NCBI GenBank assembly: GCA_963752255.1
Contig: CAVVXT010000019.1
Location: 64,001-128,000 of the forward strand
Origin: Nitrososphaeria archaeon
Lineage (GTDB): Archaea; Thermoproteota; Nitrososphaeria; JACIWG01
DNA length: 64,000 bases
Direction: 5' to 3'
Shown: in pieces, positions 1 to 64,000 of the stretch
Layout: each line of letters opens with the position of its first letter
How positions within the stretch are numbered: position 1 is the first letter of the stretch
The notes under the pieces: generated by a model
The model's database searches: none
What the model was told of the DNA's origin: nothing
Seen by the model: the letters and a program-made list of their open reading frames with translations, nothing else
Position numbers and translations under genes: made by a program

Positions 1-2
1 AT

Positions 3-641
3 CACTACAGGTTCCTTCTTCTACTACCGTTGGAGGCAGACCCTTCTCTGAATATGGAGGCGCAGAAACACTACTTTGGCGTCCTTTATGATGGAGAGCT
101 TATCGCTAGAGGAATAGAGTTAAGACGACATGACACGCCGTCCTTCATAAAGGAGTTCCAAGCCAAGCTCATTCAAACCCTATTCGATTGTACGACTGTT
201 GAAGAAGTATGCAACGTTGGATATGAGCGCGCCATGCTTCTCATCACAAGAACCATAGACAAAATTATGGGTGGAGATATATCATTTGAAGAATTGGTGG
301 TCTCTAAGACGCTTAGGAAAACGGTGGATAAATATAGAAGTGTGCTTCCACATGTGGCTGCGGCCATCCAACTCGCAAGCAAAGGCAAACAGGTAAAGTC
401 TGGCGAAGACATTAACTTCATCTACATGGATTCAGACCACCACAACCCTCTCTGTCGCGTCATACCATTAGAGCTAGCAAGCTCCCACGTAAACATAGAC
501 AAAGAAAAGTATCGTGACATGTTATTGGATGCGGCTGAGACGGTTCTTTCAACCTTCGGTTTTTCAAGAGAAGCCTATGGCATCTATAAATCAAGGTCTT
601 GGTTAGGAGAACTAAGAGAAGAAATAAGAAAAAAGGTCTAA
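3..641 (+). CDS. polB: Family B DNA polymerase, C-terminal part (PolB2-like; 5' end outside the window)
   Basis: Frame is open from position 3. QKHYFG...ARGIELRRHDTP matches the PolB KKRY / KG-E--RRD motifs; thumb motifs PHV and D-EKY are present. Confidence 0.85.
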   Translation, partial: HYRFLLLLPLEADPSLNMEAQKHYFGVLYDGELIARGIELRRHDTPSFIKEFQAKLIQTLFDCTTVEEVCNVGYERAMLLITRTIDKIMGGDISFEELVVSKTLRKTVDKYRSVLPHVAAAIQLASKGKQVKSGEDINFIYMDSDHHNPLCRVIPLELASSHVNIDKEKYRDMLLDAAETVLSTFGFSREAYGIYKSRSWLGELREEIRKKV

Positions 642-728
642 CAAGAATGGGCAAGTTTGATTATATAATATTCAAGAAGCTGAAAGGGGAAGAAGCTAGG
701 AAAAGAGGATGTGGCATCAACAAATTGC

Positions 729-1397
729 TTAATTCAATCCTAAAAGGGGTCTTGCATGACCCTGAAAAAAGGTCCAGAGGCCACTTCTAAGTATTATCTT
801 CCTGTAAGCAACATTTTCAAAAGATTTTATATTATGTCCAGGCATAATATAAACAAGTTTGCCGTTACCGATTTGTCTTGTCCATCCAGCTGGATAGGTA
901 TTCCCTTCATGATAGTATATCATGAATATGCTTTTTTCAGCATAATCAAACATCTCATAACGGTAAGGTTCATCTTCTATTTCAAATTCACTTATTCCAT
1001 TCATTATGTAATCATTATTTCCCGTAGATTTTACTGCAAGCTTTGTATATGCGGGATGACCTAAAAATTTTGCTCCAACCATTTCAGCATATTCTTTGTT
1101 CGAATCAAGAGAAATGCCGTTATGTATAATGAGGAGTCCACCTCCATTTTTTATAAAATCCAAAAGGTTGTGGGTAAGGGTTTTTCCAACTATTTTTCCC
1201 CAGCAGTCTACGTATAAAATACAAAGATCATAGTCTTTAAAATGTTCTGATGAAAGTATATTGTAATCTTCAGTACAGGTTAAAGAAAAATTATCCTTAA
1301 AAATGCTTTCAATTTCTTTGTCTATCGCTGTCAAAGGATGATATTGCGGATTTGAATAATCTCCAAGTAATAATGCTTTTTTACTTTTGTTTTCCAT
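729..1397 (-). CDS. ThuA-like (class I glutamine amidotransferase-like) domain protein
   Basis: Motifs GGGLLIIH, F-GHP, DEPY, GWTR..G.GK..Y..PGH. GAGGA RBS precedes the ATG at 1397. Visibly AT-rich compared with its neighbours. Confidence 0.85.
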   Translation of the reverse strand: MENKSKKALLLGDYSNPQYHPLTAIDKEIESIFKDNFSLTCTEDYNILSSEHFKDYDLCILYVDCWGKIVGKTLTHNLLDFIKNGGGLLIIHNGISLDSNKEYAEMVGAKFLGHPAYTKLAVKSTGNNDYIMNGISEFEIEDEPYRYEMFDYAEKSIFMIYYHEGNTYPAGWTRQIGNGKLVYIMPGHNIKSFENVAYRKIILRSGLWTFFQGHARPLLGLN

Positions 1398-1519
1398 TTG
1401 ATTCCTCTTTACCATTCCACTTGGGGGTTTTTCATGAAATATTCACATTTTGGAACTCATATTTAAAGCTGCTTTTGAATCAGTATGCAAACCAGCTTAT
1501 TTTTCACCTCTTAAGTCAG

Positions 1520-1576
1520 AAATTTAATAACGAGAAATCGGAAAATTTAATAACGTAAAATCGGAATATTAATAAC
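1520..1576 (+). repeat. 2.5 x 23-bp tandem repeat directly upstream of the wtpB start codon
   Basis: AAATTTAATAACGAGAAATCGGA (1520-1542), AAATTTAATAACGTAAAATCGGA (1543-1565), partial ATATTAATAAC (1566-1576). Confidence 0.85.
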
Positions 1577-2371
1577 ATGAGATGGTTAAAAGATAAATCG
1601 CCCTTTATCATTACTTCCCTAATCCTAGGCGTAGTCATGGTTCTGTTCCTCGGAATTCCAATCCTGGAGTCTTTGGCCGGTTCTTCCACCGGCCTCCTAT
1701 CAGCCTTAACTGATGTGCAAACCATCAACGCTATAGCAACTAGCTTCTACTGTGCGACCCTCGCCACCCTTTTCACCTTCGTCTCAGGAGTTCCCCTTGC
1801 ATATTTGACGACGAGGTATAAGTTCCCGGGTAAAGCCGTTATAAACTCGCTCATAGATATTCCGATCTTAATTCCCCACAACGCTGCTGGAATAGCGCTC
1901 CTTTTCGCGCTTGGCCCAAACTCCGTGATAGGTGGACTAAACAAATCTTTGGGGATAAATGTCGTCGATACCTATCTGGGAATAGTAGTAGCTATGGCGT
2001 TCGTCAGTGCTCCATTCACTATCAGGAGCGCCCAAGAAGCTTTCTCGTCTGTGAATCCATCAATGGAGAAGGCGGCGAGGAGCATGGGTGCAAGTAACCT
2101 GAAGGTCTTCACGAATGTGACCTTCCCCTTAGCTTCAAGGGGAATCATGGCCGGGTGCGTCTTGACCTGGGCTAGGGCGATCGCCGAGTTCGGTGCAGTG
2201 GTAATCCTCGCCTACTACCCAAAGACCGCCGCTGTGGACCTATACGACGTCTTCGTGAGCGGAGGGTTGAGCGCTGCCATGCCAATCACAGGAATACTGA
2301 TCATCTTCTCCGTAATCCTCCTAATAATTTTTAGGAAAGCTCTCATTAGGCCAACAGATACGTTGCGCTGA
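1577..2371 (+). CDS. wtpB: Tungstate/molybdate ABC transporter permease
   Basis: Multi-TM protein with DIP..IPH..AG, EAA loop (MEKAARSMGAS) and WARAI.EFG motifs; adjacent to the ATPase gene. Confidence 0.9.
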   Translation: MRWLKDKSPFIITSLILGVVMVLFLGIPILESLAGSSTGLLSALTDVQTINAIATSFYCATLATLFTFVSGVPLAYLTTRYKFPGKAVINSLIDIPILIPHNAAGIALLFALGPNSVIGGLNKSLGINVVDTYLGIVVAMAFVSAPFTIRSAQEAFSSVNPSMEKAARSMGASNLKVFTNVTFPLASRGIMAGCVLTWARAIAEFGAVVILAYYPKTAAVDLYDVFVSGGLSAAMPITGILIIFSVILLIIFRKALIRPTDTLR

Positions 2372-2387
2372 AATAAGGTGAAACAAG

Positions 2388-3440
2388 TTGGGATTAAGAG
2401 TCGAGGGAGTCAGCAAAGCATGGAGGGGCTTCGCGCTCACCGACATAAATCTAGAGATAAGTGACGGCGAATACTTTGTGCTGCTTGGCCCCACAGGCGC
2501 AGGCAAATCCCTCCTCTTAGAAGTCATTGAAGGTTTCTACAAACCCGACAAGGGCAAAATATTTCTTAACGGCAAGGACATCACGTCGTATCCTCCAGAA
2601 AGGAGGAAAATTGGGTACGTACCGCAGAAAGACACCCTTTTCCCTCATATGACGGTGCGGCAGAACATTGAGTTTGGCCTAAAGATGCAAGGGAAGCTAG
2701 AAAGTGAGAGGCGAAAAAAAGTGAACGAGATGTCCATGATGTTGGGTTTGGAAAAACTTGAAAACAGGTTTCCGCCCACACTTAGCGGTGGGGAAAAGCA
2801 GAAGGTGGCACTCGCGCGAGTCCTAGCCATAGAACCCGAGTTAGTCCTTTTGGACGAGCCGTTGAGCTCAATGGACGCGGAAACGAGGCAGATCCTTAGG
2901 GAAGAACTGAAAAGAATAAACAAGGACCTCAAATTTACAACAATGCACGTTACACATGATCAATTGGAAGCCTTCTACCTAGCCAAACGACTAGGAGTAA
3001 TTCGCGGCGGAAGAATGATACGGCTTGGAGAGACAAGAGAAATCTTCGAAAACCCGCAAAATAGTTTTCTCGCAAGATTCCTTGGCTACGAAAACATACA
3101 CCCAGTCCAGGTCGCTGATAAACAGAAAAAATTGTTGACTTTGACCCCATTTGGCCATCAACTAATAACTGCGGGCGAAATAAAGGAAGACACTAACCTG
3201 ATTGGAATTCACCCCAGCGATATCACCATCTCAAGAATGCCGCCTTGTCCCGTGGAGAATCTCCTCAAAGGAATGACGAAGGATTACAGCGACCTCGGCC
3301 CCACCGTAATGGTAACAGTCGACGCAGGACCGATGATCAAAGCCGCAATCCCCAAAAGAATTTACCTAAACCACGAGCTCTACCCAGAACAGGAAGTATG
3401 GCTTTCCTTCACTGCCGACTCCGTCAAGATCTTGGAATAA
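2388..3440 (+). CDS. wtpC: Tungstate/molybdate ABC transporter ATP-binding protein
   Basis: Walker A GPTGAGKS, LSGGE signature, LLDEP, HVTHD, C-terminal TOBE-like region. Confidence 0.9.
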   Translation: MGLRVEGVSKAWRGFALTDINLEISDGEYFVLLGPTGAGKSLLLEVIEGFYKPDKGKIFLNGKDITSYPPERRKIGYVPQKDTLFPHMTVRQNIEFGLKMQGKLESERRKKVNEMSMMLGLEKLENRFPPTLSGGEKQKVALARVLAIEPELVLLDEPLSSMDAETRQILREELKRINKDLKFTTMHVTHDQLEAFYLAKRLGVIRGGRMIRLGETREIFENPQNSFLARFLGYENIHPVQVADKQKKLLTLTPFGHQLITAGEIKEDTNLIGIHPSDITISRMPPCPVENLLKGMTKDYSDLGPTVMVTVDAGPMIKAAIPKRIYLNHELYPEQEVWLSFTADSVKILE

Positions 3441-3473
3441 GGCAGAGAAGGAAACTAAGTTTTCTTCTTGTCT
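3440..3473 (+). terminator. Possible stem-loop terminator after wtpC
   Basis: AGGCAGAGAAGGAAACT / AGTTTTCTTCTTGTCT form an imperfect inverted repeat immediately after the stop. Confidence 0.35.
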
Positions 3474-3801
3474 AATTAACTGGAGGCGTCAATATTCTTC
3501 TTAAAGTTGGCAGTAATTAGATCTTTGAGAAGACTTTGATTACCGTAATATTTCGCTGTCAATTGGATTGTGATCAATGATCTGTAGCCAAAAAACGAAT
3601 CACATACAGAGAGCAGAAAACTATGCCAAATCGTCATAAATCAATCTTAACTAAGTTAAAGCCACATTCAGAAATCGTGGAAAAAAAAGACCTAATTGAA
3701 TCATCGTTAATCCCCCCCACTCGAATCCTAAATGACTTTGTCATACTTCGCTAAAATTTATTAAGATGATTGATCTTGCGCTAGCTTCAAGATGAAACAT
3801 A

Positions 3802-4728
3802 ATGGAAAAGAGAACTAAGATCCTTTCCGCCTTTATCATCATAATAATCATTTCCATTATGGCAACCGTGGCAATCTATTATCGCACTCTACAAACTACG
3901 AACCCATTACCCTCAGGAGAACCTCCAGATTGTCAGATCACTGTCACAGGCAGCGTCAGGCAAGAAAGAACATGGACATTAAAAGAAATCTCTGAAATGC
4001 CATTAACAAACGTCAATGTTGTAACTGATGGCGAAAACACGACCTACATCGGGGTAAGTCTTTTAGAATTTTGCAACCAAAGCGGTATGTTCTGGGACGC
4101 GGGACCAATTAGAATCATCGCCACAAATGGACAAAGCGTAACCTTGAACGTTTTTCAAGCTTGGAACAGCACAGCTTATCCTCGGTATCAAATAAACAAT
4201 AGGATAATTCTAGCCTTCGTAAAGGATGGACAATGGATGACAAAGGAGACAGGTGGGCCGGTGAAACTAATCACTCCAGCGTTTGGGGAACAATATCAAG
4301 TAGACAGTGTAGCTGATTTGAACATTGGTCTTTGGACCGTGTCAATTTCGGGAGCTGTTTCGAACCCTCTCACATTTACAGGAGAAAACATGACAAACTT
4401 CCAGGAGAGAACCATTGAATCAGAATTTGCTCCTGGTGATTCACCCCAAGTAACCGCAAACTGGACCGGTCTGTCTATGCTAGGTCTGCTTCAAGCCTCA
4501 AATATGTCAAATAAAGTCAAAATGATAACAATTATCGCAATCGATGGCTACGAAGAAAACTTCACAATTCAACAAATCAAAGATTCACAAATGCTTGTCG
4601 GTTTTAAAGAGAACAGCACGTATCTCCCACTAAGTCAAGGAGGACCATTCAGATTGTTCCTACCTGTCGATGAATATAAATGGGGATACAGGTGGGCTAA
4701 ATTTGTCTGCCAGGTAGTAGTCTCATGA
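3802..4728 (+). CDS. Membrane-anchored protein with two molybdopterin-oxidoreductase (sulfite oxidase/Oxidored_molyb)-like domains
   Basis: N-terminal TM helix. Repeated pattern V.G.V..., (W/Y).G.S, A.(D/N)G(Y/Q), GGP.(R/K)L, and WAKFV in domain 2. Confidence 0.7.
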   Translation: MEKRTKILSAFIIIIIISIMATVAIYYRTLQTTNPLPSGEPPDCQITVTGSVRQERTWTLKEISEMPLTNVNVVTDGENTTYIGVSLLEFCNQSGMFWDAGPIRIIATNGQSVTLNVFQAWNSTAYPRYQINNRIILAFVKDGQWMTKETGGPVKLITPAFGEQYQVDSVADLNIGLWTVSISGAVSNPLTFTGENMTNFQERTIESEFAPGDSPQVTANWTGLSMLGLLQASNMSNKVKMITIIAIDGYEENFTIQQIKDSQMLVGFKENSTYLPLSQGGPFRLFLPVDEYKWGYRWAKFVCQVVVS

Positions 4729-4875
4729 TCGTACGTGGTTCTGCTTGACAAATAGCACAACATTATAGACCAACATCATAACGGTAGGGTGATTTCTTGA
4801 ACGAGTTTGGGTTCTTACGATGAAAGGTGATTTCTCTCTTAGCCAAACCAATTATTCCTGTTCTAAGAGCACAAA

Positions 4876-5960
4876 CTAGGACTCTTTCAAAACCATTTGC
4901 TGAAGACTTTTGGGGAGCGCTTGAGGATTATCCGTGAAGGAGGGAGTGAAGATGGGTTGCCATGACTGTTCAAAATCGGTTCTCCCTTGTCCATTCAAAA
5001 CAAATTGAATAAACTGTCGTTGCTAACGCTGGATTTGGCGCATTTATGGGTATCGTCATTCCGTAGTATATTGTTTCTCCCGTTCTGTCTAGGCTTACCG
5101 TGGCAAATCTTTGATGTCCGTATGACACATACACCTGCGCATAGTTCTGATTGTATTGGATGGAGCCAAGGTTCACCTCGTTTGGAAGATTAATGTAGGA
5201 AAAGCCATACTGATTCGCATTGCTGAGGTAGAGAAAGCAGTAATCAAGATAGCCTTCTTGGAGAAGCGGAATGAGGTCAACTTCGCTCGCCCTTAGGATT
5301 ATCTTGTTTCCAGCAGGTTGTTGTGTGTCAGGAATAGTGATTGTATATCCTGTTCCATTCATGACGGAATTTATGGGAGGGTTGAAGTTGTCCGTGATTA
5401 GGTCATGAAATAGCTCGGGATCACCGTAGTAGGTTGAGGCAAGTTGAACTGTGATCAGCGTTCTGTAGCCGAGCGCGTCCAGTTCAGGATTTACTAATCC
5501 TATTTTCACGCTGGGCTGAGTCAGTACAGAATACCAGTTACTGGAGTTGATTTCGTCTGCATATTGACTGCGATTGGTGTAGGCTAAGACCATACTGTTA
5601 GTGGAAAATCTGATATAGTAATCTGCGAAGCTTTGGTTTGTGCCTGAGACTTTTGTCTTATACATCATGGTTGGAATTAGGGAGTAGTCAGCGACCATAA
5701 GGAGGTCCGACGCTCTGACCTAGCTCCGTCACTTGCCTAATGACTTGAATGCTGCCGTGTGCTTCAAGTTGTACATTTATGTTCGGGTTGGCTTTCTCGA
5801 AGTCAGCTTGAACTTTTTGAAGCGGGTACAATAGGCTTGTGGCGCAGTAGATCGTAAGTGTCTGCTTTGATGGATAATTGGAAAAATAAAACGTGGAGGA
5901 AATTAAGGCCACCGCGAGGATCGCCACGATTAAGGCCGTCGCGATGTAAGCGTTTCTCAC
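4876..5960 (-). CDS. wtpA: Tungstate/molybdate-binding protein WtpA, split by two +1 indels (~5710 and ~5015)
   Basis: CATSL...EAHGS...RQVTELG, DLLMVADY, GYR, DY.FLY.S.A, IYYG.TIP. Removing one base at each site restores the frame to a TAG at 4876-4878 (...FIQFVLNGQGRTDFEQSWQP...). Confidence 0.85.
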
Positions 5961-5991
5961 TTGGCCTCATTTCCTATCTTATTTTCATGAT

Positions 5992-7494
5992 CTAGGGGTT
6001 TACCTGAATCTTCACCGCCATGCTCGCCCATTTGTTTCCGTCCGTGAGCAAGCCCTGAGGCCCTACAGTCGCGATTTTCAAAGGTTCTCCGGAAGTTAGC
6101 GCTGCTCCATTTAGGTAATAGGCTACGATCATCGTCATAGGTTGGGTGGCTGACATTGGGTTTCCTGTCGTGGGGTCGTACGTGTTCAGCCCCTGCCCAT
6201 TCAGCTGTTGATAGGTGTAAACCATCGAATATCCATCGCTAGCCGTGACTGTCACGTTTTGGTTTGCAGTGATGCCGCCTACTAGGTTCAGGAGGGTCAT
6301 AATTGGTACACCGGTATAATTACCGAAGCCTTGGATTCCACTCTTTCCTTTGTACCCTCCTCCTGCTGTGTATGAGCTGAGAGAGGCAATGTCTTGTGAA
6401 TGCAGTACTATTTGGGTTCCGCTGGAGCCTACTATTGTTAGGTTCAGGTGGGGTATCGGCATTATTTGAATTTGGACTATGTCCTTGACCATTTGTTTCT
6501 TGGTCACGCCTGAACCGACTAGAGTCAAAGGCCAGTACGGGCTGGGGAGTATGGCGCCGTTTAGCTTTGCCGCGACGATTATGTTATTGTTATTGGTGAC
6601 ATAGGTATCATTCATAACGGTGAAATAGCCATCTCCACCTATCACTTTCACAACGTAACCATTGGCCAGAGACACGTTGCTGATGCCGCCGTTGATGACA
6701 CTGTAAGATACGAATTGATCCAGAGCTACACCTGTCCAAACGTTGCCGGTACTATCAGTATAGTTTTGTGGGAAGTGATTGATGTCTGCCATATACGCTT
6801 GCATGTCCATGGTCAGAGGAGTTGTGCCGTTGACAACTAGATTCCAATTCTCCACACTCTGAGTTACTTCTATTTTGTCCACTAATTTAGTCCAGAAATG
6901 GCCTTCAGTGAGTAAACCTTGGGGTCCCAGAATAACGAGTCTTAGGGGTCCTACATCAGAAGTTAGGGCCGTGCCGTTATAGTAATATGCGACTACCACG
7001 GTCAATGGTTGAGTAGCTGAGGATTCGCTGCCAGTCACTTGATCATAGGTGACGTAACCTTGGCCGTTCAGCTGTTGATAGGTGTAAACCATCGAATATC
7101 CGTCTTTGGCTGTTATAGTGACCGTTTGGTTTGCAGTGATGCCGCCTACTAGGTTCAGGAGGGTCATAATTGGTACACCGGTATAATTACCGAAGCCGCC
7201 GATCATTCCACCGCTGCTCTTGTAGCCTCCGTGCCCGGAGTAAGCGGTGAGCTTTGCAATGTCACTTGAATTCAAGAATTTTTGATTTCCTGATGCCCCT
7301 ATGAGGGTTAAATTCATTGATGGAAGTGTGGTTGCTGAATTTTTTTTGTTGGATGGGCTTAAATTCAGTTGCCAAACGGCAACGGCTCCTACGACGATGG
7401 CTGCTACGACGATTATAGCGATAACCATGATCGTGACAAACTTTGGCTTGATCATGCCTTTTCTTTCCGAAATCTTTCTCATTTTAAGATTCAC
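5992..7494 (-). CDS. Membrane-anchored protein with three Oxidored_molyb-like repeats, Cys-free
   Basis: N-terminal TM helix. Three repeats with (Y/W)TGV, DGY, PL.(L/I) and K.V..I motifs. Many N-X-S/T sequons. Upstream of and probably co-transcribed with wtpA. Confidence 0.7.
   Translation of the reverse strand: MNLKMRKISERKGMIKPKFVTIMVIAIIVVAAIVVGAVAVWQLNLSPSNKKNSATTLPSMNLTLIGASGNQKFLNSSDIAKLTAYSGHGGYKSSGGMIGGFGNYTGVPIMTLLNLVGGITANQTVTITAKDGYSMVYTYQQLNGQGYVTYDQVTGSESSATQPLTVVVAYYYNGTALTSDVGPLRLVILGPQGLLTEGHFWTKLVDKIEVTQSVENWNLVVNGTTPLTMDMQAYMADINHFPQNYTDSTGNVWTGVALDQFVSYSVINGGISNVSLANGYVVKVIGGDGYFTVMNDTYVTNNNNIIVAAKLNGAILPSPYWPLTLVGSGVTKKQMVKDIVQIQIMPIPHLNLTIVGSSGTQIVLHSQDIASLSSYTAGGGYKGKSGIQGFGNYTGVPIMTLLNLVGGITANQNVTVTASDGYSMVYTYQQLNGQGLNTYDPTTGNPMSATQPMTMIVAYYLNGAALTSGEPLKIATVGPQGLLTDGNKWASMAVKIQVNP
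6200..7197. repeat. Intragenic direct repeat with two perfectly identical blocks (offset 867 bp)
   Basis: 6258-6330 equals 7125-7197 (73 bp) and 6200-6234 equals 7067-7101 (35 bp). Confidence 0.9.
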
Positions 7495-7513
7495 CTTAGC
7501 CTTACTGCGACAC

Positions 7514-7536
7514 CGTTATGCTATAAAAACATAACG
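7514..7536 (-). promoter_or_regulatory. ModE-like palindromic operator enclosing the TATA box of the 5992-7494/wtpA operon
   Basis: CGTTATG-CTATAAAAA-CATAACG. The spacer reads TTTTTATAG on the minus strand about 27-35 nt before the GTG at 7494. The arms resemble ModE half-sites (CGnTAT...ATAnCG). Confidence 0.6.
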
Positions 7537-7994
7537 CTACAAACAACTCCGCCACTTACCAATTCAAAAAACACCCTCCTTCCACATCGACATAGCTTGT
7601 TATCTCTCCTTCTTATCAAGAGTTTTAATTCTTAATAAAATTACGAATGTCGAAGAAATTATGAGATCGCAGAAACTGGCCTGGGGGGATTAATGATCAT
7701 ATCGGTCTAATTTTGAGATTCTTATTAAAACCACATGAACAAGCATCTCCACCTACTATAGTTTTACGTTAATCGTAGATGTTATTTATCAGGATCCTCT
7801 CCTGAAACATGTTTGACCAAACCCTTTTTTTAGCCTTTACTAAGTATCCAGCTCTTTTGCCATATCGTTGTGCTATACTCTCTACAAATGTGGCGCCATG
7901 TAGAGAACCAAAAATGGTAAGACTGAAGGCATGTGTTTTTTTATGATGTTTTAGAATTAGCTTTTAGCATCAAAAGTCTTAAAAAAAGAAGGGG

Positions 7995-8913
7995 TTAGGC
8001 TTTTAGCCTTCTCCTTATGGTGACACCTACTGCAATGGATGCTAATGTTACAACGGTTAAGGCTATCAAGTTGGAAAGTGGAAGCGTGCTTTGTGCAACC
8101 AGTTCCCCTCCTACTTGTCTATTGAACGCTTGAGCGAAAGCGATCTCATTCCGCAACGGCCTCATAGAATCGGTAGTACCTATTGCATAGCCCCATTCCA
8201 TCGGCGATCTTGTGGCAACCACTATTCCGCTGCCAAACCGCCATTGGACATACGTTGGCGCACCTGGGTAAGGTGCAGTAGGCCCTTCGACCATGATCAC
8301 TGTAGCATTGCTGGGCAAGTTAGTGAAATATCCATGTGAGGACCAGAACCAGTTATCCATATTAGTATCGTTTACTACGCCCCAAGGACCATTCATTATC
8401 GGACTACTTACGTCAACGACCGAGACATCCTCTGTTAAATTTGGTGCTATTCCTAGACTTGGAGCACCAGGAAGGTTCAACGTAGCTGGTTCACTTCCAG
8501 TATAGAAAGCCATGTGTACAATGAGAACACCACCATTGTATACGAAGTTTTGGAGTATTGATCTTATTGGGTCACTGTTTATCGCAGCATAATATGCTGG
8601 AGTCTGTGCGCCTGCCTAGTATGATCACTCTATAGGGTGAAAGGTTTGTGGTTGGAAAATTGGTTGTGTTAACTATCATTAAGCTGAATCCGTTGTCGAT
8701 TATCGCCAGCTGGTTCGAGCTTGTCCCCCATGGTGCCTAATCTTGTAGGATAAGTTTGTCTAGAAGTCCTGTTCCTTGTGGCTGTCCCACCTGAGATGGC
8801 TGCATGCCTGGTGGCTTCACGCCGTCTATGCTAGATGCGAAGACAGCAAGAGGAGATATTGAGATTAATATACCCAGTACGATTATTAGCGACAGCTTCT
8901 CTGCGTTTTTCAA
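7995..8913 (-). pseudogene. Disrupted secreted/cell-surface protein with a C-terminal VGG + TM + basic tail
   Basis: Signal-peptide-like start MKNAEKLSLIIVLGILIS at 8913, in-frame TAG at 8737-8739, +1 shift at ~8615 joining ORF 7995-8513. Ends QVGGELV...TM...RRRLKA. Confidence 0.6.
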
Positions 8914-9202
8914 TTCTTCTCAGTAAAACTAATTTTTATCCTCACTTTTAAAGGTTTTGCCTAACTTCAATGGCCATCCTAACATGAAGACCCTTTTTGC
9001 CCCTCTGATCTGATCTATCGATTCAAACATCTTTTCTTGTTTCCCTTTCTTATGAAATAGCGGGCCTGGGGATTTCTGACCCTAATTAAGTGCAGATACC
9101 TAATTTTATTTAGGCTTAAGCGTTACATATTGTATTGCATTCAGCTTTCTTAGTCTCTATGAGAAGCGCGGCTGTCTTAGGGGCCTCAAAAAATGGGTCT
9201 GA

Positions 9203-10258
9203 TCATTCAGAAAATACACGTCTTTTTGCCCAGATAGCCACATTCACCAAGCCTATCATGACAGGCACTTCTATCAAGGGCCCTATCACTGTCGCAAAAG
9301 CTTCTTGCGAGGATAAACCAAAAACTGCGACTGCCACAGCAATAGCTAATTCGAAATTATTACTTGCTGCAGTGAAGGCAAGCGAAGTAGTCCTTTTGTA
9401 GTTTAGCTTCAAGTAGTAACCCAAGATGAATGATATTAGGAACATTGGAATGAAATAGGCTATCAATGGTATCGCTATCCTTACGACATCTAGTGGTAGT
9501 GTCACGATATATTCCCCCTTAAGTGAGAACATGACCACTATCGTGAAAAGAAGTGCGAACAAAGAAGTCGGGCTCAGCTTCGGCATCAGTTTATGGTCGT
9601 ACCATTCCCTTCCCTTCGTTTTCAGAAAGTAGTACCTTGCTAACATACCGCCGAAGAAAGGTATCCCCAAGTATATCGCTACAGACTCCGCTACTCCTAT
9701 AAAAGAGATGTTGACGACTGTCCCTTGTCCTCCAATCCAAGAACTTGCGAGAGTTATGTAGAAGTACGCTAAAACCGAGTAGAACAGTATCTGGAAGATG
9801 GAGTTCAAGGCTACAAGTATCGCAGCCCACTCGCTGTCCCCTCCAGCCAGGTCGTTCCAGACGATGACCATGGCGATGCACCTTGCCAAACCTACGAGAA
9901 TTATTCCATTTCTGAAAGCCGGATAATCTGCCAAAAATATCCATGCCAATGAGAACATTAAAAGAGGTCCAATTAGCCAATTTAAAATCAGCGAAGTAGA
10001 AAGCATCTTCTTCGAGCCCTTTGCTGTAACAACCTTCCCCAATTCCTCGTATCTGACCTTTGCTAGGGGAGGAAACATCATCCAAATTAGCCCAACTGCT
10101 ATAGGAATTGAAGTAGTTCCAACACTTACTGAACCTATTATTTCAGAGATCCTGGGGAAGACATATCCTAGGCCAACACCTAGCATCATGGCCAAGAATA
10201 TCCAGAGCGTGAGAAATCGGCTGAGAAAGGATAGCTTCTTTTTTTCATCTTTTTCCAA
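9203..10258 (-). CDS. acr3: Arsenite efflux transporter, ACR3 family
   Basis: [48 protein letters not shown]. Confidence 0.95.
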
Positions 10259-10421
10259 AAAAATTCACCTTATGGAGAACCACATAAAAGACCATACAGT
10301 AGCCTAAAGAATACGCTACCTGCCCAAGCAATAACCATGAAGGTGGTGCACAAGGGGGTTCAGGATCAAAAACTTCAACAGTTATGCTTTTCACATTATG
10401 CATTATATTCAGACCGTAACT

Positions 10422-10445
10422 ATCACAATATTTAAATATTGTGAT
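10422..10445. promoter_or_regulatory. Perfect 24-bp palindrome, probable ArsR operator over divergent promoters
   Basis: ATCACAATATTT/AAATATTGTGAT centred on TTTAAA, 15 nt upstream of the arsR start. Confidence 0.75.
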
Positions 10446-10460
10446 TAATTTACTATATGT

Positions 10461-10784
10461 ATGCCAATGCAGAAGGATGGTTTGGACAGATTTAGGGCTA
10501 AAATATTTTATGCCCTTTCGGATCCTATCAGGCTCAAGATTATTGAGTATTTGAGAAATGGAGAGAAATGCGTGTGCGAGATAATCCCATATATTAAAAT
10601 GCCTCAGCCTATAGTCTCACGCCACCTGAAGATTCTAAAAGACTCTGGGCTGCTGAAGGATAGAAGGGATGGAACTCGGAGATTTTATTCGATTACAGAC
10701 AGGAGGGTGTTCGATATAATTGATACTGTGTCACCTGACGTGGCCGAAAGTCTCTCGGGACATGCTATTGAGCAGATAATCTAG
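10461..10784 (+). CDS. arsR: ArsR/SmtB family metalloregulator
   Basis: FYALSDPIRLKI, EKCVCEI metal site, VSRHLKILK helix. Confidence 0.92.
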   Translation: MPMQKDGLDRFRAKIFYALSDPIRLKIIEYLRNGEKCVCEIIPYIKMPQPIVSRHLKILKDSGLLKDRRDGTRRFYSITDRRVFDIIDTVSPDVAESLSGHAIEQII

Positions 10785-10798
10785 AAGAGTCAATCTTT

Positions 10799-11227
10799 AT
10801 GCCACCTGTTAAAAGAAAGGTCCTCTTCCTTTGTGTTCATAACTCTGCTAGGTCTCAGATGGCGGAAGGTCTACTGAACCATCTATTTGGGGATAGATAT
10901 GTGGCCTATAGTGCGGGTCTTGCTCCAACAAAAGTTAATCCATACGCCATTAAAGTCATGGCAGAAATCGGGATAGACATCTTAGATAACAAAGCTAAAT
11001 CCTTCATTGAGTTCATTGGAAAAGGCATCGATGTAGTGGTTACAGTATGTGACGAATCAAAAGAGGTTTGCCCTTATTTTCCAGGAGCTAAAAGATTTAT
11101 TCATTGGAATTTTCAGGATCCATCGGAAGCTGTCGGCACTGAAGAAGAAATTCTAAGGGTATTTCGAAATGTCCGAGACGCATTAAGAGACCTGATTACA
11201 AAAGCTGTTGAAAAAAGTGAACTATAA
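10799..11227 (+). CDS. arsC: Arsenate reductase (LMW-PTP/thioredoxin-coupled type)
   Basis: LFLCVHNSARSQMAEG, VTVCD....CP.FPG, HW.F.DP. Confidence 0.92.
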   Translation: MPPVKRKVLFLCVHNSARSQMAEGLLNHLFGDRYVAYSAGLAPTKVNPYAIKVMAEIGIDILDNKAKSFIEFIGKGIDVVVTVCDESKEVCPYFPGAKRFIHWNFQDPSEAVGTEEEILRVFRNVRDALRDLITKAVEKSEL

Positions 11228-11269
11228 AATGCGAGATATTTGGACAGTTGTTTGCAGAAGCGAATAACA

Positions 11270-12027
11270 GTGTCTGAGCATAAAAAGGGCTGCTTGGTCT
11301 GCGGCGAAGAAATCGTATATGATGTAGAACGCTCAGAATTGGAGTGCTATTACTGCCATCAGATTCAAACCTCGCGGGTCAGGTGCATTAAGGGGCATTA
11401 CGTCTGTGACAGATGTCACAGCGCCTCCGCCAACGATCTGATAACGACCTCTGCACAAACACCAGCTCAACTGATCCCCTTGAGCAGGCATTGGTTCTTA
11501 TGAGAAATCCAAAGGTTAAGATGCACGGTCCAGAACATCATTTTCTGGTCCCGGCAGTCCTTTTATCTTCTTATTACAACATTAATGGTAATCCCCATGA
11601 AAAGGAGGCCAAGATCAGGGAAGCAAGAGAGCGTGCTTCCAAGGTGCCAGGCGGTTTCTGCGGCTACTTTGGGGACTGTGGCGCAGCAGTTGGGACCGGA
11701 ATATTCGTCAGCCTGATAACCAATGCAACACCTCTCTCTATCGGGGAATGGCGCCTTGCCAACATGATGACATCAAAGAGTCTCCTCTCAATCGCGGAGC
11801 ATGGGGGACCGAGATGCTGCAAGAGGAACAGTTACCTTGCGATACTGCAGGCCACCGATTTTTTAAAGGATAATTTCAATGTCGAAATGAAAGTCAATAA
11901 AAACATAAAATGCGAATTCCACGACCTGAATAAGCAGTGTCTTAGAGAAAAGTGCACATTTTCACTAGCTTCAATTTGCTATTGCAGTCGCCGTCGTGGT
12001 ATTTATTATTTGGCTATAAGATCATAG
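11270..12027 (+). CDS. DUF5714-like Cys-rich protein, split by a -1 indel at ~11445
   Basis: N-terminal CLVCG, CYYC, C..GHYVCDRCH; C-terminal MHGPEHH, GGFCG..G.CGA, GPRCCKR. Confidence 0.7.
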
Positions 12028-12808
12028 TTGCGGGTAATAGAAAGTATTCTGGCTGCAAGTTGAATCTCCAAACTATTTTACATTTGTTAATTCTTCAATT
12101 TGTTATCAATTAAGATTAGAGGATAAATGTTCAAGAAACTGCCACACTTTTAGAAGGGAAGTCGATTTAATAGAAACTGCTTTTTACTATTAGAAGCCAT
12201 TCTTTTGAAGAATTTAAAAAAATCTGAGCATAAAGTTAAAAAGAAAAATAGAAAGATTCAGCGCAACCTACGCTCAAGAACACATAGCATAATATTTGAT
12301 AGCATTTATGACCGTAAAAATTACGGAGTTTAATATTTCTTGTTCAAATTGGTTTTGATAGTGAAGTTGAGTTATTAATCTTAATCTAAATTTCTCTTAA
12401 GGGAACAAATTCCCAAGAGTTCTCAATGTTGACTGGGGCAGTTCCGAACGCTTTTAGCCTTCAACTGTAAGCGCTTAAGAATCTTGTAGATGCTAGTGTT
12501 CCATGTCGTGCAGCTGTCATGCTTTCAAACCTCAATGAATTAACTTGTTAGCCCTAACCAGAAATCCGTTTAAAGTTTTCTTAAACCTTTCGTCCTTTTG
12601 ACTAGATTACCGATTTAAAAACTTGACACGTCTAAAGATTACTGATAAGGTTGACGATGTCCGTAAATAAGCCGTTGTCAAGAATCGCCTCTAGGAATGA
12701 GCGATAGATCGAGTTCGGGTCGTCGAGTCGCTTCATGCCGTGAGGCCTCTTGAAGCCAACGAACAGAATAGCAGCGAATTTGAATCGGACTGCATAGTAT
12801 AGGAAACC

Positions 12809-12970
12809 CTAGCTTTTCGACTTACTGCTTTCTTGCTTCTCGGACTTGCGGAGTCGGTTCAGTTCGGCTATCTTCTCCTTGTATTCCTTTTTCTTCTTCT
12901 TATTTCCTTGTGCGCGCGCTTGGTCGTATAGCTTCTTCAGTTTCTCTTCTTCTAGCGTGTAATGGGGCAT
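12809..12970 (-). CDS. Small basic hypothetical protein (53 aa)
   Basis: Read by eye: MPHYTLEEEKLKKLYDQARAQGNKKKKKEYKEKIAELNRLRKSEKQESSKSKS, in a locally GC-richer patch. Confidence 0.35.
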   Translation of the reverse strand: MPHYTLEEEKLKKLYDQARAQGNKKKKKEYKEKIAELNRLRKSEKQESSKSKS

Positions 12971-13111
12971 CTTCGGAAATGAGGTCGTAGCGCAATAGTT
13001 AAGTCTTTCTGAGATGGGTCACAAAACTACCCGCTGAAGTAGTCCTCCTTGTTGTAATTACTTAAGATCACAGCATAATTTCTATTTGTCAAAAATGGGG
13101 GATCGAGGTAA

Positions 13112-13227
13112 ATGAGTGAAACTGAATCACTAGGGAACTTCATCATGTTTAGGCAATCACAACAATGGATGCTGCTGAATACAAGCATGCCGTTATTGGC
13201 TTAATTTTTCTTAAATTTGACACTTAA
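13112..13227 (+). pseudogene. hsdM: Relic of a type I restriction-modification HsdM N-terminus
   Basis: 13165-13227 encodes MDAAEYKHAVIGLIFLKF, near-identical to the conserved HsdM_N motif MDAAEYKHVVLGLIFLKY. GAGGT RBS plus ATG at 13112. Confidence 0.75.
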
Positions 13228-13283
13228 TAAAAGTTTACATAAAATCTCAATATCCTTATTTGGTATCTGCACCTAATAATGTA

Positions 13284-13302
13284 CAAATCCCACCGGGCCC
13301 GC
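13284..13302 (+). other. tRNA 3'-end fragment (att-like scar)
   Basis: CAAATCCCACCGGGCCCGC is a T-loop/T-stem plus acceptor 3' strand typical of archaeal GGGCCC-acceptor tRNAs. It is GC-rich within AT-rich DNA and has no 5' half. Confidence 0.65.
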
Positions 13303-13461
13303 ACCCAATTCTTCTCTGTTCATTATTTACCATTAAATTAATGTTGAAATCCTACTTCACAAATCAGATTTATTTTTGATTTATCCATGTCAAACAAGTA
13401 AAAATGGGAGTAGTTTAATAGCTCATCTAGGTTTTGGAATAACATTTGTTCGATTTAAGTA

Positions 13462-13722
13462 GTGAAGGAGTTTATACGTTTCCGGATGTTTATGTCGTTG
13501 ACAAGTTTTGCAGAGAGTTCTATTTATTTGGGAAAAAAGAAGATGTCCTTATTAATAGAAACTAGTAGTGTCCCTGATGGCTATTTAATTACAATTGGTG
13601 AATATATCTTTGAATTATATAACGTTAGGCTCTATTTAGACAGGGAAATCGTCATCGATGCAAACCTAAGATCTCAATTGGAAGCGTTTGCTGGAAAAGA
13701 TCCAGTAAAGAATTGGGGCTAG
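13462..13722 (+). CDS. Hypothetical protein (true start may be further downstream)
   Basis: ORF track only; no recognisable motif. Confidence 0.3.
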   Translation: MKEFIRFRMFMSLTSFAESSIYLGKKKMSLLIETSSVPDGYLITIGEYIFELYNVRLYLDREIVIDANLRSQLEAFAGKDPVKNWG

Positions 13723-13849
13723 TTCGTTCAGTCCACTCACAAACTAACTAAGAAAGACTTTCCATCTTTATAGAAACTTTACCGATTTTGTTAAGGTTTC
13801 CTTTACGTTTTCTGTTAATGAAAATATCGTTGATAATCGTGGATAATTC

Positions 13850-14021
13850 CGGCTCAAACAGAAATTTGTTTGTGCAATTAGCGCAAACGTTCTGCTTGTT
13901 GGCTCAGACAGATGCCCCTGTGCTCAATTAAATATCATACTCCTCTCATGCAGGACACCGTTAAGTTGAGCCGACAAAAAGAGTTTGCGCTAACTTTTTT
14001 GCTGATTTTCTATTTGAGCCG
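13850..14021. repeat. 172-bp element with ~56-bp imperfect inverted arms
   Basis: Left arm 13850-13906 CGGCTCAAACAGAAA...TTAGCGCAAAC...TTGTTGGCTCA. Reverse complement of right arm 13967-14021 is CGGCTCAAATAGAAA...TTAGCGCAAAC...TTGTCGGCTCA. Confidence 0.8.
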
Positions 14022-14287
14022 AACATGATTGCACCTGGTTGGTTAAACGTCGCACATTAACAAAAACTTTAAAGTTTGAGCATGGCATAGACCTGCTTTT
14101 ATCACTTTTTGGATATGCAGCGGTCGGAGTACCAGCATAAAGATAACCTTCTCCCCTTTTTCTTTTTTATAGTGTATACGGGATTATCCTAATCGGTAAA
14201 GGTTCTTTTATAATGAACTTGAAACAAAAAGAATGTACGGCCCGTGAGGCACTTTGTTCTGACTGACTAACTGGACTTCATGGGAAA

Positions 14288-14337
14288 TGTTCAAAAAGTG
14301 GGTTTACGGTCATGACCACAGACCTAGATTTTGAACA
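14288..14337. repeat. Symmetric 50-bp site, copy 1
   Basis: TGTTCAAAA-AGTGGGTTTACG-GTCATGAC-CACAGACCTAGA-TTTTGAACA. Confidence 0.9.
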
Positions 14338-14584
14338 TTATTGCCAAAAAGGAAGTTATAATTTTGTGTCAACTCCTTCTCAGTGATTGCGCCATTTACA
14401 TCCGTTACATCCTATTATAGGAGAGTTAAATTTCTTCTAAAGGTGCTTTACCATATTAATGGACGAATGATTGGAGGATGACTGCAACTGCACCAAATAT
14501 CAGGAAGAAAAAGAAAATACGACTAAACCAACTATCTGAGAAATTGGAAAACTCATGGTATTTTGGGTTGACTAGACTTTAAAA

Positions 14585-14634
14585 TGTTCAAAAATAGTGA
14601 CTACTGTCATGACTGCGGATGCAGATTTTGAACA
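14585..14634. repeat. Symmetric 50-bp site, copy 2
   Basis: TGTTCAAAA-ATAGTGACTACT-GTCATGAC-TGCGGATGCAGA-TTTTGAACA. Confidence 0.9.
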
Positions 14635-15781
14635 AGACGACCTTAATGGAAAAAATAACTTTTGTCCGTTATACAAAGATCTTAATGCTGCAAGCAGTGT
14701 TGAAAAAAATTAGAGTCAGACTTATAGTCGAATAATTTAAAATCCCACTTTTATAGGATAGAATTATTGCTCTACTTCTATAGAATCTCCAACTGGAGTA
14801 TTAAACTAGTTCTCCGAGAATCAATCACCACCTTTATTGCTTCAAATGCTTAAAAAATTATTGCGAGTTAGACTTTAATAAGATAAGAAATTTAACAAGT
14901 CAATACACCCTTTCAGCATAGAACAACTTCAGGAGATCCTCTATCTCCTCCTTTTCATCCTTCGATGGCTTCCATCCACAAAGTTCACATTTACTTTTGA
15001 TATTTAATGGTTCATTTTCTTGTCTAAGCTTTTCAACTAGTACCTTTAATGTTAAAGGGAGAACGGGCGACCAAACAATATCTTATCAGTTAGTGCAGGG
15101 ATTAACGATTCTTCAATGATCTTTTCAGTCCAACTTACTTTAGGACTTTTTAAAGTTCAGGATTACCAGAAATTTGTCTAATTGTTGAACTTTTTCCTTG
15201 CTGTGTAGAGATGGATACACCCTGCAAAAATCAAACCAAAAGCAAAGATCCCGATAGCAGTCGATAAATCACCATCTCGAGTTATTGCCTTAAGCCCAGC
15301 TTTAACTGGGCTATTCTGTTTTACTATGCAACGTCCGGCCAGATCTCCCGTTTTTTCCTCCCTTTCATTAATGGAAAGATTCTGCTTGTTTCTGCTTGTT
15401 TCCAAAATCGCTTCTATCATCACGAATTATCATCATCGATTATCCATTCTTTTTTGGAACTTTCAGCACGTATAAGCTGCTTATCCTTAGAGCCGCATAT
15501 GTACTCGCTTCGCTGTACCCATGGCGAAAAGATTTCATCGTCCATCGTTACAGGACACATTTCTTCAAGACAGGCTTCTGTAATGTTATGGTCAATGGAA
15601 CACTGCTTTTTAACCCTGTAAGGTGTTACCACAGAGAATTTTTTAAATGGAGGATTACAAATGCAATTTTCCACCGCATTTTTTAGATGGTCGCTGCAAT
15701 ATTTTTTTCCCACGTTTCTCCACAGAAACAGGGGATACCTCCTTTCTATACTTATCGTTTGATATGTACAATCAGAATAAT

Positions 15782-15830
15782 TGTGCAAAAAAAGGTGTGC
15801 AGTCATGACCGCAGCTGATGATTTTGAACA
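15782..15830. repeat. Symmetric 49-bp site, copy 3, overlapping the topoisomerase start codon
   Basis: TGTGCAAAA-AAAGGTGTGCA-GTCATGAC-CGCAGCTGATGA-TTTTGAACA. Confidence 0.85.
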
Positions 15831-17978
15831 TGACGATTTTGAGGGCGAGATAAGGTCAAGGCCAAGGGTCTTTGATTTCTTCACTCTCGATGGTGTTGAG
15901 AGGCTTACCGGGTGCACCCTTAATAAATTCCTGTTGTTCATTACAAAGGAACTCATAGATAATGCCTTAGACAAAAAAGATGTAAAGAACATCAATGTTA
16001 ATATCTGTGAGGAATACAAAACATTAACATTATCTGTTTCTGATGACGGCAATCCCACATTTGACAGGGAATCCCTCTCAAAGGTCCTGGATTTCGAGAA
16101 AGCGCCTTCGTCTAAAAGAATATACAAGACTGTGAAAAGAGGTGTCCGAGGCAACGGACTACAGAGCTGCTTCGGGATTTCTTATACCACATGGACTGCA
16201 GACGACAGGCCCGAAATACAGCTGAAGTATTGGGAACGGAAAGATTTTTAGTCAATTTAGATCCAAGCAAAGTGTCAATTAAAGAAGAACCAAGAGTCAA
16301 CGATGGCACTACAGTAGTTTTATTCAAACTGCCCGTGGCCGATTATATATCACCCTTCAGAATCGTAGAAACCGTCGCTTTACTTAACCCGCGTACAACT
16401 TTGACTTTTAAGGACAAGGAAGTTGAGCAGACCTTCGAAGCCTTGGAAGATGCTTCACCTTCTTCACAGACAGATGTCGACATACATTGTTACAGCTTAG
16501 CAGAATTCGGCTACCTTGCCGATGAAATAAAACATATAACAGTCGAGAGGTTAGTTACCATTTTCAAAGGCCTGAAACATCGTTCCTATGCGAGAGAGAT
16601 CCTTGATGAACTGGAAATTCAGCCAGGGACCAGGCTTTCAGATATCGGTTCTAAAGAACTCGAATCGCTTTACAATGCGATAAAAGAGGCTGCCAAGAGC
16701 ATAAAAGCTACCCAGCTTCCTCTGGTTGGTCAGGACGCGTTTGAAAACTTTGGTGCTGTAGGTTACTCCGTGAAGCGCGGTGTGTGGAGTGAAGATGGTA
16801 GGATCGTGCCCTATGCCGTCGAAGTTGCCTCCTTTGAAGGCGAGGGTGAAGATATCATAGAGACGATAAACTTCTCCGCTTCTATCCACCATCCTTTTAC
16901 AATGTGGGTCAGGACCGAAGGTGAAAGGAGGGTTAAACTGCATGACCTCATAAAAGATAAGGGAGTCACTGTTCTGATCCATCTGGTGTGTCCTGCGATA
17001 ACGTGGCTAAACGCAAGTAAGGGTGAGATGGACATCGAACCATTTGGGGAGAAGATTTTTTCTGCTGTCCGAAGCGTCTGCAAGCAGAATACACGATCAG
17101 GATTCGATTCCGAAACCCTGACTTCGCTTGCCAACAAGGTCATGTGTTCCTACCCGACATTGAACTTTACAATCAGGCAGGTCTTTTATAGGTTGGTGGC
17201 CCTTCACGGTTACCCGAACACCCGACAGTCGTATAACAAATTAGGAAAAGCTCTTGTCATGGCAAGACAAGAAGGCTCTGTAGATGCTGACCGGATAGTG
17301 GATTTGAGTAGGCCAGAATACGTTAACAATAGCCAGTATCAGTCATTCCTTGAGAAGGTTGAGTCGGACTTCAAGGCGATGGTAGAAAACTTCGATTTGG
17401 ACATGTGGGATCAGCAGCCCTTCTTCTGTGAAACGTGGACGGAAAAGGAGGCGCTCAGTCGCGTTCTCATGCCAGTCTGCCAAAAATATCGGGTGAACTT
17501 GATCGTTGGACGCGGGTATTCCTCATATACACAAATACGAAGAGCGGTTAAAAGGTTTCCTGAGGGAAAGAAGGTCATTTTAATGTACATCGGAGATTTC
17601 GACCCAACGGGTCGACACATCGAGGTGAAGTTGATACAAAGACTACATGACCAAATTAGAAGGAGTGGTAAGGACGTAGAAGTAGAGGTGAAAAGGATAG
17701 CGCTTACCTATGAACAAATTAAACAACACGATCTACCCTCTTCTCCCCTGAAAAAGTTCGGCCAAAAGCGTAACGAATACTACGAAGAATATGGTGATAA
17801 CGTGTGGGAAGCTGATGCCCTAAGTCCTGAAGTCCTTATGAAAACTTTAGAGGAAGAAATTAGAATTTTAATCGACTGGGAGATCTGGGACAAAAAAGAG
17901 GAAGAGGTCGAATACTTCAGGAAACTACTAAGAGAACGTTTGGGACGGCTTTTGGACGAACTGAGGGCTTTCGAATGA
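15805..17978 (+). CDS. Fused type IIB topoisomerase (Topo VIII-like; GHKL/B module plus WHD-TOPRIM/A module), split by a -1 indel at ~16213
   Basis: GHKL motifs KELIDNALD, VSDDG, RGVRGNGL, DGTTV. A-module TIRQVFYRL (catalytic Tyr), WTEKEAL, GRGYSS, GDFDPTG, WEADAL. AGGTG RBS before the ATG at 15805. Confidence 0.8.
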
Positions 17979-18218
17979 TAAGGCTTCTGGCAGATGTTCG
18001 TACATTTTTCTTAAGATTTCATAATGTTCTACATGATGTGTTGATTATTTTTTGCCATAATACCTAAAAGGCCATATGGTTGGGTGGATCAGGCGGCCAA
18101 TCTTTTTTTGTTCAACGACAAGTTTAGAGAACGCCGTATTTCATAATTATATCAGTTTGGAAAACCGTGCCCATTAATCACACAGAATCTTAAATTATAC
18201 ACAATATGATCGCTTTGA

Positions 18219-19067
18219 TTAGGCAGAAGTTGTAACTTCCAAGTCCAGAACTACTTGAACAATTCTGGGTCCGACCTCTCTCACGACTTTTCCTCGAGTT
18301 GATGAAATCTTGAAGTTATGAGGTAAAACTAGCTCCGGTAAAACTTCATTAATCGTTTCATCCATCGGTGCTGATTTAGCGTGCAGATATAAGTGAATGA
18401 CCCCACCTTCCTCTCTCAACGCCTTGACAGCGTACGGAAAATATTCTATGGATCTCTCAGGATATGGCATTATAACGCGATTGGCGGAACCTGCGAGCTT
18501 GTAACTTATTATTCGAGCTGCATCACCCAAGAAAGCTATTATGCGGTCGTCCACCTTATTTACGAAAACGTTTTTCAATATCATTTCATACGCGTCAGGG
18601 TTAAGGTCAATTACATAATTTGTCGATGTCTTACGTTTTTTTGCGATCAAAATGGAAAACGTGCCGACACCCGCGAACATGTTGACAACAACCTCATTCT
18701 CGCCAACGAGGTTTGCAATCCTCAACCGTTCCGCAGACAATCTTGGTGAAAAATAGGTTTTACCTATGTCTACATAGAATCTGCAACCGCTCTCCTTACA
18801 TTCTGTGAAAGTCCGATTTTCCCCGGCTAGATATTCTAAGCCCATCAGCCTATATTCTCCAGAAACAGGTGAAGCCTGTCTGAAAACGCATTTTACAGCT
18901 TTAACGTTCTCCAGTAAGGTTTCCGCAATCAGGCTCTTCTTCGGCAAAAGTGTGTCTGGAATCTTTATAACCGCAATATCTCCAATAATGTCAAATCCTG
19001 AAATGATGTCGTCGAGCTCTTCAGGCGAGAGTTTCTCTGAAAGTAATTCTTTTACAAGACGCCCCAA
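18219..19067 (-). CDS. Trm5/Tyw2-family tRNA-modifying SAM-dependent transferase
   Basis: FDIIGDIAV, YFSPRL..ER.R, MFAGVG.F, DLNP.A, GDA, RVIM. Short form without the N-terminal D1 domain. Confidence 0.85.
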   Translation of the reverse strand: MGRLVKELLSEKLSPEELDDIISGFDIIGDIAVIKIPDTLLPKKSLIAETLLENVKAVKCVFRQASPVSGEYRLMGLEYLAGENRTFTECKESGCRFYVDIGKTYFSPRLSAERLRIANLVGENEVVVNMFAGVGTFSILIAKKRKTSTNYVIDLNPDAYEMILKNVFVNKVDDRIIAFLGDAARIISYKLAGSANRVIMPYPERSIEYFPYAVKALREEGGVIHLYLHAKSAPMDETINEVLPELVLPHNFKISSTRGKVVREVGPRIVQVVLDLEVTTSA

Positions 19068-19130
19068 TTATTATAGCACTTTGCCCCATGGGAGTGCACA
19101 TATGATACCAATTTATTAAAAGTTTTTCAT

Positions 19131-20948
19131 TTAAGAAGGCGATTCTTCTTCCGTCGACCTAGCAATATAATAATACCTGCCTTCTTCTTTCTGTATTCTA
19201 TCAAGCTTGCTCTTAGGTTTGTTTATTCTTGGTCTCCCGGTTGTCCAATCCCTCCTGTAAGTTATCCCCAACTCTTTCAGAAATTCATTCATGCCGTCGT
19301 CCTTCATCCGGGGAGCTTCGACGTAACCGAGAACAGACGGGGTCCCCTTGAATATCATAAGTCTATCAGAGACTATGTCAATTAGCTGTATATCGTGGTC
19401 TACAACGATAGCCGACTTGTTCCCAGAGCGAATATATCTTTGGATGATCTTAGCTAGTTCAACCCTATCCTCGGCGTCTATGAAGGCCGAGGGCTCATCA
19501 AGTGCATATATTTCTGCATCCTGTAACAGCGTCGCGGCAACCGCTGTCTTTTGAAGCTCCCCACCACTCAATTTTGAGACCTCTTTCTCAAACAACTTGT
19601 CCACATGAAGTGGGACGATAACTTCATTGAACTCTGAGACTGATGTCACATCCTTACCTGCGACACTATCCAACATTTCTTTCACATACTGGAATTCTCC
19701 TGATGCCAGAAGGTACTGAGGCTTATACGATATTTTTGAAGTGATCGATACTTCCCCCGAATCAGGTTTTTCAACACCCGCTATCATCTTGATAAATGTT
19801 GTTTTACCCAGAGCGTTCGCACCGACTACACCGATTACTTCTCCTAACCTAAGTTTACCGCCTAGGACCTTTAAACTGAATTTATCATAGTGCTTTTCAA
19901 GATTAGTGTATTCTGCCATAGCGACAGATTCTATCTTCTCAGGCTTGGGGGTGTAGATGTCAAAAACGATCCTTTTATCCCTGAAACGAATATTTTCTTC
20001 AGGAATGTAGCCGTCAAGGAAAGCGTTTATGCCCGCCTTTGTAGAAATCACATCGGAGACTACACCATAGACCCCAGGCTCTCCGTAAAGCAGGTGGATG
20101 TGATCGCTGAGGTAGTCAAGAATCGTGAGGTCGTGTTCCACTACGAAAACACATTTTCCGTTTTTTGCAAGATTCATTATTACATTGGAAACTGCAAGCC
20201 TTTGATAAACATCATTATAGGACGATGGTTCATCAAAGAAGTATATGTCCGCATCCTTTGCCGCTGAAACAGCGATCGAAAGCCTCTGGAGTTCTCCGCC
20301 GCTAAGTTGTGAGATGCTCTTAGTTATAGATTCACGCAGGTTAAGTTGCGATATCAAATCGTCTGATGCACCTCGATGGTCCATCACTTTTAACAGGGAC
20401 AACCCGTCTCCCGACCAAACTTTAACAAGATTGTAGACCGCTTGAGGTTTCACACTAACCTTTAGTTGGTTGTTAACTATCTTTTCAAAATGATCTTTCA
20501 AAGCTGTTCCCTTAAAATAGGTTAGAACATCTTCCCATTTAGGTTCGGGTACTCTGCCAAGGTTAGGTTTGAGCAGTCCTGACATAATGTTGATTACGGT
20601 TGACTTACCGACGCCATTTCTTCCTAGAAGACCTACTACAGAATTGGGCTTAGGTGAAGGTAGACGGTAAAGTCTAAAGCTATTCGGACCATATTGGTGC
20701 ATCTTTTCACCTGCCAGTTCTTCGGCAAGGTTAACTATCGAAATAGCTTCGAATGGACAGCGCTTTGGGCAGATACCGCATCCTGTACAAAGAATTTCGC
20801 TGATAAGCGGATAATCGTCTTCGCCTTTTTTGACAGTTTCCTTCTTCATCTTGTTAATGGGGCATACGTTTACGCAGATGTAGGGGCACTTTTTAGGATT
20901 GCAGAGTTCTCGATCTATCACCGCTATTCTGTGAACCACAACTTTCAC
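19131..20948 (-). CDS. Ribosome recycling ATPase ABCE1/Rli1
   Basis: N-terminal 2x[4Fe-4S] Cys motifs and two ABC domains with LSGGELQ; C-terminal GRPRINK. Confidence 0.97.
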   Translation of the reverse strand: MKVVVHRIAVIDRELCNPKKCPYICVNVCPINKMKKETVKKGEDDYPLISEILCTGCGICPKRCPFEAISIVNLAEELAGEKMHQYGPNSFRLYRLPSPKPNSVVGLLGRNGVGKSTVINIMSGLLKPNLGRVPEPKWEDVLTYFKGTALKDHFEKIVNNQLKVSVKPQAVYNLVKVWSGDGLSLLKVMDHRGASDDLISQLNLRESITKSISQLSGGELQRLSIAVSAAKDADIYFFDEPSSYNDVYQRLAVSNVIMNLAKNGKCVFVVEHDLTILDYLSDHIHLLYGEPGVYGVVSDVISTKAGINAFLDGYIPEENIRFRDKRIVFDIYTPKPEKIESVAMAEYTNLEKHYDKFSLKVLGGKLRLGEVIGVVGANALGKTTFIKMIAGVEKPDSGEVSITSKISYKPQYLLASGEFQYVKEMLDSVAGKDVTSVSEFNEVIVPLHVDKLFEKEVSKLSGGELQKTAVAATLLQDAEIYALDEPSAFIDAEDRVELAKIIQRYIRSGNKSAIVVDHDIQLIDIVSDRLMIFKGTPSVLGYVEAPRMKDDGMNEFLKELGITYRRDWTTGRPRINKPKSKLDRIQKEEGRYYYIARSTEEESPS

Positions 20949-20951
20949 CCA

Positions 20952-21470
20952 TCATTCTTCCATTAAACGGCCTGGTATGGGGCAGTATTCACACACTCCG
21001 CCTTCACGATAAATATTCATTTCTTCTGCACTATAAACCTTCTTTAAAGTGTTCCAGACTTCCTTTTCTGACGCATTCGAATTCAGATGGACGAGCTCGT
21101 GGTCTATGATGAGCTTATCGAAATCACATCTGAAGCATTTCTTCTTTATGAAGATCATCCCGAAAAAATAGCTGTTGATAAGGAGGACGAATCCTATCGA
21201 GCCTATAGAGAAGGTGAATAAAATATAGGAGAGTATTAGCAAAAGTTTTAGTGGTAATTCATCAATGTTTAACAAGAGGGCTGTAAATGCTACACCTAAA
21301 CCTATCCAGAGGGCAATAAATATGACACCGAGCAGACCCATGAAATTGTTTCTGTTAAAAGAAAACGCTAGGTTGCGTTTGGCGAGAGAAAGTATTAAGA
21401 GTTGAGGGAGTATTATTAGTAGTAAAGGGTTCAATATAAAAATTCTATAAGATTTCTCTTTTACATTCAA
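20952..21470 (-). CDS. Hypothetical membrane protein with CxxC, HExxH and CxxC in the C-terminal domain
   Basis: Three hydrophobic segments followed by CFRC, HELVH and CEYC. Confidence 0.6.
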   Translation of the reverse strand: MNVKEKSYRIFILNPLLLIILPQLLILSLAKRNLAFSFNRNNFMGLLGVIFIALWIGLGVAFTALLLNIDELPLKLLLILSYILFTFSIGSIGFVLLINSYFFGMIFIKKKCFRCDFDKLIIDHELVHLNSNASEKEVWNTLKKVYSAEEMNIYREGGVCEYCPIPGRLMEE

Positions 21471-21482
21471 CGCTATACACTC

Positions 21483-22316
21483 TCATGGGAAGGCTGGTCC
21501 AACAATGACACCCAACTCTCTACCCGCTTTAACAATCTTGGAATAAACTTTATCCATATGTCCTTCCCTTATTAATCGGATAACAGTAGACAGCCTGTCG
21601 TCTCCAATTTTACTTGAAAGCCTTTTAGATAAGATTGGCCTAAGATTTAGTCTATCGTATAAAAGATGGCTCTTGGTTCTCTTAGCCAAATTCATCACCG
21701 CCATTATTGTTTCTTCATCATCATTGTAGCCTGGTATAATTGGGCCGTAGAAGATCCACGTTTTAACACCGTTTGAAGCGAACCTTTCTAAAGCCTGAGC
21801 TCTCGTTTCAGGTTTAGAGGCGTAAGGTTCAAAGGTTCCTGCGAACTCGTTGTTAAACGATGTAATTGTAAAACCTACTTCAACGTTTTCTCCTCTAATT
21901 AGGTCTTCATCTCTCAATATCAAAGAGGATTTCGTCTGGAAAGAAATTCTAAAGTTATGTTTAAGAAGGGTTTCTATAAGAGTTCTCGCAAGGCACTTCT
22001 CTGATTCGATTGGCTGATAAGGGTCTGTTACTGTACTGAATCCGACCACACCAGGTTTAATTGTGTGGATCTGTCTCATCAAGGTCTCAGATATATTCCC
22101 TTTAGAATATATGATGTGCCCCCAAGAATCGACAAACTGCTTCTTCCTTAGAACGTCTGGTACGTAGCAGTAAAGGCAGCCGTGCTCACATCCCAAATAT
22201 GGATTAATAGTGTAATCTAGTCCTGGAAGACTACTCTTTGAGAGAGCACTGTAGCATTTTACCTCACCGAGATACTTTGCATGTTTTTGGAGCAACAGAC
22301 GTTCACTCTTATCCAA
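21483..22316 (-). CDS. SplB-like (spore photoproduct lyase family) radical SAM protein
   Basis: INPY.GCEHGCLYCY, STVTDPYQP.E, TKS, EP.A....R. Confidence 0.88.
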   Translation of the reverse strand: MDKSERLLLQKHAKYLGEVKCYSALSKSSLPGLDYTINPYLGCEHGCLYCYVPDVLRKKQFVDSWGHIIYSKGNISETLMRQIHTIKPGVVGFSTVTDPYQPIESEKCLARTLIETLLKHNFRISFQTKSSLILRDEDLIRGENVEVGFTITSFNNEFAGTFEPYASKPETRAQALERFASNGVKTWIFYGPIIPGYNDDEETIMAVMNLAKRTKSHLLYDRLNLRPILSKRLSSKIGDDRLSTVIRLIREGHMDKVYSKIVKAGRELGVIVGPAFP

Positions 22317-22458
22317 GAAATTTAGGTTGTTTTTAACAATTGCGATAGCGACAAGCCTTTTAATTCTTTAAAGTAAATACTTGGATTGATAAAATTGATT
22401 TAAGGAATCTAAAGATGTTTTAACAGTAACGTCTCATAGAAAAAACAATATATCATCA

Positions 22459-23769
22459 TTATGTCGTTTGTTTCCAGTAGTCAGTTATCTTCCTCTGAAA
22501 GTGACAGTTTCTTAGTATTTCACTCTTTGTAACCCATCTGTTCAGAGGTATCGTAAGAGCTTTGGATAGACCCTTCAAAGCAGAATCCAAATCTTCATAA
22601 ATATCAGGTTTATTTTTGAACATGCTTCTGACGCACTCTCTAACAAACCATACTCCTAAAGGCAGAGGAAATTCAGGATGAATTTCCCTTAAAATGAGGA
22701 CGGTAGCCTGTCTTTTCATTCTTTCTAGAACTTCAGCCGCACCAAGCTTTGACGAGAAATAGCAGCCTCCTATACTTGGATACGTAGTCCTCCCCCAGTA
22801 ACTTTCGTAATCTCCGCCTACATCTGCTTCAGGTAAGGTTTGATTCCAAAAGGTTCCAGGGAACCATGCCTCCATCCATTCGTAACTCCATTTCTCAGGA
22901 AAGAGCAGTGCCGCATATATGTTATGCATGTATATGTATTTGTATAGGAGGTACTTGTCTACTGTTTCATATCTCTTAACCTTGTCTATATTTGTTGATG
23001 CTATCATGCTGTCAACAGCCGTTATGCTCCATCTTGTCGGAACAAGTTTTCTATTGTTTTTTAATCCAAACATTCCAACGCTGAAGGCTTTTTGGATCTT
23101 GCTTACTTCAATCCCTGAATTATATAATTCAATTACAGCGTCATGAGATAAAAGGTCCGTGTCGTAATATAACTTCTCAATCCTTCTATCGGCTGAAACA
23201 TTCTGCAGCTTGAAGTTTTTGAAAGGAGCACTCGGCCCAAAAGGCTGCGAATGATCATCTATGTAGATTGTGCCAGAGGGCTTCTTAGTGAATTCAATTT
23301 CAGATTCCACCGGCTTAGAGCTCATCGCTAGCTCATGCAGATTTCCTATCAGACGGTTTCCTAATCTAACGTCGGTAACTTTCATCTGAGTTTTTCCTCT
23401 TAAAAGAGAATACCTGTAATCAATGATCTGCTCTAAAGGTGTTCCCATCCATTCTTCAGGAAGATCCATTATAAGGGTATCTCCTGTGATTGGAGGAACC
23501 ATAGGCCCGATTGCAACCTTAGGGTAGCCGTATCTTCCTACAAAGACAGAAGGTGGAGATGAGCCAGCTACGTAGTTAGAGTTTATTGGTTTGGACACTT
23601 TCACCATCGCCATCGCTTTTAGGGTTATAGGGCATACAGCTTTTCCGCAGAGATTTCTTCCTCCTCTGCAGTAAATGCAAATTGAGGAGAATTTTCCTCT
23701 GACAGAGACTCCGCTACTGTCTAGATCTCTTTTCACATGTTCTGGAACTATCTGGTCAAGCCGGCTCAT
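22459..23769 (-). CDS. nreA: Archaeal DNA repair protein NreA
   Basis: C..C.G...CG...CP, GSSPPSVFVG..GYPKV, LVPTRWSITAVD, C-terminal PIP box QRKITDYW. Confidence 0.93.
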   Translation of the reverse strand: MSRLDQIVPEHVKRDLDSSGVSVRGKFSSICIYCRGGRNLCGKAVCPITLKAMAMVKVSKPINSNYVAGSSPPSVFVGRYGYPKVAIGPMVPPITGDTLIMDLPEEWMGTPLEQIIDYRYSLLRGKTQMKVTDVRLGNRLIGNLHELAMSSKPVESEIEFTKKPSGTIYIDDHSQPFGPSAPFKNFKLQNVSADRRIEKLYYDTDLLSHDAVIELYNSGIEVSKIQKAFSVGMFGLKNNRKLVPTRWSITAVDSMIASTNIDKVKRYETVDKYLLYKYIYMHNIYAALLFPEKWSYEWMEAWFPGTFWNQTLPEADVGGDYESYWGRTTYPSIGGCYFSSKLGAAEVLERMKRQATVLILREIHPEFPLPLGVWFVRECVRSMFKNKPDIYEDLDSALKGLSKALTIPLNRWVTKSEILRNCHFQRKITDYWKQTT

Positions 23770-23885
23770 TGGTCACAACCAATGGTCAAACGGTCAATTT
23801 TAAACTTTAGTCTTACAAGACTATTCTATGGTATTCTGCCTAAAGTTTAACTATATTTGGAGTCATCGCTAGACGTGAGCTAGGA

Positions 23886-24584
23886 ATGACGCTTAAGATG
23901 CCTTGGAGGGGTTGGAAGCATGTAACAAAGCTTGACCCCGATAAAGACAACAAGGAGGAAATAGTTAACACAGTTCTAGAAAATCGTACAGATGCTATAC
24001 TAGTTGGCGGGACACAGGGTGTAACTTTAGAGAAAGTCAGAAGGTTGAAGAAAACACTCGGAGATTGTGATGTCCCAGTACTGCTAGAGCCGTCGAAAGC
24101 TGAAGCAGTTGATCTTTCTTACGATTACTTCTTTGTACCACTTGTTTTAAACTCTCAGGAGAGGTGGTGGCTTGGTGGAGCTCACATAGAATGGATAAAC
24201 TCTCTTAATAAGAAATTTGGAAGCTACGATAGCATTCCATGGGATAAAATTGTAATAGAAGCTTACATCGTTCTAAATCCTGAATCTGTAGTTGCTAGGG
24301 TTACAAAAAGCATCACTAATTTAACGATAGATCAGATCGTCTCTCATGCCGTATACGCTGACAGAATATTGAACGCCCCCATAATATATATAGAATACAG
24401 CGGAAAATTTGGAGACCCGAACATTGTGAAGACGGTTAAGGACAACCTGAGAAGTTCCCATCTTTTCTACGGCGGCGGAATCGACTCAAAAGATAGAGCA
24501 GCGATTATGGGAAAATATGCCACAGTAGTAGTTGGAAATATAATATACGATGATGTGCAAAAATATAAGCAGACAATAATTTAG
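23886..24584 (+). CDS. Geranylgeranylglyceryl phosphate synthase (group I, PcrB/AF0403-like)
   Basis: WKHVTKLDPDK, YIVLNP.S.VA.VT, YIEYSG, FYGGGI, VVGN. Confidence 0.92.
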   Translation: MTLKMPWRGWKHVTKLDPDKDNKEEIVNTVLENRTDAILVGGTQGVTLEKVRRLKKTLGDCDVPVLLEPSKAEAVDLSYDYFFVPLVLNSQERWWLGGAHIEWINSLNKKFGSYDSIPWDKIVIEAYIVLNPESVVARVTKSITNLTIDQIVSHAVYADRILNAPIIYIEYSGKFGDPNIVKTVKDNLRSSHLFYGGGIDSKDRAAIMGKYATVVVGNIIYDDVQKYKQTII

Positions 24585-24602
24585 TAATAATGAAGTATCA
24601 GT

Positions 24603-25436
24603 CTATTTCTGGCGTATGGCCTTCGCAGCTCCTATTGCTGTAGCATAGAGGGCGTTAACTGGAATGGTAGCTTTCCCTCCAAGAATTCTAAGGGTTTCAT
24701 TTAGCTCTCGTGAGAAAAGTTCCTGCGCTGGAAGCCTGCCAACATAGACGATTTCGTTTTCTAGATTCTTCTGTTTTGCCGCAAAATAGGTTATCGTCGC
24801 AATGGTCTGCGCTATCATCACTATGAGGCCTAAAGCTATATCTTCTGACCTAGTATCATCGCCAACTTTGCCGAAATTAGATGCTGTAGCGTTTGCAGGT
24901 ATTATCCCTATTGGACCTCCTCTAATATCTTGAACCAGAAGGTTTGTTCGCGATATTTCTCCCATCTTCGCCTTTTGAAAGATAGTTGAAGCTTTATCTT
25001 TATTGAGTAAGAGTTTTCCGAGACCGACCATTGTTCCCCCTCCCACACCTGTTCCCCCCAAGTGCTCTACATGATATTTTGTGCCATCTTCCCTAGCATA
25101 GACTATAGCTGTCCCCGTCCCTATACTTGCCACTATAGATTCTTTTTTACCTGACAGGTATAGGCCTCCTATCCCTACCGCGTCAATTTCGCTTATTATG
25201 CTGTATTTTAGTTCCGTCATGTCGAACTTGAATCCTCTTCCTATCGAACCTGTAAGCGCAACTTCAGATATGTCTCTCATCTTTATCTGCGCTTCAGACA
25301 ATAGCTTTCCCAAGCAGCCTAAGGCAGAAGCTAATGAATCTGAAGCTTGAACTTCCGATAATGCCCAAATCTTGCTTTCGTTGAGTAGTACACCCTTTGT
25401 TATACTTCCTCCAATATCTAACCCGGCCACTATCAT
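24603..25436 (-). CDS. Type II (Fumble/CoaW-like) pantothenate kinase
   Basis: GLDIGGS.TK, SIGTGT, H.GGTGVGGGT..GL, TASNFGK. Confidence 0.8.
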   Translation of the reverse strand: MIVAGLDIGGSITKGVLLNESKIWALSEVQASDSLASALGCLGKLLSEAQIKMRDISEVALTGSIGRGFKFDMTELKYSIISEIDAVGIGGLYLSGKKESIVASIGTGTAIVYAREDGTKYHVEHLGGTGVGGGTMVGLGKLLLNKDKASTIFQKAKMGEISRTNLLVQDIRGGPIGIIPANATASNFGKVGDDTRSEDIALGLIVMIAQTIATITYFAAKQKNLENEIVYVGRLPAQELFSRELNETLRILGGKATIPVNALYATAIGAAKAIRQK

Positions 25437-25581
25437 CCGATTCGCTGTAGATATTCTTCCCTTTATTTCTTTTACTAACAAAGAAAAAGTAAGCCGGAGA
25501 GTTTAACTCAAACGCAGTGGGTTCAAGAAAAGAAACGGAAAAGGATAAGAACTGCATGATTCACCTGAAAGGTGCAGAATT

Positions 25582-26391
25582 ATGAATCAAGTCATCAACA
25601 AGCCGAATAGGGTCGTACTTGTGTCAAGGATCGCCATCTGCGCTGCCCTCTATGCTGTGATAAATGGTATTACAGCCGCAATTCCTACGCCATTTTCGAT
25701 AGGACAATTCAGACCTGGTGTGATAATACCGGCTTTATTTTCAATCATATTCGGAACTCTAGTGGGGTCGGTTGGCGCAGCTTTAGGGTCTTTTATAGGT
25801 GACATAATTTTTTTGACACCTTTAGGACGTACCAACCCCTTGTTGGCGTTGGTGGCTGGAGTTCCAGGTAATTTTGTTGGGTTTCTTGTTTTTGGCATTA
25901 TAATTAATAGATATAAATCGTGGAGCTGGTTTATGATCGATAGCCTTATAGCTCTATTTATAGGCAATTTTATTGCCGGTGCCGGAGTGGTTCTAATAGT
26001 TTTCCAAATAAGTAGCACCCCACTGCCCTTTGGATTAGCATTAGGTGCGACGCTAGGGTACGCCTTTTGGTGGTTATTCACAATGCTACCTTTTATGCTA
26101 CTAGTTTTACCACTAATTTTGCGTATATTCCTTAGATATGAAAACGGAAAGGTTTTAGCGCGTGAATTTCTAACGTGGAAAGAGGAGTCAATAAAGCACG
26201 TTGCTTTGGTGTCTGTTCTTGTTTCTTTACCATTATTTCTTATTTTCATGTTCAGTTACACACCTTACCTTTCTGGTGCATTTGCTGCTCTTGGAAGCCT
26301 ATCTGATTTGATCCGTTATCTGATATTAGGGTCAGCCGTTGTACTGCTGTTAACCCCTTTTGCTCCAAAGATAGCGGGTGTTAGATCGTAG
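25582..26391 (+). CDS. ECF transporter S-component-like membrane protein
   Basis: AALYAV, QFRP...IPA.F...FG...G.VGAA.G...GD pattern with 6-8 TM helices. Confidence 0.7.
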   Translation: MNQVINKPNRVVLVSRIAICAALYAVINGITAAIPTPFSIGQFRPGVIIPALFSIIFGTLVGSVGAALGSFIGDIIFLTPLGRTNPLLALVAGVPGNFVGFLVFGIIINRYKSWSWFMIDSLIALFIGNFIAGAGVVLIVFQISSTPLPFGLALGATLGYAFWWLFTMLPFMLLVLPLILRIFLRYENGKVLAREFLTWKEESIKHVALVSVLVSLPLFLIFMFSYTPYLSGAFAALGSLSDLIRYLILGSAVVLLLTPFAPKIAGVRS

Positions 26392-26513
26392 TCGAACAGG
26401 CCATGTAATAAATATTCAGTAAATCAACACAACTCAGGCGTGGACATTTCACACGCGCGACATCACAAGTTCTTTTATCGTTCTTTCCTGATATTCGTAA
26501 ACAGGCGTAAAGT

Positions 26514-27743
26514 TTAAACCTTATATGAAATCCCTGGCTGAAGATTTTTTATGACGTTGAGCTTATCGATGACCTTCTCCCTGATTGTTTTGCTGTCCTC
26601 AAACTTTTTTACAATCTTGCCGTCAATAATTAGATCGTTGAGCAAAGGGATCATCTTCTTTGAAGGGGGTCTCTCTTCCCTGAGTGTAACAAAATCTGCA
26701 TATGTATCCGGATCACGGTACACAGCCTTTGCACCGCCAATATCTCCCCTTTTAGCCATTGGCACCATCACTCCATCTCTCTCAACAGCTACAATTTTGG
26801 CGCAGAAATCAACAGGTTGTGCGCCGCTTACGGATGCTCCTATACCAAAACCATCCACAAGATCCGAAAGCTCTTGAATTGTTTTTTCATCTATCCCTCC
26901 GCTTATGAAAATCTTGACGTTTTTCATTCCTCTGGCATGAAGTTCCCATTTAACCTCCTCTATGATCTTCCGCCATTCTCCCCTCCTTGATTTCGGTGTA
27001 TCGAGTCTTACGCCATCAAGTTTTGAGCCGAGTGTTTCTGCCGCCATTATCGCTTCTATTTTCTCGTCACAGAAGGTGTCTATCAGAGCTATTCTCGGAA
27101 CATCCTTGGGCATCGTTTTATCGAGTGCTAGCCAAGCTTTCCTTTGGTCTTCGAATACTTGAACCATCGCATGTGGCATTGTGCCAACAGGTGTCAGACC
27201 CAGTAGCTTTCCTGCTAAAACGTTAGATACTCCATTGAATCCTGCGATGTATGCTGCTCTCTCCGATGCGGGAGCTATAGCGGGGTGAATTCTTCTTGAA
27301 CCGAAACTGAACATTACCCTGTCTAAAGCGAGAATTCTGAAGTGTGCTGCTTTAGATGCGACCCCTGTATTGCTGGATAGAAGGCCTAGAAGCGGGTTCT
27401 CGTATAAGCAGAAGTCATCGTAATAACATTCTATCTGCATAACCGGTTCGTACACTATAGACTTGGAGTTGACCTCGAATATTTCACCTTCGTCCATACT
27501 TTTGACGTTTATTGGCAAACCTTCCAGAAGCTTTGCTGCGTCGTGTACGCCGAGCAGTATGCCCCAGTTTCCTTCGAATGGCAGGTTTCTAGCGTAGACC
27601 TCAATTACAACCTTCTTATGTAAACCGAATTCTTCAAGAGCCCTTTTTGTGTAAATTAAATATACGTCAGTAGTCTCCGCATTTTTAATCTCATGCTCTG
27701 TGGCAATCCAAAAAAGTCTATCCAAAACTGGATCATTCCCCAA
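26514..27743 (-). CDS. pncB: Nicotinate phosphoribosyltransferase
   Basis: TTDVY, SFGSRR.HP, GTMPHA, LIDTF, VRLDTP.SRRG, SGG. Confidence 0.92.
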   Translation of the reverse strand: MGNDPVLDRLFWIATEHEIKNAETTDVYLIYTKRALEEFGLHKKVVIEVYARNLPFEGNWGILLGVHDAAKLLEGLPINVKSMDEGEIFEVNSKSIVYEPVMQIECYYDDFCLYENPLLGLLSSNTGVASKAAHFRILALDRVMFSFGSRRIHPAIAPASERAAYIAGFNGVSNVLAGKLLGLTPVGTMPHAMVQVFEDQRKAWLALDKTMPKDVPRIALIDTFCDEKIEAIMAAETLGSKLDGVRLDTPKSRRGEWRKIIEEVKWELHARGMKNVKIFISGGIDEKTIQELSDLVDGFGIGASVSGAQPVDFCAKIVAVERDGVMVPMAKRGDIGGAKAVYRDPDTYADFVTLREERPPSKKMIPLLNDLIIDGKIVKKFEDSKTIREKVIDKLNVIKNLQPGISYKV

Positions 27744-27848
27744 TTATGTCTCCTGTGATTGTAGATAACACAACATAGATAAAAGTTTAACGTCTGCATC
27801 ATATGATAGATACCTGTCTCAAGATTTAGACAAGCTGCAGTTTCGAAC

Positions 27849-28262
27849 CTACGCTTTCTTATCTTTACTCTTTCGGCTTTCTCTTATCGCACGCAGATTT
27901 TCTCTCCTAGCTCGAGCGTACACCTCTGCCATAATATTTCTTGCAGATCTCAACTGTTCCAGTGCTTGAATCACTTTTCCTTCCCCCATAAATCGGAGCA
28001 CGTTTGCTAATTGGTCTCCAGCCAAATTTATCGTTTGTTCCATGTGATCGACATCGATCCGCGTACTTATATTATCTGGGAATTCGACATCTGAAATTTC
28101 AAGCTTAACAAGGAACACCGCTGACTCGCAGTCCCTGTAGACCGCCCATAACTCTTTTTCGAGATCCTTAACTGGGGTTCCAGCCATAACTTGTTCCTCT
28201 ACCGATTTTATTCCATTCGCGGCACTATCCACGAACTTTAAAATATCAGGTGAACGTCCCAT
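27849..28262 (-). CDS. Hypothetical helical protein
   Basis: 137-aa ORF with ATG start that fills the intergenic gap. Confidence 0.6.
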   Translation of the reverse strand: MGRSPDILKFVDSAANGIKSVEEQVMAGTPVKDLEKELWAVYRDCESAVFLVKLEISDVEFPDNISTRIDVDHMEQTINLAGDQLANVLRFMGEGKVIQALEQLRSARNIMAEVYARARRENLRAIRESRKSKDKKA

Positions 28263-28345
28263 GTTTCAGATTCTCTGCATTAAAATATAATGATTTAAAA
28301 AGTTTTTATCACCTCTAAAACAGAAAATCTATCAGCGATTTAGGT

Positions 28346-29002
28346 ATGGCGTTTGAGCTGGTTTCCATTAATGATCTCGGCAGACTAGCCTGTGCTTTTG
28401 AACGGACACCTCAGCCTATATTTGCTTTCAAAGGAAACAAGTCTTGGAATCTTATAATACAGTTTCAGATAGATGAAAAAAAGATAGACTTCTTCCATGT
28501 TCAATGCAATAAAATCGGATCTTTTCTTGGTTACAAGAACGTCTACGGCAACGAAATAGTTGAATTCTTCTCGGTTGTTCAAAATGCTTCATATATCTAT
28601 GCACCTATTATATTTCTTAGGAAGTCTCCGTTTAAACAGGGTGAACATAATAAATTTTTGGGAAATGTTCCTCTAATCGAATTGGAAGATATAGGAAGTC
28701 TGATAAGAATTGTCACATACAAGATTCTCTATGAGGAATCACCTCTACCTGTTTTTCTTTACCCTCTTAGCTCGGGCTCAGCTCTTTTTACCATGCTAAG
28801 CTATTCGGAGGAAGGACCCGCAAGTGTATATTATATAAAAGTAAATGAGGTGCCTGAACAAAATTTCATAAAATATGCCTCCGACCGAGAAGAAACCGAC
28901 TATACGGACAATGTTGATGAATCAGGATCAATTTATGTAAAGATTATTAAGTTAAGGAGTTTTCCATCAAATGTGGGAAAATGGCCTTCGCGCAAAGGAT
29001 AA
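28346..29002 (+). CDS. Conserved hypothetical protein (two similar halves)
   Basis: 218-aa ORF overlapping the pyrF start; internal similarity between INDLGRL and LEDIGSL regions. Confidence 0.65.
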   Translation: MAFELVSINDLGRLACAFERTPQPIFAFKGNKSWNLIIQFQIDEKKIDFFHVQCNKIGSFLGYKNVYGNEIVEFFSVVQNASYIYAPIIFLRKSPFKQGEHNKFLGNVPLIELEDIGSLIRIVTYKILYEESPLPVFLYPLSSGSALFTMLSYSEEGPASVYYIKVNEVPEQNFIKYASDREETDYTDNVDESGSIYVKIIKLRSFPSNVGKWPSRKG

Positions 29003-29721
29003 GGGACGCTTCAGTCAGCAAGAAGAGCAGGATCGTAGTAGGTCTAGACCTAAAATCTGAAGATTTTAGTCAGTTGGCGCAAAAGGCTGAGCATATTATA
29101 AATCTTGTTCAAGGAGAAATATGTGCTGTCAAAATAAATTTTCATCTTATAATCCCCCTCGGAATATCTGAATTAAGTAGAATTGTGACAGAAGCGCACA
29201 GACATGGCCTTCAGGTGATTGCTGATATTAAACTAAACGATGTATCTTCAACAAATCTAGCAGCCACAGAAATATTATGGAAAGCCGGCTTCGATGCCGT
29301 CATATCAAATCCCTTTGCCGGTTTCGTTGAAGGTCTTGGGCCATGTTTAGAGGAAGCTCATAAAAGAGGGAAAGGCATGATCCTTCTCATATATATGAGT
29401 CACAGAGGTGCTGTTGAAAACTATGACCTAGATGTTCTTTATGGAGGACAGGTTCAGAAGATGTATGATCTCTTCGTACAAAGAGCGAAAAGCTGGGCTG
29501 TTGACGGACTCGTAGTTGGTGCGACGAAGCCTGAGATAATAGCCCACGTAAAAAAAGAAGCAAGAGGCATACCCATTTTTTCTCCCGGCCTAATTGCGCA
29601 AGGGGGAGACCCTAAAGAGGCTGTTAAAGCGGGCGCAGATTACCTTATAGTTGCGAGAGGAATAATAGCGGCTGCCGATCCACTCTTAAAAGCAAGAGAA
29701 ATACGAGCTGCAACATGGTAG
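28981..29721 (+). CDS. pyrF: Orotidine-5'-phosphate decarboxylase
   Basis: VGLD, DIKLND, MSH, VVGAT, SPG..AQGG. Confidence 0.92.
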   Translation: MAFAQRIRDASVSKKSRIVVGLDLKSEDFSQLAQKAEHIINLVQGEICAVKINFHLIIPLGISELSRIVTEAHRHGLQVIADIKLNDVSSTNLAATEILWKAGFDAVISNPFAGFVEGLGPCLEEAHKRGKGMILLIYMSHRGAVENYDLDVLYGGQVQKMYDLFVQRAKSWAVDGLVVGATKPEIIAHVKKEARGIPIFSPGLIAQGGDPKEAVKAGADYLIVARGIIAAADPLLKAREIRAATW

Positions 29722-29812
29722 CGATGATTTTTACAGTTTTCCATATAAGAATATCTTCAAAAAATAAGTAAGCTTTTATAATAAGGCATATCCCTTTGGG
29801 GGACGAAGCGTA

Positions 29813-31276
29813 ATGGAACACTTAAAGTTTACAAGGAGCCTGTGCCCCATATGTTTTAACGTCATTCCAGCGGAGCTGTTTGCTGAGAACAACGTTGTAT
29901 ATATGAGAAAGAAGTGTGAAGAACACGGGGAATTTGAAGATATTTACATGTCAGATTACAGATGGTATAAGAGAGCTCAGCGTTTCGAGCGACTAGGTGG
30001 AGGAATAAGTAATCCTAGAACAAGAAGGAAGATAGGTTGCCCGCGCGACTGTGGCATATGTAATGAACACAAATCCCAAACTCTCCTAGGCATAATTGAT
30101 GTCACAAACGCATGTAACCTCAGATGTCCGATATGTTTTGCAAACGCTGCCGCAGTAGGATACCTCTATCAACCAACTTTGGAACAGATTAAAGGAATGC
30201 TTGATAATCTGTACCATAACACGCCCGTTCCAACATTAGCTGTTCAACTTAGTGGTGGTGAACCAACTTTAAGGGATGACCTACCGGAAATAATAAGTTA
30301 TGCGGGGAAGATAGGCATACCCCATGTTGAGGTCAACACGAATGGTGTGAGGATAGCCAGGGACGTTGACTATCTTAAGAAGCTTATAGAGGGGGGAGTC
30401 AGCACTTTTTACCTTTCGTTTGACAGTTTGACAAAGGAAGCTTATTTGAAGATGAAAGGTGCCGATCTACTTGACTTAAAGCACAAGGCTTTACAGAATA
30501 TTCGAGAAGCTGGTTTCCACAGCGTAGTGCTTGTGCCAACCATTGTAAAGGGGATAAACGACAGTGAAATAGGTTCAATTATAGAATTCGGTATAAAAAA
30601 CAGCGACATAGTGAGGTGTGTGAACTTCCAGCCAGTATCTTTTGCAGGCAGGATAGAGACTTCAAAGTTGAAGGAATTCAGAGTGACAACTTCAGATATA
30701 ATAAACAACGCTGAAAAACAGACGTACGGTAAGATTAAAATGGATGACTGGTATCCAGTTCCCTTCATTGCACCAATATCGGATTTCATAGCTGGATTGA
30801 AAGGGGAACCTCAACCAACTTTTACCGTTCACCAGAATTGTGGCGCAGCGACATTCTTGGTCGCAGAGGATAATGGTAACAGCTACGAGCCTGTGACCAA
30901 ATACGCGAATGTAGAAAGATTCGTGCAAGACTTATCAAAGGCAGCGGTGGCGCTGCAATCAGGTAAAAGGACGCAGGGGAAACTTAGAGCCGCTTCCGCA
31001 CTTAGACACGTCAGTCTAGGGCTGTCTACTTCATTAGTAAAAGGCTTTCTTTCAAACGGGACCTACAATTCGCTTGGTAAGTTCATGAGAAAAATAGTAA
31101 TGGTTGGCGACATGCACTTTATGGACCCATACAACTTTGACCTTGAAAGGGTTGAGAGATGCGGAATTCATTACGCAACGCCTGACGGAAGAATAATACC
31201 CTTCTGCACAATGAACACGCTCTACAGACCAGAAATTGAGAAGGCTTTTTCTATAGCGTACAATAAGAAAGAATAA
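29813..31276 (+). CDS. tes: Tetraether lipid synthase (GDGT macrocyclase, radical SAM)
   Basis: N-terminal SLCP.C and C.EHG, GCP.DCG.C..H, CNLRCPICFA, FQPVSF.GR, H..CG, RC.IHYATPDG.IIPFC. Confidence 0.9.
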   Translation: MEHLKFTRSLCPICFNVIPAELFAENNVVYMRKKCEEHGEFEDIYMSDYRWYKRAQRFERLGGGISNPRTRRKIGCPRDCGICNEHKSQTLLGIIDVTNACNLRCPICFANAAAVGYLYQPTLEQIKGMLDNLYHNTPVPTLAVQLSGGEPTLRDDLPEIISYAGKIGIPHVEVNTNGVRIARDVDYLKKLIEGGVSTFYLSFDSLTKEAYLKMKGADLLDLKHKALQNIREAGFHSVVLVPTIVKGINDSEIGSIIEFGIKNSDIVRCVNFQPVSFAGRIETSKLKEFRVTTSDIINNAEKQTYGKIKMDDWYPVPFIAPISDFIAGLKGEPQPTFTVHQNCGAATFLVAEDNGNSYEPVTKYANVERFVQDLSKAAVALQSGKRTQGKLRAASALRHVSLGLSTSLVKGFLSNGTYNSLGKFMRKIVMVGDMHFMDPYNFDLERVERCGIHYATPDGRIIPFCTMNTLYRPEIEKAFSIAYNKKE

Positions 31277-31281
31277 GATAG

Positions 31282-33902
31282 CTACCGTCTAATTCTGCCC
31301 AAGACTATCGCACACCCAATCATGACAATGATAGCGATAATGATAGGAATCAAGTATCTCGCGGTCAAATTTTCTGAAACTGTTAAAGACAGCGACGTCG
31401 GAAGTGAAGTAATGGTTTCACCTTTGAAGCTATAATATATCTTTGTCGTATTAATCTGATAGGCTCTAGGTGATGAAGAAGACATATATAGAATGCTTGA
31501 TTCCTGCTTTCCTCCTTCAAGGGTTGAAATCTGAACCGTATCCGATCCATTGAGTATTTTAAATTGCGAAGGTAACAGCACCTTGTACGAGATATTATTT
31601 ACTGTAACATTTGCGACGTTGTTTGTTGTTACCTCTATTTTAATAGGCTTTCCTTCAACAGCCTCACCAACTTGGTTCAATGTTACCTGCGGAGGTGAAT
31701 AAGATGTTACAAGAATTGTCTGAGAGCTTACGTTCATGCTTCTTCCTGCAAAGAAGAACGTGGCGTTAGATGAAATATCGTTTGTACCGACACCGTTGAA
31801 CATAAGGTTAAAATCGATTTTTTCTTGTGAGCCTGCTCTCATAAGAGCAGTTGTAAAGTTAGAGGATGTTACCGTAAGATTGGGACCAGTGTTCAGTTGC
31901 GTTTCTAACCTGAACACATTTTGGTCTCCATTATTGTTAACTACATAATATCCTGTTGTATTATACGTAGCGAAAGCGGCCCTATCTGCCAAGTTAAGTG
32001 AAATTGATAGAGCTAAAGGTACGCCCTCAGACGTGCTTACAGCCGTAAACGTTATTCCCCCAACTTGGTAAAAAGATGAGGCTGGCGGAAGGACATAGTT
32101 TCTGCCGAGGTCTTCGACTTCACATAAGTAGGTGTAATTCATTGTCTCAGAACTATTGATGCTGTTGACAAGCTTTGTAAGAACTCCATTTTTTTCTGAA
32201 AAACTACCGTTGATGAAGTTTAACCCAGAAGGTAGGCTGTCCGTTATCGTCACATTTGAAGCCTTCGCTACGCCCAAATTTTGGGCGTTAACACTGAAGT
32301 TTAGAAAAAATTTTCCTCCTACAGTTAATTGGTCTACTTCCTTTGTGAGATTTATCATTGGAATGTTCATGGTGTCGAACGAGTTTATGAGGGTTATGTT
32401 GTTTGACCTACTAGATCTTGTCTGAGAGCTATCCGACCAAGAACAGATATAATATTTTTCCGAATTGGGGGATGAAATGTTGTTTAGGGACGCTTGTATT
32501 ATTGCCTGTGAGCTTTCACCTGCTGGTAGAAGGCTTAGAAACTGTCCGCCGAAAGTAAGGTTAAAGGCCGCAAACTTGCCTTCATTTGAAACTCTGACTG
32601 TGACCTGTTTTGGGGTTCCGAAGCTGGTTAGAGCCGTCGAAGTCTGGGCTGTTACGTAGACAGATGGCCCGTTTTGGTTAAGGGTGAGGTATAGATCATT
32701 CGTTGAAGAGAGAAGTTGCGTTGTTTCCCCCCGACATTCCAATAATATATAACACTTAATGGAGGAACATAATATTCTTCGGCGGAGCTCGACGTCAATT
32801 TGATTCTATAAACTATGGTGTGATTCCCTCCTGGCGCTAGGGAATCGATTTTACCTGACGAATTTCCTGCGGTAAGGGTGAATATTCCATCCTTTGACCA
32901 CCAGTCATCGTTATAGGAGATATTAGATGCTGTCGAAGTACCTATGTTCTCTATATTGAGCCGAACCTCCATTTCTTCGTTTACGTTAAGTGTTCCCTGG
33001 GAAAACTCTCTGTATGAGATAATAGAAGGTGCGCCTGATGAAAGTGTAACATTTGGAAATGAAAGGCGGCCCTCTGCTGGAACAGAAATGGAGAGTTCGG
33101 ATGTCTTTAACTGAAGATTCCTATTTATGGTGCCTGCGTCGCTTGAAACTATTATCGGACCGTATGTTATTAGTTTGAAGCTGCTTAGATTAGATTGATT
33201 AGAGGCATTGACATTCTGCTGTCCAAAGAACTCGGTGCCGATGTTAACAGTATTACCTATCGAGATTTGTGGAAAGATTAAATCTACGATGATGCTTCTT
33301 TCGAAGCTTCCACCGCTATTCCTTCCTATCAAGGTGAACTGAGAGATCGTGTTAGTCTCTAGTTCTGAAAGAGTAACCAGGCTGCTAAATCCTCCATATG
33401 ATTGCGGATACATTGACCAGATGAAGCTATTTAGTACTTCGTCAAAGTTTGACGGCGCCGCAAACACATATGTGCCTCCAAAAGTACCGTATGGTGAGAA
33501 AGAGAGACCGGTGAAGTTTCCAAGGTTAGAAGCAAATTGGCTTGCAGAATTAAAGGAGTCCGCTTTGACATAGAGAAATGCACTATCCGACGACACATAT
33601 TTAGATAAAGTCAAATTGTATCCCAAGTTTGAAAAGTAGATGTATTCGGTTGGCCAAGAGTTGAATCTACCAATAAAAAGCTTATAGTATGAAACGTCGG
33701 GAAAAGAGGATTCGACGGTTTTTATTCCGTTAAAATCTATTCCTGTTCCAGTAAAGTTGAATCGAAGAAGAGCATTGTTACTTATTAAATAAATTGAAAT
33801 ATTTTCATTGTAAACATTCACCGACTGAGCGTAGCTTAATGGGACAATAAAGACAGTAATCATAATTAATAAAATAATTATTGATATAACCTTTCTTTGC
33901 AT
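31282..33902 (-). CDS. Large secreted S-layer/BatD-DUF11-like protein with C-terminal TM anchor, split by a -1 indel in a G-run (~32728-32733)
   Basis: Signal peptide, N.G...A.N..I.D Ig-like motifs, many N-glycosylation sequons, terminal TM + RIRR. Confidence 0.7.
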
Positions 33903-33960
33903 ACCTCGACCTATTCAAACTTTCCTATATATATTATTATAAGAGGAACTACCCTGAACT

Positions 33961-34950
33961 TTACTTCTTTGACTCTTCTGGATCAGCTATGCCGCCTTCA
34001 GTTAATGTGAAGATGGTGTCAGCTTCAGCATGATATGGACTATCGACGATACGAGCTATCCTGTTCTTACCCGATTTTCTCAAATAGATCCGATACGTGC
34101 TTGAATGCGCCATTATGTGACCACCCGTAGGCCTAGTTGGGTCTCCAAAGAAGCTGTCCGGTGCGGCTTGAACCTGGTTTGTTATAACAACCGCGATATG
34201 ATATATTTCGGAAAGCCTTATCAGAGTGTGAAGATACCTGTTGAGCCTCTGCTGTCTGTCCGCTAAGGTTCCTCTTCCCAAAAACTCTGATCTGAAGTGT
34301 GTCATCGAAGAATCAACTATCACAAGCTTGCACTTTTCCTTTTCAATATAGTTTGGAATTTCTCTGGTCAAGAGTTCCTGATGGCTAGTATTATAGGCTT
34401 TCCCGACAAATATACGTTTTAGAACTTCATCCGGATCAAGTCCCTTGTTTTCAGCTATGGAAACAATTCTTTCAGGTCTGAAGGTGTTCTCAGTGTCTAT
34501 GTAAACGGCTCCAGAACTTAATCCTTTTTTCTCCTTAGGCAGCTGGACAGTTACACATAGAGTGTGACAGATCTGGGTCTTGCCTGTTCCGAATTCACCA
34601 TAAAATTCCGTTAGAGCTTCGACTTCTATTCCACCGCTTAAAAGATTGTCTACATTATTGGACCCTGTGGTTATCCTCTCAATCATTAATCTACGTTTAA
34701 GAACGTCACTCGCAAGGGAGAACTGGCTTTCCATTAATCCTAGTTCGGTCAACTTCTTTCTAGAACGGTTTGACATTTCAACAGCTTTATCATAGTTTAT
34801 GCCAAGAGTTTCTGAAAGCTCAACTGGACCTAGGGTCATCAACTGCCTGATATCACATATTCCTGCAGCGTAGAGCTTGTCCCTTGTGACGGGTCCGATT
34901 CCATCTATGCTCTCTACATCTAGTTCGTCTTCTTCTACCAACTTACTCAT
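33961..34950 (-). CDS. radA: DNA repair and recombination protein RadA
   Basis: N-terminal HhH domain, GEFGTGKT, YIDTENTFRPER, GRGTLADRQQ, TNQV. Confidence 0.97.
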   Translation of the reverse strand: MSKLVEEDELDVESIDGIGPVTRDKLYAAGICDIRQLMTLGPVELSETLGINYDKAVEMSNRSRKKLTELGLMESQFSLASDVLKRRLMIERITTGSNNVDNLLSGGIEVEALTEFYGEFGTGKTQICHTLCVTVQLPKEKKGLSSGAVYIDTENTFRPERIVSIAENKGLDPDEVLKRIFVGKAYNTSHQELLTREIPNYIEKEKCKLVIVDSSMTHFRSEFLGRGTLADRQQRLNRYLHTLIRLSEIYHIAVVITNQVQAAPDSFFGDPTRPTGGHIMAHSSTYRIYLRKSGKNRIARIVDSPYHAEADTIFTLTEGGIADPEESKK

Positions 34951-34986
34951 AAGGGTATAGAATGGGGTTGTTTTTAATCTATCTTT

Positions 34987-36300
34987 TTATGGGTTGAGAC
35001 GCGTCAGTGTCCTTGGAAACAGTGAAGCAGCACGGATATGTTTGAGACCGCACAGCCATCTTGTCAATCTTTCAACACCAAGCCCAAATCCTGAATGCGG
35101 CGGCAACCCGTACTTTCTGAGCTCCAGATACCATTCAAAACTCTGTTTCGGAAGCTCTTGCTGCAAAACCCTTCTTTCAAGTTCTTGATAGTCACTCAAC
35201 CTTTGTCCTCCGGTTGTTATTTCGCCATAACCTTCAGGCGCGATGAGGTCAGAAGACAATGTGACCCTATCGTTATCCGGTTTCGTCATATGGTAGAAAC
35301 TTCTTGCGGAGAGTGGAAATTCTTTAACGAAGACAGGTTTGTCGAACTCGTTTGAAATTATTTTTTCACCTTCTGTCGGAATATCTTCCCCCCATTCGAA
35401 ATTCACACCCTTTTTAATAAGAAGATTTCTTGCCTCATCATATGTTATCCTATAGAACGGCAGTTCTGGGGGGATAAACTTTCTTCCTAAAATCTTTAAC
35501 TCGAACGAGCATTCTTGAGCTACTCTTTGTGCTATGCTACAGATTAGTTCTTCCTCTAAACGCATGATGTCCTCGTGCGTTGCGAAAGCTACTTCAGATT
35601 CTATCATCCAAAATTCCGTAAGATGTTTTGATGTCTTCGATTTTTCTGCTCTAAAGCACGGCTCAACGGTCCAAACTCTTTCAAGCGCAAATATCGCCGC
35701 TTCCTCATATAGTTGAGCGCTCTGCGTCAGGTAGGCCTTTTGCCCAAAGTAGTCAACTTGAAAAAGTGTAGATCCCCCTTCACATGCAGACTGCACAATC
35801 GATGGAGCGCTAATTAAGTAGAAGCTGTTCCTAAAGAAATAGTCCGCAGTTGCCTCGATGACTTTTGATCTGACCTTTATAGCTGAAGAAGCTTTCTTCC
35901 CCCTTATCGAGAGGTGCCTCATGTCATACAGGTAAGAAGGAGACTTTACCGCACTTTTTGTAATGGGCCAGACATCTGATTTTGCTATAACTTCAAGACT
36001 GTCGGCGACTATTTCTAAACCATATGGCGCCCTTTTATCCACCTTAGTTTTTCCACTGATCTTTACAGCCGATTCGATAGTCAGATTCTTAACCTCTCCA
36101 AATACAGAGGGCGATACATTTCCTTTCTTGACAGTTGTCTGGATAAATCCACTGCCATCCCTTATGGTGAGAAAGATCATCCCCCCTATCCAACTCTTAT
36201 TCTGAACCCATCCTAAGATTGTTGCCTGTTGCGCTCTTTGATCAGAAATAAGTTCTCTTATTGTATGGGTTCTTCCACCGACCTTAAATTTTGTGCTCAA
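34987..36300 (-). CDS. asnS: Asparagine--tRNA ligase
   Basis: OB-fold RDGSG, CEGGSTLF, LTQSAQLY.EA, FRAEKS.T..HLTEFW, PHSGFGLGVER. Confidence 0.88.
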   Translation of the reverse strand: MSTKFKVGGRTHTIRELISDQRAQQATILGWVQNKSWIGGMIFLTIRDGSGFIQTTVKKGNVSPSVFGEVKNLTIESAVKISGKTKVDKRAPYGLEIVADSLEVIAKSDVWPITKSAVKSPSYLYDMRHLSIRGKKASSAIKVRSKVIEATADYFFRNSFYLISAPSIVQSACEGGSTLFQVDYFGQKAYLTQSAQLYEEAAIFALERVWTVEPCFRAEKSKTSKHLTEFWMIESEVAFATHEDIMRLEEELICSIAQRVAQECSFELKILGRKFIPPELPFYRITYDEARNLLIKKGVNFEWGEDIPTEGEKIISNEFDKPVFVKEFPLSARSFYHMTKPDNDRVTLSSDLIAPEGYGEITTGGQRLSDYQELERRVLQQELPKQSFEWYLELRKYGLPPHSGFGLGVERLTRWLCGLKHIRAASLFPRTLTRLNP

Positions 36301-36593
36301 TCGCAGTCTATGTAAAAGTTATAAATTTAAAATTTTAATATTCCTTTAAGAATTTTTGTCGATGGGAATAGGTGCCTTAGATCACCGGATTAGAATCTGA
36401 TTTGAAGCTCACCTTTCTCCACAGATCTTAAGCCTTACTATTGCTATTTCTTGCTTCCCTAGTTCAGTCCTCCTGATCCTTCAGCCATCAGTCTTTGGTG
36501 GAGTGGTCATGGACTGTGTTGTTCACATATGCTTGCATGGCGCAATTTTTTTGGCGAATCTAGAAATTTCTAATGCCCATCTTTTAATCGGGT

Positions 36594-37768
36594 TTAGTTG
36601 AAATATTTTGTAATTTGATCGACAGTGTACTTTACCCCATCCATTCGATTAGCAATCTTTGATAGGGAAGAAATATTTGAAGCGAACGAGTAATCGGTTA
36701 AAAGTGTGTCGATTCCGTCTGTTAGTCTTTGCCCATCTAAATTCTTGAGCTCGGCCATTCTTCCTATACCAAGTTTGTGCACTTTACGTGCGTTTGCGTA
36801 CTGTTCTGTATGATTTTCTATAGGGATGACAATCATCGGTTTACCGTAAATTATGCCATTAGCTATTGAAGAATGCCCTCCTCTTATTACCGCAACATCT
36901 GCCAAAGAAAAGAAACCTTGCACGTCTTCACACCAATTGTAGATGAATCCGCCTTCTATCTCCGAACGTTGTACTAGACCGGCGGGTTGTCCTAGTGCAA
37001 TAACATAAACACGCCGGTTGGAAGTTTCTTTCGCTGCGGTAACCAACTGATTTAGAACAGGCCTAATCGTCGTAACCGGACCGCTTAACGGAGCGAAGAC
37101 AAGTGTTTTTCTCCTTTTTTCAGTCATTTTATTCACTAGCTCTTCAGTCTTCTTACTTGGGTGCGATCCATTGCGTGCCAGAAAGCCGATGAATTTTTCT
37201 TTCCCTTTAACAGCAGTTACATCGCAAAGATTCTCTTCAGATATGGTATATGGGGGAGGCAGATCTGGAAAAAGCAGTTCATCCGAAGTCCTCCACAACA
37301 TGCCTAGAACGTTCGCTTCCAAGTTCTCTAGCCATTTAATCGATCTCTTTTTCCTCGCGCAAGTCGCTAAGATTCTGAGCTGATTCGTTATCGCTATAGT
37401 TTTTATGCCAAACATCTTTGCAGCTAAAAGAGCATCCAATCTATAGAATCCGAAACTAAAACATCAGGACGCACTTTCCCGATAATGGAAAGCTCTTTCT
37501 CTAGATAGTGGTAGGTGACCGAGGACAAATTTTTTGATCGGGAAATCAGTTCATAAAAACTAAATGATCCTTCGGCTGTCCACAGATGCTTGAAGTCCTC
37601 TAAACACCAACCCTTTAAGCCTAGGGAAGTAAAATAGCTCGCAGGCACACCGCTTGAAGAGAAGGTCACCTCAAAACCTTTATCCTTAAGTGTCGCAGCA
37701 ATATTTCTCATTCTCATAGCGTGGCCGAAGCCTATGCCTAAGAAAGAGATATGCACCTTACGATGCAA
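36594..37768 (-). CDS. GT-B glycosyltransferase (MurG/MJ1255-like), split by an indel at ~37440
   Basis: GIGFGHAMR, PDVLVSDS, ITNQ, RGGHSS, H.EQ..NA. Confidence 0.8.
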
Positions 37769-38376
37769 TTATGCTCTCTTCCTGAGACGCTGCCATCCTT
37801 TTTTTCTTCAAAAATTACTGCATTAAACTTGTAGACCTTAACTCCTTTTTTCAGCCAAGAATCTGGTGTAGCACCAGCCTTCATGCATACATTTTCAAGA
37901 TATTCGTTAGAATCCCACCCGTATTCCCCAGCCACCTGTGGCAGAAGAAGACCTGAACCCCATTCCCATTCAAATACTAGGCCATCTTCACCTACCTTAA
38001 TTTGTTGAGGGTATTCGAGAGGAGATTTAACGTTCACCAATTCCAGTGGTGTTAAAACGCTTACTTCAATAAGAACTTTATCCAATTCATTCTTTCTCAT
38101 TGGATTAAATCTTGGGTCTTCAGTTGCAGCTGCTATGGCTGCGTCAACCACTGCGTCGGCTAAAGGTAAAAGTGGGGTTGGGTAACCTATGCACCCCCTT
38201 AGTTCAGTTACTTTACCTTTTACACGATTTATTGTAACGAATACGCCACATTTTTCAGAAAATTTTTCTCTCACATCTTCTGGAGCAACATATCTTACTT
38301 TGTCGCTCACATATTCTTCAATAGCCTTTCTAGCCTGCTGTACTAGGAGTTTTCCATCTTCATCTGAAAGTTCCAA
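37738..38376 (-). CDS. AMMECR1 family protein (AmmeMemoRadiSam protein A)
   Basis: GVFVT, LRGCIG, DPRF, EVSVLT, GLLLPQV. Confidence 0.93.
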   Translation of the reverse strand: MELSDEDGKLLVQQARKAIEEYVSDKVRYVAPEDVREKFSEKCGVFVTINRVKGKVTELRGCIGYPTPLLPLADAVVDAAIAAATEDPRFNPMRKNELDKVLIEVSVLTPLELVNVKSPLEYPQQIKVGEDGLVFEWEWGSGLLLPQVAGEYGWDSNEYLENVCMKAGATPDSWLKKGVKVYKFNAVIFEEKKDGSVSGREHNCIVRCISLS

Positions 38377-38393
38377 AATTTGACTCCACCTAC

Positions 38394-38867
38394 TTACGAA
38401 TCATTTAATCTTTTCTTAAGTGTTTCCTCAAAATTGCGTATCTTAGCCCAGTGGGAACCGTACCAATAGATTCTACCGCAATTCTCACATTTGTAGAAAA
38501 TCCTCTTTCGCCTTAGAACCCCTTCCGGAACCCCCTCCGCTTGTGACTTGCTTATTTTTATCAGCATCGAGTTACAGTGTGGGCATCTAGAGCGTTTGGG
38601 ATTCAGGTTTGGTTTCAGCCTGTAGGTTCTAAATATCTTCGTCATTCTCGAGACATCGCTGTCTAAAGGTGCTTCGACTACAGGAATCCTTTCAGAATAT
38701 GCTCTCTCGATTAGGTTCTTGTCGGAGGTTATGATTATCCGTTCTTCTTTCTGTGCTGTGGCAAGAATGGTGTCATCATCCAAATTTGCTTCGTAGAGAG
38801 TGTCGAAGCCGTATATTCTCATCTTCCTCGCCAGTTTGCCGTGCATGCAGTCAACTATAAACTTCAT
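38394..38867 (-). CDS. Mut7-C RNase domain protein
   Basis: F.VD.M.GKLAR..R..G.DT, RCP.CN, C..CG..YW.GSH. Confidence 0.9.
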   Translation of the reverse strand: MKFIVDCMHGKLARKMRIYGFDTLYEANLDDDTILATAQKEERIIITSDKNLIERAYSERIPVVEAPLDSDVSRMTKIFRTYRLKPNLNPKRSRCPHCNSMLIKISKSQAEGVPEGVLRRKRIFYKCENCGRIYWYGSHWAKIRNFEETLKKRLNDS

Positions 38868-40177
38868 TTAGGCTCGACTATCTTTCCATTTCCGACAGAG
38901 GTTAGCCCATCTTCCATCGAGAAGGCCGTTTTACCTCTGACGATCGTCCTTTCAACCTGAGTTTCAGCCTTAAACCCTTCAAATGGTGAAAATTTTGCTT
39001 TCGAGAAGAACTTTGAAGGATCAACAGAATATTCAGGAACAAATCGTATGAAAGTAAGGTTCGCCATCATACCCTTATCTATTGACCCATGTTTTTTCAA
39101 TCCAAAAAAGCTGGCGGGATTAGATGTCAGACATCTAACCAAGCTGGAAAAAGGTAGAAATCCCTTCTTCGAGAGGGTGAAAAGGACGCAAACAGCCGTT
39201 TCTAGACCTGGGAACCCTGGTATCGGATTTTCAGAAAGCTTTTCTGAAAGCGCGTGCGGAGCATGATCGGTGCCTATTATATCGATCTGACCTCTCCACA
39301 TGGAGTTCCTTAAGGCAACCACATCTGAACGTTTTCTAAGAGGTGGTTCGAGCGTACATATTTTACTGCATTGCCCAAGAACAGAATCGTCTAAGGTAAG
39401 ATGTGAAGGTGTGGCCTCAATTGAGAGATTCCTATTATATTCTTTTGCGCTTGATATTTCCCTGATACCATTTATGGTGGAGACATGGCAAAACCGTATT
39501 TTCAATGGAAAACCTTGACACAACCTCAAAATCCTATCTATCATTGAATATTCAGCTTCCTCGGTATGAGCTTTTGCGTGGTCTTTTGCATCATACTTTT
39601 CATTAAGCTTGCCGATCTTGTCTGGATCCTCAGCGTGTATAGATAATGGAAGATTCGTTGCTTTGATTTCTTCGAACAGCTCTATCAGATTTTCTTCCTT
39701 TGAGAAATCCATGTCTTCAAAGACCTTATGCGTATAGATCTTGAACCCTACACATCCAGCTTTAGCGAGTTCTCGGACATTTTTGAGGTCAGTTGGCATC
39801 GCGTAAAGTCCCACATCACACATGATCTTCTTGTCCGCGAGGGTTTTTCTCATAACTATACGTTCCGGTGTTGAGACAGGTGGAACATTATTGGGCATGT
39901 CTAAAACAACCGTGAAACCGCCTGCAACCGCTGAACTAGTGCCGCTTTCAAAGCTTTCTTTATAAGCTAAAGGTCCATCACGAAGGTGGACATGGCTGTC
40001 TATTAAGCCAGGTAGAACTATAGCTCCTTTTGCATCAATAACCTCGTCGACGTTTACTTCTGCCGTCTTCCTTACGACGCCTTTTATGGTATCGTCTTCG
40101 ATTACGATATCTTTCTCCACTATTCTCTCGTGTATCCAAGTTCTTCCATTTATAATACGAGACAGCAAGCCTACCAC
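38864..40177 (-). CDS. pyrC: Dihydroorotase
   Basis: PG.ID.HVHLRD, DMPN, HAED, HVST, PPLR, TDHAPH, G.PGLET. Confidence 0.88.
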   Translation of the reverse strand: MVGLLSRIINGRTWIHERIVEKDIVIEDDTIKGVVRKTAEVNVDEVIDAKGAIVLPGLIDSHVHLRDGPLAYKESFESGTSSAVAGGFTVVLDMPNNVPPVSTPERIVMRKTLADKKIMCDVGLYAMPTDLKNVRELAKAGCVGFKIYTHKVFEDMDFSKEENLIELFEEIKATNLPLSIHAEDPDKIGKLNEKYDAKDHAKAHTEEAEYSMIDRILRLCQGFPLKIRFCHVSTINGIREISSAKEYNRNLSIEATPSHLTLDDSVLGQCSKICTLEPPLRKRSDVVALRNSMWRGQIDIIGTDHAPHALSEKLSENPIPGFPGLETAVCVLFTLSKKGFLPFSSLVRCLTSNPASFFGLKKHGSIDKGMMANLTFIRFVPEYSVDPSKFFSKAKFSPFEGFKAETQVERTIVRGKTAFSMEDGLTSVGNGKIVEPK

Positions 40178-40184
40178 ATGTAAA

Positions 40185-40991
40185 TTACGTTAGAAGCTGG
40201 TTGAAAAGCTCCCTTCTTCTAATTACACCTGAGAAGACTCCTTCTTGTACTACAGGATATATGACTAAGTTGGTGCCAGCTATTAGACTCGATGCCTTCT
40301 GCACAGGATCTTGGGATTTTAGCTGCTCTGTTACAAGCGTCATGATGTCGTTTGCCACATATTTTCGCAGTGCACTTTTCATGTGATGTATCTGATCATT
40401 TGAGAGGTAATTGAACAGAAAGGTTGAAAGTTCTTTTTCGCCTACAACGCCTGAGGGAATACTGTTTTGAACGACAGCGAATTCTCTCATGTCCCTATCC
40501 TTAAGTATTTCATTGATGAGTGAAGAAAGACTGGTTTCGGGAGTTGTACTGTACCCAGTTTTTATGACGTAGTTCTCAACTTTTCCTTTAAGTTCGCTTG
40601 TAAGAAGATAGATCAACAGGTTCTTAGTTAGTAAGCCAAGCACTGTCCCTTCCCCATTCAAAACGGGAAGAGCGCTTATATTTTCTCTAGCCATAATATT
40701 TACAGCTTCACCAAGAGTGCTTTTTGCATCGGTATATGTCAAGCGTTCGCTCGTAAATGCCGCTACGCTCAGGGAGGAGGGTGATATGTTACTGAACTTC
40801 TTCGAAGCTAGCTTCATAAAGACGTCCCTTAATGTCACGACCCCCATCAGCTTGTCCTTATCCTTTACAAGAACTCTGTCAAGTTTTGTCTTTTTTATTT
40901 CGTAAAACATCATCGAAATCTTCTCAGATTTCGATAGAACGCTGACCTTCGGAAGATTAAGGGTAGTTAAACTATCTTTTCTTTGCGGCAA
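40185..40991 (-). CDS. CBS domain protein
   Basis: Four divergent CBS repeats (GVVT.RD, LPV..G...GLLT). Confidence 0.8.
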   Translation of the reverse strand: MPQRKDSLTTLNLPKVSVLSKSEKISMMFYEIKKTKLDRVLVKDKDKLMGVVTLRDVFMKLASKKFSNISPSSLSVAAFTSERLTYTDAKSTLGEAVNIMARENISALPVLNGEGTVLGLLTKNLLIYLLTSELKGKVENYVIKTGYSTTPETSLSSLINEILKDRDMREFAVVQNSIPSGVVGEKELSTFLFNYLSNDQIHHMKSALRKYVANDIMTLVTEQLKSQDPVQKASSLIAGTNLVIYPVVQEGVFSGVIRRRELFNQLLT

Positions 40992-41826
40992 TTTCGAGTA
41001 CCTCCTTCTTTGAGAAGATTCCGCTAACGCGTCCTTCTGAATTTAGCACTGGAAGAGCGCCTATATCTTTTGCTACCATTATCGCAGCCGCATTTTGAAC
41101 AGTTTCATTCTCGTGTACGATAATGACAGGACTTGACATAATGTCACCTGCAGTCGCTATAGCTATATAGCTTATTTTGTCATGCGTGGGAGCCCCACCT
41201 TTTTGAACAGAACGCATAGAATGCACTTTCTTAATTTGAGAAAATTTAGCAAAGGCCAGGTTGGCTGGGGCAATGATTCCGACCGGCTTCCCCTCTTCAT
41301 CCAGCACTATGACACGATGAGGTGGGGTTTTAAACAGTAAATCTATTACGTGGTTTACACTATGGAAAGGGGTGGTAAATGCAACATCCCTGTACATGAA
41401 ATTCTTCACCACCATGCCTGATCGTGGAAACTGGGATACATATTTTGTTATATCGTGAGTTGTTATAATCCCCGCAAGTCTTCCGTCCCATGTCACTGGC
41501 ACACCTCCAATATTCTTCTCCAACATCAGCCTTGCCGCTTCACTTATTTCTTCACTATATTCCACCGTCAAGACCTTCCGCTCCATAAAATGTCGAACCA
41601 GTAGCCGATCTATCGGTCTAACTTTAGATGAAGGCTTTGGCACTCGAAATGCTCCCGCTAGATCCTCCCTTGTTATTATACCGACGATCTTATCCCCTTC
41701 CAGAACCACTAGTCTTCCTATTTTCTTTGAAAGCATCAAATTTTTTACTCTTGCCAAGGTATCATTAGGCCCTATGACAAAAACATCTTTAGTCATAAAA
41801 TCGTTTACTGAAGTCAAACTTAACAC
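40972..41826 (-). CDS. CBS domain protein
   Basis: Four CBS repeats (GIITRED, GIITTHD, GDIMS, LPV). Confidence 0.88.
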   Translation of the reverse strand: MLSLTSVNDFMTKDVFVIGPNDTLARVKNLMLSKKIGRLVVLEGDKIVGIITREDLAGAFRVPKPSSKVRPIDRLLVRHFMERKVLTVEYSEEISEAARLMLEKNIGGVPVTWDGRLAGIITTHDITKYVSQFPRSGMVVKNFMYRDVAFTTPFHSVNHVIDLLFKTPPHRVIVLDEEGKPVGIIAPANLAFAKFSQIKKVHSMRSVQKGGAPTHDKISYIAIATAGDIMSSPVIIVHENETVQNAAAIMVAKDIGALPVLNSEGRVSGIFSKKEVLEIAAKKR

Positions 41827-41923
41827 TTATAATTAAAACGATAGGTTGTTAAAAACTGTTTCTATCTTAGAATTTCTTGTAGCGGGCTAACCAAGGGTTT
41901 TTTAGCAAGGTTTTACTATATAC

Positions 41924-42487
41924 TCATTCAGATCTACATTCATCGCAAAGATATTTATCGTCCACTTCAACCAGTGTGTCAGACCATCTTGAACAGATGT
42001 CGCAGTAACCCGCCATGTAGATAGACCCTTTCTGGGATTCAGAAAATGAAGTTTCGATGTTTAGTCTCTCTGAGAATATTTCTATAAGCTCTGGCGTTAT
42101 CGCTATAATGTCCCAGACGGACAATATACCCTCAAGGTTTCCTCGATATGTAACTCCGACACGTTTCACCTTCTTCTTCCTCATGTACTTTACAGCATCA
42201 ATGACCTTTGCCTCGCTCTCGACCGTGTAAATTGGTGTGCTCATTATTTCCCTTGCCTTTGTCTTGTCAGGATCTAGACCGCTTGAAACAACACGATAAA
42301 TTATATCGCCATCGGTCACCATACCTATAGGCAGCTTGTTCTCTACTATGACTATGCTACCAACGCTGCTTTCAGTCATCTTTTGAGCTATCTGTCTAAC
42401 GGTTTCGTCAGGACCTCCGGTAATAACTGGGCTGTTCATCACTTCCCTAACAGTTATATTTGCAGGATTAGTCGCACTAGATTCCAT
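41924..42487 (-). CDS. CBS pair plus C-terminal Zn-ribbon protein
   Basis: VREVM..PV, GMVTDGD, terminal GYCDIC...CDEC. Confidence 0.88.
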   Translation of the reverse strand: MESSATNPANITVREVMNSPVITGGPDETVRQIAQKMTESSVGSIVIVENKLPIGMVTDGDIIYRVVSSGLDPDKTKAREIMSTPIYTVESEAKVIDAVKYMRKKKVKRVGVTYRGNLEGILSVWDIIAITPELIEIFSERLNIETSFSESQKGSIYMAGYCDICSRWSDTLVEVDDKYLCDECRSE

Positions 42488-42536
42488 GAATACCTTGTCA
42501 ACGCTTGGTTAGGAACAGGAGTAGAAAAATATTTCC

Positions 42537-44437
42537 TTACGATTTGATCTTACATCCTCCCGGAGGTAGAGATAGAGTGAAATCTTCTAATGGAATGTTT
42601 CTTACATCCTCTAAGGAGTTCATCTTTTCCAAGAGAACTGCTTTGATCTTCTTTGCAGCATAGTTCTTTTCCTCTCTCCCTGGCAGAATCTGAACATATG
42701 CTTCAGCGTATGCTTTTACGGCCCCCATTGGCCCGCTTACGACAGAATAGTGGTCCTTAACCTTTGTTATTGCAACGGCAAGTTCGAGGGGAATGTTCTT
42801 TACATAATTTCTCTTTCCCGAAATCATGAAAGCTCCTTTGCCTATATATTGCCCCGAAGGCGCTTGCTTTGAAATCTGATCTTTGAACACCCAGTACGCT
42901 TCCCCTGAAGCTATTCCAAGCTTCCAGATGTTACTGAAAGCTACCGCGGCTAGAGCGGTTTCCCTTACACTAGGTTCCGTTGCCCTTTTACCTTCTTTAA
43001 TTATGAAGAAAGGTGCACCAGTGAACTCCGCGTGAAACACGATGTCTCCATCTCCCAAATATTTCTTTATTACTGCTTCATTTGAAGAAGCATCTCTTCC
43101 ACCTATCGCTAAAAACCCCTCTGATGTACGGAACCAGCGATATCTTTCATACCATTCTTTTTCAAAAATCTTTCGGCTTCCTTTTACCACGTTTCTTTCC
43201 TTTAATTCTACCTTCTTTTCTATCTGTTGCAGTTCCCTTTCCAATTTTTTTACTGAAGAATCGATGTCCAGCATTCCTTGTGACAGAACCTTGGTGGCGT
43301 TAAAGATTTCTGAGCGGGTCTTCATAGGGTTAAGCTGGTCTAATTCGAACTCGAAGTTCTTATAAGAAATTTTTAGTATATCATCACTTAAACTTACGAT
43401 CCCAGATTTGAATAACTTCAAAAACTGATCTTTGTCTTGATAGTACAGCGAGATACTTTCAATGATGTTGTTCGCGATTTCGGTTAAAACCTTCTTATCT
43501 TCGGCTAGCATTTCCTTTTTCTTATTCAAGCCTTCCATCGTGTTCTTCAGTCCTTCTCTCTCCCTATACATTGGGTGAAGAAGTGCCTGTTCTCTTTCTT
43601 CAGACAACTTCTTGTGTACAGCGCGTCTAATGCTTCATTAAGACTTCCAACTTCCTTGATTTCATGCTGGTTAAGGCCAGTGGGAAAAATTGAAAAGTCG
43701 ACTGGTTCTTCCCCGTCAACAAAAAGTACCGGCCTAATTTTGAAGTCTTCTGAGAAAAAACCATGTATAGCTGTAATAAGCGACCTTAGTGTCTGTTCGC
43801 CGATCTCTTTCCCAGTCGAACCAGCTGGCAAGTTGAGGAGAGCTGGAAGAGTATCGATATATTTTTTGGGGAGGGAAAGGTTTTTCCCTAGCCATTTCCT
43901 AAAATCTTCTTGGTATCCAAGAAGAGGTTTAAAAAATTCTTCATCGACCGCAAGGGGGTCGGCTCCTCTCTGTGGTGGGGGAATATACTTAGCTCCTAGG
44001 GCTATTCTCCTATGTTTTGTTTCACGATATTCTAACGCCGCAAGAATAATATCTTTATCGTCTAAGAGAATCAAGTTTCCACTACTGAAGAATTCGGCAA
44101 CAAGTTTAGTCGCTTCACAACCAATGAATTCTATTACTACTATTCTTTCAGTTCCAAGCTGGGATATCGACAAGATCTTTCCCCTAGAAAGTTTTTTTCT
44201 AAACAGATTCAGAAGGCTGTCAGTGCTTTCTCCTTCAAGCTTAGCTTCTGTAACCCAGATCGCACGCCCGCGGTTTAAAACAAGCCTTCTTTCTGGGTTT
44301 GAAGGATGGTGTAGCCTAATAAGTAATGTGCCTTCAACGACCCAGTAAACGTTGTTAACATAATAATCCTTAAGACTATCATTTAACCACCTGACTTGGT
44401 GAAAGAGTTCTATGTTGCTTAGCGCAGGGGTGCTCAT
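42537..44437 (-). CDS. rqcH: Ribosome quality-control factor Rqc2/RqcH (NEMF/NFACT), split by a -1 indel at ~43612
   Basis: NFACT-N motifs Q...ERIV and EFF..GNLIL; NFACT-R motifs WYERYRWF..S.G...GGRDA..NE, HA...GAP, SG.Y..KGAF.I.G.RNY. Confidence 0.88.
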
Positions 44438-44455
44438 CTTGGAGGCCGTGGGGAT

Positions 44456-44740
44456 ATGTTAACAGACAGCAATAAACTATTCTGGATTAGAGCCATCTTT
44501 GCAGTATTATCAGGGTACGTGTCTGGAATAATGAAATTCAGCGACAGCACCGCCTTTTTTGGTGTGGGTATTATCGTATTCATGTATATCTTATCATATT
44601 TTATAGGGGAAGCCTTTATATTCAAAGGTAAAAAGGTTAGCAGAAATACACTGATACTCACTGGAATAGGTACATTCATTATGTTGTCCCTTTTTACGTG
44701 GATCCTCTTCTACACTCTGACGTTCTATGGATTTATTTAG
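44456..44740 (+). CDS. EMC6/Rab5ip-like small membrane protein
   Basis: Three TM helices; WIR...AVLSG..SGI and G...F....LFTW...YTL match the EMC6 pattern. Confidence 0.65.
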   Translation: MLTDSNKLFWIRAIFAVLSGYVSGIMKFSDSTAFFGVGIIVFMYILSYFIGEAFIFKGKKVSRNTLILTGIGTFIMLSLFTWILFYTLTFYGFI

Positions 44741-45014
44741 CTCCCTTTTCTATCAGATCAATATATGTGAATAACAGCGAAAAGTAATCGGAATCGAATT
44801 CTGAAAGCCATCCACGGGAGAGTAAGTTTGACATACTAGCCTTCATGGACTTTAGTCTCCCAAGTTCTTCTTGGGTAATATCTCCATTTTTAAGAAGACT
44901 TTTTAAACAGTTTATTGCCTGTGACGCACCGAGCGAATCTTTAGCAGCTTCCTTAGCTTCTTCCCATCTACCTGTCTGAATCAGCTTCACAATTTCTATC
45001 GTATTGTTTATCAA
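44733..45014 (-). CDS. Hypothetical protein
   Basis: 93-aa ORF overlapping the stop of the upstream gene by 4 nt. Confidence 0.55.
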   Translation of the reverse strand: MINNTIEIVKLIQTGRWEEAKEAAKDSLGASQAINCLKSLLKNGDITQEELGRLKSMKASMSNLLSRGWLSEFDSDYFSLLFTYIDLIEKGAK

Positions 45015-45922
45015 GAAATGTCCCCTGCACCATATTCTGTTAAACTAAACTCGGTGGTCTCTACACGGTCTCCTATTACAACTTTAGCTTCCCAAGTCAT
45101 ATCTTCTGACCTACTTAGCAAAATCTTCGTTCGAATAAAAGGGCCTATGATATCCTCATATTCTGGGACTAAAGCACTGTCTCGAAACCTCCTCATACTA
45201 TTGCTTAGAAGTATAACGATCATGTTATCGCGTGCAGCTAAGTAGTTTAGTCTCATAATAAAGTTCTCCAACGCTTTAAGCCTATAGAAGATTATGCTCT
45301 TCTTCTTGGCAACTAGTTTAAGTGATTCGCATAAACCGTCGATTACCAGGAGTTTGTGATTGAATCGTTTAAAAGAGTTCTGATATATTTTAAAGATTTC
45401 AAATTGTTGGGGTAAACTATAGGGTCTGAAGACCGAGATTTTATTTAATATTTCTTTGGAATCTAAACCGTGATATTGTCCAAGTACGTTTAGCATTTCT
45501 GGTCTAAACATTCCATTGGAGTCGTTGTAGAGAACTACTCCTTCTTTTTGTTCATGTAGAAAGTTGAGCACAATGTCGTAGCAGAGTTGGATACGAGGAA
45601 AATGTTGTTCACTGCATATTTCAGTTATCTGTCGAGAAGGTATGCCGCTTTTAAGCTTTGAATTAAGAGAAACCGATGATATTGCGATATTGTTTATTTC
45701 TCCACCTACATTTTTGTCTAAAACTCTGTATACTCCGCCTACCCTACACTGTAACGTCGAAATAATGTTGACAAGCTCGTCTTTTTCAAAATATTTCTCT
45801 AGGATGTCGTGGGGAGTTAAAAGGAACTGTAGAACTGTGCAAATGTTTCCTTGAGCAAGCTGTCCAACCTTTTCTTTGGATATTATATTTAATTCATTTA
45901 TCAGTGGACTCTGCTCCATCAT
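45011..45922 (-). CDS. Divergent RadA/Rad51 paralog with degenerate Walker A
   Basis: GIP..QITEI, QLC, Y.DS.G.FRPE, LLVIDG. The Walker A position reads SEQHFPRI. Confidence 0.75.
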   Translation of the reverse strand: MMEQSPLINELNIISKEKVGQLAQGNICTVLQFLLTPHDILEKYFEKDELVNIISTLQCRVGGVYRVLDKNVGGEINNIAISSVSLNSKLKSGIPSRQITEICSEQHFPRIQLCYDIVLNFLHEQKEGVVLYNDSNGMFRPEMLNVLGQYHGLDSKEILNKISVFRPYSLPQQFEIFKIYQNSFKRFNHKLLVIDGLCESLKLVAKKKSIIFYRLKALENFIMRLNYLAARDNMIVILLSNSMRRFRDSALVPEYEDIIGPFIRTKILLSRSEDMTWEAKVVIGDRVETTEFSLTEYGAGDIS

Positions 45923-45982
45923 AAACGCATAGCCTTATACAAGAATAAGATAAAAATAATAATGTGTAGAAAATAGCATAAC

Positions 45983-46840
45983 GTGTCAAATATGGGAGAG
46001 TACGAACAAGTGCTCGAAAAGGCTGTTATGAAGATGGTAACGGAGATTCCACCTGACGTCTTTGCAGCCCTTAAAATTGCGGCAGGTAAAGAGAAGCTGG
46101 AAATCGCAAAGAAACAATTTGAAACGATAATTAAAAGTATCAGCCTAAGCCACACCGGTAGTCTACCTCTATGCCAAGACACCGGCCTGTTAACCGTTTT
46201 TTTAAATGGGAAATATGTAGTCGACTACAATTTAATCAGGGAAGTTCTGAATAGAATCATAATTAAGCTAACAAAGTCAGGGAAGATAAGGCCCAATCTT
46301 GTCAATGCAATAAGCAGGGTTCCAATCGAAGGAAATGTAGGTTTCGGTCAGCCTGAAATCTACCTCGGAATGGAAAAAGAGGATTCGATAAAGATGATGC
46401 TGAAGGGTGCGGGTTCTGAGAACTATTCTTCCTTAGAGATGTTTCTACCATCAGCAGACATGCGTGAGATAAATAGATTCATCCTTAAGAAAACTCTCGA
46501 TGCCGGAGGAAAAATATGCCCACCTTCTATCGTAAGCGTGTCCATAGGCGGTTCACCTGCTGCCGCAGTAATAGAGTCTAGGAAAGCCTTGTTCGCCAGG
46601 ATTGGTGTAAGGAACAAGGATAAAGATGTAGCTGTATGGGAAAAGAGGCTTCTTAAAGCCTTGAATGCGTTGAACATAGGTCCAATGGGTTTAGGAGGAA
46701 AAACAAGTGTACTCGATGTGAAGATTAGCGTCTTAGGCACGCACATTGCAATGTTGCCGGTAGCTTTAACATACAACTGTTGGGCACTTCGTCGGATACA
46801 GATCCGAAGGGTTCAAGGAAAAGAGGTGATTTTATGGTAA
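45983..46840 (+). CDS. Fe-S fumarate hydratase/tartrate dehydratase, alpha subunit
   Basis: PLCQDTG, KGAGSEN, CPP, GPMGLGG, HIA, CWA.R. Confidence 0.92.
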   Translation: MSNMGEYEQVLEKAVMKMVTEIPPDVFAALKIAAGKEKLEIAKKQFETIIKSISLSHTGSLPLCQDTGLLTVFLNGKYVVDYNLIREVLNRIIIKLTKSGKIRPNLVNAISRVPIEGNVGFGQPEIYLGMEKEDSIKMMLKGAGSENYSSLEMFLPSADMREINRFILKKTLDAGGKICPPSIVSVSIGGSPAAAVIESRKALFARIGVRNKDKDVAVWEKRLLKALNALNIGPMGLGGKTSVLDVKISVLGTHIAMLPVALTYNCWALRRIQIRRVQGKEVILW

Positions 46841-47427
46841 AAGCAAGTTCGAAAGTTAAAGTAATGGATTTGGTAAATAGATCGAAAGATTTTAGGGTAG
46901 GAAATGTAATTTACTTAACAGGCGACATAGCTATTGCGAGAGACCAAGCCCATAAACGTCTCTGTGAGAACGATTTCATCTTAACAGATATAGTAGACCT
47001 GCCTGTCTATCACTGTGGACCCATAGCAATCCAAGAACGAGGGGGATTCAAATTTTTGGGGGCAGGTCCCACAACGAGCAAAAGGATGGAGAAGTTTACA
47101 GAACAGATGATTTTGAAATATCATACACCTCTATTCATTGGAAAAGGGGGTTTTGGCGACGTTGGTAAAGCAGCTATAGTAAAATATGGCTCTTTCTACA
47201 GCGAATTCACAGGTGGAGCTTCAGCCTATGCTGTATCAAAGATCGATAGAGTTCTTAAAATTTTCTTTGAGGATCTAGGAACATCTGAAGCCTTATGGAT
47301 TATATCAGTAAAGGATTTCGGGCCTTTACTTGTGACCCAAGACTCTCAAGGAAACGATCTCAGGTCTGACGTGTACAAAAATGCAGTCGAAAAAATGGAC
47401 CGAATATTAGGCGAGTACGGTCTATAG
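46834..47427 (+). CDS. Fe-S fumarate hydratase/tartrate dehydratase, beta subunit
   Basis: ARD.AH.R, YHCGP, GPTTS.RM, IGKGG, FGPL.V..D..GN. GAGGTGA RBS. Confidence 0.92.
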   Translation: MVKASSKVKVMDLVNRSKDFRVGNVIYLTGDIAIARDQAHKRLCENDFILTDIVDLPVYHCGPIAIQERGGFKFLGAGPTTSKRMEKFTEQMILKYHTPLFIGKGGFGDVGKAAIVKYGSFYSEFTGGASAYAVSKIDRVLKIFFEDLGTSEALWIISVKDFGPLLVTQDSQGNDLRSDVYKNAVEKMDRILGEYGL

Positions 47428-47430
47428 TTT

Positions 47431-49329
47431 CTATATTCTTGTATGCGCTTCTATACCAAGAATGCTCATCAAAGTTTTGAGAGCATTCGCAAATGCGATT
47501 ACCAGAATAAGCCTCTGCTCCTTCTTAGCTTCGTTCTTCTCATGCAAAACTGGATACTTTTCATAGAACGTGTTAAATAACAGACAGATCGAATGTGTAT
47601 ACTCCGCCAATTTGTTTGTTTGGAGATTTTCTACGGAATCTTTTAGATTAGTGTCCATTTTGGACAACTCTTTAACAATCATGTATTCTTCTATTCCATC
47701 TAATTCGGTTATGGAGAAACTCTTTTTGACCGGTTCCCCGTACTTTTCAATGATTCTTGATGCTCTTGCGAACGTGTACTGTAGATATGGTCCTGTGTCA
47801 CCTTCGATCTTCAGTACTTCGTTTAAGTCAAAGACTAGTATTTTTTTAAAGTCCTGTTTTACCAAACTGTACCTAATTGCTGAAACTGCTAGGGAAGTCG
47901 AAATTGTTATCAGCCATTCTTCGTCAGCCTCAGGATTTCTCTGCTTACTCCCAATATACGCGAGTTTCTTCAGTTTTTCGAGAACATCATCTGCATTTAT
48001 GTAGATACCCGCCCTTCCTGACATGTGGACGAAATCTTTATCTTCTACTTTAAGGCCCATTTCTTTAGCCGTATCTCTACTGAGTGACACAATTTCGTAA
48101 CCTAGATGAATATAGTTTTTCTCTTTTCCTTTTTCTCCCAATTCTTTAAGGATGCTCGCTATTATCTTTTGAAGCCATGCTTGTCGAACATCAATCACGT
48201 TTATCGCGACGTCCGCGTTGTTGAAAGATGGATGACCTTTAACACCCTCTGAGAGGGTTGTTCTCCAAAGAACTCTTCCGTTTCGTTGTTTGAAAAATTC
48301 CACGTATTTAAAAAAGTCCTCTATCAGCCCAAGCTTCCAAGCCGCGTAAGGTATGTCTTTCGCAATATACGTCAGGGTGCCATCACTCCTGATCAAAATT
48401 TTGTCTTGGTCGCCTCCACCTTTTATAATCCAGCACCCAGAGTTCTCTCCCTCCCCTTCATAACTGACAAGGTTATTGTCTTTCATTTTTTGAAAAACCT
48501 CCTGCCACATCCCCGAAGTAAATATGTGTGATTCGAAGTTCAGACAGTCATAATATGCTCCTACGGCGGAACATGTTTTCAGCTGTTCTAGAAGAACACG
48601 CTCTGTAATAGCCTTTGAATAGGCAAAAATTTCAGAATCATGATCTTCCATTTCCTTTAAAACAACCCTTCTGTATTGTTCCGTTTCCGGCTTTTCTAAA
48701 TAGATCTGATTCACTTTGACGTACACTTGATCTCCGCAATAGTGATCGAATTTTGTTTTGGGATCGGATGGATTTTCTGGGAAACCGAGGAACCTGAAAC
48801 CTACAATAATATCCGCCACCTGAAGCCCTGAGTCGTCAACGTAGTTTAGGACTGTGACATCATGGTTGGTGTACTTCAGAAGACGCTGAATCGTGTCTCC
48901 TATCACAACGTTCCGCATATGACCTATATGGAGCGCCTTATTGGGGTTGACACTGGTGTGCTCTACAATCACCTTTTTACCCTTTCCGACGTCGATGTAA
49001 CCGGGTTTTTCTTCCATCATATTACATAAGGTCATTGTCAGAAACTTCGGTTTATCTACTCTAAAGTTCAAGTAGGCTGGAGGTGATACAGATACTTCAG
49101 ACACCAAATCATGCTTCACACCTCCCATCGCTGAATGCAGTTCCTCCGCTATTTCGAATGGCTTTTTTCTTGCAGTCTTTGCAATATCAAAGGCGATCGT
49201 AGAAGAGAGGTCCCCAAACTGAGGCCTTGGAGGCTCCTCTAATGGAATGTGACTTACCCTGTATCCCAGCTTATCAGCTGCCAGGGTAATGCTCTTCTCC
49301 ACCTCTCTCCTAAAAGCTTCAAAAGCCAT
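47431..49329 (-). CDS. argS: Arginine--tRNA ligase
   Basis: EHTSVNPNKALHIGH.RN, RSDGT..Y, MSGR.G, GDTGPYLQY..AR. Confidence 0.96.
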   Translation of the reverse strand: MAFEAFRREVEKSITLAADKLGYRVSHIPLEEPPRPQFGDLSSTIAFDIAKTARKKPFEIAEELHSAMGGVKHDLVSEVSVSPPAYLNFRVDKPKFLTMTLCNMMEEKPGYIDVGKGKKVIVEHTSVNPNKALHIGHMRNVVIGDTIQRLLKYTNHDVTVLNYVDDSGLQVADIIVGFRFLGFPENPSDPKTKFDHYCGDQVYVKVNQIYLEKPETEQYRRVVLKEMEDHDSEIFAYSKAITERVLLEQLKTCSAVGAYYDCLNFESHIFTSGMWQEVFQKMKDNNLVSYEGEGENSGCWIIKGGGDQDKILIRSDGTLTYIAKDIPYAAWKLGLIEDFFKYVEFFKQRNGRVLWRTTLSEGVKGHPSFNNADVAINVIDVRQAWLQKIIASILKELGEKGKEKNYIHLGYEIVSLSRDTAKEMGLKVEDKDFVHMSGRAGIYINADDVLEKLKKLAYIGSKQRNPEADEEWLITISTSLAVSAIRYSLVKQDFKKILVFDLNEVLKIEGDTGPYLQYTFARASRIIEKYGEPVKKSFSITELDGIEEYMIVKELSKMDTNLKDSVENLQTNKLAEYTHSICLLFNTFYEKYPVLHEKNEAKKEQRLILVIAFANALKTLMSILGIEAHTRI

Positions 49330-49438
49330 CTCTTTTCCTCATCTATCAGCTTCAGTCCATCTAAAAAACTTATCTTGGATCCTCCTTATCTAAGATATTT
49401 GACAGAATTTAATATTTAGACAACGATTCCCGAAGATT

Positions 49439-49690
49439 TTAGCCTTCGGCTTCATAGAATTTTTTTTCCACTACAGAAAGCGTGCCGGATCTGATTATTG
49501 TACGGTAATCCCTATCTAGGTCCTGTTTATGCAAATATTTCTTAATAAGCATCTCAAGTTCTTCCGTTTTAGTCCCACTGAAATCGATAGAATCGCCGTC
49601 AACCTTTCCCTCAACTTTTTTCCTCTCCCTGACAAATTCTTGGAAATCTGAAATCTTATCTTTCATCTTTCCAAATTTTACTATCGCCAT
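49439..49690 (-). CDS. Ribosomal protein eL22 (L22e)-like
   Basis: DFQEFVRERKKVEGK and LIKKYLHKQDLDRDYR align with eukaryotic eL22 NFEQFLQERIKVNGK and LTKKYLKKNNLRDWLR. Confidence 0.7.
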   Translation of the reverse strand: MAIVKFGKMKDKISDFQEFVRERKKVEGKVDGDSIDFSGTKTEELEMLIKKYLHKQDLDRDYRTIIRSGTLSVVEKKFYEAEG

Positions 49691-49835
49691 ATCGATCACT
49701 GCACCACCAAGTCTACAGTCTACAGCCTTTATTAGCTTAAAGATAGGCCCCCTTTCTTTTTTCTGTTCAACTAAACTAGAACCATCTATCTTAAGGACGG
49801 CGTAATCGTTTAAGACACGCGTCTATAATAAAATA

Positions 49836-50855
49836 TTACTTTAACCCGAGTTCCTTCCTTCTATCAATCGTTGCTTCGGCGTCGGCACCTGTGCTTATTA
49901 TAGATACCGGCACCTTTACCTCTTTTTCAATATTTTCGACCATTTTCCTTGCATCTACGGGAAGCAATGAGAAATCTCTTAGATTCTTTGCGGCTGGAAA
50001 CAGAATATCAAATTTCGTTACAGCCACCTGTGTCGCGGAATTCAACATCACCGCTCTTTTGGCCAGTTCAAAGTTGAAAGGCGCACTTCTTCTGGTTCTC
50101 CCTGTGACGGTCGCTCTCTCCAACCACCCCCTCTTTTCAGCTTCCTGTTCTGACAGTTCTCCGGGAAGCTCCCCCCCACCCACACGTGTAACGTAAGCCT
50201 TGAAGACTATTATAACGCTGTCTACGGCCTTCGGTCCTATTCCGATGTCAGAACAGATGGCTGAAGCTGTAACGTCTTTGGTTGTCACAAATGGATATGT
50301 GCCATGGTAGAGGGATATGTATGTACCCTGAGTTCCCTCAACATGAACGATCTCTCCATTTGATATTGCTTCATTGACCAGAAAAGAGACATCACCCGTA
50401 TATTTGGATAGAGATGGTACATCTTTGGCAAGTCGAGCCACCCGCATTATCCTCTCCACATTCGCCGGCCCACATCCTGTACCCGTTGTCCCAATCTTTC
50501 CCTTCAAGTACGCGTCTGAGCGGTCTTTATCAACATCCTTTTCCTCTATAACACCACATTGTCTGTCAATAGTCAGCCTGTTGTCGACGTTAAACTGTTC
50601 TATTTCTTTCGTCAACACTTTAGGGTCGACGAGAACACCGGCTCCTATCATCAACTTCGTACTCTCATTTATCAGAGCACTTGGTAACATTCTCAACTTG
50701 CTTTCTATCCCTCTATAGACAACTGTGTGTCCAGCATTTGGACCAACACCCCCTCGTACTGCAATTTTTGGTTTGTCTTTAATGGCTAAATAAGAGACTA
50801 TCTTACCTTTTCCTTCATCTCCATAGAAGCCTCCTACAATAACGGTGCAGGTCAT
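49836..50855 (-). CDS. purA: Adenylosuccinate synthetase (short archaeal form)
   Basis: GDEGKGK, GPNAGHT, IGTTG.GCGP, EGTQG, GTYP.VT, TVTGR.RR. Confidence 0.96.
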   Translation of the reverse strand: MTCTVIVGGFYGDEGKGKIVSYLAIKDKPKIAVRGGVGPNAGHTVVYRGIESKLRMLPSALINESTKLMIGAGVLVDPKVLTKEIEQFNVDNRLTIDRQCGVIEEKDVDKDRSDAYLKGKIGTTGTGCGPANVERIMRVARLAKDVPSLSKYTGDVSFLVNEAISNGEIVHVEGTQGTYISLYHGTYPFVTTKDVTASAICSDIGIGPKAVDSVIIVFKAYVTRVGGGELPGELSEQEAEKRGWLERATVTGRTRRSAPFNFELAKRAVMLNSATQVAVTKFDILFPAAKNLRDFSLLPVDARKMVENIEKEVKVPVSIISTGADAEATIDRRKELGLK

Positions 50856-51195
50856 ATTCTAACATTAAAAGGGAATAATAATAGAGTATAATAAGATTTG
50901 ACTTCATTTTAGTTCTAATCCCTCTATCTCAGTCTTCCATAAAGATACTCGAAATTCGCGTAGAGATACTGCTGATTTACGTCTTCCCTACTGAGAAACT
51001 TTCAGTCACGGAAACAAGTTTACAAACAATATCTTTCATTCAATCTCTATAAGCTGCTTCTTAAAACAACCTTATCCTAAGTCCCGGCTCCTGGTGACAG
51101 ATTTAAGTTAATACTTCATTGAATTTTATCGGGATAAGCACTTTAAAATGCCTAAAGATATAAAGATTAATCCTTAATGTATGTAGTGGAAAAAA

Positions 51196-52188
51196 ATGAA
51201 GGCATTCGGTAAAATTAACGAAAAAGATTTGAGAAAATATGTATTACCAAATTTAGGTGTAAAAGATGAGAATTTAATAGAATCTGCGGATGTCGGCGTC
51301 GACTTTGCGGTGTTGCAGAGCACAAACCAATATATTATCATCTCATCAGACCCGATTACTGGTGTTAGAAGGAACATAGGCTTGTATGCGGTAAACGTAA
51401 ACGCAAATGACGTGGCGACAAGCGGCAACAGGCCAAGATTTATGTTGAACGTTATACTCCTCTCACAGACTGAGAACGCCTCGTCACTAGCTGAGATAAC
51501 GAAAGAGATTGACAGGGCATGTAAGATTTTAGGCATCTCGGTTATAGGAGGCCACACTGAGACTACAAAAGGCATCAAACAGACAATCCTTGTTATGACA
51601 GCCTTCACCTTTGCCAGCAGTTACGTTTCCTCAAAAAGAGCAAAGGAAGGGGACGTAATTTTGATGAGTAAAACCGCTGGCCTAGAAGGCACCAGTATCT
51701 TAGCTCATGAATACAGAAAGAACCTTAGTCACTTAGGTGAAAAAATGATTGAGAACGCCTTGAAGATGGTTGACCAAATAAGTGTCGTAAACGAAGCTGA
51801 AGCCGCTTTCAAAACCGGTTACGTACACGCTATGCATGACCCCACAGAAGGCGGTGTCCTAGGAGGCGTGTATGAAATGAGTGTAGCTTCGAAGCTGGGA
51901 TTTATCATAGACAAAAATCTGATCCCAGTGGCACAAGAGACAAAGAAGATAAGTAAAGCCCTGCAGATCGATCCTTTAAAGCTGATCAGTTCAGGGGTCC
52001 TACTTCTAGCCGTCGATCCAAAGGGCAAGGAGTATGTTATCGAAGCGTTAAAGGGCAAGGGAGTAGAGGTCAATGAAATAGGGTATTTCATGTTGGGTGA
52101 AAGATTTCTTTTGTCAAATGGAAGGAGGTTGTTGGTTAAGGAGAGCCCTATTGACGAACTTTGGAGGATAAAGAAGAAGGATTTATAG
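51196..52188 (+). CDS. AIR synthase-related (PurM/HypE-like) protein
   Basis: SSDPITG, NANDVA, GGHTE, EGT, MHDPTEGG, LISSG. Confidence 0.88.
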   Translation: MKAFGKINEKDLRKYVLPNLGVKDENLIESADVGVDFAVLQSTNQYIIISSDPITGVRRNIGLYAVNVNANDVATSGNRPRFMLNVILLSQTENASSLAEITKEIDRACKILGISVIGGHTETTKGIKQTILVMTAFTFASSYVSSKRAKEGDVILMSKTAGLEGTSILAHEYRKNLSHLGEKMIENALKMVDQISVVNEAEAAFKTGYVHAMHDPTEGGVLGGVYEMSVASKLGFIIDKNLIPVAQETKKISKALQIDPLKLISSGVLLLAVDPKGKEYVIEALKGKGVEVNEIGYFMLGERFLLSNGRRLLVKESPIDELWRIKKKDL

Positions 52189-52965
52189 CCCGAAGCGTCT
52201 GCTTCTTTGCTGATAGATTCTAATCGCTCTCATTAGGTCTATCTTCCTAAAGTCAGGCCAGTAGGCATCAAAGAATATAAGTTCACTGTATGCACTCTGC
52301 CACAAAAGGAACCCGCTGAGACGTTCCTCCCCCGAAGTTCTTATGACAATATCTGGTTCAGGGTTCGGTAGATGTGAAGTGTAAAGGGAGTTCCCTACTA
52401 TTTCATTATCTATTTCTTCCACCTTCAGCTTCGAACTTGCAACATCTTCGGCAATATTCTTCACCATGTCAATAATTTCTTGTCTTCCACCATAGGCTAT
52501 AGCGATATTCAAGAAGAAGCCGTTGTAATTGCTTGTTGAGTCTTCGATTTCTTTAATTAATTTCTGGAGAGTATCAGGAAGAAGTGAGAGTTTTCCGATA
52601 AATTTAATTTTGACCTTTTTTTCATGGAAATCCTTGACCTCTATCATCCTCTTGACATATTTTTCCATTAAACTGAGTATATGCGAAACTTCCTCTGAAG
52701 GCCGTTTCAGGTTTTCTGTAGATAAAACGTAAAGCGTTATAGTTTTTATACCTAAAGCTGCAGCCCAATCAAGAATTTCCTCGGCCACTTTAGCTCCGAA
52801 ATTGTGCCCCAGGTTTGTCGTTAAATGTTTTTGCTTAGCCCATCTCCTGTTGCCGTCCAAGATGATGCCGACGTGAGATGGAATAACTTTCCCCCTGATC
52901 TGCCGACTAAGCCAATATTCATAGATTTTATAGGCGCCTAAGACCTCCAAGGTTTTTTTAAGCAT
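52183..52965 (-). CDS. uppS: cis-Prenyltransferase (polyprenyl diphosphate synthase)
   Basis: ILDGNRRWA, STENL.R, YGGRQEI, IRTSGE.RLSGFLLWQSAYSE, RRFG. Confidence 0.95.
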   Translation of the reverse strand: MLKKTLEVLGAYKIYEYWLSRQIRGKVIPSHVGIILDGNRRWAKQKHLTTNLGHNFGAKVAEEILDWAAALGIKTITLYVLSTENLKRPSEEVSHILSLMEKYVKRMIEVKDFHEKKVKIKFIGKLSLLPDTLQKLIKEIEDSTSNYNGFFLNIAIAYGGRQEIIDMVKNIAEDVASSKLKVEEIDNEIVGNSLYTSHLPNPEPDIVIRTSGEERLSGFLLWQSAYSELIFFDAYWPDFRKIDLMRAIRIYQQRSRRFGL

Positions 52966-52976
52966 GAATCCTGCAC

Positions 52977-54089
52977 CTATTTATCTTTCCTTCTCACTAT
53001 TTTTAAGTAAGCGAACGATAGCAATAAAAATAACAGGGACAGACCTATTAAAAGTGTTGAAACTACCGAGAATGGGTTCCTGTTAGGATCTATAAGTATT
53101 TGAGAAAGCTCGATGAACGGGAAGTACAATAGCACCAACATCACAATACCTACAGTGTATCTGAAGGCTCTGTAGAGACTTTCCCTAATGAAGGTGTAGA
53201 GAATGTTTCCGGCATAGTATATGCCAACTCCTATCCAAACGAATAGGAGAGCATTCTCTATCATTATGCCAGACAAGAATGAGAGGTTCTCAAGCAGTTT
53301 TGAAGGGTCACCGGCAACGATCTTGAACTCTTCAGTAACGCTGAGCCCTACGAAACCTCTATAGAAACCTACAACACACAGCAGAATCATACTAAGTACA
53401 GAAAAGACCCTGATGTAGCTTGATGTGTTAAGCTTTCTAACGTTTCCGAGAAGCGTGTCAACTCCGAAGCCTCTTATTATTAGAAGGACACCAAGAAAGA
53501 AAAGTGCACCTATCACTGCTTGGTTCACAAACCCTATTAGAACTAGGCCCGCAAACATCAGCAAGAAGAGCCCTGGGAAACCAAGAAAATACTTTGAATA
53601 TCGGGGGTCAAACACAACCATCTTAAGATATTTGCCTAGTACCGCGTAAGATTCTTCGACTCTTTCACTGTGTTTTATAATTACTCTCCTAATAGAAAAA
53701 ATCGGTATAATAGTTTGAAATATAGGTACGAGGGTTTCATCCTCGAAACCATCACTTACGAAGATTACACCTTCTGCCGGGAATCTTTCCCTTACTTGCA
53801 TAAGCTCTTGGCGGATTTTTGTATCAGATTCAACTCCTCCTCCAAAGGTGCCAGTGATAACCGAAACCTCCACATCATGACCTTGGAGCTTGAGCACATC
53901 ATGTTCTTTTACCGCAGCGAAGATTGCGTTTGCGTCAGCTTCTTCGGGGTCAGACAGCGCAAGTGCTTCAGCAGCATTGAGACATGCAGCCCTTCCGATG
54001 ATAGGGGAGGCAATCTGGGTTTTTTCGTACAAATCGTTGTCCCTATCAACACATAATACAAGAAGCTTTGCTGGCGCTGCGCTAATCAT
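52977..54089 (-). CDS. DUF373 family membrane protein
   Basis: LVLCVDRDND, DPE..DAN, VSDG.EDE followed by TM helices. Confidence 0.88.
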   Translation of the reverse strand: MISAAPAKLLVLCVDRDNDLYEKTQIASPIIGRAACLNAAEALALSDPEEADANAIFAAVKEHDVLKLQGHDVEVSVITGTFGGGVESDTKIRQELMQVRERFPAEGVIFVSDGFEDETLVPIFQTIIPIFSIRRVIIKHSERVEESYAVLGKYLKMVVFDPRYSKYFLGFPGLFLLMFAGLVLIGFVNQAVIGALFFLGVLLIIRGFGVDTLLGNVRKLNTSSYIRVFSVLSMILLCVVGFYRGFVGLSVTEEFKIVAGDPSKLLENLSFLSGIMIENALLFVWIGVGIYYAGNILYTFIRESLYRAFRYTVGIVMLVLLYFPFIELSQILIDPNRNPFSVVSTLLIGLSLLFLLLSFAYLKIVRRKDK

Positions 54090-54176
54090 CTAACACATAT
54101 AGAATATGATAAATTAAAAACTTTGCATTTTCTATTAAAACATTATGTGCAGACAAACTGAGTGCTTTTGGCTACA

Positions 54177-54722
54177 CTAATATTCGATACCCTTTCGGGC
54201 TTTAACACCCTGGTAAAACGGATGTCGAATAGCGTTAATGAATACGACATATTCTGCAGCGTCATATAATTCCTTTGGCGCATTTCTTCCAGTCAAAACC
54301 AGTTCAATATTTTTTGGTTTTGATCTTACAAGTTCAAGGACCTCCTCTTTTTTTAGTAATCCGAATTCGATCGCGACGTTGACTTCATCTAAAATCAAAA
54401 GATCAACATCTCCTGAGGATATAACTTTCTTTGCGAACTTTAATCCCTTCTCTGCAACAAGCCTGTCCTTGGACGAATACTTTCCCTTCTCAAGAAAGGG
54501 ACCTGTACCAAATTGTTTAACCGTCACATTCTTGCACCCTTTAAGGAAGAACAGTTCACCATATCTTTCTTCTGTTCGATCGTTTTTCATAAACTGTACT
54601 AGGCAAACTCTTAATCCGTTACCAAGAGCTCTGACTGCGAGACCTATCGCAGAAGTAGTTTTACCGGGCCCGTCTCCGGTTACTAAGTGAACATAGCCCT
54701 TTCTTAATCGGTGTCTCTTCAT
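54177..54722 (-). CDS. cobO: Cob(I)alamin adenosyltransferase (CobA/CobO/BtuR)
   Basis: TG.GPGKTTSA.G, QFMK, ILDE, ELVLTGR, HP...G..A.KGIEY. Confidence 0.92.
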   Translation of the reverse strand: MKRHRLRKGYVHLVTGDGPGKTTSAIGLAVRALGNGLRVCLVQFMKNDRTEERYGELFFLKGCKNVTVKQFGTGPFLEKGKYSSKDRLVAEKGLKFAKKVISSGDVDLLILDEVNVAIEFGLLKKEEVLELVRSKPKNIELVLTGRNAPKELYDAAEYVVFINAIRHPFYQGVKARKGIEY

Positions 54723-54780
54723 TGTATTAGGAGATGCTACAGATTAGAATATTAATCTTTGGTCATTTAATTAAAAACTA

Positions 54781-55634
54781 CTACTCCTCTTCGCCGTACA
54801 ACAGTTGAAGCTCTTGAAAGGTTAGTCCTTCTCCCTTTTCAAATTTCTTTTTCAACTCCTCCCGAATTATCGCTTTTCTCCTTTCAAGACCCCTTTGATA
54901 ATGATTGGTCTCCTTTTCTCTTATCTTGCTAATCACAATCTTCTTTTGAGACAGCAGATTGTTTATTTCTGATTGGACACTTTCGATTTCGGTCTGGAGA
55001 GTTGTAATCTTCTCGAATGACGTGTTCTGCTCTTTTACCGAAGAGTTCAGTGTTTCCTTGGCTTGCTTAATTTCTTCCTTAAGATTTTCAAGCTTAGCCC
55101 TAGTCGTATCTAGTTCTTCGTTTATGTCGTCTATCTGCTCGCTCTTCTCCTCTATAGCCTTTTTAAGGTTCCTTATTCCTTCGTCTTTTTCAAAAGCTTT
55201 CTTCTTGCCAGCAAGCTCCCTTCTCACTTTGTTTGCCTCCTCCCCGTACTTAAGTTCAAGACCCTTAGCTTTAGGCTCTGTCTGCAACTTCCATTCTATG
55301 CTTCCTAATTTTTTCTCCAATCCGTTTATCTCCTCAAGGCTAGGTCTTCTAGTTGTACCCTTTAGTGGTGTGAGTTTCTTGTTCAAGGATGAACGTCCTT
55401 CTGTGTTTTCTAAAATTAATTTCCGTTTCAATTCGATGAGCTCATTAAAGCGTTTGTCTAGGTTTTTCTAGTTGAATAAAGGTCGTTTATTTTCTTCTTT
55501 TGCGCCCAAATCGTGCTTCTAAGAGACTCAACCTTATTTCTCATGGTATTAAACTCGTTAATAAAATCCCTTTTCTTATTGAAGAGGACTTGAATGTTCT
55601 CGCTTAATTCGACAATTTCTGTTGCAGGCTCCAA
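54781..55634 (-). CDS. Archaeal coiled-coil protein (COG1340-like), split by a -1 indel in an A-run (~55465)
   Basis: Heptad-rich, IEWKLQT and terminal KGE.LTF.EL motifs. Adding one A joins the two ORFs. Confidence 0.65.
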
Positions 55635-55767
55635 TTTGCTCGTTCGCCTAGACCAACCCAACATACATAAATAAATCATTTGTTTTTTAGGGACATGCAG
55701 CTTGCAGATTGCTCTTGATATGAGCTGTTTTTGCAAAAAGGGTAAACATACTTTCCTATGATCAAAG

Positions 55768-56526
55768 TTATTCGATAAACTCTTCTCCACCTCTCAAAAT
55801 GTTGGATATAGCTGATGCAAGATTGAGCATCCCGTTCCATGTTACTGATGATATAGGGATTGGAGTAGGAATAAGAGATAGTTTTGAAAAAGCCTTGAGT
55901 ATTTCGTTCCCTATCAGATATCTTTCGCTGTTTTTTTCATTGGACATGTCTTCTTCTAGCAATTTACTGTTGGCGCACCAGCCCATTATTTTTCTTGTTA
56001 GAATCTTACTCAAATCCGTTTTTGTCAGAACAGAGAGTTGTGGGAGGTTAAGTCTAAGCTTCAACGAGTTATACAAAAGAGTCGTGGAAAGAAAGTTAAA
56101 CGGGGATGAGGCGATAGTAAAGTCGAATAGGAACAGCACAACCTTGTTTTCTCCACCTAAGTTGTTCACAACGTACGGCCCACTTTCTCGGAAAGCGAAG
56201 AGTTCAAGTTGGCCAGGTGTATCAACTACAATGTAGTCAGCTTTCTGCTCCTCCAGCTCTTCTTTTATATTATTCAGACTTACAGCTATCATGTCTGAGG
56301 CTGCAACAAGGGCACCATTTGGCCCAAGCCCGTATTCTTCCATAACTTTCTGGACACTAATATAGTCTCTGATGTCGACATCCGGTTCATACGGCAACTT
56401 TAATACACCTGGATCTAGGTTTAAGGTTATGACGTCTGCTTCACGTTCCTGATACCATTTCTTTAACACCGAAGTCAAAGTAGATTTTCCAGAGCCAGCT
56501 GTCCCGGTCAAGAATATTAGGTACAT
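55768..56526 (-). CDS. GPN-loop GTPase
   Basis: GTAGSGKST, NLDPG, GLGPNG, DTPGQ.E.F, TK.D. Confidence 0.95.
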   Translation of the reverse strand: MYLIFLTGTAGSGKSTLTSVLKKWYQEREADVITLNLDPGVLKLPYEPDVDIRDYISVQKVMEEYGLGPNGALVAASDMIAVSLNNIKEELEEQKADYIVVDTPGQLELFAFRESGPYVVNNLGGENKVVLFLFDFTIASSPFNFLSTTLLYNSLKLRLNLPQLSVLTKTDLSKILTRKIMGWCANSKLLEEDMSNEKNSERYLIGNEILKAFSKLSLIPTPIPISSVTWNGMLNLASAISNILRGGEEFIE

Positions 56527-56596
56527 CGAACTATATGGTATAAATTGCTTTGTTATTAATTCTTAGGGTCATCGCCTTCTAAAATCTTAAGGCAAC

Positions 56597-57364
56597 TTAT
56601 GATCTAACATATTGTCGAAAGCAGTCAGATATTATCTTCGCTGCTTCTTTAACGTGGTCAACCGCCTTATCCGATAAAACGTCGTAGACGTAAATGTGTA
56701 GAATAATATAATATTTCCCCCCTCGCAGCCTAGGATGGGATTTTACGTAGATGTCCTTATACTTTGAAGCTATTTCTTTGATGCTTTGCGCAAGTCCAGA
56801 TTCCCCTATACCATCCATAATGATCTTCTTTTGATAGTATCTTCCAAGATTTGGCAGAACTTTTGGGACGTAGTTTTTTATCATACCTTTCATTTCTATT
56901 GGAACACCCGGCATCACAAATATTCTCAAGCCATCACTGATGATATCAGAACCCGGTGCAGCTCCTCTCTCGTTAGGTATTATAATACAACCCTTAGGTA
57001 GAACCGCCATTTTCCTTGAAGCTTCATTGAATAAATGTCCCCTTGCCGCTGCCCTAGCTTTGAGTTTCAGAACTATTTCTTCATCGACGTAGATTTCGAG
57101 GTTCAGGGCTTTAGCTACGCTCTCAATAGTGATGTCGTCGTATGTAGGCCCCAAGCCCCCGGTTGTAAACAAGTAGTTTACATTCTCCCTTTTAGCTTCT
57201 AAGATTACATCCGCGATTGCTTTACAATCATCCCTTACACATATTATTCGATCTACAAAATATCCTTTCCTTCTCAGAAACTTCGCTATGTACGACGCGT
57301 TAGTGTTCACGACGTCTCCAATTAACAGTTCATTTCCTATGCCGATTATTCTACAAACACTCAT
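56597..57364 (-). CDS. CinA N-terminal-like (MoCF_biosynth domain) protein
   Basis: IGNELL.G...NTN, GGLGPT.DD.T, G.APG, PGVP.EM, KSHP. Confidence 0.9.
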   Translation of the reverse strand: MSVCRIIGIGNELLIGDVVNTNASYIAKFLRRKGYFVDRIICVRDDCKAIADVILEAKRENVNYLFTTGGLGPTYDDITIESVAKALNLEIYVDEEIVLKLKARAAARGHLFNEASRKMAVLPKGCIIIPNERGAAPGSDIISDGLRIFVMPGVPIEMKGMIKNYVPKVLPNLGRYYQKKIIMDGIGESGLAQSIKEIASKYKDIYVKSHPRLRGGKYYIILHIYVYDVLSDKAVDHVKEAAKIISDCFRQYVRS

Positions 57365-57388
57365 TTCTTTTATCCCTTCTAGACGAAA

Positions 57389-57616
57389 TTATTTCTTTGA
57401 GAGCCACCAACTCAAGACTTCATTTTGTCGTCTTTTCTTCTTATCCTTATCAGAATCTTCATGTGCTTTGTCCCGTAAATCTTGAAGTTGCTCCTTTGTG
57501 GCGTAAAGACCACACGATTTACAAAGATACTTCTTCGTCGAGACTTCATAAGTTAATATTGCCCCGCATTCAGGGCATCTTTCAACCAAATCCCACCTAC
57601 ACCAAATAGACTTCAA
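57389..57616 (-). CDS. Small Zn-ribbon protein
   Basis: CPECG and CKSCG, basic tail ending WWLSKK; true start may be slightly downstream. Confidence 0.7.
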   Translation of the reverse strand: MKSIWCRWDLVERCPECGAILTYEVSTKKYLCKSCGLYATKEQLQDLRDKAHEDSDKDKKKRRQNEVLSWWLSKK

Positions 57617-57682
57617 TCCAGCCTGTTAAAAAAGGTTGATTATTTTTATATAACCTAAACATAAAAACTTTCAGAAGCATCT

Positions 57683-58798
57683 ATGGAAATCTTCAGGCCA
57701 GACTCGAAGACCGTCTGGAACGATAAGGATGTAGAGCATAGGCTTTCTTGGTACCGTAAAGTGATGACCGGAGAGTCGCCACCAAAGTTCCTTTTATGTA
57801 AGATGATTTCCGCAGAAAATCCGGAAGGTCTTAAAGAAGAAGAACTCTGGGCCATTCATGGAAGGTTACAAAATGATTTCCTGAAAATATTCGAAGATGT
57901 TGTCGACGGAAAGGAGAAGTTATCAAGTCTTAAGATTGTTGAACCTAACTATCTGGATGTTAAGGGTTCTCTAGCAGAAAAGATGACTGAAAAGTGCACT
58001 TTTTGTGAAATGTCTTGCGGGGTCAACAGAAAAAAGGGTGAAAAAGGATTATGTAGAGTAGGATTTAGAACCAAAGTTTCAACTTGGTTCAATCATTTTG
58101 GCGAAGAAGCGCCATTGATTGGCGAAGGCGGATCCGGCACCATATTCTTTTCTGGATGCAACTTTGGTCCATGTGTTTACTGCCAGAACTGGGATATCTC
58201 CGTTGATCCTGAAAATGGAGCCGACGTTTCACACGAGACCCTAGCGTTGATTTCTAGGAAGCTGGCAATGGACGGTGCCGCCAATGTAAACTACGTTGGC
58301 GGTGAACCAACTCCCAACCTACACACCATACTTCTCTCACTGCGATATTTGGATGTGAATATAGCGCAGCTATGGAACAGCAACATGTACTGCTCCATCA
58401 GCACAATGAAGCTCCTATCCGACGTCATTGATATATGGCTTCCAGACTTTAAGTACGGCAACGACGTGTGTGCAGAGAAGCTTTCAAAGGTTAACCGATA
58501 TTTTGAAGTTGTCTCAAGAAATCACAAGATCGCCCACGATAGCGGAAGCATCCTGATAAGACATCTTGTTCTACCAGGACATGTCGACTGCTGTACAAAA
58601 CCAATTTTAGATTGGATATCTAGGAACCTTCCTAACGCATTATTGAATATAATGGGACAATATCACCCAGACTACCTCGTATCGGATAATCCGAACAAGT
58701 ATAAGTCTATCTCCCGGAAAGTGTCTGACGAAGAGATGGAGCAGGCTTATGCGTATGCTGAAAATCTTAATGTAGTTTATAAACCGGTTTCAGGATAA
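57683..58798 (+). CDS. PflX-like radical SAM protein
   Basis: C.FC...C.VNR, H.GEE, SGTIFFSGCN..CVYCQN.DIS, GGEPTP, PDFKYG, RHLVLPGH. Confidence 0.9.
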   Translation: MEIFRPDSKTVWNDKDVEHRLSWYRKVMTGESPPKFLLCKMISAENPEGLKEEELWAIHGRLQNDFLKIFEDVVDGKEKLSSLKIVEPNYLDVKGSLAEKMTEKCTFCEMSCGVNRKKGEKGLCRVGFRTKVSTWFNHFGEEAPLIGEGGSGTIFFSGCNFGPCVYCQNWDISVDPENGADVSHETLALISRKLAMDGAANVNYVGGEPTPNLHTILLSLRYLDVNIAQLWNSNMYCSISTMKLLSDVIDIWLPDFKYGNDVCAEKLSKVNRYFEVVSRNHKIAHDSGSILIRHLVLPGHVDCCTKPILDWISRNLPNALLNIMGQYHPDYLVSDNPNKYKSISRKVSDEEMEQAYAYAENLNVVYKPVSG

Positions 58799-58925
58799 AT
58801 ATTTTTTTATGATGGGTGATCATCTAGATTCCAAGAACGTTTGCATAATCAGTTATCAATTTATTGGGATTATGTTATAGGCACAACCAAGGCATTTTAA
58901 TAGATTTGAAATAATTGTGTTCATA

Positions 58926-60503
58926 TTATTCTATTTTACATTCATTATTTCCTGGTATGGCCCAGCTGAACTTTTCTCTTAGACTTTTAGAGTAGATACG
59001 CTCTATAGGTACTTTAGCTTTTTTAGCGTATTCGATAACCAGTCTCGGATCTATATAGGATGTCAGAGATGTGCTTAGATTCCATTCCGAAGCATCCTTA
59101 TAGAGCTGATATTCCAACGAAGCTTTTCGTGCAGACTGCTTAATCTTCTCAATCTTCTTTTCCATCTTCTCTTTTTCTTTTCCGCCAGCTTTATCCAGTT
59201 TAGCTAAGAGACCTATGTATTCGGTCTTTTTTCGCTCCATCTTTTCTTCTTTCTTCTTAAGTTTCTCTTTGAACTTATCCGGTAGCTTCCTTTTATGGTT
59301 CAGTCTCTTGGCTACAGCTAAGTTAACGTATCTAAAACGAATCGTACTTTCAAATTCACCTTTATTGAAACTCTGCCGAGTTCCATCAATAGCATTTTTG
59401 AGAGTGATTCCAGCTATCATTGTCCTAAAAGTCTTAGCTGAGACATCTGGGACAACTTCTTGCAGAAATTTCGCGACCTTTTGGGAGTTCATTCCGTCAA
59501 ATATCAGACCATTCCCAGCATTGTTTTTGAATCTTTGAATGTTTTTGACGATCATGTTTGGAAGCACAAGCTCTCTCTGCCAATGCACATAATCTTTTCC
59601 AACAAAGTCAAGGAAAACCCTGTTGCCGTCGATCTTTAGGTTATCAGCCTTTAGAGTTGTGCAGCCGACCGTTCCCATTTCTCCCGCGATCTTTTCATCA
59701 CCTACCCTCATGCCTGATTCTTTTATCAGGTGAACTACCGTAGCTACTTTCTTCCTATTTTCATCTTTTTGGTTAAAACTGTCTCTGATATTCCTCTCAA
59801 CCTCTTTAATCTTAGATTTTAACTCAATAGCCTTATCCCATTTCTTTATCTCCCTGTTCTGTCTGATGCTGCTGCTCGGAGAGAACCAGACGTACTTCAT
59901 CTTACTATTTAGAGGATTCCTCCAGCACGCGATCCACATGCAGGTGCTCCTCCAGACGATTTCTTTCCATCCTTCATCTAGTCCCTCGGGTTTTTCGCTT
60001 AAATTCAATGTTATATCCTCTCGCTTTATCTCCTTCTTCCATCTTCCCCTCAAAGGATTTCTTCCCTTAGAAGTGAAGAGGCCTGGAGGTTCAACTATCC
60101 AATTCTGTAAAACAATCCTTTTACCATCCACTATCGCATAGCCATACTTTTCTTTCAGCGCATCCCTAATCTTTTTCCGTTCATCCGCTGTTCTTTTCTT
60201 TTCTTCCCTTGTCAAAATCTCCTTCCTCCTCTTCTCGCGTTCAAGATAACCTGTTATATCAGTCCAATCGAAATCTTCGACCTTACAGGAACCTGTTATT
60301 CCCAACTTTTTAGCGAAGTCTTCAAGGAAGTTAGACACAAATATTTGGTCATTAGCGTAGCTTGTACCAAACTTCTTAGCGAAGGCAACAGCCATCTGTT
60401 CAGCCTCCGAATCCAGCATAATAGCCTGTCCTTTGTGCTTTAGTTTCAGTCCGAGTGGGAAGTACGGTGGGACATATACGCCATGATGGATTAATTGTTT
60501 CAC
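58926..60503 (-). CDS. DNA topoisomerase IB (eukaryote-like, thaumarchaeal type)
   Basis: VEPPGLF..KG..P.RG.WK, KYV, R.G.EK, TVGC..L, DF.GKD, AK.FRT, NH.R, TS...YIDPR (catalytic Tyr). Confidence 0.93.
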   Translation of the reverse strand: MKQLIHHGVYVPPYFPLGLKLKHKGQAIMLDSEAEQMAVAFAKKFGTSYANDQIFVSNFLEDFAKKLGITGSCKVEDFDWTDITGYLEREKRRKEILTREEKKRTADERKKIRDALKEKYGYAIVDGKRIVLQNWIVEPPGLFTSKGRNPLRGRWKKEIKREDITLNLSEKPEGLDEGWKEIVWRSTCMWIACWRNPLNSKMKYVWFSPSSSIRQNREIKKWDKAIELKSKIKEVERNIRDSFNQKDENRKKVATVVHLIKESGMRVGDEKIAGEMGTVGCTTLKADNLKIDGNRVFLDFVGKDYVHWQRELVLPNMIVKNIQRFKNNAGNGLIFDGMNSQKVAKFLQEVVPDVSAKTFRTMIAGITLKNAIDGTRQSFNKGEFESTIRFRYVNLAVAKRLNHKRKLPDKFKEKLKKKEEKMERKKTEYIGLLAKLDKAGGKEKEKMEKKIEKIKQSARKASLEYQLYKDASEWNLSTSLTSYIDPRLVIEYAKKAKVPIERIYSKSLREKFSWAIPGNNECKIE

Positions 60504-60696
60504 GTCATCAAAGCCATCAGCGAGGACTTTAAAAATCTAACTGATTTTCCAAAAAAGGTAAGAGTAGGTTTCAGTACTATTGGATAATCATTTTTGGGAA
60601 ATAATTATTTAACACCTACACCATATTTATAAGAAGTATTAGCTGATAGACCGAAGCTTAGCTGTGCAGAATTCCATTTGCTTCGCTTTTTATATT

Positions 60697-61776
60697 CTAA
60701 AGCATCTTCATTCTTTTATATTCGCTCATACATGGGTTGCCTATTGTGTAGTGGCATTCAGATCTGCTGATGTCGAATATAGTTGAAGCAAGTGTCTTGG
60801 ATGCTCCCGAAACGCCTGGCTCTTCGCTTGCATGCCTACAAATAGAAAAGGGCAGGTCGTAGTGGTCTCTAAAGATGTTTTTGGCATCGTTTACGTCAAC
60901 TTTATACCCCAATTTTTTGATCAGATAATTTGCTCGAAGCTGCCTTGTCCAAGAGCATGATGAGACATTTCTATTGAGATCCTTGAATCTGCTGCCTAGA
61001 AAATGATTCGTATGAACGATCAGCCCATGATCATCTGGTTCAATGTATTCAGCGTCCGTAGGTGTAATTTCAACATCCAACAACAGGTCCTTTTTAGCCA
61101 TTAGAAAGTTTATTGAAGACGACCTTTTAGCTTCCTGAATCCATTCAAATGCTTTCGTCAAGTTCTTCGAGTTGAGTATGGACCAAGATAGAATGGACAC
61201 CAACGGCACACCGAGTTTGTGACCGTCTTCCTTTGATTTAAGGGCGTTGATGCATAAAGCGACACCTTCCGAATTTAAGCCTCTGTGGGAGAGGGAACCG
61301 GCTTCCACCTGTGTCAAAACCTTCGGATTATTGTCTATTTTGAACTCTAAATTGACGATCCCTTTTTCTATCTCCCTGTTAAGATCCCAATTCTGCGCTA
61401 TCATCGCTAAACTGTCAGACTGTACACCAATCGATGTGCAAGAGTCCTTATTCGAAAAAAGTAGCTCGTATCTATAATTAATTGTCAGGATGTCTTCAAA
61501 CGGCAGTTTAGCGCCATCCGCTATACCATTCATGACTTCGATCGCTTTATCGTTGAAAGACCGGATCTCATCTAATCCCCTCTTTGACATCTCCCTTAGC
61601 TTACCCCAGCTTAGACCATTAACTTCTTGCAAGATTATCTTGAAAGATTCTATGTTCATTGAAATTTTATCTTTAGCTTTTTCACCATATACTAAACCAA
61701 CCTGATAGGGGCTACCATATGCTTTGATTGTTGGAGCATCCTCCACCTTTTCATTTTTCATTTGCATCGGCAACAA
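60697..61776 (-). CDS. Peptidase C45 / acyl-CoA:6-APA acyltransferase family (Ntn hydrolase)
   Basis: G..YG, GIADGA, SCT nucleophile, AQNWD, GLNS.G, HTNHF, GNPC. Confidence 0.88.
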   Translation of the reverse strand: MLPMQMKNEKVEDAPTIKAYGSPYQVGLVYGEKAKDKISMNIESFKIILQEVNGLSWGKLREMSKRGLDEIRSFNDKAIEVMNGIADGAKLPFEDILTINYRYELLFSNKDSCTSIGVQSDSLAMIAQNWDLNREIEKGIVNLEFKIDNNPKVLTQVEAGSLSHRGLNSEGVALCINALKSKEDGHKLGVPLVSILSWSILNSKNLTKAFEWIQEAKRSSSINFLMAKKDLLLDVEITPTDAEYIEPDDHGLIVHTNHFLGSRFKDLNRNVSSCSWTRQLRANYLIKKLGYKVDVNDAKNIFRDHYDLPFSICRHASEEPGVSGASKTLASTIFDISRSECHYTIGNPCMSEYKRMKML

Positions 61777-62013
61777 ACAACAACTCTATTAGCGTATATT
61801 AGCTTTTTACTCTTTTAAACGTAATAGCAATGCAGGTTACTGGTTTATGTCTAAAATGTGGGGTTCAACTCGATGTTCAATTTGCGTAATTTGGTTGATC
61901 GCGCCCTACATCATGTTTTAGGAAGTTAATCAAGATCCGATCTAACTATCTTACATCTTTAAAAGTTTGAGAAAAAACCGCCAGCAATAAAAAAACTTTA
62001 AATTTTTTAAATG

Positions 62014-62793
62014 TTATATCTCGAACTTATTAATTATCCTGCTCTCCAGCTCCCCAGTTACCTCAGCGACAACGTGTATGTACTCTTGGATTCCTGAGTT
62101 AACAATCCTAGGCTTTAACAGTTCGTCTATCTGGAACACACCAGCAGAATTGGACATCGTTATTCTTATGGTAACCAGTTTTTCCTTTCCTTCCTCTATG
62201 TTCACCTTCTCAATAGAGAGAGCTGAAACCGAATGTATGTCTATGTTTCCTGCTTGAAATGGAATCCTAGCCCTTCCTTTCTCCATATCTAAGGCATCAG
62301 CGATGCACACGATACCCGCCTCGATCGTCAAAGGCTTGTGTGGCTCTTCATGTGATACAATTATATGAAGCACTTCAGAAAGAATGGTCGTGCGCTCTTC
62401 TTCTGAGTATATTCTATCCAAGTATTTCCCAACGATTTGAGAAGCTAAAAGAGCACCGTACATCTCATGCAACTCCCTTGTCACCGTCATACCTAAGTCA
62501 TGACAAATCGAACCGAGGACGACTATAACTTCGGAGTCTTCGTTTTTCAGACCGTAATTTTTAACAGCGCTCGGAGTAATGCCTTTTTTAATCAAGATTC
62601 TTAAAATTTTCAAAGCAGAGTTAGCCACAATTTTGACATGTGTGGGACCATGATCAGAGTAACCCATTCTATCTATGGCCATTACATTTGAACATTTCCA
62701 TAAAGTTCTCAAAGTTACATCTTTCCTAACCTCTCTAATTACATGCTCAAGCTTTGAATTTCCGTGGAAAGGTATGTTGAATACGTATGACAT
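62014..62793 (-). CDS. HD-domain phosphohydrolase (COG3294-like)
   Basis: DHGP.H, HDLG, ADALDM.KGRAR, IH..SA, AG.FQ. Confidence 0.88.
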   Translation of the reverse strand: MSYVFNIPFHGNSKLEHVIREVRKDVTLRTLWKCSNVMAIDRMGYSDHGPTHVKIVANSALKILRILIKKGITPSAVKNYGLKNEDSEVIVVLGSICHDLGMTVTRELHEMYGALLASQIVGKYLDRIYSEEERTTILSEVLHIIVSHEEPHKPLTIEAGIVCIADALDMEKGRARIPFQAGNIDIHSVSALSIEKVNIEEGKEKLVTIRITMSNSAGVFQIDELLKPRIVNSGIQEYIHVVAEVTGELESRIINKFEI

Positions 62794-63351
62794 CTAGCAT
62801 CACTCTCTGATATAGATCATTTTTGTTCAGACGTCGATATTTAAACAATTTCTTTTTAAAATCCATTTGATTTTGACTTTATCAATTTTCAAAATCTAAG
62901 CAGGACCGATCGCAGAATAATAGATGTATTCCAATTCCTTATTAAAAATAGGGAAAAGTGACGGTTTGAACTTTGATTCTAAACCTGTTTTAAGTCGCTT
63001 TAATGTTAATTAACAACTCATCAATTTGGAAGTTATCTACGTAGTTACCTTTCGCGTGAACTCCAGAGATAGATTTCTTTCTTATATTGAACCACCAAAA
63101 TAAAGTACCGACTAATATAAAGGGAAGACATCTATGAGTTCTGTTTCTTCCACCTCCAAAAAAGTCTATTTTAAATCAGAGATGCTGTCGCATCTTTGTT
63201 AAAATAATGCCACATTCGGCGTGTTACTTTTTTTCTAAAGATCCATTTTTAGTTGGGATATTTCTGTTGATTTTAAACTTTTCACTAACGTTCTTAACGG
63301 ATATATATAGAACAGTAATATAATATTTGCCAGAACAGAGGGATCGGATTA

Positions 63352-63978
63352 ATGGCCAGCAGAGAATATTTCGATAGCGTCGCAGGAGAATGGGACACGA
63401 TGCAGAGAAGCTTCTTTTCAGAAAAAGTAAGGGAGAAAGCCTTTGCCGTAGCTAACGTAGAAGAAGATAGGCTGGCTGCAGATATAGGAGCAGGCACCGG
63501 TTTCATAACAGAAGGTCTCATAAGGAGAGGAGTAAGAGTGATCGCCGTTGACCAATCCAGGAACATGATCGAAGAACTAAGGAAGAAGGTCTCAAAAGCC
63601 ACAAAAATAGATTTTCGCGTTGGTAGTGTAGAAAAATTGCCAATAGCAGATGAGACTGTTGATTACGCCTTTGCAAACATGGTGCTCCATCACGTCAGTT
63701 CACCTCAGGATGCAATAAGGGAGATGACGCGAATACTAAAATCAGGTGGAAAGATCATTATTACAGACCTAGACGAACACAACTTCGAGTTCCTCAAAAC
63801 GGAGCACAAAGATCGCTGGATGGGGTTCAAGCGTGAAGAAGTTAGGAAATGGCTTTCTAAAGCCGGACTAAAAAATGTTGGTGTAGACTGCGTCGGTGAA
63901 AACTGTTGTGCGACATCGAATTCTGGATTCGATAAAGCTACAGTAAGCATATTTATTGCCTTCGGCCAAAAGAGTTGA
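63352..63978 (+). CDS. Class I SAM-dependent methyltransferase
   Basis: YFD.VA..WD, DIGAGTG, AVDQS..M, NMVLHH, C-terminal ENCC. Confidence 0.9.
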   Translation: MASREYFDSVAGEWDTMQRSFFSEKVREKAFAVANVEEDRLAADIGAGTGFITEGLIRRGVRVIAVDQSRNMIEELRKKVSKATKIDFRVGSVEKLPIADETVDYAFANMVLHHVSSPQDAIREMTRILKSGGKIIITDLDEHNFEFLKTEHKDRWMGFKREEVRKWLSKAGLKNVGVDCVGENCCATSNSGFDKATVSIFIAFGQKS

Positions 63979-64000
63979 TCTTGCTATATCCGCTTTTATG

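Follow-up and report, generated by a model that had tools for sequence, protein, structure and literature searches.

Three symmetric 50-bp DNA sites lie within 1.6 kb of one another in the genome of a Nitrososphaeria archaeon, and the third of them contains the start codon of a gene for a fused type IIB topoisomerase-like protein. Sites of the same architecture are found with homologous genes in other archaea. The reading tentatively preferred here, to which slightly less than an even chance is given, is that the dimeric enzyme binds these sites as its cognate targets, and that the copy at the start codon provides autoregulation. Features of the analysed stretch of 64,000 nt (the window) are listed in Table 1.

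Table 1. Positions of the sites and associated reading frames in the window.
Feature	Position	Strand	Remarks
Site copy 1	14288..14337	none	TGTTCAAAA-N12-GTCATGAC-N12-TTTTGAACA; arms perfect
Short frame, 24 aa	14312..14386	+	opened by central ATG of copy 1; relic of duplicated 5′ end
Site copy 2	14585..14634	none	arms perfect; offset of 297 bp from copy 1
Short frame, 34 aa	14609..14713	+	opened by central ATG of copy 2; 9 of first 14 residues match N-terminus of the gene
Possible decayed fourth copy	14878..14929		core-like GTCAATAC, right-arm-like CATAGAACA; 296 bp after copy 2; low confidence
Divergent gene directly upstream of copy 3	15178..15770	-	C-terminal membrane helix
Site copy 3	15782..15830	none	TGTGCAAAA-N11-GTCATGAC-N12-TTTTGAACA
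Fused Topo VI-B + Mini-A-type type IIB topoisomerase-like gene	15805..17978	+	starts in copy 3

The three copies conform to the pattern TGT[TG]CAAAA-N11/12-GTCATGAC-N12-TTTTGAACA, i.e., a 9-bp arm, a spacer of 11 or 12 nt, an 8-bp core, a spacer of 12 nt and a second 9-bp arm, and form two half-sites, each with a proximal and a distal motif. A core plus inner-arm pattern has three matches in the window, with 0.00 expected, and matches none of 100 dinucleotide-preserving shuffles. The pattern scan and shuffles bear out an earlier note on this DNA, in which three symmetric elements were described from the letters alone. That note called for a search of the whole genome and of related genomes. 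Exact, fuzzy and relaxed scans of the genome under study (G000; 19 contigs, 2,107,113 bases, 94.7% complete) detected these three sites only, and none at other gene starts. Among 401 genomes of the class, full elements are present in G000 and in the sister-species genome used for orthologue comparison (G009), and the rest are without them. Half-site matches in class genomes G548 and G493 are non-palindromic, and those in viral contigs (14) were taken as chance matches since the other half is absent in all. The possible fourth copy gives an ambiguous MAFFT alignment.

Copy 3 covers an SD-like GGTG, the ATG and codons 1–9 of the gene, and its left spacer has 11 nt. The earlier note suspected single-base homopolymer deletions in the contig. 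Such errors are supported within the topoisomerase-like gene, which is split in the window into frames 15805–16251 and 16191–17978 by one A missing after 16213; contigs of runs X1, X2 and X3 have the extra A, which restores a single gene frame. The divergent upstream gene is likewise split by a missing A after 15420. The short spacer of copy 3, in contrast, is genuine, since an independent metagenome contig that spans it (X1 record 4, from a strain 96–97% identical) has its sole indel elsewhere, after 15420. Left arms are weaker in the copies located at start codons (TGTGCAAAA, TGTTAAGAA and TGTTAAAAA).

The similarity between copies extends over ~100 bp and includes the upstream flank and codons 9–14, where copy 2 reads DDLNG and the gene DDFEG. 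This extent shows that copies 1 and 2 began as local duplicates of the 5′ end of the gene. The short related frames that the earlier note saw opening at their central ATGs are present, with lengths of 24 and 34 aa. Between G000 and G009 the 24-aa frame has a dN/dS of 0.84, and the 34-aa frame shows 9 nonsynonymous versus 0 synonymous changes. By these counts both frames evolve neutrally, with no selection at the protein level, and thus the constraint acts on the DNA motifs.

Four copies are found at the orthologous locus of G009. In the five upstream copies of the two genomes (10 pairs), all 260 positions compared in arms and core are identical, against 139 of 236 (59%) in the spacers, and the surrounding non-coding DNA of G000 and G009 is 88% identical. 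Copy 1 and its G009 orthologue (L014 6783–6832) differ at 0 of 26 positions in arms and core and at 3 of 24 in the spacers. These comparisons show purifying selection on arms and core, and the contrast that the earlier note drew between conserved motifs and variable spacers holds. The same note considered that copies 1 and 2 might be just decayed duplicates; their origin as duplicates of the 5′ end is upheld, but they are not merely decayed, since arms and core have stayed perfect while spacers and flanks have decayed.

A change in copy number is also seen. A natural variant, seen in one contig each of runs X1 and X2 from a single study, has lost exactly the 297 bp that separate copies 1 and 2, and the deletion junction is within a 13-nt identical stretch of the left arm and not at the central AT. 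Furthermore, the left flank of G000 copy 2 is orthologous to that of G009 copy 2, and its right flank to that of G009 copy 3; it is thus a hybrid in which two G009 copies meet near the core, with a 531-bp difference. Both the deletion and the hybrid are explained by homologous recombination between repeats. Rearrangements were checked in the Logan contigs of four DNA runs (X1–X4), which miss rare junctions. Among RNA runs, none was listed as containing the locus. One X4 contig has a joint 13760->17784, but it is 84% alike, with unknown letters between the joined parts, and is too weak to interpret.

The ATG at 15805, proposed earlier as the probable gene start, is backed by the intact G009 orthologue (726 aa, 68% identical), which begins at the same ATG within its own site, and by the N-termini of homologues P0003 (MTLGSNFEH) and P0005 (MTVSNDFEQ). 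The N-terminal tail varies across the family and residues 1–19 are modelled as disordered; thus the right arm of the site accounts for the conserved DFE/DFT codons better than the protein does. The N half of the protein matches the PDB Topo VI-B profile (E 1e-15, residues 41–445), with 1mx0 and 9o0g_B as top Foldseek matches (E 1e-19 to 1e-20). For the C half the match is to phrog_6247, a viral family named “DNA topoisomerase” (E 2.5e-60, residues 437–715). In a structure search with the C-half model Top6A chains rank first, weakly (E 3e-3), and a C-half profile search of PDB sequences gave no match at E up to 1. PADLOC gave marginal JetD matches only (E 0.001–0.004), on the Toprim part. Many proteins of ~280–340 aa match only profile positions ~435–717, and full-length fusions make up ~17 of the best 150 cluster representatives.

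The motifs FT(I/V)RQ(I/V)FY, EKEA and GD(H/F)DxxG are conserved in alignments. [quoted passage not shown] A W[ED]xD[AVS][LIM] box is found in 23 of 27 inspected family proteins (WELDAL in 18), and reads VWELDAL in the orthologue and VWEADAL in the window. The 2019 survey PMC7671362 assigns the T2BI box RVELNAM to Topo VIII and xWELDAL to Mini-A, and reports that a B partner of Mini-A was not detected. The protein described here has B and A halves in one polypeptide, as Topo VIII does; its box and its homology to ~300-aa viral A-like proteins are those of Mini-A. It does not stand alone without a B partner, as Mini-A is described, since the A half is fused to a Topo VI-B-like half. Thus the gene has the fused Topo VIII layout with a Mini-A-type A half, and is not a strict Topo VIII because the box is WELDAL and not RVELNAM. 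The label “Topo VIII-like” in the earlier note is apt for the layout but not for the signature box. A literature search for fused Mini-A/type IIB proteins returned a review only; it should be noted that supplementary tables of PMC7671362 and PMC4117785 may list overlapping members.

Homologous loci in other archaea, with 39–48% protein identity, share the site architecture of TGT..AAAA arms and a dyad of GWCW followed by WGWC. The sites are located at the gene start, beside the gene, inside it or just after it. At L035 (48% identical protein), TGTTAAAAA-N12-GTCATGAC-N12-TCCTGAACA lies on the ATG. L115 and L116 (42–43%) are paralogues in one genome and have CTTCTGTAAA-N15-GACTAGTC-N16-TTTACAGAAG and a weaker version of it, i.e., GACTAGTC between TGTAAA-type arms of 10 bp or 6 bp; the dyad is 8–9 nt before the ATG, and that 2.9-Mb genome has no further sites of this kind. 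In L033 (45%) the gene is flanked on either side by a palindrome centred on GACTAGTC, with ATGTTCATAAAT or ATGTTAAAAA arms. Of the three copies at L114 (42%), one precedes the gene, one follows it and one lies within it, in frame, in an insertion whose peptide is also present in P0009 and P0010. At L117 (39%), TGTTAAAAA-N11-ATCATGAC-N11-TTCTTAACA is situated on the stop codon. The distance from arm start to dyad is 24–27 bp in most sites and 35–36 bp in L033, one helical turn more.

Eight loci were compared in all, with kin among them (G000 with G009, and L115 with L116). In five of the eight (G000, G009, L035, L115 and L116) the dyad is at −9 to +2 of the ATG, so that the palindrome covers the promoter or start as expected of an autoregulatory operator. 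The family consensus pattern, which was composed after the sites had been seen, has 6 matches in 63,382 bases of seven close loci, 3 in G000, all at the locus, and 0 in 946,437 bases of 150 control loci. GACTAGTC is found 4 times in the 8,668 bases of L033 and L114, versus 5 times in the 2.1 Mb of G000 and 3 times in 946 kb of control loci. An extra GACTAGTC match on another contig of G743 is non-palindromic and has no homologue nearby. In G000, G009 and G742 the sites are confined to the topoisomerase-like loci, and no neighbor gene is common to the loci except the topoisomerase-like gene. The split into two core types is not mirrored in the protein tree, the base of which is without resolution. 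A scan of 16 stand-alone Mini-A loci (52,562 bases) detected no such sites, and a scan for palindromes at the gene start in 10 loci of more distant GHKL homologues gave nothing consistent.

We read the sites as the enzyme's own because the gene is the only one that travels with them, because the protein is expected to be a two-fold dimer, and because Topo VI contacts DNA through a core and two arms. In excerpts of PMC13040014 the Topo VI-DNA complex is described as two-fold symmetric: the duplex crosses the axis of the A dimer, and both DNA arms contact the H2TH domain and stalk of the B subunits. The sites show the same two-fold pattern, as if made for an A dimer on the dyad and B subunits on the arms of a G-segment complex. 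Here the product would act as a homodimer of a type IIB topoisomerase-like chain that joins a Topo VI-B half to a Mini-A-type A half, and we infer contacts of the two A halves with the core and of the two B halves with the arms, with a geometry as in Topo VI on DNA. Enzyme bound to the start-codon copy would block the promoter-proximal region, the SD-like motif and the ATG, and turn off its own gene; it would probably also shut the divergent upstream gene. Copies 1 and 2 may be kept as perfect auxiliary sites, presumably of higher affinity, and copy number may drift through ordinary recombination between the repeats.

Several points count against this docking of the enzyme on its own sites. 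Topo VI is described as selecting sites by DNA deformability and not by sequence, and the excerpts of PMC13040014 report no defined recognition sequence; sequence-specific recognition would therefore be new for the enzyme class. The core types do not track the tree, the stand-alone Mini-A loci are site-free, and the loci are few and partly kin. DNA-binding-like small proteins are found next to the gene at several loci. In addition, autoregulation would not be the whole story, since at three of the eight loci the start codon is free of a site.

Proteins of the Mini-A and Topo VIII groups are common among viruses and plasmids. To our knowledge, neither a cellular role nor a DNA target is known for them. 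The locus shows a natural fusion of B and Mini-A in TACK archaea, and a conserved 50-bp palindrome, maintained by selection, that accompanies the gene and has a three-part symmetry like that with which Topo VI holds DNA. It raises a concrete question, whether a type IIB enzyme reads sequence. If so, it would offer a simple model for Spo11/Topo VI-type DNA engagement and site selection. If not, it is still a clear operator array built by 5′-end duplication.

The sites may instead be operators of a separate dimeric or tetrameric transcription factor, encoded by the host or nearby, and not of the topoisomerase-like enzyme; we consider this rather unlikely. A palindrome over promoter and start codon would suit such a factor. 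Candidates exist, as the protein upstream of the gene in G000 and G009 has a weak structural likeness to winged-helix proteins (TM 0.36–0.43, poor model), and small proteins judged by eye to be RHH-, zinc-ribbon- or HTH-like are encoded near L114, L115/L116 and L117. However, these neighbors are mutually non-homologous while the site architecture is common to the loci, and the G000 protein is very diverged from its G009 counterpart (113 aa) while the sites are identical. A host factor would also have a regulon of one locus, since the motif is found nowhere else in the genome, and this too speaks against a separate factor.

A more active role of the enzyme should also be considered, namely that it breaks and rejoins the sites at the central AT or TA in recombination, resolution or targeted cleavage. 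This we regard as improbable. In its favour, AT or TA lies at the centre of a perfectly palindromic core, and a dyad-centred cut staggered by 2 nt is what type IIB enzymes make. The protein appears to retain the Toprim E and DxD along with RQ[ILV][FY]Y, the motif of the catalytic Tyr, copies flank the gene in L033 and L114, and G000 copy 2 is hybrid-like relative to G009 with its switch near the core. Yet the natural deletion joins in the left arm, the hybrid fits homologous recombination equally well, the sites do not consistently flank the gene, and no circular or inverted forms were seen in the contigs of the four runs. There is likewise only a small chance, in our estimate, that the fused B and Mini-A protein is a sequence-specific type IIB descendant that cuts, and perhaps rejoins, its own palindromes at AT/TA. 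With its 2-nt stagger it might then act as a site-specific recombinase, a resolvase or a self-targeted nuclease of a small selfish module of gene plus site. Such an enzyme would found a new class among those that rearrange DNA at specific sites, and its sites would be the first defined DNA target for the Mini-A lineage.

Very improbable, even when taken together, are start-codon-hiding RNA hairpins, neutral remnants of 5′-end duplication and MITE-like mobile palindromes. Upstream copies fold well as RNA (z −1.4 to −4.9), but the three start-codon copies fold no better than shuffles (z −0.06, +1.23 and −1.22) and spacer complementarity is near chance. There is no RNA covariation, as the arms are invariant. 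No match was found in Rfam (10000–19000, E up to 1), and a tRNA scan of 1–30000 gave none. The copies do stem from duplication of the 5′ end, but neutral decay cannot hold 260 of 260 motif positions while spacers go down to 59% identity. The L114 copy that is in frame inside the gene counts in favour of this group of readings. MITEs, however, have many genome-dispersed copies, whereas here there are three within 1.6 kb, and no dispersed copies were found in any searched genome.

The earlier note went further and took the elements as serial att-like sites or dimer-binding operators of a cassette/shuffling system, with crossover at the central AT, and asked whether they co-occur with a recombinase. 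There are no matches to PF00239 (Resolvase domain) in G000, and the one match to PF07508 (Recombinase domain) is below the cut-off (E 0.009) and is on contig C3. Matches to PF00589 (tyrosine recombinase) over the cut-off are on contigs C3, C5 and C8; the only one on C19 is below the cut-off (E 0.002), at 526 kb, outside the window and ~400 kb away. The combination of an adjacent IntI-type tyrosine recombinase and a cassette array that marks integron attC sites was not found. An att role with a large serine recombinase, or an attC-like role in an integron-type cassette system, is thus scarcely credible, in spite of the ~50-bp length, the two half-sites around a central dinucleotide and the several copies in series, as G000 has no serine recombinase, tyrosine recombinases are remote, no copies are present at other loci or gene starts, and the well-supported deletion junction is off-centre. 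What remains of the earlier interpretation is the set of symmetric, selected sites of a dimer-binding type, one of them with a start codon.

A comparison with known systems shows partial likenesses. Large serine recombinase attP/attB sites are also ~50 bp and have, on either side of a central dinucleotide, a half-site with a distal motif; the sites here differ in being near-perfect palindromes repeated at one locus, with no attP/attB pair, no serine recombinase and an off-centre natural junction. The res site of Tn3/gamma-delta has several dimer-binding inverted repeats beside the enzyme gene and over its promoter, through which resolvase regulates itself. Its subsites are ~30–40 bp, packed within ~120 bp, and the enzyme is a serine recombinase. 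The locus described here resembles res in having multiple inverted-repeat sites beside the gene of a DNA-breaking enzyme, which would be their binder. Unlike res, the sites are 50-bp and tripartite, extend over 1.5 kb and accompany a relative of type IIB topoisomerases, and central recombination was not seen.

Strong gyrase sites and REP/BIME elements (phage Mu SGS, pSC101 par) are DNA elements preferred by a type II topoisomerase, and some are palindromic and repeated. That enzyme is of type IIA and recognizes them largely through the wrapping and deformability of the DNA; REP elements number in the hundreds and are scattered. In contrast, the sites here occur only at the gene of the enzyme itself, and their arms and core are defined by sequence. 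Protelomerase targets (telRL) consist, as these sites do, of a ~50-bp palindrome with a palindromic core and flanking inverted repeats, and are acted on by a dimeric tyrosine-linked enzyme. Protelomerase is of the tyrosine-recombinase family and works on the ends of linear phages and plasmids, whereas no sign of hairpin telomeres is seen at this locus.

The locus is at a synteny break adjoining Trm5 and ABCE1. An “empty site” beside Trm5 was looked for in other genera; synteny stops at Trm5 in three of three genomes, and the borders of an island therefore cannot be defined. A DNA methyltransferase relic lies beside the locus, and at L035 a type I methylase is located upstream. The topoisomerase-like gene evolves fast, with 68% identity between G000 and G009 versus 96–97% for Trm5 and ABCE1. 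Together with the synteny break and the methylase genes, this fits a mobile or defence-island setting.

The topoisomerase-like gene whose start ATG lies inside copy 3 of the palindromic site naturally joins a Topo VI-B-like half to an A half of the Mini-A type, and it recurs in the sister-species genome G009. The 2019 Mini-A survey (PMC7671362) describes no B partner for this protein. About 17 full-length fusion clusters are found among the best 150 representatives, and the titles of public records place members of the fusion family in Nitrososphaeria/Thaumarchaeota and Bathyarchaeota MAGs. The C half also matched stand-alone Mini-A-like ORFs, with open frames of ~183-493 aa (loci L019-L032); of 400 further genomes sampled from the phylum, 13 gave such matches. 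All 16 Mini-A loci that were inspected lack sites of the type seen in the window.

The reading frame of the gene is broken in the window. In contigs from three DNA sequencing runs (X1, X2 and X3) the A-run after position 16213 is one A longer, which restores the frame; the frameshift is thus due to misassembly or to a mutation in the strain. The divergent upstream gene is likewise split into two frames, which would be fused by the additional A that X1 and X3 contigs carry after 15420. The gene encodes a C-terminal membrane helix, IGIFAFGLIFAG, that also occurs in a 113-aa G009 protein, the N part of which weakly resembles winged-helix domains. Outside of the helix the gene is very diverged between the window species and G009, with flanks that are 88% identical.

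Sites are also associated with homologues of the gene, both within and at the end of the coding region. The in-gene site at L114 is situated in an insertion that is common at the protein level to the homologue P0009, and partly to P0010 and P0008. The central ATG of the L117 site starts a hydrophobic 23-aa frame (MTKNFFLNKIL...).

Features of the window and of related loci
Feature	Position	Strand	Remarks
Topoisomerase-like gene	window 15805-17978; L005 (G009) 1090-3270		Topo VI-B-like half + Mini-A-type A half; WELDAL box; viral family phrog_6247
Divergent upstream gene	window 15178-15770	-	split in window
~300-bp segment upstream of copy 1	window 13676-14062		one occurrence
Same segment in G009	L014 5715-6072 and 6396-6684		two occurrences, 72% identical
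DNA methyltransferase fragment	window 13027-13188	-	DPPF motif; upstream in window
Intact type I HsdM	L035 1522-3339	-	upstream of homologue
203-208-aa neighbour protein	L115 2595-3206; L116 2667-3293	-	common to both paralogous loci of one genome
Full site copy	L114 1927-1975		in frame within coding sequence; peptide DVKNC..ETSL..VQNF
Site copy	L117 6230-6278		overlaps stop codon of homologue

The ~300-bp segment, single in the window and double in G009, further indicates that this region has undergone local duplication. A single 400-nt contig from a peat metagenome (run X4, 84% alike) connects the neighbourhood of 13760 with 17784 across a stretch of unknown letters, and may represent a relative without the entire 4-kb block, i.e., the sites and most of the gene.

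The methyltransferase fragment and HsdM lie near the gene and a homologue, respectively, and the gene may be located in restriction-modification or defence islands. The neighbour protein of L115 and L116 has no Pfam family; its two versions are 61% identical and display Cys-pair motifs at either end.
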